Shown piece by piece: positions 1-64,000 of a stretch of DNA of 64,000 nt. The translations under genes were made by a program, and so were the position numbers. Source of the stretch: Oikopleura dioica (taxonomy: Eukaryota > Animalia > Chordata). Position 1 is the first letter of the stretch. Each line of letters begins with the position of its first letter. The notes under the pieces were generated by a model. It saw only the letters and a list, made by a program, of their open reading frames with translations. It ran no database searches and was not told the DNA's origin. Where the stretch lies: contig OU015567.1 of assembly GCA_907165135.1 (NCBI GenBank), positions 3,472,001 through 3,536,000 of the forward strand, given 5' to 3'.

Positions 1-12910: not shown

Positions 12911-13711
12911 ATGGCACTCGCTGCTGCAGGAACTGCAGGGCTTCTTGTTCTTGAAGCATTGCCGGAATTGATTTTATGTAAGAAATCATATATCATTAAC
13001 TTTGAATAATAATTATTTCAGGCAAAGCGATCGGAACAACTGTTGCGGGGCTATCCGATTTAGCTCAAAAACAGAATGATTTTAAAAGAGAAGAACTAGA
13101 AACTCAAAGAGTCCTGGCAGAGAACGAAAGGGTGATTTCCGAGAATGAAAGAATCAAAGCTGAACAATACGCGAAAGCAATGTCAGACCGAGACCAAGAA
13201 AAGTATCGCAAAAGGTTCTTTCAATGTCTCTCTTATAAATTCTTATAAAAGTCATGAAGGCCGAAGAAAATGAAAGATTGAAGAGAGAGCTTGATGAGAA
13301 GAACCGAAAGCTTGATGAAAAGATTGAGGCTGACAGGCAAACAATGCAAGATCTTCAGAGTACTGTGAAGGACTATCAAGCAAAGAAGAATGCTTCAAAT
13401 TTTCATTTAGGTTTTTGCCGAAAGGAATCAGTGTTCTTCAATAAAACTAACATAATTTTTAGTTCGACAAAAACAATGCGCAACTCATGAATAGGGACCG
13501 GCTCTTTGAAAAGATGCTGCGAAAAATGCAGTCAAAAGTGACCCGATTTAGCGTTGCTAATAATGGAAACGAAGCAGTGCAAAGATTCTGTCTCGAATTC
13601 ACTGACATCATCGACTCATACGAAGATTTTGATGACATTCCACGACTTGAAGAGAGCCTTTGCCAGTTACGACTGAACACGATTCAGCCAATTCGTTTGA
13701 TTGAGGAATGA
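12911..13711 (+). CDS. Uncharacterised protein with hydrophobic N-terminus and coiled-coil region
   Basis: MALAAAGTAGLLVLEALPELIL|...Glu/Lys/Arg-rich heptad-like exons (13022-13214, ~13254-13410)...FDKNNAQLMNRDRLFEKML...IRLIEE*; short GT-AG introns. Confidence 0.6.
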
Positions 13712-14342
13712 TTTCTTCACTATTTTACTTGTTGGAAAAATTTTCTCTTTTCGGAAAGAAAACTCGTTCCGCAACAATAAAAACTTCAAAATCCGGCAAA
13801 TGAACTTCTCTCTATCCCTTTTTAATTCCTCGTTTGGCTCCACCCATAAGAGCATTTCCGCCTCGCCATGTAATTTTCAAAGCTCTCGAAAAAGACCCTC
13901 TCGAAGAAAGCGACAAAAATCATTTTCCTTGTGGCTTGAATTTTAAGCAAGTGCACGCACTTGTGCCGGAATAGACGTGTCTTTTAAAACGAAAATTAAA
14001 ATTCATTTTTCGAGTTTTCTGACCGCGGCTCAGGTTCTCTTGATTTTTTGACTCACTATCCTGAGGATCAGCTGGGCTCTTGGCTTCACTGTTGCTGGCT
14101 TTGATTTTACTCATTGTGCAATAGTTTGGCTGATTGTCGCACGATGCCTGAGAAATGTGTCTTTTGGAAGTGTCCTTCAGCACTCGTTGTTGGAATTCAT
14201 GTCAGCCTCATTACAAATGCTCAGCGGCTTTCTGGCATCATCACATTCTCTCCTATTCGACCATGGGAGCTCACATTGGACTGCTCAGCACTTTTTGGCA
14301 AACATGATAAAAAGGGGTCCAAAATGAGGTTTCACGAAAAAT

Positions 14343-14415
14343 TGTTTCCGCCCGGGCTCGAACCGGGGACCTTTCGCGTGTTAGGCGAACGTGATAACCA
14401 CTACACTACGGAAAC
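14343..14415 (-). tRNA. tRNA-Val-AAC: tRNA-Val (AAC), copy 2
   Basis: Exact reverse complement of copy 1; TTTTT terminator downstream on the minus strand. Confidence 0.98.
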
Positions 14416-14636
14416 TTGAAGAGACCCTTCAATCAGACCATCCTACGTGGCAATTTCGGCTTGGAAACCTGTGTTGAAAACCTGAGTCAGGGTCCTAAGG
14501 GAGCTTTTACCAGTATTGATTAAAAGGATTGAAATTATAGCTGTGGCGAAGCTTTAGGACCCTGACTCAGGTTTTCCATACAGGTTTCCAAGCCGAAATT
14601 GCCAGGGAGGATGGTCTGATTGAAGGGTCCCTTCAA

Positions 14637-14709
14637 GTTTCCGTAGTGTAGTGGTTATCACGTTCGCCTAACACGCGAAAGGTCCCCGGTTCGAGCCCGG
14701 GCGGAAACA
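14637..14709 (+). tRNA. tRNA-Val-AAC: tRNA-Val (AAC), copy 3
   Basis: Identical to copy 1; TTTTT terminator follows. Confidence 0.98.
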
Positions 14710-15419
14710 ATTTTTCAACTTTTCCGAAAAATTGCACAAAAACCAAACCCTCCAAATCAAAAAGAGCATCAGTGATTTTTTCTTTTCAATAGCTTCGATT
14801 CCAGTCTTGCTGATGTAATTTGTAGATTTGAAGTCGTCCTGAACAAGATAGCGGAATGTTTCTTCCCTGGACATATGACGAGATAACCAACATTTAGAGA
14901 TTGTTAAAAATATTTTCGAAGAAGTCATGTGCTATGTTTTAACATTGCGGTTCCAGCGATTCAGAAGATTGCGTCAGATCGAATGTTCCATCTGCGCGTT
15001 TATTATTACGCGACAGATTCTAGAGTGGTCAATCCTTGTTCCCCCTCGCCAAACCTACCAAAGGTACAGTAATTCTTTGAACAATTTTTCAAATTGTTTC
15101 AAAATTTCAAATTTCTTCCTCCCGTTTAGCACTTTGAACGTGCGCTTATCCTTGAAAAGCGATTGACAAGCGGCGAGATCCGCTGCCCCCGCTATCCGCC
15201 TGTATCTCCAATTCAAGCAAAATATTAACCCGTACTAAACCAGTACAAATATTATGAGTGATAATGTCGGCAGTTCTTCGGACCGTCTTTTGCCGAAAAA
15301 AGGGACTCTTTTTGGCGCTTTTCGTCCTCTAGAATTTGATGATCCTGGCATTCTATTTTTGTGGTGTGATCCGGAGAAAACCGGACATTTAAAGAAAATG
15401 GACATTTGATGAAGCCATT

Positions 15420-15636
15420 GAAATATCCGTTTTCCATGAAATGTCCGCTTTCTTGAAATGACCGTTTTTCAAAATTTTCGTTTTTCAAAATGTCCGTTTT
15501 TCAAATGTCCGTTTTTCAAAATGTCCGTTTCTCAAAATATCCGTTTTTCAAAATTTCCGTTTTTAAAATGTCCGCTTTTTCAAAATATCCGTTTTTCAAA
15601 TGTCCGATTATTCAAAATGTCCGAAAATTTCAAAAT
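15420..15636. repeat. Minisatellite, about 13 degenerate copies of AAAATGTCCGTTTTTC (15-17 bp)
   Basis: Units directly readable in the sequence; the array abuts the 3' end of tRNA copy 4. Confidence 0.9.
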
Positions 15637-15637
15637 T

Positions 15638-15710
15638 TGTTTCCGCCCGGGCTCGAACCGGGGACCTTTCGCGTGTTAGGCGAACGTGATAACCACTACA
15701 CTACGGAAAC
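15638..15710 (-). tRNA. tRNA-Val-AAC: tRNA-Val (AAC), copy 4
   Basis: Exact reverse complement of copy 1. Confidence 0.98.
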
Positions 15711-15759
15711 TTGAGGTCAGTTGCCACTTTGGCAAACCGAACAGAGCCAAATGTAAAAT

Positions 15760-16220
15760 GTAAAAAAGAAATTTGATTGAAGAGTGATTTGGTTTCTTCG
15801 GGAGAACGTATAACTCCTTCGGCGCATGTAAATCGGTTGAAGTTTGGTGCGCACTTTACTTGAGCTTGATCGGGCGGGTAGCAAAACATAACGTTTTCGG
15901 GTTCCCGGGCTCCGACTTCAAACGGGGCGATGCGGCGGCGGTGAAATAACGTCCCCGCGGTTTCCCCAGGATCCTCCAAAGATCCATCCAGGAGACAGTT
16001 TCTTGTCTTTAGAAACATGATTACTCAGAAACTCCAAAATAGAAGCTGATTTATCAGTTTTCCCCATCTCTTTGACGAACCTAGTTTCAACTTCGAATTC
16101 CAGGACGCACCGCGAATGAATATTTTCTGGGCGGTTAATTCTTCGTACCAACTCTTTGCTCTGCGTGGGACCAAGATTTTGAACAGGCGAGATTTTGACT
16201 CGCCGCGAAATTAAAACCAA
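15760..16220 (-). CDS. Possible uncharacterised CDS (two overlapping ORFs joined by a 1-bp shift in a C run)
   Basis: ORF 15918-16220 continues into ORF 15701-16018 at PHRP/FEV (...GWIFGGSWGNRGDVISPPPHRPFEVGAREPENVMFCYPP...). No family recognised. Confidence 0.3.
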
Positions 16221-16287
16221 GTGTGCTACGATTACTCCTGACGTGCAAGAAGCGACTTTACTGCTGACTTCACGTTTTTTATTTTCT

Positions 16288-16577
16288 TTTTTTGGGGGTA
16301 AATTTATTCGACTAGTTTCGGTGGGTCAGCACCATCATCAGGAATCTATAGAAAAATGAACGAAAAGAAGAAAAACACCGAACTTACTTGACAGGGACAA
16401 GTCAAAGTAACGAAATGCAAAAGAATTTAGCAGAGGTATAGCGAAAATCTTTCGTTACTTGGACTTGTCCCTGTCAAGTAAGTTCGGTGTTTTTCTTCTT
16501 TTCGTTCACTTTTCTATAGATTCCTGATGATGGTGCTGACACACCGAAACTAGTCGAATAAATTTACCCCCAAAAAA
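16288..16577. mobile_element. Foldback/MITE-like hairpin, 128-bp arms and 34-bp loop
   Basis: 16288-16415 is the reverse complement of 16450-16577 with 3 mismatches; termini (T)6GGGGGTAAA...TTTACCCCC(A)6. Confidence 0.85.
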
Positions 16578-16710
16578 CTCATTCAACAACGTCAAATTTT
16601 GAACAATTTTATATTTTCAATGAAGAATTCTAACAGTTAGAAGAAACCGTACAGAATGCCGTATTCGCCAATATACTTCAAGTGTCGAATCTTATCTTGA
16701 TTTTTCTTAT

Positions 16711-17665
16711 CCAGGCGCCGAGTCTCGAGGGATTCGCCTGCCCCCTATCCGGCGGGTGACAAGAATGACCGGACCAAGCGGGTGACAAGCCCGCGATGCT
16801 CGAACTGCTCAACTCCGCAGAGAACAGCGAGTCTCGGTTGGAAATCACTAATCTACCAAGGAAAATCATGATCAAAGAGATGTTTTGAGCTCGAGCTTAT
16901 CCCCACAAGGCTCATTTTTGAGAGGATAAATATTATTTTCGACTCAAAATTTTTAGAAAAATACTTTTTCCGGCTAAATCAAGTATGATAAATAATCAAA
17001 TAGAGATAATAATGCTTCCATATGAATATGGTCCATATTATATGGATCTTTCGGAAAATCATTCGTAGAAAACGGGTCAAGCCAACGAAAATTCTCCTAA
17101 GTCAGATTTCTATTGCTAGAAATTTTCCGTCTAGGCTTCTGAAAAGATCTCTGGCAGCCGCCAGACTGTTCTTATCGTTAATGGAAAGTTTTAGTCTCCT
17201 AGATCAGCTGGAAAAGGATGAAAGGTAATAAGAGATTAGCTGGGTGATTAAAAAAGACTTTTCAAACGGAAGAGAAGATCACAAGACAGCTGGATTAAAA
17301 TTTGATTACAATAGGATGAACTTTGATGGAGGTTTTATTGCATAAACTCACGTTTTCAGAAGTTTTAAGTGTGATTTTTGGAATCTCCATGGTCGAATTA
17401 GTATAAATCACATCTTTCCTGAAAATTTTTGAGCAAAAATGCTCATGATCCTCCGAAAAGTGAACCTTGTGCAGATAAGCTAGACCGTCGCAACAACCCT
17501 CTGATCATGATTTTCCTCGATAAATTAGCGATTTCCCACTGAGCCTCGCTGTTTCCCGCAGAGCTGGGCAGTTAGGCCGTGTTGGGCTTGTCACCCGCTT
17601 GGTCCGGTCATTTTTGTCACCCGCCGGATTGGGGGGCAGGCGAATCCCTCTTACCCCCAGGCGCC
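16711..17665. mobile_element. Non-autonomous TIR element, Mutator-like (9-bp target duplication)
   Basis: ~66-bp inverted repeats 16727-16792 / 17584-17650, each with two GCGGGTGACAA motifs; direct repeat CCAGGCGCC at 16711-16719 and 17657-17665; no intact ORF inside. Confidence 0.75.
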
Positions 17666-18799
17666 ATGTACCCCATGTTTTCTGTCCGGGTTGACCTGGA
17701 GGTTTATGTCTTAATTTTAAGTCAATATCTTTTTTAGGGGGACTTCCTTAAACAAAACATCTTACCAATTTGTTGATAGAGAATCCTTGGCAAATCTTCG
17801 ATCGAAAATAAAAGCGCAAAGAAGAAAAAAGTATTCATCAGGACAAAAAATATACTGAATATGGCTATTTGACCATTCTTTCTCTTTCACGTCAACTTTC
17901 GGCAACTGCGACAGACGATGTCTAAAAAGTTCAAAATTATTTAATAAAAAAATCTGTCACTTTGTGATATTTCAACTCTCTTTCAAGTTCAGCCGCACTT
18001 TTGCCGATTCACGGAACATATGTTTATTTGATAAGATAATTTGCTCGGTTTCCATTATGAAAGATACAACGAACTAGGTCAATTCAGGGACCTTGAGCTT
18101 TGGTGTTTTTTAACTCTAAAAGAAGCCGTACAGAATGCCGTATCTCTTCATGAACTCTAAATGCTGCTGTTGTTCTTCATTTGCTTTTATCAGCGCACCA
18201 TGAATGCCATGAGTTCTGTCGATTTTGACTTCGAGGTTCATGTCTGAATTTTTAGTTTATCATTATAACTTTTTCCATACCGATTCGCTGGACAAGAAAT
18301 CTGCTAAAATCTTCCATGAAAATAAAAAAAGCAAAAAGAAGACAAGTTTTCATCAGAAGAAGATAATTTTCTTCAAGGATTATTTTTTAAAACTTCACCG
18401 TTTGTATTACCCATTTATGTCTCTTTTTTGACTACCGCAACAGCCGAAATGTAAATAATAATGTACTACCGACTAGATTTATTCGAGTCAGTTCTTTTAC
18501 TGTAGAAAGTGACGATTTCGCTGAATAAGCACAATTGATGGAATTGGAATGTTGTTGCTAACGTGTTTTCAAAATGCGATCGCTCCCACGAAAAATATTC
18601 GGAGGACAGAAATCCGCCGTGTTCAAGTTCAATCCCTTTGTCATTGATTTCTCAGCAGAATTCGCCGCAATCTCAAGAATTCTTGACGACGTCATTATGA
18701 GTTCAAGAATGCTCTTATCGAATTTTTCGAAAGCTTTTTTCTTATCAGGTTATTAGGGTCGAACTTGAATCGTTCTTTTTCTGCCTTGAAATTTAAAAA

Positions 18800-19020
18800 A
18801 TAAGGGTTAGGGTTAAGATTAGGAAAAAAAATTTCGAACTTTATTTATTTTGAAAAATTTTCTCGAAAAAATAAAATTTTCGAAAAAAAAAAATTCTCGA
18901 AAAAATCAAGTTTTGAAAAAAAAATTTTTTTGAAAAAATCAAATTTTCGATTTTTTTTTTTTCAAAATTTTCGAATTTCGATTTTTTTCTAACTCAAATT
19001 TTCGAAAAAAAATTTTCAAA
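18800..19020. repeat. Low-complexity A/T tract with degenerate (A)nTTTTCGA units, preceded by a short TTAGGG-like patch
   Basis: Repeated AAAATTTTCGAAAA-like units; TAAGGGTTAGGGTTAAGATTAGG at ~18801-18823. Confidence 0.6.
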
Positions 19021-20071
19021 AACTGGAGTTTAATTTTCTTAGACTTTTTTGATTTAATCATGATCAAATTTTCAATAAAAAATCCCTTGAATTCGTGGTT
19101 TGATTAAACTCGCTGGCCGGAAAGAGTTTGATCCTCCGTTGACAGTTGCATTTTGATTGAAACCAATTCTACCCAGGCTTCTGTCTTTGATAACGGAGAA
19201 TTTCTGAAATGGACACGATTTAGAAAACGTGCTCAGATTCAGCTTTCGAAGGAAGGAGTTGCTCTGAGTTCAATTATGTCATATTCCTTTATTTATGGCC
19301 TTTCAGAGTTCTGAGGTACCAGGTGCTAAGATGCACGGAATCATGCTGCTGAGCCACTCACAAGAGGCCAAAAATTAAAAGAATAAGATGAGGGAAATAT
19401 CCAAGAGATCGAACTATCCCTGAGCCAAATTAACTGCAAGAAAAAAGTAGCCTTCCTTATCTTTCTCTGTTGCATAATCCATGTCATTTCTAGCTCCCGA
19501 AAAAGGTCATAAGATCGAAGAAATCAAGAGAATTCGAGGTCAAATGAAGCTGAAGTTCTTCAGTTAAATTGAATAATTTTATTTTTCACCCTTCGAAAAA
19601 TGGATTTTTTTCTAAAAAGGCCATATTTTTGGTTCTTAATGCGTCCTCAGGTTAAACTTGCTTCAAAAACTTGATAAAACGAATTTTTGACCAAGAAAAA
19701 TCAATATTTTTGCCAAAATTAGTGCAAATTCGTCAATTTTCGGCGAAAAGTTCAATTTTCAAATGCGATTTTGGGGGTGAAGGAGTCGAGATAGACCCCC
19801 AAAAAATGAAGCCTCAAAATCGTAGAATCCATTTCCGGGGTCAAAATTTTAAAATTCCGAAATTTGTTTTTTCGAAAAAAGCTGACGGGGGGGGTTATTA
19901 TTTCTGATTGTTAAAAAAATCATAAAAATAAGTAAAATTAAAATGTTGCAATAAACGCGCTATTAAATTCAGTTGGATTGAAATAATTCCGTAATAATGA
20001 TAAAAAATACACTTAATTCGCAAAAAAAAATCTTTAGCTAAGAAAAAAGTTTCGTGTACTTGAAATTCAGA

Positions 20072-23000
20072 ATGTCAGAAGAGTCGAAAAGTTGCCCGTC
20101 GGGTGGCGGTGGCGCGGGGCCACTGGTCTTGAATATCGATATGGGCGAAATCAGCTGCTCCGAGTGTTCAATGAGTCTTCTCGGGAACGTCTGCTTCAAG
20201 GAGGTAAAACGACCCACTTCAAATTATGATGGGCGCAGTTTTGCCAAAGCCCAGTTCTCTTCACTTTGAGACGGCAATTAGGAAGCTCGTTAGCCTTATG
20301 CAAAAATGACTTGAACAACCAAAAAGGTCTTTTTCGTCCAAAAAAGGAAAAGCAGAACTCTAGAATTCTCGAAAAATAAAAGAGGGGGCTTTATCTTCCG
20401 CCCGATCCAAAAAGCAACTTTTGCGAAATCCGGTTTTCGCGCAGAGCTAAAAACGTTTTTCGCGTTATCGAATCTGTTATCGCGGCGACTCACTTGACCA
20501 AAATGACCATGATGGCGAGTTTAGACTCAAAACTCAGTTTAGAAAAGCGGAGATAAGCTGTTTTGCGTTCAATTCTGTTTGAACTTTTGGCTTTCCCGAT
20601 TTTTGCGGAAAAGCGCATTTCTTGCTTTGTGAGATTGACTCCTACCCGTGGCCTTCTTTTTATTTCAAATTTGATTAATGTCTTGTTTTTTCGTCCTAAA
20701 AGCCAAAAATTAGGAAAATTGGCGTTTTTCTGAAATTTGATTGGCCTACTGGCCGAAAGCGGACATCTGATTTGTCAAAAATTAGCCAAAAATTAGAGTA
20801 AAATAATCACTTTTCTCTATATTTTCTTCTTAAAAATTATAAAATTAAATTTGCCTTATCGACAAGTATACCCTTAAATTGACCAAACTCCCATTTCGGG
20901 GCAATAAGAAATCAGGATTTTTACTTTTAGGGCGATGGCAAATACTGCGTCACTTGCTACGAAAAAAAGTTCTGCCAAGGGTTCAAAAGCATTATTCAAC
21001 GATCACCAAAATCAGAAAATAAGAGGCTGCGTAAATTGACTTCAGAGTCCGGAGACGCCCGTTTCCGCCGACCATGTACGACACGTGTAATGCCACTCTC
21101 GTGAAATTTTTTACTTCTAAAGCTATTGCAATACTTAGTACCGAGCTCACGGCGCATCGAAAGTATTCTTTTTTTTTCTAAATCAACTAGGAACCACTAT
21201 CGAAACTGACCATCAAACTCACCCAATAAAATCGCTTTTGCGCTCGTTTTTAACCTTGGCAAAGTAGACAAGGTTGCCGCGGACAGCTCAAATTTCCGTC
21301 ACAAGTTGACACTTGATTATTTTCAAAGTTCCTCCTCGCAGATTAAAACTTAGAAAACAGAGAAAAAAATGAGAACTCATCACGATGCAGAGGAGAATTT
21401 TGAACCCTTCAGTAAACCTTGCGAAAAATGCGGAGAAACTATTGGATACAACGGAAAAGAAGTTTGCAAAGGAACGTTTTCAAGCATAGACCTATCCGAT
21501 AAATGGCGGGGGAGAAATAAGGGACCAGGGTACGATAATTGAAAAAAAAAACTCGAAAAAAGAACTCCGTTTCGATGGAAAACCTTACCATGAATGGTGC
21601 CTTACTTGTGATTTATGCAATGTTTCGATCGCTGGAAAATTAGTGAAGAAAAAAGACTCAAAAATTATTTGTGAGTAAGTAAACTCCCTAAAACATATCG
21701 TGAAGAGATAAATTTTAATGATGATTTTCTTTTTAGGGACTGTTTTCGAACACACTACATGCCGAAATGCTCTCAATGTCTTCAGGCTTTCAAACAGGGT
21801 ACGTAATACAGTGACACCCTTAAATTTGAGTCAGGTTCTTTTAAGACCTAAATAAAAAGCCGCGTAATTTTCGCGGCTTCCTTTACATGGCTTTTCATTA
21901 GAAATCTCTAATGACCCTGAGTCAGGGTCCCTGACACAGGTTATCTAAACAGAGAACCTGTGACAGATTTCGCAGCCCAGGACCTTCTTGAGCTGGAACC
22001 TTGCTTCCGCTAAAAAGGAAACAGCCACGAAATTCAAAGTGAAAGAAATGCAAAATCGTGACAGGCGAAAGTCAGCTCGGATAATTGAAACGAAATCCCA
22101 CTCTAGAAAAAAAATATTCGAGAACCGTTTTTGTCGAGGGAAGCGACTTACAGGCTTTCCGCGAGAATTTCGCGCTTGGAAATTTTTTGGCGAGAAGAAA
22201 TACCGCACCCAGGGTCGCTGAGATAAGCTTACTGGAAATTCGAAACTGGAAAAATATTCTCTTTCAAGTTCAACTACAGCAAGTTTTTCAGGCGATGAGC
22301 GAATTTTGTACGACAACCAAATCTTTCACCAGCGCTGTTTTGTTTGTTCGGAATGCAATTCTCCAGTAGACAAGAACAAGTTCTTCAAAAGTGATAACAA
22401 ACTCAAATGTGATATTTGTTTCTCAAAAAAGGTATGCCTTCTGGGGCCTTCTGGGGACGAATCTTTTTAAGAGTTCTACGTTGAAAGCAGGAGCAATTTG
22501 CCCAACTTGCAATCGAATAATTAGGAACACTCGGTCAAAGATGACAGTAAACAGACAAGCAAACAGATAAGTTAAAATGACATATTGATGACCTTGAGAA
22601 AGAGATGGAGCAGTCGCTTTTAGAGGGAAAAATTATCATCGTTACTGGTATTACAAACAAAAGATAATAATGATTGATTCTTTACTATTGTTTGTTTAGT
22701 TTTACTTGCAAAGGAGGCTGTGGATATGAGCTTGGAGGAGCGGAATTCGCGATTAAAAATGGAGATTGTTTTTGCTTCGATTGTTATATTTCAAAGGAAC
22801 GAGGGAAGGAAATGCCTTATTTGGAAGAAAGACGATGAAAGGAAAAATGAAATTTCGGTTACGAAGAAAAAATTTTTCAAGCTGAATTTCAGTTGAAAAT
22901 GATGCCTATCTTTCATGTTCGACTTTCCCTGAAATCCACTTTTTCCCTCTTGACAAAGTTCGGGCGCGATTGCGAGCGATGCTTGGAAGTTGTCGTTGGG

Positions 23001-23848
23001 CTTGGCGAGCTGCGCAAGATCACTTACGAAAACTCGTGCTGGCATCCGGAGGTTTCCGTGTGACGTATATCTTTGCATAAGTACCCCATTCCTTTTCCAG
23101 CCCAGAACGCGTTTAACAGTGTCGAAATGCGCGAGAAACAAAGGAACGCTGCTTTAGAAACACTCTCTTTATCACCCCTTCTTATCGCTCGAGCTACCGA
23201 AGCCACTCGTAGAAGAGGGGGTTTAAAGAGTTATCAGAACTTGCGGCTTTCGATAAAAACTTTGTTCTTCCAAATTTGCGCCTCCAAAATTTGGCTAAAA
23301 AATTAACACTGTAATATTCTAGTGTTTTACCTGCTTCGAATGTTTGATGGGTTTAGAAAACCAAAAATTCAAGGTTGGTGATGCGCTTGACCACAGAGGA
23401 TAATCTAGTTATAAGCAACTTTGCGGAGAAATCTACTGCCTCAAGTGGGGTACGAAAAACCAGCGTGCGGCCACGAAATTGCTACTTTTTTATGTTGACA
23501 TATTAGTAGGAGGAGTTGAGGTTAATAGCAGCATACTACTACTGGGGGGCGAAAAATCTTAAGGGAGTCACGTCAACTTTAGTTTATGTCTTTCTCTTTC
23601 TTTAAAAAATTACCCCGAAAACAGTGCGCGCGAGCAGTGGAGAACTTCATCGAAGAGACAAAATGTGCTGTTGCAGCCCATTCCATGCAGTCAAGGAATG
23701 CTGTTGAACATATTCAAAATTCCGCAAGCCGCGAAATAGGATAATTGACTGCCGTTCCCACAGTACTCTTACAGAAACAAAGGGTCAAGGGTCGAGACAA
23801 TCTCTCAAGGCAACTTTCTCTAACGAGCAAGAAGCTCTTCTAACTTGA
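20072..23848 (+). CDS. FHL2: Four-and-a-half LIM domains (FHL-family) protein
   Basis: Spliced: CSECSMSLLG..YCVTCY (half LIM); CEKC..CKELRFDGKPYHEWCLTCDLC..CEDC; CSQC..FHQRCFVCSEC..CDIC; CPTC..YHRYCFTCKGGC..CFDC; CERCLEVVVGLGELRKITYENSCWHPECFTCFEC..YCLK. Colinear with FHL2 throughout. The last two exons (to 23848) are tentative. Confidence 0.9.
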
Positions 23849-25431
23849 GGCTTGAACTCAATTAGAGAAGGCAGTTCTCAGGAGTACTCTTGGTCAAAAA
23901 TGAAAAGAAGGAAAAAAGGGATGAAAAACGGATGCGTGTTATTTTGTAAAGAAGCTGTTCAGGTGATGGTATTATAGAAATAATCTGCGCTCAGTGTCAA
24001 AATCTCGAGTGGCAAAATTGACACATGATATCACAGCTGCCGAAATCAGAATTAGATATGAACTTGGCCAAATCCTTCTTACAAATAAACTTTTCATCCC
24101 TTCTTCAAATATGCAAGAAGGCATTTTTGGTTTTCGAGTCGAAAAATCAAGCACCATAATACGACCGATAATTGTAGACCTTGGTCTTTTTAGGATCCTG
24201 CGATGGTTGTCCTAGCCTAAAAGGCTAATTATAAAATCAGCGATGATGATATCCCCTGACACCTCTTAGCCGAGGGGAATTAGGCCTCCTCAATGACTAC
24301 TTTCCTGTGGTACTGAGCTGATAAAACAAAGAATGATACTGCTAATTATCCTACAAAATGATTCTCTCCCCGAAATTTTTTCTAGTGCCTCAGTTTCCTA
24401 AAAATATCATCGCAAAATTTCTAAATGAACGAAATTCTCTTGCTTGTTTTCACTTTCTTGCTCTTCAGACTTCGTATTATTGAAGAAAAGCCCGGGTTTT
24501 ATGTTACTAATGAATGGTATTAATGAAAAAGTTCAACAGCAGCACGGGCGAGGCATCCGTCTATCTACGACGAAGAATCGGCCAGGCTAGGAAAACATCA
24601 ATCAGAAGGTAATCCCTTCCGCGCTGGCGCACTTGATGACCCTTCTTTTTTACTCGCAAAGTTTGGGATCAACGCGCGGGTCGCAACTTGAAATTGCATG
24701 TTTGCCCGGCAACTCGAAATTAGAACCATCAAATCCGATCTACTTACTTACTGATTCGACAAACAGCAATCGTAAAATCTGTACTTTTTCGGGAGAAAAA
24801 AATTTCGAAATCATTTATTTTTTTCATTTTTGCAACTTTTCTTTTTAGATTTCGACATCGACGATGACCTCTTCTCCGAGCTCCAAGCCTCACTGAACCT
24901 TTACTAATTCTCCAAAGAGAACAAAAATCGCCCAAATCATCAAAAAAGGGAAAAAGTTATGTCATGACCTGGCGCCTGAAATCATGGAAGACTCATCTTT
25001 CAAAACCTTATGCTCACTCGATTTTTTAGTTAAACTGTTCAAATAAAGTCCATAGTTGACCTCCTTTTCCATAAATCTTTTTATTCTTTTTAAGAAATTT
25101 TAAGGCGCCGGCTTTTATTGCGGTGTGGTAGCTCGGCTAAGAGCTAGTGCTAGACTTTTGTCTCGAGTCCCGCGGCTGGCAACCAAATAGAAGTGTTACT
25201 TTTATGTGTGTCACTTTGGAAGAAAATAAAGATGAGGCTTTGGTTTATGGCTATAAGGTTTAAGGCTATAAACTTTATGATACGTCAAATAAAAATGAAG
25301 AAGCGCGAATGCTTAAATGATAGATCGCGTAAAGCAAACAGGCGGAGGCAAACATTGATAAATTTATCTCCAACAAGTTTGCATGGCGCTAAGAAGAGAC
25401 CAAGAGCTTTTGAAACTCAACCCTCTATAAA

Positions 25432-26708
25432 ATGAATTTTTCCAACATCATTTTTTATATCACCGCTGCTTCATTGCTGCTTTCTATTTACTTCCTTGGA
25501 ACCACTTTAAATTTCGAAGATTCATTGGTAACCGAGAGAATCTGGAGCCAAGAAGAAATCATAGAGGACACCTTCAGAAGACGAAAAAACATTTATGACC
25601 AAGCTTGCTCATTTCTGCCGTTTATTGAAGAGATTCTTCAGTCGAATGAGACCTCCTTCGAAACTCTTCTCGACTTGCATCGAGACATCTTCTACTTAAA
25701 AAATCCAACTCAAGAAGATTATCAGAACATAACTTGTATTTCAAACAATATACGAAAGTCATCGGTTATGAACCTCACAACAAGCATGGATCTGATGATC
25801 TGCCTTCCCCCGAAATGCGGAACATCCAATTGGCAGAAAGCACTCGATGTTCATTTTGTGAATATCACGAAAGGTGAAAAAGAAGCGAACATTTTAGCGG
25901 AGAAAATTGCTTCCAATCAAGCCGGGGAGACGGTCTATTCCAAGCTGCCGAGAGTGAAGACAACGAGGTTTCATCAATTTACAAAAGAAAGAAAAGATCT
26001 TAGCTCATTAAGAAGTGCCTCAAATCGAGTGGTAAACATCAGGGACAGTTTTATTAATTCTCAGCAAATAAAAAAAAGTCGTAATCGTTTTGAATCTGTG
26101 ATAAGAAATCCGTTTGCTCGACTTTATTCTGGTTGGCATGACAAAAAAAAGGGGCAAAGCCATTTCAGCAATTTTACGGAGATATACCAGAAGGTTTCAG
26201 GTGCTCATTTGAGGCTTTCGTCGAATACATCGCTTCGAACCCTGGAAACTCTAGAATGAATGAGCACTGGATGACTGGCTTTAATCTTTGTTCTGACTGT
26301 GCGATGAATTATTCGCTCATAACTCACCTCGAAAAAAGTGAGGAGGAAATTGACCCGCTTCTTGAGAAAATCGGACTTTCTGGGAAAATAATGATCGGAG
26401 AAAAATATTCCTGGAAGAATGGAGAGAGGGTGCATGAGAAAACCCTGCGCCCTCCGGATCAGCTTTATTGGAAAAATGTTCCTCGAGAGACAGCAAAACT
26501 GATCTACAAGCATTTTTTCCTCGATTTTGTCGTCTTCGGCTATTCTCCAGAAGATGTTCTCAAGTACATAAATGCAACCGATCCAAACAAACCAAGGCCG
26601 GCAAAGAATTTGATAAACAAATCTCGACTGGCAGTTTCAAATCTCAAGAAGAGCTATTTTAGAAAATATACTGACACTGTTTGTACGATTGGAACAAGAA
26701 ATAGTTGA
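25432..26708 (+). CDS. Carbohydrate sulfotransferase (HNK-1ST/CHST8-14, Sulfotransfer_2 family), type II membrane
   Basis: N-terminal TM; 5'-PSB CLPPKCGTSNW; 3'-PB RNPFARLYSGWHDK; HW..FNLCSDCAMNY..I.HLE; C-terminal Y..DF..FGY. Frameshift in the A8G4 run at ~26143-26154. Confidence 0.92.
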
Positions 26709-27022
26709 TAAAAAAGATAAATAACTATTTGTTTTCTGAAAGCAAAATTTTGTTTTTGAATAAAATCTCTTCCATGATTTCAGGCAGAAAAAATGACGAA
26801 ATGAAACGCGTAACAAAATTCACGTGTTTGTAAAACATGCTTCCATTTCTTGCGTTTTAAATTAAAAATTAATTAAAGCAAAACCTCGTGCCCACAACAT
26901 CACTTTTCCGTTGATATGGTGCAAAACAAAATGGAAATCGCCTTGAGTCAGCCTCCTTATAAAAGGAACGAACTCTACGGGGAAGCTCATTCTAGCTAAC
27001 TGGACACCAGAGTACTAGAGAA

Positions 27023-29951
27023 ATGAAACTTTCACCCTTTTTGACGGTTTTAGCTGGCTCCGGCCAAGCTCAACCGCTGACTTTTTGGAGAGAAAGCGAT
27101 CTTTTCGCCTACCAAGTTCGGGAGCATATACCAAAGAATGGCCTCGGAAATCGTTTCATCAAAAAGTACGATGAAGTAAGAGACGTAATGAGATGGTTCC
27201 GGGATGAGGGTATTTGCGATACGGATGTTACTAGCCCAAGCTACGAATCGGTCAGCTTCGATGCAGTTTTTGACGGCAAAGCGAGCCCAGGAGCAAACAT
27301 TGACGCTCTAACAGATCTGATTGATCGTTGGATACAGGAAAATTAATCAAATAGTTAATCCAGGGTATTTGACAAGAGAAATGGGCCCCCTTGGAGAAAA
27401 AGATGAAGTTAAAACCAGTGTAAATTGCATAAATTATTGAATATTTGGTTAATTTAAAAAGTCATACGCGTGCATCGAAGATCAAGCAGCGAACGAAGAA
27501 GTTCAGCAAGCTCTTTTTGAAATTCGAAAAATCGCCAAGAAGAACATCAACCGCGACAAGGATGTATCCTTTCACATCTCTGACGATATGATGACCTACG
27601 ATCAAGCACGAGCATATTGCTTCAGTAAAGGCATGTGGCTTGCGAATCCCAAAAACGATGGAGAGCAAAGCGGGATGATAAACGCCATGGAGTTCAGAAA
27701 ATGGACCTGGTTCAATCCTTCGAAAGCGGTTGATGGCGAGTGTTGGATGCAACAAAAATTCAAACCTACTGACACCAACCCCGCTGGACTCTGGGACGGA
27801 CCAGTTGGTTGTAAAAACAGAGCCCACGCAGTCTGCCAAAACGGCCAGATTTTTGAAAAGTCTTGCTTGTCGTTTCCGATCGCGCCGATGAGAACGACTG
27901 AGCAATCGTTGGCTCAAGAATATTGTGAATTGGCTGGCGGCAATCTTCCGTTTTTCAACAGTAAAAAGGAACTAGCGGAGTGGCAAAATCGACCAGATCC
28001 TCAACAGGAATGGCTCGGAATCGTTAGAAACGCGGATTTCGAAAGCGGATGGGCAACTGTGACTGGGGAGGAAGCTACGGTATTTGCTTGGTACGACGGA
28101 GAACCAAACAACTATCTCGACCATGAATACTGTGCCGCAACAGATATGGCTTTAAAGAATGATCCTCTCGCGTGGAACGACGTCCCTTGCGATTGGTTCG
28201 AGCAGATGTTTCGCTGCAGAATAGACTCAACTATCTACGTTTGGGAAGATTGCCCTGTTCCAGTGATGCCTGATCCGCCAGCTTGCGAAGATCCATGCGA
28301 AGGTAAAGAAAATTGCACTACGTTCGTCGATAGCTGTGAGATCTACCCTGAAGAGGCAACAGTTGTCGGTACCATTTCTCCAACATCAAAGCATTATAAA
28401 ATCTCTTTTGATTTTAAATGCACTGACGAAATTGACTCGTTCCTGACTGTTCCCTCTGCGAACGTTCTTCGACTTGACAGCTATCCTGATCCACCTCCAT
28501 CAAGCATCACTTGGGAAAATCGAGGCGTTACTGTCTTGGAAGTCGGAACTCTCCGCGAAAACCCTCTTGAATATTGGGTTTATGGGAACGCATTTACGAG
28601 AGAGCAAATTCTGAATAAGGATCTTTACACAAAACAGTCCTGTACAACCGAATGGGACTCCTTTACTCTTGAGCGAAGCGATGTCGACGGAACGAACTCA
28701 AGATCAACTTTGATCAGACATTCTGATGGTGCGACCCTCATTGACTACGTCCAACCAACGGACGATATTCCTGATATGCCCCCAGTGCTCTACGCTCGGG
28801 TTAGCTCGAACATTTACGAACCATCACGACTTTATCCAGTAAGAAACTACTACTATGAAGAAATCCCAATGCCAGAACCAGTAAAGGTGAGTTTAATTTT
28901 CAAATTTTTGATTTTGAAATTTCACTCGTTTTAATCAAATTTCAAGCATTTTTTGATTATGGGAATTGGAAACAGATGGGGTGGTGCCACAACCAGCTCA
29001 TTAACGATCGCTACAGATGGATCAACAGGGACAGGAGCAACGATCGACGCACCAGTATGGAATTACCTTGCTGATGTCACTCATGCTGTTGTCAAAGGCG
29101 AGCTGTATATTTTTGGTGGATGGACAGCGGAAACAAAGGTAAATATTCATGAATCATGATCATAATTGGAATGAATGAATTTTATAGGTTGCAAAATTAG
29201 TCGGCTGCGAATGGGTCGAACAAGCGGTTAGTTTACCCTACGTTATGTATGCTATGTCGGCGGCACTTGCGATTGAAAACGGCGAAAAAGCATTAATTTG
29301 CTTTCCGAACGATCTCCGCTATAAACACTGTACAATTTTTGATACAGTCACTACGCCATCGATAAAAACATCGGCGACAGCTTATTCTCATGCTGGAGGC
29401 GGGCTTGGATTTTACAAAGGCAATCCAACAACTGTTGGAAGCCATGATGCTTCACCCGAATTAGGGGCAGTCAAGGTGGAGACTCTTACTTCTACTGGCT
29501 GGTCGACGATGGCGGATTTTCCAATGTAATCATTTTTCTTGAAAAAATCATCTTTTATCAATTTTATTTAGGCCGATCGCATACCATAATTTGATATCCT
29601 TACCCAGTGGAAATCTTTTGCTTGCTGGAGGATATAGTGCTGGTCATGCTCAATCAGCGATTTGGCTTCTCAAAAATGACAGCTGGACCATAATCGGAAG
29701 TCTACAGCACGTAAGCAAACTTTTCTTAGAAAAATATTCTGACTTTTATTTAGGCTGCCTCGCGAGCATCTGCGTTGAAGATAAATAACTCAGTCTTCAT
29801 TGTCTCAGGACTAAGCAGTCCTCATGCGATTCAGCGACTCGATTTGGAAGACGATGAAGTGATCAATCAGGAAGTCATTGGAACGAATACTGCGGGTGAA
29901 CCTCCCGTTCTTTTTGAAGTTTCTGCCAACTACTGCCTGAACGGTCTCTAG
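27023..29951 (+). CDS. Secreted protein: N-terminal domain, two C-type lectin domains, Pro/Cys linker, beta-rich domain, Kelch-like propeller
   Basis: Signal MKLSPFLTVLAGSGQA; CTL1 TYDQARAYC..WLANP; CTL2 AQEYC..GGNLP..EWLGI..AWYDGEPNN..EYC..WNDVPC; C-terminal exons ELYIFGGW, GLGFYKGNPTTVGSH, VETL..TGWSTMADFP, LLLAGG, IWLLKNDSWTIIGSL; stop TAG 29949-51. Confidence 0.85.
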
Positions 29952-30530
29952 AATTCTGACTGATTCTATCATTTCGATTTTTTAATAAGAGAATATTACT
30001 CTTTATAAATTAATATCAAATAAAATATTGTTTGTTTTCGAATAAATTCAGAATAAAATTCGTAAAATGATATCTTCCATCAATTTGGTCTTCCACCAGA
30101 TATAAGTCCTCCATCGGGAATTGGAAAAAACTAGAATGCGCGCATAACAGTCAAAATCCCCGGCCGGCCTAACAGACTCCGTCGTGAAATCTGTCACCCT
30201 CGGTAGTACAATATCATCAAATTGGTTTGTTCCAGACACTCAGAGAAAGTCGCAGGATTGGAGCCGATCCAACCGAGAGGTTTTCTCTCTGCCCGTGGGC
30301 TTTCACTGGCATTGATCCAGCAAGCCGACCGTGAAGATTTTCAATGCAAAAATCCCGTCTCTTCGGCCACCCACGCAATTCCTCCCCTTTTTTAGACTGC
30401 ACCTTCTAAAATGCACCCCTATACTAAAACTTGAAAAGAAAAAAAATCTAGCGCTCGTTGAAAATCCAACAAGGCGCGAAGAATTGAAAAGTTAAAAAAA
30501 TTACAATTTTAATTTTTGAACTAAAATAAA

Positions 30531-30751
30531 ATGTCGATGAGTGTGTTAGGACTTGAGAATCTGGAGAGAATTGCCAACGAGCATGTTCAGTCGGAGAAAG
30601 TCGAAGGAATCGTCTCTCAAAACATTTATAGAAATTACGGGTTTCACGATGAAATTGGATATTAAGGGGGTAGAAGGAGATTTATGAGATGAGTTAAAGC
30701 CCTCAACATCGGTTTAGAAGAATTAAAAAGCATCATGTCTAAAAATCTCGG
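30531..30751 (+). pseudogene. Short decayed coding-like fragment
   Basis: MSMSVLGLENLERIANEHVQSEKVEGIV...GY* then, frameshifted, VKALNIGLEELKSIMSKNL|GTAAG donor; stops and a frameshift. Confidence 0.2.
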
Positions 30752-31360
30752 TAAGTCAACGCCCTTCAAAGTTAGTTTCTCCGCAAACTTCATTATTGTC
30801 TCCTAAGGATCTCAATTTTGATCGTAAAAGATAAAAAAACAAGGAAGCATTTTAACTTTTTATACAAAAATCTGATGAAAAGGGTCGTCTCTTTTTGGCG
30901 ACTTCTACTTTTGAGTCAACAATTTCCCAAATGAATTTGAAAAAAGAAACGAAATCTTGCCCACTCTTCTCTCCTTCTTTCTATCAAAAATATCGTCTCT
31001 CATTACTCCTGGCATGTTCCATTCTTGCCCGCTTCGAAAACTCTAAATATCAAATATCCGCGCTCGCCAATCCCCCCAAAAAGAACACGCACACTCTTTC
31101 GAAAAAAAAGGCTGAATGCAAATATAAAAATAACGTGGAGTCACAGCAACGCAGATGATCCGTCTTCTTCCGGGGAGTTAGGGCTGATTTATTTACTTTG
31201 AAAATATCAAGCGCTCATCTTTTGCGTCTTCGCTTTGACCGCAACCTTTCAATTTTTGCGGAAGCGACCGGTTCAACAAAATCATAATTGCAATAGCAAC
31301 AGCAAAAAACGCCTTCGAAGAGGTTTTTAGTTCTCTGAGTTCAAGAAGATTTTCTGACAA

Positions 31361-31870
31361 AAAAGCCGCGCGCTGTTTTTTCTTCCTTTTTTAATGAAGA
31401 AAAAAGCCGAACGCGGCTTTTTTGGTCGGTTTTTTATCAAACTTATTTCAATATTTCTTAAGTAAAAAGCCGCAAGCGGCTTTTTCGATGTATTTTTGAA
31501 CTGTTTTTTCAGGATTTAAAAATGACTATATTCTTAATTGATCAATCTTCGTGAAAAACAAAAATGACCTGCGTGTTAGAACGACAGTAAAATATTTTTA
31601 CTTTCGACAAAAGTTGAGCAAGGGAAAATATAAAAACTCGCGCGTTATATAATGTTTGATTCGTCAGATAGCAGCGTGCTGCAACGGGTTTGGAACTTGG
31701 CGACGTGTCCGCCTGGCTAGTAGAGCTCCGCCGAGTCTAGTACTGCGCCGCGGCGGTGGTGGGGGAGCTTGGTGGAACTAGGGTGGATGGGGAGAAATTA
31801 ATTTGACAGGGCTTTGAACTCGTGGATATTAAAAATGCTTCCCAAATTAAAAAGCCGCACGCGGCTTTTT
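31361..31870. repeat. Cluster of 20-bp palindromes AAAAGCCGC-AM-GCGGCTTTT
   Basis: Copies at 31402-31421 (one mismatch), 31465-31484 and 31850-31869; half copy at 31361. Confidence 0.8.
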
Positions 31871-34420
31871 TCAAGAATAATATTTCTCGATTTTTTATGA
31901 CTTGAATCTTCTTTTTTTTTCTTGTAATTTCTAACTACAGTACTAAGACTTCTTCAAAAAAACAGGTTCTTGAATTGCGTGGAGCCCCTAGCTACGTCAC
32001 GATTCTAGCTCTGAGGGGAGCTCCAGCTCATTAAGTAACATGCGCGCTGGAGACTCCACTGGGTAGCCTGTTCAATTCAATAACACCTTTGACTACTCCA
32101 AATTCAGCCCTTTTTCGCCAGAGCGCGCCACGGCAGCTTCACGGAATTCAGCCACTCGTGAAGTTCAAGAATAATTATAGACCAAAAAACTCCACCACAT
32201 TTCTTGCGAGTCTTCGAAGAAAATGATCCTTTTAGCGGATGAAAGAATAACCATAAGATGGTTACTAAAAATATAAATAGATATTTTCCTTGATATCAAC
32301 AATTGAGAAAATTTTTGGTATAATCGTATAGAGCTCTTTTCACAAAAGGCTAAAGCAGGCTTCAAGTGAATCATGTCCTGTTTCGCGTGATATGTTCTTT
32401 TTCCGAGGCGATTCATGGATATCATAAGTTTTGTTTACTATTCTAACTATAAAAGCATAAAATGTACTGAAAGAAAACTACCGAAGCCCAAAAATTATAA
32501 TTATTTTGCAATATAAACATAATTTATTGAAAGAAGCTTATGTCATGTATAAAATATCAAAATGGGATTTTGTGGAGATTCATCGTACAACTCGAAATTT
32601 GGACACCAAGGACTTATATTTTATTAAAAACGTAATTTACTTATTACCTTGGTTCATTTTTGGTTCATATGAATGAGTTTTTTTGCTTATAAATTATGAA
32701 TGCGGTTGAGGAAGTCGTTACATCACTACACGTCGCCATTCTGATTGGTGTAGTACTCTACTAGACCGCGGTGGTGGTGGAGCAACGTTGAGGTGGCGTC
32801 CAAGATGCTTCTTTTTGGTCCAGTTAAATTTCTTTTCCTTCTGAGCGGCTCAATCTGCTTCTCGGGTAAATTTGGACAGGTTCAACCTATTCTCCAAAAA
32901 GTCCAAAAAAACTCTTTTCTTTTTTATTCGTTTTTCGGTGAAACGGTTTTGCAAGCCGTTCGAACGTCTACAGCCAGTAACACAGTAATCACGTGCTACG
33001 GGGCTTTTACATCGAAGCCGAAACTCGAGCCAACCTCGAGGGAATCCACCAAGAGAAAGAGAGAGAGAGTCAATCCGCCCGGATTAAAAAGCAAAAAGCA
33101 AGAGAACGAAGATTTCTTTTTGAATTAAAGGAAAGGCTCAATTTTTTCGGCAATTTTTCAAAAAAAAAAAGAAAAAGTAATATTTTTGTTATCTATATTT
33201 TTAAATTCAATAGGGATCGTTTCCTTTTGATATCTTCTTTAATTTGATTTAAGGGTATCTCAATGCTAAAATCAATCATTTTTCAACCTCGAAAAAAGCA
33301 GATTCTTCGTTTTGAAACAAATTCATTCTATGGGGATATTTTTACATACATGTATCGATTTATAACTTATGCCAATTGTGATGAAATCGACAGTCGATTA
33401 GATAACCCGAAGTTTGGGCTATAAACTCTCGGCGGAGACGTGTCCTCCTCGGCTCGCGTGGTTCCCGCATCGAATCCCGAGTAACTGACGTGTGGACAAA
33501 GCGCTGCCTTCCGATTAATTAAGGGTCGGAACTTCCTTTTTCTGAAGAAGTGTTCTTCTAAAGAAGTACGCTTACGCAAGGTTCTGCTTCAAGCAATGTT
33601 GCGTTAATAGTATAAAATATACAAGAACATGACAGGGACTCTTCTTTTTAATTAATTGAGGACTGACAGCGCTTGTCAAAACCTGGATCCTAATAAGGGT
33701 AGAGGATTGGTTTAATTTGTGTTAGTATTGCTGTGAGAGAATCTTAAGGAGGCACAGCTGCATCTGATTATGTTGTTGCGCTCTAAACGAGTAAAACGCG
33801 ATACGTGTAACTCAGATCTCATCAGAAATCCGAATGGGCTGCGGGCAGCTTCTCGTTGGTAGCCAATTTCATGGGCGACCATCATTGTTTGGCTCCAAGT
33901 AGCCCCAACTCGGTGTTCGCGCGAATTATCGATACGCATTAGAGCCGCTTTCTAAAATGAAAATGTTGAGCCTGAACTAAAGAAGTCCGTATCTTGTCTT
34001 GTCTGATTTCAAATCCGAATTTGTCCGGTTGAAACCAATTGGTCGATAAACGGGTTAAATCAGCTTGTAAATCCTTCCTCCTTGTATCTACTTACTACGA
34101 CTATTTCTACGTCCGACTAAACCACTTATCTTTTACTTCCATAACTTACAAGCACTACACTACAGGTATATCAAGACGAATCATTTTTTATCAAGAATTA
34201 TTGGACTCGAAATAAAAAAAAATAATTTCCTGATATATTTTGAGTCAAAATGCATATTCTTTCCTCATTTCGAAATCACCAATAAGAATCCTGGCGCCTA
34301 CGCTATCGCCTACGATTTAAATTATTTGCGTAGGCGGCTAGATTGAGCATTTAGAAGTGAGGCTTTTGGAATAAACTTATTGCTCTATCGACAGTTTTTA
34401 AATGCATTTATTAAGACACG

Positions 34421-36491
34421 ATGCTCGCCAATCCCTTTGGAATGAACAGAATGATCGATCCACGAATGGCCATGCAGCTCATGGAAGAAGCCAAGCGCAA
34501 CCAAATGATGATGCTCTCCCCTTACGATATGATGGACCCCGCTAGACTTCAGGTATTCTATAAAATCTTGGCCTTTTAGACGATGCTTCGGCGCATTTTG
34601 CGGTTCGATATCTCCCTTCCGTAATCCAATTTCGCTAATGAGAGTCAATTTAGGCGCGTCTCCGACAAATCCAGCAGGTCCAAGCCGGCCAAGCTCACAT
34701 CGCCCAGGCCGCTTCTGCCCAGGCTCAAGCCCAGCAGCAAATGATCAAGGGGCAGCATCCATCTGTCAGCTCTTCCCAGCAGAGTTCTAACACCTCTCGC
34801 CGTCAGCAAAAGGCAAAACCGTCCAAAAGAGTAATTGCCGTCGATCTCCCATCGAATTTGCAAACGATCGAGTCTGTCACCACCATTTTCTACCCATACG
34901 GAGAGGTCCTTCTCGTCAGAGTTCTCAGACCAAAGAAACAGCTCCCATTTGATCTTAAGCAATTCCAGGTTTGTCAAAAATTTGTCAGAAGAAACCATAA
35001 ATCTGATTTTTTTCAGATAAATTTGTAAAATATTTACCAAATTATGTTGATCATTCTAAGCTTCCAATGTATGCACCCTTCTCTACCAAATGGAATCCCT
35101 ATCTTTATCTTCATTCATCCCCTAAAACTCATTTAGGCCGAAATCCCCGATCTCGGAAAAACCGTCTGCGCCATCATCGAGTTCGAGCAAGCCGATGCTG
35201 CCCGATTCGCCGTTCAAGCCCTGAAGATGCGAACCAAAGCTTACGGCTTCCGACTCGCCCTTCTTGAAGCCGGAGTAAGTTACAAAATGCTTATGAGTTT
35301 ACTTCATTTACAACGCAGAGGAGAGAGCACTTGACATTTATCTGTCAAGCACATTTTGACATGAGCTTATTCTTTTGGAGATAATTTCGTTCGTGCGCGA
35401 TTTTTGACAGGCCACGTCAAATCGCTTTAAACTTACAGAACTCCATTCTTCTCTCATTCAAGCACTCTCTAATTCGGAAATCTAGAATGAAATCTCATCA
35501 TAATTTTCAGGCCGAGGAAGATCTTTACGGCCCCGAACTCGAGCCACAGCTTCCAATGCTCAAGCCTGGCCAAGCCGGCCCTGGAACAACTGACGAGTCT
35601 GGAATCGGCGAATCTGGTACAATTTTCTATTTTTAGATTTTTTTATAACAATTTATTTCAGAACGCTCTGGACGATCTTCTGGATCTGACCGTGATTCGG
35701 ATTGCGACATCAAAGAAAGATACCGGGTCAGCTCGGGATCTGAGTCTGACACTGATCTCAAAAACTTGGTAACAAAAAACCCTTCCATGATCCGTTTAAG
35801 ACGCTTTCTAGACTGAAAAATGGAACCCCGACGTTGCTGAGTTCGTTCCTGGCCAGACTTCGCCAAAGAAGAGAACGGTAAAAAACAACAGACAATCTTT
35901 CAACCCCTTTTTCACGATCAAAATTGACAATCACCAATTCTAGACTTCCAAAACATCCGTCAAAATCGGCGAAAACGGCCGCATCACCACATCCTTGTCC
36001 ATCAATCTTAGCTCTCCTAGCAAAGGTACCTTTCGAAATTGATCATGACATTTTCTTACTGTATATTCAGGACGAACAACAAGCCGATTGAGTTTGACAC
36101 CAAAGAAAGAGCAGAAGGCTCCAACTTACACTCGAGAGTACTTGTTGTCTGTCAGACATCACAATGGAAGCAAATTTACGCCCACTTTGGACTTTGAATG
36201 TAAGTTTTATCAAAAGATAAAAGAATTGTTGTGGATTCAATCCAAATAAGCCAGCAAATTATGGACATTAGAAGTAGAGTTCACACTAGTTCCTTCAGAA
36301 TTAATATTAAAAAAGCTTTCTTGGAAGACTTTTATGGTTTTCAGAAAATTTTTGCTTTACATCACTATCAAGAAATTAACCCCTTATCTTCAGGTGACGA
36401 GATGCGCCGGTACGTGCCACCACAACGCCGTACTTCTCAGCCAATTATCCAACTCTCGCCACAGCGACGCAACTCGCTCTACCGTCGATAG
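34421..36491 (+). CDS. LARP6: LARP6-type RRM protein without a La motif; Met/Gln-rich N-terminus, PAM2-like motif and YxxxxL-phi motif
   Basis: 9 exons, all GT-AG and in frame. RRM SKRVIAVDLP..IESVTTIFYPYGEVLLVRVLRPKKQLPFDL..CAIIEFEQADAARFAV matches LARP6 RRM1 (VRILKPGRELPPD..CAIVEFEE). In-frame TAA 9 nt before the ATG. Confidence 0.8.
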
Positions 36492-37009
36492 AAAGCTCCG
36501 TCTTTCAGGCGATTTTTTCGATTACAGTTTCTTCTGCAGAATGCTTTACAAGTAAAACAAACAGCCAACCATCTTTCGAACAAAATGTACAGCCCACATG
36601 TTGACTTGTCAACCCCTCTTCTTCCTTCTTCTTACAGTAAGATTCTTTCTTACAGTTAACTTCTCCGTCATTGAAGATGACTCATCCTTGCTGCTCTTAA
36701 AAAATATCTGTGCTGGATAATACCCCCTCCAGGATCGCCTACTGTTGCCCATCCTGCATCTCACCCCTCTTACTGTATAAAGCAAACTTGTACAGTGAGT
36801 GTTGCCCGTCCCTTATCCGCATTGACAAAACTTAAAAAAGTAAACATTTCTTTGGTGACAATTCTGAATTCAAATTTCTGAATAAAAACAAAATTAACTC
36901 AAAAATCATCTTTATTTTTGACTCTAACCGGAGACTTATAAACTGGGTCCCATGCACTGCATTGAAGTTTTGGATACGATCAAAACAGTTGCTCATTTTT
37001 GTTGAATTA

Positions 37010-38390
37010 TATTTTTACATGATTCGCAGTTTGAAATTCAGCAGCAGCTCTAAACGGTCCTTTCCGAATTCCCTTGAATCCACCATCAAGGGCAGTCGTT
37101 AGCTCCGATCTTGAAGCATTCCAGCCCACATCTCCTACCCGAACCCTTCTCCACGGCTGATTCAGCTCTTTTTGGCGGCAAATAAAATCTTTGAGGAAAA
37201 TTTCTCTTTTGAAATCATGGAAGACTGCTCACCATTTTCAGAAGTAGCTTCTGTCGAAAGCGGTCCTATTCCAACTTCTCTTCCGTCTCTTGTCAAATGA
37301 CTTCTGTGATCTCTTGATCCATCCGGTCCTATAAACAATAATCCTCTTCATCAAAAAAGCTAGAGTAAATTTCACCTGTGAAAATGATATGCTTCGCTTG
37401 ACCATCAAAACGATCAGCCATTATTTCAAAGAAGAGAAGGAAAAAAGAAACAGTAGCTTTTCGTGTGTATCAACTCGCACCTCAATCGGGAAGGAGTTGT
37501 CTTAGTTGGAGCAACTAGTTTCCACGGGAACCGTAAAAATTAAAATCTCAGCAAAGAACTCCCAAAATCTTTGTGGAAACAGACAGGTTTGCAAATAAAG
37601 AAAGGTCTTTCTTTTCAAAATTCTGATGAAAACACCAAGAAAATGGTCGAATTTCTTCCCACGAGTTAATCAAATTTCAACACCTTGAAATCATGAAAAA
37701 GATAACCGCTCATAATCCGCCTTTATTGCTTCATAAATCGAGAAAATAAAAAGAGGCTCATGAAATCGTCCAAAATGGTGTGAGTCAATTTCGTGATTAA
37801 AGAAAAGAAGCCGCGTTTTTCAAAAGGGGGATGAAAATATTGTCGAGTTTTTCTATTTTCGAGAAGAAAAATATCCCCGATCGAAATTGTTACGCGCGAT
37901 CGATATTGGAGGCATCTGCTCGGCATCTCCGTCCATTTAATAATTTATCGATCAATGGCTATTTCTGCCAGCTCAGTTTCCATCAGTTTCAATAAATGAA
38001 CCGATCGGTTAGAATCTAACAAAGTTGTTAGCCGCGTATTTATGATAGAAAAACAATAGCTTTTCGACTCATTTGTCAATCAATCGCTTTCCGGAAAGTG
38101 GCCCTAATTAGTAATTAGTACATCCGGACAATTTCACTTGAGGGTCAGTTCCTTTGTGTGACTCCAGTGGTCCCAACATGGGTCGATGCTTTTGTCGTTG
38201 AAAACAGCTCCTCGCGCGCATTTTCTGAATTCGAAATTGCGCGCACTTTTTCACGCCGGTCGACTGAGTCGCCGAGCAACGGAACTGTCTCGCAGACTGG
38301 CCGGGGAACCTTAGCCCGTTTAGCCAACCATTCAGACAGTTCTGACGCTCTGGGCGACTTTTGTGATGATTGATCTCTGGAATGATTCAT
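37010..38390 (-). CDS. Possible uncharacterised spliced gene
   Basis: ORF 38145-38390 and a terminal coding-like frame FICRQKELNQPWRRVRVGDVGWN...GGFKGIRKGPFRAAAEFQTANHVKI*; joining them needs frameshifts or unknown splices. Confidence 0.3.
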
Positions 38391-40714
38391 CTCTCTTGGT
38401 AGACAGCGGCTAGGATGATTGAGCGAGCAAAGAAAGTTTTCAGTTAGTCAGTGATATACCCTTAATTTTAGGAATTAAGGGAAGTGGGAACCAAACACTG
38501 TCCTTGCTGCTTGATCATACAGTAGCCTGGCTTTTCGTAGAACAATAATCTCTGAAGTTGTTGAATCTCTCTGTTTCTAGGGTCGAAATTAAGGGTATTA
38601 AAATGATTAATAATTAAGGGTTAACTATTGTTTAATTCTCAATTATTGGTACATGTTTATTGAATAGGTAAACCCTTAAAATGCTAAAGAGAAAATAAGG
38701 GTGTAGCTTCAGAATAAGACCTCGACGTTAAAGAGGGTAGAGCCTTAAATTAACATGGAGAAAATTCAAATGACGCGCTATTTACGAACCTCAAATATTA
38801 ACTCTACTGCTGTACTAATAATGAACACAGTTTTCACTCGCCCAAAGGGGAAAGCGTTACGCCCTTAGGCAGAATCTTATCTCTTTGGTTCTTGACAAAA
38901 AGTAGAAAAAGTGGTTCAGTTGTGTGTTTTTGAAAAAGGAGGGCGTCTCTACTACGGCGCGGGTCGGTAGTGGCGCGCCGATTCGATTTTTACTACGATC
39001 GAGGAGACGCGCGGGCGGCGAGGGAAATCAGCCGCGCTGATTGGTGGAGGAGCTGGAGCGTGGGCGCCCCAGTCGCAACTGAACAGGCGCCGAGTAATCT
39101 GCTCCTCTCGCGCCCGCTACTCAGCCTTGCTTTATTGAAATTCTGTAGAAAGCGCAAATAAGGGCGTCAGCTCGATAACTTCTAATACTTAGATCGACTG
39201 TAGTACTTCTATTTAAACAGTTCCCGAGTTGATACTCTCGCTAATTTAGCGAGATTTTACTAATTTAAAGTTTTTATTTCAAATATTAATTGAATAAATA
39301 AAAATTAACTCAATCTCTCATTTTATTATGAATCATCTTTTGTATGTAAAATGTCGTAAGAAGATGTCACTTTTCCAAAATTAGAAAACAACCTTATTTC
39401 GATGTTTTCGGAAAAAGAAATAAATTCAATAATCGATCGATGACGCTCGGCAAAGCCGCAGCGTTCGAGCTCCGAAAACATCCTCAGGAAGCGACTGTAA
39501 TTCTTCCGTTACAAGCTGGCTTTTTCAAAATAACTTGAAATAGACTTTTTGCTCGCCTGTTTCAGTACAGAATCAGTACTTTAGATACAGCCGTTTCTTT
39601 CTTCGAGATTGTCTATTGCTAGTTTTAATTGAATCAATTTTGTAGCAACGGCTAATTATTATTTAATTATTTTATATTAGTATAATTATATAATAATTAA
39701 ATAGATATAAGTAATTAAATAGGTAGTTAATTTAATTCTTAGAATCGAAAATTCAAATTTCATTTGAAAATTCTTTCTCAGGAATAATTTTCGGTCATGA
39801 AATTCAGAATAGAATTTTAAAATTCGGTGTTTATTAATTCAATATTGCGTTAGAAATTGAGTCATTACAGTGTGTGACGGTAGGCGCGGGTGGTGGGTGG
39901 TGCGAAATCGCGTTTTGGCGAAAATTCTCTTTTTCGAGTCGGATTCGATTCGGCGCATTTTGCCCGGAGGCGCGGTGGCGCCAATTGCGACTGGCCGTTT
40001 TCGCGTCGCCTGCGCAATAGCCCGCCCACGCTCAAGCCCTGTCCAGCCCGCGAAGCCACCCGCTGCCCTCCGATTTTCCCTCTTCTCTCTCTCTCCTATT
40101 CCCTTAATTAGTAGCCTCTTCTCCCTTAGTAGCTTCTCTCCCAGCCTCGCCCTTTGTCCAAGAAAGAAACTCCCTTTTTCCCAAAAAGGGAAAATCTCTT
40201 TTTGGGAGAATTTAATTCTAGAGAATCGGAAACAAAGAAAATTGAAGAAATTATGGCGATTTAGGACGATTTTGGCGAAGAATAAAAGTTATTGATTTGA
40301 AGAATTTACGCGCTCTGAATTTTGATCTAAGGTAAATTTAAACTTTTTGCATTTTTCGCTCGTTTTTATAAAAACTTAATTATTTATCAGCAATTTATTA
40401 AGTAAATTGAAGTTAATTATTTGATTACACGTTATTATTTTGATAAATTTTAAACTAGAAAAAAAATAAAAGTTTAATTATCATATCATAGTCTATATAA
40501 ATTATTATATATGTTATTACATAATAAATAATTATTATGAATCATAGATTTTAAAGTATCTTTGAAGTCCGTGTTTACGACTCCGTAAACATGTTTTATG
40601 ACTCTTTTATTTAGTAATAAATAAATCTATTCGTAAATTATTGGTCAGAAATCTCCAGATGCCGAGGAACATGTAAAAGATTTAATTCAGGCTGTAGGTC
40701 GTCCCAAGGCTAAA

Positions 40715-43265
40715 ATGTCCGAACAAGAAGTGTCCCAGCTTAGCGCCGAGATCTCCTCCAATCTCAACGTTTCCTCTCCTCCAGAGCAAGGTACGCATCG
40801 ATGAGAAAGCTTATCAGAAATTATCTTATGATTTGAAAATTAGAAAATTGATATGTCATCAAGGATGTAATCCAGATTATAGAAAGTCGCATAAATAAAA
40901 AAATAAGAAAACTTGAAAACTTTCAAGACTTCTTTTAAGGGACCTGGGCGAGCAGCGCTGAGCCAAATTTCACGCGCTCGCCGTTCTTGTTAGAAATACG
41001 ATTTTTTGAAATTTCTTTTTGTAAATTATATCTTCAAATCTTCAGCTTTCTCTTCCAATTCTTAGTTTTTCGCTATCATTCTTGGTTGATGAGCTAGCGA
41101 GAAAAAAAGAAGCCCAACTTCAAAAGGCATCAAGTCTTGAAAACTTTATTTTTTCTTCATGAAACTTGTACCATTAAAAAGCGCATTAAATTCTGAACAG
41201 ATCCCACCCAATCAGCTAAACTAAATCGGTACTTATTGGCTTGTAAGGCCAGATAAAGAAAATTACTTAGCGCGCGCAGCTTGTCGCGGCACGGCTGGAC
41301 GCTCCGATTTAGCTATTTTGGGCTTCCTGGACATGATTCCCGCTGGGCGGGGCTAAGTTATCTTGTTTATCTGGCCCTACTCGCGAATGAGTACCGATTT
41401 AGTTTAGCTGTTCAGAATTTAATGCGCTTTTTAATGGTACAAGTTTCATGAAGAAAAAATAAAGTTTTCAAGACTTGATGCCTTTTGAAGTTGGGCTTCT
41501 TTTTTTCTCGCTAGCTCATCAACCAAGAATGATAGCGAAGAACTAAGAATTGAAAGAGAAAGCTGAAGATTTGGAGATATACTTAACAAAAAGAAATTTC
41601 AAAAAATCTTATTTCCAACAAGAACGGCGAGCGCGTGAAGTTTGGCTCAGCGCTGCTCGCCCAGGTCCCTTAAGACTTCTTATTGTAAAGTCTAGTCAAT
41701 CTTATTGAAGATAAGCCGCGCGCGGCAATTATTTCTTATTCTTTTTGTAATCTAAATCTAATAGCTTTGGTTCTAGAGCCCAAGAGTCAAGTCCAACCTC
41801 CCGTTCTCCAAGTAGCCGCCAATGCCGATTTGAACAACAACCCTGCTGCCGAGCCGCAGAAGCCAATTCAAAACCTAGAAGCCGCTGTTCTCCAGCCGCA
41901 AATTAATCAGCCTTCGATGGGCTCGGTCGGACAAATGCAGCAATTGCAGAACACGCCCGTTGCTTCCGACAAAATCTGGTGTCGATTTCTTATTCCTTCC
42001 AAAGTTGCTGGAGCCATCATTGGTAGAGGCGGAGCTACTATCCGAGCTCTCCGAGAAGAGGTAAAAGGACAATTCCAGAACCATATTTTCAGCCGCATCC
42101 GGCTTTTTATCGAATTCGATTATCGAAGCAAATGCTTTCTGACTTTGAATTCAGTTTCAAGCAATCATCAATATTCCAGAAGCACGAGCTCCCGAGCGCG
42201 TTTTGAAAATCTGCGTCAATAGGTAACATTTCTCTTTCGCATTTCAGTGAATACATTATTTATAGTCGTGAAAAGCTACACACGATTGTTGCGCAAATCG
42301 CCGACATCCTCAAGAACGAAAATGCCAAAGGATCGCACAATGGGCGGCGAAAAGAAGGCGAAACAGAGCTGCGCATTTTGGTTCAATCGAGCCAGGCCGG
42401 AGCGATTATTGGGACGAAGGGATCTACTGTCAAGAATCTAAGAGAGGTACAGTCAGTCAAGAAGGTTACCGAACCTTACCCCTTTCTTTTTCGAATTCAT
42501 ATTTTAAATTAACTTTAGACGACTGGCTCGCGAATCAATATTAACCCCGAATGCTGCCCAAACAGCTCCGAGCGCGTCGCCGCCATCATGGGTATGTTTC
42601 TAAGGCTCTCCCAGCGATTAATAATGAAATTCTAGGGCCACCTGCCACCGTGGTGAAATGCATCTCAATGATTTATGACATTCTGGAGCGCGTTCCTGCC
42701 AAGGGAAATGAACAGCGCTACGATCCGAACATGTTCGACCCGACCTACGACTATGGAGGTAAATATCCATTCAATCCATCCTTTTTTTATCCATTCTTTC
42801 AGGATACGGTTTCGACCCGCGACATTCAAACGAGCAATTCATCCCATACACTCGGCCGCCATACCCATATGGCATGCCGAACGAGCGATTTATGCATCAG
42901 CCTGGACCATACGGAAACTCTCCACCTTTCTACCCCCAGAATTTCGTCAGTCCAGGTCGATTCCCTGGCCCTCCTCAGCAAGGAGCTCCACCTCAGCAAG
43001 GTATCAATCAACACTTCAGTTGATTGCTTTTAAAAATCGAGAAGCCGCTTGCAACTTCGAAGTTCCTGTCTTTCATCTCATCCAAAGCCAAAGTTTCTCA
43101 AATGACTTTTTAGATTTCTCGCCACAGCGTCACAACCAGCAGCAGCAGAACCAGCCCCGTCAACCCTCTGGCCCTCCCCCGACCCAGAGCTTTGGCCAGG
43201 GTGGCCACCGAGGCGGCGGTCACCAGGGAGGCGGACCAAGACCTTTCCGTGGCGGTCCTCGATAA
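40715..43265 (+). CDS. HNRNPK: hnRNP K-like protein with only two KH domains
   Basis: KH1 CRFLIPSKVAGAIIGRGGATIRALREE; KH2 LRILVQSSQAGAIIGTKGSTVKNLRE..RINI; hnRNP K signature PAKGNEQRYDPNMFDPTYDYGG; P/Q/G-rich tail ending RGGPR* (TAA 43263-65). Confidence 0.9.
40927..41681. mobile_element. 739-bp foldback DNA element with 8-bp target duplication, in hnRNP K intron
   Basis: Arms 40935-41271 and 41352-41673 (termini TTAAGGGACCTGGGCG...CGCCCAGGTCCCTTAA); GACTTCTT directly repeated at 40927-34 and 41674-81; ~80-bp loop. Confidence 0.9.
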
Positions 43266-45903
43266 AATATTGATAAAAAAAGTCAAAAGTAAAACAACAT
43301 CAAAGTAAACCCTCTTTAAACACCTTTCTTTTAAATTTTTTAAAACTCCCCTTGAGATGTCCAAAAGTTCAAAATTTCCATTTTGGTTCAACAAAATTTT
43401 CAAAATCCAAGGTTCAAGTTTTCAAGTTCACCGGCATTTTTTATTTTTATCCTTATATTTTTTCTCTCTATATACTTACTTGCTATTGTCAATTATCTCT
43501 CGGGCTTAGATCCTATGATTTTAGGTTCGGAATTCAATATTGGGTACCCTAATCTATCCGGAAAGACCTGTCAATTAAGGGTATCTCTCCTAAATGACGA
43601 ACCAAGCGCCCTTGTTTTTTGTAGCTCCCTCGATATTATCTACTCCGTACAGTATCATCATTTACAGAATCTTTTATCGCCAATTTAAATTACAGTAATT
43701 TATCTTTCTTGTAGTTGTAAACCATTATTTTTCTCGTCATTTTTACTGTCATTTTTTCTGAAAATCGGGTTCTCCGATTCTCTTTCTTTTTTTCTTTCGT
43801 CAGATTCTAAATCTGACTTTTTGACTCTGGGCGCGGCACAAGTACCTTGACTACAGTAACATTTTAAAACCCCGCACAGAATGATCCTTTTTATAATCTT
43901 TTTGCTGACACAACACAAAATATCTTTTACAAAAAAAAATCCCAAACTTTTTCTGTCGAGCTTGTGTATTTTAAACTCGCTGGCGCATCTTCGTAAAAAA
44001 AACTTAACTAAAAAATAACAGTGCCTTTACTTTCTTTTTCAATATCTCAAAACTATAAAAAAAAAACTATAAAAATTTCCTGACATCGAAATGAATTCAT
44101 AAACGAAATCAGTCACCAAACGCAATAATACTATTTTTGGCCCGCTTCTTTGGCCGAATATCGAATATTTGCGCCGTTCTATTTTGGTGGGTTTTTTCTA
44201 TTCACGATAAATATTTATTTTACTATTTCCTGCTGTACTTGAATTATTCAACTTTTAAAAATACTGGCTTTTCTTGCCTCGGGCGAAGGTTCTTCCGCCC
44301 TGAGGGGAGAACGCACCACTCTTTTCTATATTTTTTGCGCCGCAGAAAATAGCCCAGTCAGTATCTTTTTTCGCATATTTTGGCGATAGAAACCATTTTG
44401 ATTTGTAGCTCTGAAATCAATCATCATCGAATTAGGTTAGGTCCCGGCCGTTAAAATCTCCGGCGTCAATTTCTCGGGCCTTTTTTTGGATCAAAAAATG
44501 GTCAACAATTTGTCCACTGCTCCCATAAAATCCTAAAAAAGCTTAAAAAGTGCGATTTCTGATGAATTTCTTCCAAAAAACTGAAGTTTAATTTATCAGA
44601 AAAGCTCGTGCTCGCCATTTTCTGACTGGGCATTTCTGCTCTATAAATAATATCTCAATATCTTGTTCATTCTTGTTCAAAAATTACGTTCTTATGTTTC
44701 AATTCTTGCATAGTTCCTAGTTTCGAGTTTTGCGAAGAAAAAAAACAACATCCTTCTTTTCCATTTCGCATAATTTCTATTCAAAGGAGTGAATTCTTTT
44801 TCTTTCTTTCCGAAAGAATAAATTTCTTTGAGACGGTTTTTCAACAGAACATTTTTATTCGGCCAGACTTTATACTCAAAATTTGGTATATAATGATTTT
44901 CTATTTCATTACTGCAATGCAATACTATTTATATACTGTATTTGTCTTATGTTCTGAACGTTTTCCGTCTGAAATGTGTTTTCAAGTTCAATAAATTAAC
45001 TTTCGATTCATAATTTCGACTCTTCTGTTTCATTCATTTTTACCCTGACTCAGGATTTCTGAGTAAGAGAGCTGCAAACAGGGCCTTATGCAGGGTTAGG
45101 GTAAGAGCGTTTTTGTACAGAAGAAGCAGGGTCGAATTATACAGTGAGAGATGAAAGCGACTGTTCCGCAAGATAAACATCATGTTCCAACGAAACCTTG
45201 TTGAAGCTCGAATACTAGCAAAAGTTCTGTTCTAAAACAATTGAGGTTATTTATTCATTCTTAAGCTAAGTAGTGTATTTAATTATTAATTCAAACGTCG
45301 TTTTGAGATACAGATAGAATGTACAGTTAGGCTCGAACTGGGCCGACCTTTGAGAGTTCGGAATATTCAGGGATTGGCACTTGTACCTACACTGTAGGTC
45401 CTATAGTTCCTTCAACACTGTAAGATATTAAAAGTAGGTCAGATAAGGGTACGGCAAGGAGAAAGGTACCAAACCCTTGTGTATTTAAAAATCGACATAA
45501 AACGAAACAATTTCGTGATTCGAGCCTATCAATGAATAAGGTATCATTCATTTTATATTTTTCAAAACCTCTGTCATCTGTGATTTCATATTTTTCTTCC
45601 TTTATTTCGAAAGCTGACTTGAATTTAGACAAAGAATAGTTACATATTGCGTCCATTTGCTTCGCAAGCCCGTCCCTGCTTCTTAACTACTTCTGCATTC
45701 TCTCTCAAATATTAATAGCGGAGCTGCAATTTTAATCCCTTTTTTCGAAAGTCAGGCACCAGATACATTCCGCAAATAACTTGCCATCGAGGTTTTGAGG
45801 AACACAAAACGTCGAGGTTGATTGTCGGACAAAGTTTTTTTTTTACAAATAAAGAGACAGAGAGTGAGGGAGAGGAAAATTGAGTACAGTAAGAGACAGA
45901 ACG

Positions 45904-46813
45904 ATGGATCAGCTCGGAGATTTCTTTGACAGGGAAGGGCTGGAATCGAAACTGGACCAAAAATTTCAGAACTAAATGACCAAGTTTCAAGCCCGAAAAA
46001 GAGCTCAAAGAATATCAACCAATGGACCGAACAAGTAAGAATTTTTTTCTTGAATACTGTCTTGACAAGACCGAATTGTCGATTCTTCTCAAAGATGAAT
46101 GTTCTCACTAGCATCCGATCATCAATATAAAAATAAAATATTGAACATCCTAATTTTAATTTGACACGTGGAAATCGTCAACATTGAGGAATACTTCCAA
46201 ACTGATGCTTTTCTCAGCGATTTTCATCTGACAGAGAGCATTTCTTATTGATTGCAGCAATTCAATTTGAAAAACTAAGCTGGATAAGTGGCGTTAAATT
46301 GAATTTAAACGGGCTAGTTTTTTCTCCTACAGAATATTAAAGTTTCAAGCGAATTTTTCGTGACCCAGGATGTTCAGGTTCAATCTTTTTTAGTAAAGGA
46401 GTGACCCCCTTAATCTGTTTTTAGAGAAAGAACATCAGTCGAAAAAAGGGAAAAGGAACTGCGGTCGAAGCTAAAAGAGCAAGGAGATGCAAACAAGAAG
46501 AATATGATGCTCTCAAAGAAAAATGAAAAAGCAGGTGAGTTGATTGCCTGATTACATCTGCGTTTAAATATTTCAGAAAACGAGGGAGCTTTTAGAAACT
46601 CGCCCCCGAAGAATGGAAAATTGCAAAATAATCACGAACAAACAGGGCCGAAATCGAAATATAAAGTAAGTTCAAGATCATACATATAAACATGAAGCTT
46701 GTTAAATTTGGATGGTACTTCATTGTTGTTTTTAGGCAGGAAATACGATGAAACAGAGGAAACTGGAGGAAAAAGCGAATAAAGAAAAGGAGTCACAAGT
46801 ATTAATATCATAA
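45904..46813 (+). CDS. Possible small Lys/Glu-rich uncharacterised gene
   Basis: Exon-like frames MDQLGDFFDREGLESKLDQ.., RTSVEKREKELRSKLKEQG..|ENEGAFRNSPP..|AGNTMKQRKLEEK..* with GT-AG boundaries; needs one frameshift. Confidence 0.3.
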
Positions 46814-47578
46814 AATGAGTTCATTAAAAAATTTTTCATGCCCAAATTCTTGAAAACTTGAATCCTAATTTCAGAGAAAAAAGGCCTTATTGGACGAATG
46901 AAATCTTCAATCTTCGACACTTGAAAATTAGTTATTTTTGCATTTTTAATAATAAATAAATTCGACAAAACAAAACCTTCTACCTTTTAAAAAACCCTTT
47001 GCAAGTTTTAATAACCATTTACATGACTGTAAGATGACAGAGTAAATTTCAAGTTAACACAGTCCCAAGTCGATTCTTCCTTCCGATATTTGCTAAATGA
47101 TCGTCCGTCATTTTTCAAATTTTCGGAGCTTTAAATAAATTCAACTTTAAATAGCAAGACGGAAATTGAAATTGAGAAAGATACAGTTTGTCCCAGTTCT
47201 CTCTTTTTGGGAAAAATATATTGATTGTAAATTTTGGCAGAGAATGGCATTTAGGAAGCTCATTCTGCTTTATTGAAGCAAAGCAAACAGGCTTTACGCA
47301 AACTTCTGCAACATCTCTTGCTATTAAATCTGCACTCGGCACCGGAAGAATTTCTAGAAAGAAGAAAAAATTGAAAAAAGGGGCTGAAAAGAGACTGAAG
47401 CCCGGCCAGTTTGTTTGTGTGTGACTCTTACAGAATCAAAGCTACAGTCACTGGAGGTTCAAGTTCAAATAAGTACGCTGATTCGGCGAGAAGAACAAGC
47501 TGATTTTCGAAATATACAGAGAGTCATAAACTGGAGGGAGAAAATATTGGGAATCAAGGAAGAGAATAGATAGAAGCA

Positions 47579-49750
47579 ATGCTGGTGAAATATATCTCTC
47601 TCGCCTTAGGCGTACTAGGAATCGTTTTTTTTTTATTTCCGGATTCTATTTTCTTAGTTTTTCTTTCAAAAAACGATGTCAGAAATGCTGATTTATGCGA
47701 ATACCTTCTACGGCATCCCCTTTATCCAGCAAATTTTCACAGACCAAAAAGTTTTCATGAAGGAATTTTGTTCAGAAGAAGATTATAATGCCGGCAAATA
47801 CTGTACTGAGGCAAGTGAAATGGTTGGAACAATGTGGACGATTGGAACGATATTTTCATGCTCGGGGCCGATTATTTTCGGAACATTGCAGCAGCTTATT
47901 GGCAGTCACTGGACCAGGTGAATTAGATTGATGGTTTTAAACTTTGCGCGGTTATGGGGCAGTAATGCTCCGCAAATATTACGTAGACTCCTTGCGAACT
48001 CGTTTGACGGGTCAGCGCGGGTTAGATTTCACTAAAGGTCGAATTCTGTTACTGGAAGACCGGTATTTCTTCCTTTATCTTGTTCGTAGGGTCGTTGCAG
48101 GAACACTGTCTACAGTAGGACTTCTGTTAATGTCCTTCTACAAAACTAGTGCATATTGTTTGCTCGTTGGAGTCACCTTTGTTGCATTTCCTTCCATTGC
48201 CTATATCATGCTAAACTCCTATGTCGCGCCAATTTACAAAGCCATCACGACCACCTTGAAACGGATTGTCAAGTTTTTTTGAGTCATTAAAAATGAGCAC
48301 TTGAAATCCGAAATACAGATCGTCATGATTCCTGGATTGATTAACTCCTCAGCAACATCGTTGTTGATTGCGAAAAAGCTTTATGAATCAACAATAACTT
48401 GGTGTACAACTGATGACCAGGGCAAAGAGGAGTGTTCAAATGGACTTCCGTTGGACGTTTATTTCATGATTTTGTTCATTGGATCGTTTTTGATTCACGT
48501 GAGGACCTTCTTTTTCATGCCTGCTGTTCCGGTCCGGCTTCGAAATCACCAATTGCTTTCGTCATATTGTTAATAATTTTTTGAGCCAAAGAAAGATTCC
48601 CAAAAATGTAGATGGATTCAACATGATGAAAACTTCCATCGTCATGAAACTCTGCTGCCACAAAGAAAACAAAATCGAAGCAAACGATGTTCCCGTCGGA
48701 AAACGACCTCCAATGAAAGATCACTGGCCGCACATAAAATCCGCCATTTTTCTCATCTACGCCGTGTACTACAGTATCGTCACTTTTCGCATCAACTCAA
48801 TCAGAGGTTTTATTATCATTGAGTTTCGTACTCATATGAACTCTAGGTTGGATGACGTCGTGGATCCAATTCGCTTACAGATCTCTTGACTGTAGTGAGT
48901 TCGACCACATAGAAAAATGCGAAGAGAAAATCGAGGAAACAATCCTACTTTTAATTGATATCAACGGATACGCGTATTTCTCACTTGCCGTCATTCCATT
49001 TCTTCCGGCTTTTTTGATCAAGTTCTTCACAAACAGATATCCGAGCGACTATCCCTTCGCCGAGATGAGAACAAAGGTATAACTTCTGCCCGTGTTTCAT
49101 TTCTAGAAAATTTTTCAAGCTGAACGCTCTCCTGATCCAAATGACATTTTGCATCATCGTCGCTGTCGTTTGTTCAATAATGATGACTTTTCCTGCCTCA
49201 GCTCCAGATTCAATCGGCCTTGCCATCAGCTTGATCTCTCTTTCTGTTTTTATCGTCCCACTTCATTATGCAACTCCATGGCTAGTAAGTCAAATAATTT
49301 TCAAGCTCAAAATTCACTTTATTTAGCTTCTTTTTTCGTACTTTCCGCCACCAATGTCTCAATTTCTTTATGCTGTTCTGACGATTCCGTCAATTTTTAT
49401 CAGCTTTCTCAACGATCCTCTTTATAAAATAATCCTCGGCGGAGCAACAGAAGCTAAAGACTACGATTTCACAGCAGGTCAGTCAAAAAAAAACTCTTAA
49501 GAAGCCAGGTGATTGAGAAAAATTTCCTTCAGTATCTTACGGAATGGCAGCTGCATCTGGAATCTGCATACTCTCAGTTGTTTACATGTTCTTCGATATC
49601 CGAAAAATGGTTTCGAAGAAAGAATCCGATTGGGCATCATCTGGGTCCCCGAAGATTGAGAAACGAATTTCGCTACAGGAAGAAGGCGATGATAATTTGG
49701 CATTCGACTCGACGGAGAAGAATTACGAGCTTGAAAATACTGATTTTTAG
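47579..49750 (+). CDS. MFS transporter, SLC43 (LAT3/LAT4/ENBT1)-like
   Basis: Multiple TM exons; first extracellular loop with two Cys (YGIPFIQQIF..FC..YC.EASEMVGTMWTIG), GPIIFGTLQQLIGSHWTR, IPGLINSS, second Cys-containing loop, acidic C-tail. Confidence 0.75.
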
Positions 49751-49833
49751 AACTGCTGTGCTATTACTTCCAATAGGCTGTATGAATTGGTCAGAATAAG
49801 GCTTCTTTTAGTTTATGAAAAAATCACAGAAAT

Positions 49834-51070
49834 TTAAATAGTCTTTTGCCATTTTCGCATGTACGCTAAAAGTTCCCACTCATCCATGCTCATGATTTGA
49901 TCATTAACATAATGTTCGCAATGAATTTGAAGTTGCCGCACTTCTTCCTTCATATTTTCAAATCCAAACTTTTCAATCTTCTTCCATAGAGTCGCATTCG
50001 CATGTTTATAAAGAGCACCATCAAGTCTTTCGCGGAAAAGAATGCGTTTTTTCGTTTCCTCGTTCAGATCGTTCTCGGTAAAGCCTTTTTTCTTATTCGA
50101 GTTAGATTTGAGGTAAAAAATATCGGTGAATTCCAGTTGCATGAGGTCCTTCAGAAGAATAAGGCTTTCATCGAAGTATTCTGTGATCATGACTAGATCG
50201 TAGTAATCAACAAGCCACTTGCCAAGTTCGTCCTCGGACATTGTTCTGTACATATAAGAAAGACCTTCAAAAATAGCTTTATCCTTCTTGGAAAAATTAT
50301 ATTTTACCAAGATCGAACGCCGCCGGATTACGAGTATTCTCGGATATAACTGCTTTCCTTGTATTGTCGATGATTCGGGGTGAAGTTTTTGCAATAAACC
50401 TCTCAAGTGTGCCAGCAGTTTGACCCTTTTCATTGACCCCGAAAACTGCATTGCCGAAGTACTCAAACGCAGAGACGAATTGAGAAAGTGGTTCGCGTAG
50501 TATCGTTATTTTTGTGGCATTTGGAAGAGCCCTGTCGATTTCTTGAGAGGGTTTTTGACACGAAATGTCAAGTCCACCGATAGAATAAAGTCTAAGATTA
50601 CCCCTTACTCTTATATTAATAAACTTGTATTGAAAGGTTTTAATAAAAAAGTTTATCTATGACTTTCAGTTTCAGCAACCCTTTCCTTTTGACCAGACAT
50701 GATGATTGGCAATGACATTATAGTTGTGTTCATCGGTGCACGAGAGTTGAAATGGTCTATGCTTGCAAAGATAATTTGTTCTCCCCTTTAGTTGGAGCTT
50801 TGGAAACCCGACTCGGAGTTCTTCCTTGATTGCAAGTCGGAAAATCATGTTTAGCATAGTGGTACTTCCGGTTTTATGAGCTAAATAGGTTAATCGTTGA
50901 GAATCAAAGAAAAGAGACATACTTTTTAGAAAATAAATATTTCTTTTCGGCCAAAAACTTCTCTTCACTGTCAGTTCCTGACTAGTACTTGAATGCTCCA
51001 TGCCAAAAAACAACGAACAATACAAAATAAAACACAGAAATGTCATTGGGATAAGTTGTAATTCTCTCAT
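49834..51070 (-). CDS. Galactose-3-O-sulfotransferase (GAL3ST family), type II membrane
   Basis: TM, IYFLK|AHKTGSTTMLNMIFR, ITILREPLSQFVSAFEYF, RNPAAFDLG, YDLVMITEYFDESLILL, LDGALYKHANATLWKKIEKFG. One frameshift in an A run after FDLG (~50320). Confidence 0.92.
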
Positions 51071-51357
51071 CTTTAAAATATAATCCACTCGATCGTTTGT
51101 TTTGAAGTAATTGGAAAAAAAACCGTCGTCAATTCGTCAAATCGTAAAATCGTTGCTAAGTGCAATAAACTCAAATCTTTCCAGATAACCAGGATAAGTA
51201 AACGAAAACGCACGTTTTTGAAAACCTAAGCATTTTCAGAGGAACGTAATCATGTTTGCGGAGAGTCTCAGAAAAAGATCTCTGAATATTCTACTTCTTC
51301 TTGCTTTGACTTTTTTAGGTAAAAATTTTTCTTGAATGAAATGGTATCATTATGTAT

Positions 51358-51955
51358 TTAAGCGCTGCTCTTCTTCAATATAATCGATGGTGGTAGACAA
51401 ACATACTCATTTGCACGCCTTAGTTCTTGAAATAAAAATTGCTTTCAAAACGAGATCAAAACTTGTCCTTTTTGAATTTTATTATCGAGCAAAACATTTG
51501 ACGATTTCTTCTTGGAAGGCCATTTCGCAGTAGGGAATTTCGGCCATTTTGAGAACTGCCATTCGAGAACCGCCCTTTGCATCTAAGAAAAAGAATGAAA
51601 AATCGTCTATCAATCAGCGTTACCTTCAATTGTTTCGCAGCCTTTTATCGTCAGAAAGTTTCTTGTGCAAAACAAGGCGCATTGTCTTTGCAGGATAATT
51701 CATAAAAAAATAGACATCTTCGTCTAGTTACTCAGCTCTTAGGAGTCTGAAAATGCATGAGCTAACAAAAATGACTTTTCCTTTTGACACCCTTATTTTA
51801 AAAATCGGATTAAAGACCGTACTTTCTATTTGAAGGTCATTTTTTCAACAAAAAAATCCGTTCCTGACCGCCAAAGCTACAGCATTCTTCTCACAACCCT
51901 CAAGAGCTGCCTCTGATGACAGTAAAAAGGACATAAAAAGCTTGAAAAATCTCAT
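51358..51955 (-). CDS. Small secreted Cys-rich protein, unknown; includes a microexon
   Basis: MRFFKLFMSFLLSSEAALEGCEKNAVALAVR|LLRAE|QCALFCTRNFLTIKGCETIE|DAKGGSRMAVLKMAEIPYCEMAFQEEIVKCFA|...; first intron GA-AG (51863-51747). The last exon frame is uncertain. Confidence 0.55.
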
Positions 51956-52469
51956 GGCTTTTTTTTGTTTCTGGTTCTTTTTCTTCGCAAAATACAGATT
52001 TGAAGAGAACTGCGATCGGTTAATAAGCGGGAGGTTAGAATAATTAAGATGTTTACGCGTGAGCATAATTAATTTGGAAGACATGAACGTCGATTTTAAA
52101 TGCATTATTCGGCAATAATTTGACGGGGAACTGTCTCGATAATGAATTTGTTTTGCATGTACTGTAAAGTTTATACAGTAAACTCTCACTGCATCTTGTT
52201 TTACATCATACAGAAGGAAAATCTAAGAATAAGAAAATCACAAGCATGAAATTGCATTTTTTTCTTCCAATGAAATAAATTTGCCTTTGCCTCAAAAGTC
52301 AAAACCCGTGAAGATCTTTTCCATCGAATTTACGATAAAGATCACCGAGAATTTTTCGCCCGCATTTCGCCATGATGGCGCTAATCAGCGCTCGTAATCC
52401 GAAGATTACGGCCGACTTTACTCGTCTGCTAAATTTCTCGAATTCGACGCAGAATTTGAGATTTTGAAG

Positions 52470-55400
52470 ATGAAGCTTTCAGGTGAGCTCTTTTTTGATG
52501 AAATTGAGAGAAAAATACACGATTGTAGCGACGCTTTTGGCGTCCGTTGCGCGATCGCAATGGACTCCTCCGGAACCAGAACCCTACAGTCATATTTTGA
52601 GTACCGGAACAGAGTTTATTGGTGCTAAGAATCATCGGGGAACGATTGAGTTTAAGGGTGTACCTTACGCTCAGGCGCCAACTGGAGAGCTCAGATGGAA
52701 ACCGCCAGTTCCAGTTGAGGAATACAGGTACTTTCCTTAACTTTATCGAAAGAGAAATTAATATTGAAAAAAGACCAATGAATTTAAAATTTCGTTTTGA
52801 AGCATATTTTGCATAGAATCATTTTTCGATGAAGTAATTATTGCATCTAAGAATTCAGCGACATTTAGTTTTGATTTTAACAATGTTTTTGTTTAGCGAG
52901 GCAAGCTATGATTTCATGAACTACGGATACAGATGCATGAATTACGGCTGGACGCCTGACATGCCAAACGCTGACCTCACCGGCGAAGACTGCCTCAACG
53001 TTAACGTCCACACGATGGCAGAATATCTCCAACCAGGCGCCGAGAAAAAGCCGATCATGGCGTACATTCACGGTGGAGGATGGAATACCGGCTCGAATCA
53101 AGCCGCTTTTCACAATCTCGTCAAAGCCGGAGTTGTCGAGATAAATATTGGCTACCGTCTCGGTCCTTATGGATTTTTATACGATGAGACTCAGGATGAT
53201 TTCGACCACAAAGGCAACTTTGGTCTTCTCGATCAGCGAGCAGCTCTGGCCTGGATTCAGAAGTTCGGTGGCGAGTTTGGCGGAGACGTCAACAATGTCA
53301 TTCTCGACGGATGTTCTGCCGGTTCTGCTGCTGGTTGGTGGCATTTGACGTCGGAAGGCTCCTGGCCCTATTTCCACAAGGCCATCACAAACGGAGTCGG
53401 CTTGAACTACGCTTTCGGTGGGCACGATCTCTCGATTGCGACTGGTTTGACTCAGGCGACTCTTGATGCAGCTGGCTGTGCTGATGTCGATTGTTTGAGA
53501 TCGATGCCAGCGGAAGAGCTGAATCCGCATTTCAGAAATGCGAAAAGGGTTGACGGAGCTTTCCATCCGACGAAACTGGCACTTCAGGAAATGAGCGAAC
53601 AATGCTTTTCTTGATATTTTTGCTTGAACAATTGTTGACTCATAAACAAGCCAGGTTGGGGTCCTGTCATCGATGGGGGCTTCTTGTCAGCTTCACTGGT
53701 CGATAACGTTCGCGACGGGACGATTCGACCGAACACGCCGATCAGCTTCAATTATGCGGAGCACGACGCGTGGAGCATGACTGATGGTGGATTTAATGCC
53801 GCTATTAAGAATATCCCTGCATTCGCTCCACATACTAACGCAATCAAGTAAGACAAACTACTGTTGTCAATCTCATTTACAACATTCTCAATATAAAAAA
53901 TGAATAAGAAAGCTCATTATATAATTCAGGGATCTTCAAGCAGCTGGTTTCAAAGTTCCGTCTGACTTTACCGATCTCTACTTCAAAGAAGTCTTTGGCG
54001 AAGACGTCTTCAATACGTACATCTCCCCCGAACTCGGCTGCCCCAATTCAGCATCCGGCGAGACAGTCGAATGCAAAGAGCAGTTCTTCCGATGGATTCA
54101 GGGACAAACTTGGGTCTGCAACTCAAGATATGCTTTCAGTGGGGCACCAAGTACTGATACAAACATTGGACCGATCTATCCGATGGAGTTTGGCTGGAGA
54201 ACTTGCGAAGAAGTCGATGGAGTCAAAACGAAAACGTGTCATTGTGGAGAATCCGGATATGTGAATTCGTTGAGAAGCGCCAATCCAAATATGCCAGAGG
54301 TAATTTGAATTGTAAGAAAATTATCAGTAAATTCTTTCTTATTCAGGACGAGCAAGCTTTGATCGAGTGGACTTCCGAGTACTGGGTTAATTTCTTCAAC
54401 ACTGGTACCTTTCCCTCCACCGTAGGATCGATGCTGTCCATCCAGGACTTGCCCAACATTAACACTGTCAACTACATCAATCCTTCTGGTAACCTTGAGC
54501 ATCCAGAAACAAACGTTGCCGTATGCGATGTCCTCAACGCGATGGTTGAAGAGTTCGGCGCCGACGATGTTTTCGGCGGCGCTCACTGGTTCTACGAGCA
54601 CGGGCCAATGGGACCACAGCCCTGCGACGACGTTGATTGCGGCGACAACAAAGTTTGCGTGAACAACGACGACGGAGTCACCACAACCTGCATTTGCGAA
54701 GATGGTTTCATCGAAGTCGGCGACGCTTGTGTCGACGATCCTTGCGTGCCAAGTCCTTGTCACGAGAAAGCAACATGCACCTCAACTAGCTCTAGCGAAT
54801 TCACGTGCGAGTGCAAACCCGGCTACAGTGGGGATGGCTACAGTTGCATAACTGATAGCAATGTGAAGTTGACGTTGAGTTCCAACGGCGCAACTTTCAT
54901 CGGCGAGCTTACAAGTGACGACATCGCATTTTTCAAAGGAATTCCCTACGCCGCCGATTTTACCGAACGATGGACTCCTTCCGAGGCCCGAGACGCGAAC
55001 GGCTACGAAGTAAAAGAGCACGACTTCACCGTCTACGGCCCTATGTGCATGACGAAAAACAGCAAATCCACTCAGGATAATTTTGACCAGTTTGACGAAC
55101 AGTGTCTCAACGTCAATGTGATGACAAAGCCAGAATGGCTGACTGATGGGACAAAACATCCGATTCTGATTTACATTCATGGAGGTGGCTTCAACTCAGG
55201 TTCCAATCGATCGAAATTCACGAATCTCGTCAATGAACAGGGAATCATGGTGGTTTCTGTGAACTACCGACTCGGGCCTTACGGTTTCTTCTACGACACG
55301 AAAACACCCGATGTTGATGGACCAAGAGCAAATTTTGGCCTTCTTGATCAGCGAGAAGCGATGAAGTGGACACAGACCTTCGGCGCCGAGTTTGGAGGAG

Positions 55401-56945
55401 ATATCGACCAAGTCACTGTTTCTGGCTGCTCGGCTGGAAGTGACGCTACTTGGTGGCATCTGACCGAAGAACTCTCCTGGCCATATTTTAACCGGGCAAT
55501 CACAAATGGTGTTGGTTTGAATGCGGCTTATGGGTCGCACGATATCGAAATTGCATCGGGCCAGGCACAGTATGTTATCGACAACTCCATTTGCGCTGGT
55601 GAGCCGGACGAAGAAGTGATCGACTGTCTTCGTGGACTAGGAACTGGGTTGATAATAATAAACAATTCAAAAATATTCTTTCAAATTTTCAACCTTCTAA
55701 AAGATAACCACGATGAACTCAACGAGCTCTTCCGAGATGCGACCGACAACGTCTACCACCCGATCAAGCTTGCCCTTGAGCCTGGATGGGGTCCAGTAAT
55801 CGATGGCGACTTCAAGTCCGAATCTCTCATGGACTCAGTCATGAACGGAAACGTCAAGCCAAACTGCCCGATCAGTTTCAATTTCGCTCGGGACGACGCC
55901 TGGGGATTCACAAATGGAGGATTCCGGTAACATAATCTTCTTCTGGAAAACTCGTAACAATCTTCTTTTCAGATCATGCACCGGCCGTATGCCAGCTTTC
56001 GCCGATTCGGAGGAAGCTATCAGGCCCGGTTCTTTTCGTTGATGATAATCGCCTCTTATCAGTTGTTTTTGAACCTGCTTGTCAGAGATCTTCAGCGAGA
56101 AGGATTCGAAATTCCATCCGACTACACTGACATTTACTTCAAAGAAGTCTACGGCCCAGAACTTTTCTCCTCGAACATCGAAAGTCAATTTGGCTGTCCT
56201 AACAATGCCGATGGATCGGCAAATGAGTGCAAAGAGCCCTTCCACAATTACGTAATGGGAACAACCTGGACTTGTAATTCTCAGTGGGCACTGGCAGGTG
56301 CTCCAGGAATGAGTTTAAATTCTGTTAAAGAAAAGGAGGCAACTCGTTAACGACGCGATATTTGCGCTGTTTGACTTAAAAAAACTTTTAAACTCAAAAA
56401 GTAACCGACCCGAACATCGGCCCAATCTACCCAATGGAGTTCTCTTGGCCAACTTGCGTCAAGAACGATCTCGACGAAAACACTCGAACTTGCCACTGCT
56501 CCGAAAACGGCTACATTATCGGAAGCAAGCCAATTGCCGATTACATGTCCGACGATGAGAAATTTATGCAGCAGAAGATGCGAGACTACTTCGGCCAATT
56601 CATGCGAGACGGAACTTTCCCTTACGATCCGGAATTTGGAGAAATGAAGGATGTCAAGAGCCTAAACGGCGAATTCAATCACATCAGTTTGTTGCTTTTT
56701 AGGATCACTTTTTGATAATCTTTGTAGATATGGGAATTGAGCATTACCGATCCTACCCGGACACTTGCGACGCTTTGTTCAGTCTTGCCTCCGAAATCGG
56801 AGCTGTCAATGTCTTCGGAAATGCTTACTGGTACTACGAGCACGGATCACGTGAGTAAACCAAATATCAGCATATATATACGAAATATATGTAGCATATC
56901 ACATGCTGCATATGATATTATTTGATAGTCAGAACAAAATCATAA
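52470..56945 (+). CDS. Secreted tandem double type-B carboxylesterase (cholinesterase-like fold) with two EGF-like domains between the copies
   Basis: Signal MKLS|ATLLASVARS. Each copy has FKG(V/I)PYA, CLNVNV, YIHGGG, YRLGPYGF, NFGLLDQR, GCSAGS, GPVIDG, N(Y/F)AxxDAW, TCHC.E and a W(F/Y)YEHG end. Linker CDDVDC..CICEDGF..C and CVPSPC..CECKPGYSGDGYSC. Confidence 0.93.
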
Positions 56946-57252
56946 GATGAGACTCATGATAAAAAATGATCGGAAAAAACGTTCCTTGGGCAGGTAAATA
57001 AGGCGAAGAAAGAAGAAAGAAAAAGGGTACTCATTCCCGTTTGGAATTTCTCTCTGGATAATCTATCGCAGACCTGCCATGAGGTGCTCAACATGAATAA
57101 ATTGAACTTGAGCTTTTCTCTACGAAATAGCGTTCGTTCTTTTTTCACACGCAGCTGTCGATTTCTGCTACCCATCAACTCTGTTTGAGAGTATCCCATC
57201 TGATTCGTCTCATAAAGTTGACCGTCATTTCGATGTCCATTTCAAATAAACA

Positions 57253-57828
57253 ATGAAAGTTTTCTCGCTTTTCTTCTCCGCCATTTCCGCCCAGGCAATC
57301 AGCGACACCGAGGCCACCGCCATTGTCGCCGCTGAGCTCGAGGCCTGCAACACGCACAATCATTTTTTTTTTNNNNNNNNNNNNNNNNNNNNNNNNNNNN
57401 TCAGCGCTGCGTACAGCATTGAAGTCACCTGTGCCTTCGCTGATGACTGGGTCAACGTCGCTTACGAGGGATACTGGAAGGCAACTGAAGAAGGATACGG
57501 AGGAGTTCTTTGCGGTGAATCTTCAATCGATGTCGATTCTGCGTGAGTTTAAGCATGATTAACGAAGGGAAATTCAACGAGTTCTAGCGGTCTCGCCACT
57601 TCTTGCGAACACTCTGCCCACGGTTGCATGAGTCTCCAGAGCGGAGAAGAGTACAACCGCTGCATCGCTGGCCACCTCAAAAAGAACGGCGCCCACTTTT
57701 TGTGTAGCGGCTCGCGAGACATGAACATTCTCGCCTCCGACCCGGCTTACATGACCACTTCTGGCACTGGAGCGGAAACTGTTGAATGTGGAAACGCATA
57801 CGTCTCTGCCTGGTGCATTCACCGATAA
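57253..57828 (+). CDS. Small secreted Cys-rich protein, paralog of 471-994 (contains an N gap)
   Basis: MKVFSLFFSAISAQAISD..ELEACN; VTCAFADDW; intron ~57543-57587; HGCMSL..EYNRCIAGHLKKNGAHFLCSGSRDMNILASDPAY..SAWCIHR*. Confidence 0.8.
57373..57400. other. Assembly gap (28 N) after an 11-T run
   Basis: Ns in the sequence. Confidence 1.
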
Positions 57829-58281
57829 ACTGAATTCTTTTTTACTCAAATATAAAAAATGCGAAAATGAGACTTCGAAAAAAATCTATTTTTGAAAAAC
57901 AAATTCCAGTTTCGAAATTTATTGTAATAAGTTAAATCGTCAGTGAACTGTCTCAATAATCTGCAGAAGCAATTTAATCTCAGCAAGCCTTGTCTGAGTC
58001 GGAAGAACACGGTTGGGAAAAAGAGTAACAAAAAGCGTCTTCAGCAAATGCGATTGCGATTGTTTTTCGTTTTTGAAAGTTACAGTATCATTGATACTGT
58101 ATCAATTTACAGTAATTGATTGTTTTGGTTTTTGTTTGAGGGCAGTAGAAGACAAATCCTAATTTAGAAAAAATTGAAAGAAACTAATCGTAACAGAAAA
58201 TGACATAAACTATTAAAAAGGCAAAACAACCTTCAAACAGCTCAAAAAATCCTAAAAAAAGACACAACTTGGAAATTATAA

Positions 58282-59497
58282 CTAGTAGGGCGCGTAGTGA
58301 GCTTCTCTGGTGCTAAAGTTGCTGTAGTAGGCTCTTCCACGGGCGCGATATCCTCGACCGCGGCCTCTGAATCCTCCTCTGCCGCCACCTCTGTCCGTCG
58401 AACTGATTCCTGGACGATTGGTGCGTTTTGGCATCACTTTGATTTCTCGGCCGCGGAGAACAGAGCCGTCCAGGGCCAGGGATGCGTCGACGGATTCTTT
58501 TTCTGTGAATTCGATGTATGCAAATCCCTAAAGAGACTCGTTAAAATAACAAACAGGAAGCAAAATAGTTAGCTGCCCTGACTCAGGGCCGGCATGATCT
58601 GAAACGGGGCAATACGTCTGGGCTCGGCAAACTTAGCTGTGTAAAAACCTGTCACAGGTCCTGTTTCCTGTTTTTGGGGGACCTGTCTGAGTACCTGTGT
58701 AAAATCGGGTAATAATTTGGGCCTGTCCTGTGTACCTGTGTAAAATTGGGGGAAAAATTTTCTTTAGCTGTCCCTGTTCCTGTTTCTGTCTTAAACAGGC
58801 CTGTGTTTCCCGCTCAGGTCCTGACTGTAGACAGGTTCCTGTGTAACCGGTCTCGAAACTGTGCAAAAGGGGAAACGGGGCAGTTGACCCGTTGCCACGT
58901 CTCATTTCGCGACCCAGGAGCTGGTAATTTGCTGATCTTACCTTTGGATGGCCACTGTATTTGTCGCAAATGATGGTCACTCTGTTCAGCCCCCCGCAGC
59001 CGTGAAAATGTTGCTCAAGCTCTTCAGCTGTACACGCATAATCTACCTAAAATCACCGTTAAAAGCAGCGAAATAACGATAAAATTACCTGTCCGACATA
59101 AATCGACCGATTGTCTGTCTCCATCTTTTCCTCCATAGTCGGGAAGTTCACTTTTGCAGGCTCTGAAACACGATTTAGTTCCTTTTCTAAGACCCCAGAG
59201 TCGGCATCGGTGCCTCGAATCTTTACCTCGAACATCAGCAGAGATTTGTTGCTCGACTTCTGACTGTAGCGCTTTCAACTTCTCGGCTTCCTGCTCCATC
59301 GCTTTCACTCTTTCTTTGATCGCTTCCAATTCCTAAATATAGAAAGCTAGATTCAAGACCTTCTTCCGAAAATCGTGACTTACTGGATCATCTTCGACGT
59401 CGTCTTCTTCTTCGGCGAGTTCGTCGACGTCCAAAACGGTCGATTCCTCAAGCACGGTCGACTCTTCTAGCTCAGCATCTGATCCATTCAGTGACAT
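58282..59497 (-). CDS. PABPN1: Nuclear poly(A)-binding protein
   Basis: DP|[29 protein letters not shown]; [15 protein letters not shown]|[32 protein letters not shown]|[37 protein letters not shown]; RG-rich tail ending YAPY*. Frameshift near 58345. Confidence 0.97.
58575..58880. repeat. Degenerate CCTGT/ACAGG-rich repeat inside a PABPN1 intron
   Basis: Starts with CCTGACTCAGG, has many CCTG(T) and ACAGG units and the duplicated segment GTACCTGTGTAAAAT. Confidence 0.7.
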
Positions 59498-59775
59498 TCT
59501 AAAAACGTACAGTAAGTTTTGATCTGTTGGCGACAAAACGTATTGTTTTTGTCGCTTCTTTGATTTTTTATATTTTTCCGAATAGATATAATCGAACAAA
59601 TAGAAATATCGAATTATTCAACTGAAAACGAAATCAATATGGAATTTCTTTGAACATACATAGATAGTAGTAGAAGGAGAATGTTTTTGGTTTTCAACGA
59701 TGAAGCGGGGGTTTGGAAGACAAGAGGATCACAATTTTTAAACACGCATGAAAATTTGATGAAAAAGGATTGATG

Positions 59776-62700
59776 TCAAATGTCGCTGAAGGCCCAGAGC
59801 TCCACATCACAAATCTGAAGAAAGTGATGAGAAAATTTGGGTAAAGGGAATAGGGGGCCCTGGGGGCCACACCCCTCGGTTAGGCCTAAAGGGGATCCCG
59901 GAGGAAAAGCCCTCTTATACGCGGGTTAGGCCCGACGGGCCCGACCAGTGAGCGCCTATATCTGTAAGATATCTCCAAACGATGAAAAATACCTGAAAAT
60001 CCTTTTCCCTTGTCAAAGTCGGATTCATAAACGTTTCACAAGGCTTCGACGTCCCTCTCAGCAAATTATCAGGAATCCAAATTGCATAGTCGCCCTCTGA
60101 AGAGCCAAAAACGAGCGTGTCTTTCGTGCAGCGCGTGAAGAAATTGTTCTTGCCGGACCAGGGAAATTGAGCGAAGTCGTCGGCCGAATTCGACTTTTTA
60201 AAGCGAAATAAAAACGACTCCCCAGAGCCGAAGAAGTGTTCTTGTACTTTGAGCGGGTGTGAAGCCAGTGCTCCTATTGTCGAGCCACACAGCGTCTAGG
60301 AAAGGGATGAAGGAGGGGCTGAACGAGGAAGAAGCGAGTACCTTGATAATGAGAAGATTGGGCGATGAAGTTTTGGCGGCTTGACGATAAAGCGTTCCAA
60401 TTGAAGTTCCATGGTTTCTGAAATACAAAAATAACAATAGCGAATACCTTCAGTATGAGGACGTGTTAGTATAGACCTAGGATTCAAATCCGGAGAGGAA
60501 GGGCTGAGGTAAATTGCGTGGGTGTGTAGGTTTGGCTCTCGCGCTTAGAGGTAAGCGAGGCTCTACCTCAAGATACCTCTGCGCTGGATGAATCACGCTC
60601 TTTCAAGCCCTTTGCGCGCTGCACATGAATAGCGCTAGCGCGCCCGCTAATGTAAATTTCGCCTCCGAATCACCTCAGCTACCTCAAAGGTGGCTGTGCC
60701 ACTTTTACCTCTTACCGCCGCGAGGAGAAGGGGGATTCTCCTCTAAGCGAGAGAGCCCAACCTACACGCCCACGCAATTTACCTCAGCCCTTCCTCTCCC
60801 GATTTGAATCCTAGGTATAGACCATAATTTTTACCTTGAAGAATATTTGAGCATCCATTTTGAACCGATACATCTTGCTGGGAGAAATTGATTAATTGCT
60901 GCAACTTGTTGAATGCTGAATAGAAACATTTTTTAGTTTTGAAAGGATAAAAAATAGTACTTTAGAATGTCCGAGGAGCAAGTCATGTCAGGAATTTCGT
61001 CGATCATTTCCGGCTCTTCGTCTTTGTCCTTGTCGACTTTTGTCCACTCGGACTCGAACTCGGAGTAAGACTCGATTTGCCAGCTCTTTTCAACCGAGGA
61101 GAAGAATTCTTCGTTTTCCTCCAAATAGGAAGCGCTTAAATAAATTATTACTTTCGTGAATGATGAGTTTGAAAAGAGGAGAAAGATCAGAAATATTCAT
61201 TCAGAATCAGTCACTTTCGAATAAAAGAGAAGAATTTAATGAAACGGGTCAATATTTGCTAAATTACACTAAAACCCAGCGAGAAAGGGCCTGACTCAGG
61301 TTTCCACAAAGGTTGCCGAGCAAAGTCCAGCCAACTTTGAAGCATTACGACTTTTGAACATGATTTTTCTCTGATCAGAATTAATTTTAATTCATTTGGA
61401 TAGCCTAAGCAATAGAACGCTCGATCAGCTTACCCAAAAGAGACAATTATTGATCCCAAGTTAATTAAAAACAGTGAAAATGTGCAAAAATGCAATCTGA
61501 GTTCTTCAATAAAATCTGTATACGAGTATGTTTTTATTTTCTTGCCTCAAGGCAAGAAATAACGATTTACGCGGCTATTCTAGCGATTCTCTGAGGAAGT
61601 TTACCTGCTAACATAAGCAACATCAAACTGTCCGGATTTTTCCTTTTCTGAGTTTTCTTCGTTTTCGTCATGATTTTCTGCTTGTTTCGGAGTCGGTTTA
61701 GGCGCTTTGAGCCCGGGCGTGGCAACTTGTCTGGCGGGAGACCATTTCTGGAGACAGGTAAGAATGGGGGATGTTTCGGATGAAGAAATGGAAAAGTAGG
61801 AGACGGGCGAGGAGCCGGATACTTGCAGCCAGCTCTGGAACGCGTTCGAAGGACTTTTGAGGCTGACAGAAAGGTCTTTATTCTAGCTTTCTCACTATAG
61901 CCTCGGCAAACTGTGAAGAAGCGTGGGTAAGTGCCCAAAAGGTCACCTTTTCAGGACCCTGACCCATCTCTTTCTTTACAGGTAAACGGGCTCTGTTTGA
62001 AATTATGTTTCTTGGCAGCCATTCCTGTTGTAGAGCGCAGCTCTTTTAACATCTGCCATCGGCAGAATCAGTCCATTTTCCGGGTCAGGCTGGCTGGGGT
62101 CGAACATCAGCGCACAGGGAGTGATGAGCAGTACCCCCGCGACGCAGTCTTTTTCGACATCGATTTCGCTCAACGAAATGCTCCGCTCGAAGTTTGGTCG
62201 AAGTTTGAAAGCGTCCAGCTTAAAGATTTTTAATTTCAAAAATTGATGGATTCCTCGTTCATGAGTTGATCCCCGCAAATTATGACTTGACGTGGATTTC
62301 CGCGCGCGAATTGTTCAACTGAAGAATTTTTACGATTTCGCCGTAAAAACGTAAAATCATCGGCCACGGTTAAAAAAAGGCTACGCTTGTTCCCCTAAAA
62401 GCCTTTTGGTGAAAGAGTCATTTTGAAAATATGTCGCAAACTAGAGCTGGAATCAGTGGAGGTACCGTTTCGAAGATTATCAGGGACGCGAGCAATGGGG
62501 ATATTCGTAAGTAACAGGAATAAAAAGTCGTTTCTTTATCCTCAGCCTTCGAGTATGAGAAAATTTCGGATAATTGTTTTTCAGAAACGTAAGCTCTAGG
62601 TCCAAATGGCTGGGAAAGAAACATTCCGACAAAGGCTTCCGGCTTTGCTCAATCGTAAGCCCTTCCATTTCATCTCTTTCTACAACAATTCTAGCTACGA

Positions 62701-63773
62701 TATCGACGTTGAAGTCGAAACGACTCAAACCATCCACATTACTGGTGTCCAAATTGTCCAATCTGAAGTGACCATCGTCGAAGAAGGCCGTCCATAGAAC
62801 AATAAATCAAATGCAAAAAATGAAGATCGTTTTTCTAATGTCAAACACCTTTCAATTTTTAGAATTGAGATAAAATGGCGGATCGTCCAGCGACTTTTGG
62901 ACTCACGGGAATGCCGAATAATGGGACCATGAAGGTAGAAGAAGATTTTAAAGAATTGTAAGTCATTTTCAGGGACCCTCGAGTGGCCGACGAGATGTGC
63001 TCGACAGAAATACGACAGCTACAGGCAGATACACCGTTAAATCAAAGTAAGAGCTTGGAATTTGATTGAAAAAACATGCTTTGAAGAAGCCGCGCGGCTT
63101 GAATTTCGTTTCAGCTTTTCAAAAGAAATAACCAACAGTTAGAAAAGTCGCAAGCGGCTCTTTTTTTTAAGCCGCGTTTTTAACCGTCTTGTTTCAGGAC
63201 AAAACTGCGCGTCCGAGTGGAAACTCTTTCAATGAACCAAGTCGACGCCGTCCACGTGAGACCAGAACACACCGGAAACAACGCTCAAAACCAGAACTTT
63301 CAAAACTTTCAACAAAAAATATGAAAATAAAGATCTTTTCACCCTCGAAATCACGTCCGTTTACCTTGATGAAACCGATGGCTTCTGGGGTTTCGTCGAT
63401 ACCATTTTCGACTTCGTCATTTCTGGCGAGATCCGGGTTTTCAGGAACTTTGATAACTCTTCCAGTCCAGAGATCGGAGGAGTCGGAGATGCGGTTTCTC
63501 GATTTTAGGGCAGAAACCGGCGCGTCAAACTGAAATTTGTGAATAAGCAAATTTCTAGACGGACTGTTAATGCAAGGAAATTTCGGGGTCGAAATTGCGT
63601 TGCCAGAAACAGGAATGAGGACCCTGACATAGATTTACAAGCGGAGATACTGTACCTTAATTGCAATCGTCTGAAGTGAGTCCGACTCATCGACTTCGTA
63701 ATCAACCCACTTCGAGCTCATCTCCCATTTTTCCCTAGAATCATCATTTTCGATAAATTTTCGGATCAGTCAT
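59776..63773 (-). CDS. OXR1: OXR1/NCOA7-like LysM-GRAM-TLDc protein
   Basis: LysM YEVDESDSLQTIAIK|FDAPVSALKSRN..LWTGRVIKVP; GRAM VAGVLLITPCALMFDP; KSWQIES; TLDc LPARCIGSKWMLKYSS|RNHGTSIGTLY..FFGSGESFLF..WSGKNNFF..GTSKPCETFMNPTL..DFQ|ICDVELWAF*. Start at 63773 needs a 1-bp correction; otherwise 63721. Confidence 0.92.
60470..60823. mobile_element. MITE-like element with ~77-bp TIRs in an OXR1 intron
   Basis: CCTAGGATTCAAATC...CTTAGAGG versus its reverse complement near 60740-60815, about 4 mismatches; TATAGA(CC) directly repeated at 60470 and 60816. Confidence 0.85.
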
Positions 63774-64000
63774 GTTTGATTACAGTTAATTTCAATTTTA
63801 AAAACGAGGCAATAATCGAGATGATGATAAGGGTGAAATAAGTTGAGATTTCTTAATCTTTGCTTTTTTCTAGAATCTTTCTTCTTTTGTTCGATTCGAG
63901 AATTTCTCTCTTGGTCGATTTTGCGGCGGGCGCCGATTGGCTGTGTCGCGACCGAGGCGTGAATTTATCATTTTCTCATTTCGCCGATGAATGAAGAACT

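What the first reader, a model, noticed from the sequence alone, without database searches (positions are those of the whole stretch)
34421..36491. La-motif-less LARP6-like RRM protein carrying both a PAM2-like motif and a canonical eIF4E-binding motif: candidate cap-poly(A) bridging translational regulator
Seen: the spliced product has a Met/Gln-rich N-terminus, a LARP6-type RRM, then KWNPDVAEFVPG (35821-35850) and TYTREYLLSVR (36127-36147). An in-frame TAA precedes the ATG, and I see no La-motif exon (QxExYFSxxNL..D.FL) in 31000-34400. Established: LARP6 normally pairs a La motif with this RRM; PAM2 (LNxxAxEFxP) binds the PABP MLLE domain; YxxxxL-phi is the eIF4E-binding motif of 4E-BPs and eIF4G. 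Inference: one small protein could bind RNA, PABP and eIF4E at once, acting as an eIF4G mimic or repressor. This may matter in an animal with trans-spliced mRNAs. I know of no LARP6 described with this combination.
Basis: partly seen in the sequence, partly recalled or inferred. Interest (0 to 1): 0.85.

Follow-up and report, generated by a model that had tools for sequence, protein, structure and literature searches.

The report
La-less LARP6 relative with PABP/eIF4E motifs
This Oikopleura dioica gene encodes an RNA-binding protein descended from LARP6 that has lost the La motif but keeps two conserved short motifs matching the known docking peptides for poly(A)-binding protein and cap-binding eIF4E, so it probably links and controls both ends of target mRNAs, though no binding has been tested.

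Summary
A nine-exon GT-AG gene (34421-36491, +) encodes 390 aa. It is identical to residues 45-434 of the unnamed NCBI model OKI2018_I69.chr2.g4842 of Oikopleura dioica.

The AG at 34414-15 does accept upstream exons: one non-coding, and one pair adding 44 aa. Neither encodes a La motif, and none was found anywhere in the window.

The folded domain is a LARP6-type RRM. Human LARP6 RRM1 (2MTG) is the only PDB sequence hit and the top Foldseek hit.

All 26 transcript-derived orthologues examined keep both motifs as conserved islands between variable linkers: KWNxxVxEFxP and Y[ST][RK][DE]xLΦS.
- A profile of the first finds the Paip2 PAM2 peptide (E 1.7e-5), then superPAM2, eRF3, Paip1 and Tob1.
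- The orthologues' profile of the second finds only eIF4E-bound peptides of eIF4G, Mextli and 4E-BP1.

On the RRM tree, La-less, 4E-motif-bearing proteins separate from canonical LARP6 (96/96). They include a second O. dioica paralogue (E4XEM0) that retains the LSA motif.

I found no description in the literature. Binding to eIF4E and PABP is inferred, not shown. The PAM2 variant (Trp for Leu, Val for Ala) is untested. I rate it a new variant of a known kind, of high interest.

The parts
30531..30606 (+). Alternative 5' coding exon A of the annotated 434-aa isoform (MSMSVLGLENLERIANEHVQSEKVE). It is followed by an apparent GA..AG intron (30607-30699).
   Evidence: The NCBI model P0149 maps here. 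There are stops immediately upstream of the ATG.
30700..30750 (+). Alternative 5' coding exon B (ALNIGLEELKSIMSKNL), with a GTAAGT donor. It is spliced over a 3.6-kb intron to 34416.
   Evidence: Seven reads of run X20 (another O. dioica lineage) end ...AAAAATCTC before 34415, in frame with the ATG.
33979..34165 (+). Alternative non-coding first exon (5' UTR) spliced to 34416.
   Evidence: X1 contig record 1 joins 33979-34163(+2) to 34414(+2)-34515. The exon has an in-frame TGA and no in-frame ATG.
34416..34552 (+). Exon 1. The conserved start ATG is at 34421. It encodes the Met-rich N-terminal motif MLANPFG..DPRM..SPYDMM.
   Evidence: All 22 orthologues in the alignment with a complete N-terminus start at this position (ML or MM; one carries a 4-residue extension).
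34654..34968 (+). Exon 2. Gln/Ala-rich linker, then the first half of the LARP6-type RRM (from about 34825, KRVIAVDLP...).
35137..35274 (+). Exon 3. Second half of the RRM (TVCAIIEFEQADAARFAV...LALLEAG).
35511..35616 (+). Exon 4. Conserved post-RRM stretch EEDLYGP..PQLPMLKPG and ESGI.
35662..35768 (+). Exon 5. Ser/Asp-rich acidic linker.
35812..35877 (+). Exon 6. PAM2-like motif KWNPDVAEFVPG at 35818-35853.
35944..36025 (+). Exon 7. Conserved NGRITTSLSINL (35974-36009), predicted as a beta-hairpin; function unknown.
36071..36199 (+). Exon 8. Canonical eIF4E-binding motif YTREYLL at 36127-36147, followed by SVRHHNGSKFTPTLDFE.
   Evidence: (helix).
36394..36491 (+). Exon 9. Conserved basic tail EMRRYVPPQRR (36399-36431) and LSPQRR..RR, then the TAG stop.

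Best explanation
The gene encodes a La-motif-less descendant of LARP6. It has one folded LARP6-type RRM, embedded in disordered sequence that carries conserved short linear motifs.

The most likely mechanism is that of an mRNA-bound adaptor:
- the RRM, possibly with the basic tail, holds the protein on target mRNAs (inferred);
- the YTREYLL helix occupies the dorsal surface of an eIF4E-family cap-binding protein, in competition with eIF4G (inferred from motif identity, conservation and predicted helix);
- the KWNPDVAEFVPG peptide docks on the MLLE domain of PABP (inferred; this is a variant PAM2).

The protein has no MIF4G or eIF3/eIF4A-recruiting region. The expected result is therefore a closed but translationally silent or stored mRNP, as with Cup, Maskin, 4E-T or Mextli, rather than eIF4G-like activation.

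Shown here: gene structure, transcription, absence of a La motif, LARP6-type RRM fold, motif conservation, and profile similarity to solved PAM2 and 4E-binding peptides. Not shown: any binding, any RNA target, or the direction of the effect on translation.
For: Gene and transcripts.

LARP6-type RRM:
- phmmer against PDB with an orthologue's RRM finds only 2MTG, E 4e-6.
- AlphaFold2 gives pLDDT 88-98 for residues 145-245 of P0149.
- The Foldseek top hit is 2MTG, E 9.9e-6.
- In a phmmer search of 1.84 billion representatives, canonical LARP6 proteins (La plus RxPxGPxGxxGF) are the more distant hits.

No La motif.

Family:
- In the RRM tree, the 24 rows lacking a La motif and carrying a 4E motif and the 12 La-bearing rows fall on opposite sides of one branch (support 96/96).
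- All 26 distinct orthologue sequences keep both motifs.
- In the 25-row orthologue alignment, conservation is 0.77-0.87 in the motifs against 0.42-0.57 in the linkers.

PAM2:
- Profile A4 against PDB gives Paip2 PAM2 (1jgn_B) at E 1.7e-5, then superPAM2, eRF3, Paip1 and Tob1.
- Longer relatives carry a canonical LNxxAxEFVPR at the same place in the motif series.

4E motif:
- AlphaFold2 predicts a helix at residues 381-390 within disordered sequence.
- The orthologue profile A3 hits only four PDB sequences, all eIF4E-bound peptides: Drosophila eIF4G (two), Mextli and 4E-BP1.
- The long-form profile A2 hits Mextli at E 0.0022 and Drosophila eIF4G at 0.014, and aligns LPNIPEL with the LPTIP of 4E-BP1.
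- The relative P0031 scores 20.9 bits on Pfam eIF_4EBP.

Chance co-occurrence of both motifs is below 1 in 200,000 shuffles.
Against: - Pfam reports nothing above threshold on the O. dioica protein: no RRM_1, PAM2 or eIF_4EBP.
- The PAM2-like motif departs from the consensus at two positions that contact MLLE in known complexes (Leu3 to Trp, Ala7 to Val). The significant PDB match of profile A4 partly rests on the 7 canonical long-form sequences in that profile.
- The E-values of the orthologue-only 4E profile are individually weak (0.16-1.2).
- No clear non-canonical 4E-binding motif is recognisable downstream in O. dioica.
- From my own knowledge (Martino et al. 2015; not checked here), the human LARP6 RRM1 needs the La motif to bind RNA, so RNA binding by this lone RRM is not assured.
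- Expression evidence is thin: metatranscriptome contigs and a few reads. The species-labelled runs barely map, probably because they come from another lineage.
Confidence: 0.55

Rival explanations
1. Only the eIF4E-binding motif works as proposed. The Trp/Val PAM2 variant no longer binds PABP, and either binds another MLLE domain (for example the UBR5 type), binds another partner, or is a conserved remnant.
For: The motif deviates at consensus positions 3 and 7 in all 26 orthologues. The Pfam PAM2 model gives no hit on P0149 and only 11.7 bits on orthologue P0136.
Against: The variant is itself strictly conserved, which argues for a partner. The EFxP core and the Asn are kept. Sister long forms carry canonical PAM2 at the homologous place in the motif series. 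The profile finds only PAM2 peptides at the top of the PDB list.
Confidence: 0.2
2. The protein is an eIF4G-like activator. By bridging eIF4E and PABP it closes the loop and stimulates or stabilises translation of bound mRNAs.
For: The same two contacts define the eIF4G closed loop. LARP4 and plant LARP6 use PAM2 to stabilise mRNAs (general knowledge).
Against: There is no MIF4G/HEAT domain, nor any other folded domain besides the RRM. A YxxxxL-phi peptide competes with eIF4G for the same eIF4E surface (established for 4E-BPs).
Confidence: 0.1
3. The conserved islands serve partners unrelated to cap or poly(A), for example intramolecular contacts with the RRM or granule or transport factors. 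The resemblance to PAM2 and 4E-binding motifs would then be convergent or coincidental.
For: Other equally conserved islands have no assigned partner: NGRITTSLSINL, ESGIE and RYxPPQRR. A bare YxxxxL-phi is common by chance (17% of shuffles).
Against: The extended motifs match solved eIF4E-bound and MLLE-bound peptides specifically. Both motifs together occurred in 0 of 200,000 shuffles.
Confidence: 0.1
4. It is an ordinary LARP6 whose La-motif exon was missed.
For: Upstream exons are indeed spliced to the AG at 34414-15.
Against: Those exons are non-coding or encode 44 unrelated residues. No La motif exists in the 64-kb window. Transcript-derived orthologues start at the same Met. A whole clade, including the paralogue E4XEM0, lacks the La motif.
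Confidence: 0.02

Closest known systems
LARP6 (Acheron; human RRM1 structure 2MTG)
   Same: The RRM is of the LARP6 type by sequence and by predicted fold. A paralogous branch of the same La-less clade, including O. dioica E4XEM0, keeps the LARP6-diagnostic C-terminal LSA/SUZ-C motif RQPRGPxxGxxGF.
   Different: There is no La motif and no recognisable LSA in this protein. A PAM2-like motif and a YxxxxL-phi motif have been gained; the motif search found the latter in none of the canonical LARP6 hits, and a stricter PAM2 pattern matched none of them either. Deragon 2020 (PMC7928011) states that all LARP6 proteins have La, RRM and LSA.
Plant LARP6B/C and LARP4/4B (LARPs with PAM2 or PAM2w)
   Same: A LARP-family RNA-binding protein coupled to PABP through a PAM2-type peptide. 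A variant aromatic residue in PAM2 is also known from LARP4 (PAM2w; PMC7356810, listed).
   Different: Those proteins keep the La module and have PAM2 N-terminal to it. Here PAM2 lies C-terminal to a lone RRM, the Trp sits at the Leu position rather than the Phe position, and a 4E-binding motif is present.
Mextli, Cup, 4E-T and Maskin (mRNA-tethered 4E-BPs)
   Same: An RNA-binding or RBP-recruited protein carrying a canonical 4E-binding helix. The family's 4E module profile matches the Mextli peptide best (5abx_B, E 0.0022).
   Different: The RNA-binding domain differs (LARP6 RRM rather than KH/MIF4G or none), and a PAM2 is added. These proteins are not homologous outside the motif.
4E-BP1-3 / Thor
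   Same: The motif YxRxxL-phi is followed, in the long-form relatives, by LPNIPEL at the spacing of LPTIPGV in 4E-BP1. There is a sub-threshold Pfam eIF_4EBP hit in relative P0031.
   Different: 4E-BPs are small proteins of about 120 aa with no RNA-binding domain. O. dioica also has a canonical 4E-BP (phospho-4E-BP1 signal, PMC6883708).
eIF4G and Paip1/Paip2
   Same: eIF4G contacts both eIF4E and PABP. Paip2 has the closest PAM2 peptide (SNLNPNAKEFVPG against EKWNPDVAEFVPG).
   Different: There is no MIF4G domain and no PAM1. This protein is far smaller than eIF4G and has an RRM.

Membership tests
LARP6 | La motif (winged helix, ..FYFSxxNLxxDxFL..) N-terminal to the RRM | tested here: not met
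   No Pfam La hit on P0149. No regex hit in six frames. tblastn and an HMM of 21 La motifs against the whole window give best E 0.4 and 1.1. Upstream exons encode no La motif.
LARP6 | LARP6-type RRM1 | tested here: met
   An orthologue's RRM finds only 2MTG in PDB (E 4e-6). The AlphaFold2 model's top Foldseek hit is 2MTG (E 9.9e-6, 113 columns aligned to the 116-residue chain).
LARP6 | C-terminal LSA / SUZ-C motif (RxPRGPDGxxGF) | tested here: not met
   No regex or Pfam SUZ-C hit in P0149. The motif is present in the paralogous branch (P0025/E4XEM0, P0029, P0032, P0042; SUZ-C 16.4 bits, sub-threshold). Whether EMRRYVPPQRR is a degenerate LSA is undecided.
PAM2-containing PABP partners | PAM2 consensus xxLNxxAxEFxP (Leu/Phe at position 3, Ala at 7, Phe at 10, Pro at 12) | tested here: inconclusive
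   N, E, F and P are kept, but position 3 is Trp and position 7 is Val in all orthologues. Pfam PAM2 does not hit P0149. The family profile finds Paip2 PAM2 at E 1.7e-5 and then other PAM2 peptides.
PAM2-containing PABP partners | Binding to the PABP MLLE domain | not testable with these tools
   This needs ITC, NMR or pull-down with the O. dioica PABP MLLE domain.
eIF4E-binding proteins (functional class) | Canonical YxxxxL-phi motif in a disordered region that can form a helix | tested here: met
   YTREYLL is conserved as Y[ST][RK][DE]xL-phi-S in all orthologues examined. AlphaFold2 predicts a helix at 381-390 flanked by low-pLDDT sequence. Profile hits are restricted to eIF4E-bound peptides.
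eIF4E-binding proteins (functional class) | Non-canonical lateral-surface motif 15-30 residues downstream | tested here: inconclusive
   Long-form relatives have LPNIPEL aligned with the LPTIP of 4E-BP1. In O. dioica and its orthologues only a weakly conserved (T/A)PK(M/L) or FTPTL lies at that distance.
eIF4E-binding proteins (functional class) | Binding to eIF4E in competition with eIF4G | not testable with these tools
   This needs cap-analogue pull-down, ITC or a co-crystal.

The most novel reading that the evidence does not exclude
Larvaceans, and perhaps other marine zooplankton, evolved a new family of mRNA-specific translational regulators from LARP6. They discarded the La motif and acquired a 4E-BP-like eIF4E-binding module. 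In this gene's branch and its long-form relatives a PAM2 is present as well, so that a single small protein clamps the cap-binding protein and PABP on the same message, forming a silent, protected closed loop. This could contribute to the dormancy of oocyte-stocked mRNAs in O. dioica, and the conserved Trp/Val PAM2 variant may reflect co-evolution with the larvacean PABP MLLE domain.
Probability: 0.35. Interest if true: 0.82.

Novelty: new variant of a known kind. Interest (0 to 1): 0.7.

Why it matters
LARPs are defined by the La motif, and LARP6 by La plus RRM plus LSA (PMC7928011). This gene belongs to a conserved, multi-paralogue clade that kept the LARP6 RRM, lost the La motif and gained motifs for the two proteins that mark mRNA ends.

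If the contacts are real, three things follow:
- It would be a rare natural case of one small RNA-binding protein carrying both a 4E-BP-type module and a PAM2. That would make a compact, testable model of closed-loop repression or mRNA storage.
- It would show that a LARP RRM can function without its La partner.
- It would extend the variability of PAM2 (Trp at the Leu position).

It also gives a candidate direct basis for links between LARP6 and eIF4E-family mRNPs, hinted at by the co-purification of zebrafish Larp6a/b with eIF4E1b (PMC10883267). It is relevant to an animal whose stored oocyte mRNAs are dormant and trans-spliced (PMC6883708).

Tried and rejected
- Pfam on single exons gave nothing. 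The whole protein could only be submitted once the identical NCBI model P0149 had been recovered.
- A metagenome scan with exon 8 returned one false positive (L005, GC 54%).
- Contigs L001-L004 of related lineages stop before the motif exons.
- ESM Atlas gave only weak leads (scores up to 0.88), pointing to RRM-only clusters for the RRM fragment and to LARP6 clusters for the two full-length relatives.
- The three species-labelled RNA runs hardly map at 95% identity. X20 carries the substitutions of a sister lineage, so no depth or 5'-end profile could be obtained.
- A possible further junction 33121>33979 in one X1 contig (20-nt side, non-canonical ends) was not accepted as real.
- Taxonomic origin of the relatives could not be determined. 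Thirty cluster look-ups gave names only for O. dioica and one nemertean LARP6. A 26-kb genomic contig carrying a long form shows multi-kb introns but no taxonomic marker.
- The GIGYF-type YxYxxxxL-phi motif does not fit the sequence.
Full report
**Observation**

Reading 33800-36900 and assembling the open frames gives nine GT..AG exons and a 390-aa protein ending at the TAG at 36489-91.

The model is identical over all 390 residues to residues 45-434 of the unnamed NCBI protein Oidioi.mRNA.OKI2018_I69.chr2.g4842.t1 of Oikopleura dioica (P0149). That also identifies the organism.

Contigs of a seawater metatranscriptome (X1) confirm introns 1, 3, 4, 5 and 6, and intron 7 through a loose end. 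The remaining junctions are confirmed by transcript-derived orthologues that are colinear with the model.

**The 5' end**

The AG at 34414-15 is a used acceptor, with two alternative upstream exon sets.

- An X1 contig joins a 187-nt exon (33979-34165) to 34416. This exon has an in-frame TGA and no in-frame ATG, so the ATG at 34421 is the start for that isoform.
- The NCBI model instead uses two short coding exons: 30531-30606, an apparent GA..AG intron, then 30700-30750. These add 44 residues in frame. Seven reads of an O. dioica-labelled run (X20, a sister lineage judging by its substitutions) run on before 34415 with a consensus that matches 26 of the last 30 bases of exon 30700-30750 and stays in frame.

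Neither alternative encodes a La motif. Of the 25 aligned orthologues, the 22 with a complete N-terminus start at the methionine equivalent to 34421 (one has a 4-residue extension), and none carries the 44-aa extension.

A regex, tblastn with 21 La motifs, and an HMM built from them find nothing in the whole 64-kb window. Pfam finds no La domain on the full protein.

**What the folded part is**

The exons taken singly gave no Pfam hit and only a weak LARP6 RRM match.

A fragment from a related species that contains the unsplit RRM (P0005) finds exactly one PDB sequence, human LARP6 RRM1 (2MTG), at E 4e-6.

An AlphaFold2 model of P0149, built on a 50-sequence alignment, has one confident domain: residues 145-245, pLDDT 88-98, with beta-alpha-beta-beta-alpha-beta topology. 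Its best Foldseek match in the PDB is again 2MTG (E 9.9e-6). The rest of the protein is predicted to be disordered, with two exceptions:
- a short helix at 381-390, which falls on the 4E motif;
- a low-confidence beta-hairpin over NGRITTSLSINL.

**The family**

A phmmer search with exon 2 against 1.84 billion representatives gave 86 hits. They fall into two classes.

- The more distant class is canonical LARP6, with FYFSDxNIxKDAFL and a C-terminal RxPRGPDGxxGF. One member is named la-related protein 6-like, from the nemertean Tubulanus.
- The closer class has no La motif. Most of its full-length members carry Y[ST]R[DE][YF]L[LM]S downstream of the RRM.

In a maximum-likelihood tree of the RRM, the 24 rows lacking a La motif and scoring for a 4E motif lie on one side of a single branch and the 12 La-bearing rows on the other (support 96/96).

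The La-less clade has three branches.

(i) The orthologues of this gene, together with longer relatives. The longer forms carry a canonical PAM2 (LNxxAxEFVPR), then NGRVxTS, KLDLT, and KYSRDYLLSLKE..LQLPxxLPNIPELLPT.

(ii) Short forms with RRM, a 4E motif and a LARP6-type LSA (IRQPRGPxxGxxGF). These include O. dioica CBY19515.1 / E4XEM0, so O. dioica has at least two La-less paralogues.

(iii) Forms with an N-terminal PAM2-like AEAPAFQP.

The retained LSA in branch (ii) and the LARP6-type RRM together show that the clade descends from LARP6.

**Are the motifs more than chance?**

Within the protein's own composition:
- a bare YxxxxL-phi turns up in 17% of shuffles;
- the extended Yx[RK][ED]xL-phi turns up in 0.29%;
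- a loose PAM2 pattern turns up in 0.028%;
- both together turned up in none of 200,000 shuffles.

Conservation is the stronger argument. All 26 distinct orthologous sequences keep [KN]W[NS]xxVxxFxP and Y[ST][RK][DE]xL-phi-S. These sequences are environmental plus the NCBI model, down to about 47% identity. In the 25-row orthologue alignment, column conservation is 0.82 and 0.77 in the two motifs, 0.87 in the RRM, and 0.42-0.57 in the linkers.

Profiles give independent support.
- The PAM2-like profile (16 orthologues plus 7 long forms) has the Paip2 PAM2 peptide of the PABC complex 1JGN as its best PDB hit (E 1.7e-5). It is followed by superPAM2, eRF3, Paip1 and Tob1.
- The orthologue-only 4E profile hits just four PDB sequences. 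All are peptides crystallised on eIF4E: Drosophila eIF4G (two), Mextli and 4E-BP1, at E 0.16-1.2.
- The long-form 4E profile hits Mextli at E 0.0022 and Drosophila eIF4G at 0.014. It also aligns its LPNIPEL with the LPTIP of the 4E-BP1 non-canonical motif.
- One long form scores 20.9 bits on Pfam eIF_4EBP, against a cut-off of 24. Three long forms score 13-16 bits on Pfam PAM2.

**Mechanism**

The protein has three candidate handles: an RRM, a PAM2-type peptide and a 4E-binding helix. It has no MIF4G or other folded domain.

By analogy with Cup, Maskin, 4E-T and Mextli, a YxxxxL-phi peptide on an RNA-bound protein sequesters cap-bound eIF4E from eIF4G. A PAM2 would add a hold on PABP.

I therefore favour an mRNA-specific repressor or storage factor that forms a silent closed loop. 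An eIF4G-like activator is less likely.

All binding steps are inferences. The caveats are as follows.
- The PAM2 variant has Trp for Leu3 and Val for Ala7 in every orthologue. It is conserved, but untested against MLLE.
- The non-canonical 4E motif is not evident in O. dioica.
- Pfam is silent on the O. dioica protein.
- A LARP6 RRM without its La motif may bind RNA poorly (my own knowledge; not tested here).

**Context and novelty**

- Deragon 2020 states that all LARP6 proteins have La, RRM and LSA, and that invertebrates have a single LARP6 (PMC7928011).
- Full-text searches combining LARP6, PAM2 and eIF4E, LARP6 and Oikopleura, or RRM, PAM2 and 4E-binding motif found no description of such a protein.
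- The LSA binds STRAP/unrip (PMC5291280).
- Zebrafish Larp6a/b co-purify with eIF4E1b (PMC10883267).
- O. dioica has a canonical phospho-regulated 4E-BP and translationally dormant, trans-spliced oocyte mRNAs (PMC6883708).

The components are known kinds. The combination, and the loss of the La motif, appear to be new.

**Limits**

- The relatives other than the two O. dioica proteins come from unnamed marine meta-omic assemblies. The taxonomic range is therefore unknown, though larvaceans are the obvious guess. One genomic contig of a long form has multi-kb introns.

Noticed in passing
window 30607-30699: The intron inside the annotated 5' extension has GA..AG borders (GAATCG...TTAAAG) rather than GT..AG. 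This fits the non-canonical introns reported for this genome. It rests on the NCBI model only.
   Followed up: partly
window 32668-33059: Run X19 (O. dioica-labelled, oligo-dT) lays reads on both strands here, inside the 3.6-kb intron, with fixed differences at 32848 and 32887. This may be an unannotated transcript or a repeat; reads are cut at a repeat at 33151-33190.
   Followed up: no
window 33102-33121 / 33973-33979: One X1 contig continues upstream of 33979 with 6 unmatched letters and 20 nt matching 33102-33121, with non-canonical ends. This could be a further 5' exon or an assembly chimera.
   Followed up: no
P0120/P0121 (O. dioica CBY19515.1 / E4XEM0, another locus): The annotated 527-aa paralogue carries a 115-aa Arg-rich N-terminal extension that is absent from the 408- and 412-aa environmental (JGI/Logan) members of its cluster, which start at MQFNQDQ. 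This is probably a mis-annotated start. The protein is La-less, with RRM, a degenerate 4E motif (YSRDFLT) and an LSA motif.
   Followed up: partly
P0021, P0119, P0135 (environmental relatives): A third La-less branch has an N-terminal PAM2-like peptide (LRAEAPAFQPTF or LRPDAPSFTPS), then NRVVSSxTIFL, Y[FT]TR[DE]ELL and a C-terminal GF. This resembles the N-terminal PAM2 placement of plant LARP6 and LARP4.
   Followed up: no
P0022, P0026, P0028, P0030, P0037 and others (long forms): The long forms carry further conserved islands of unknown role: N-terminal QFQPFYYY, GRxSPxLLSDPSD, and a second PAM2-like peptide with Leu for Phe (INxRAxDLLP).
   Followed up: no
window 35974-36009 and 36399-36431: NGRITTSLSINL (a predicted hairpin) and EMRRYVPPQRR are as conserved as the two named motifs but have no assigned partner. 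RYxPPxxR recalls the N-terminal RYIPPHLR of DDX3 (from memory; not tested).
   Followed up: no
L001 480-760: In a related species, the stretch between the first and second coding parts holds a tandem repeat that reads FENFGNFEKFGNFENF in one frame.
   Followed up: no
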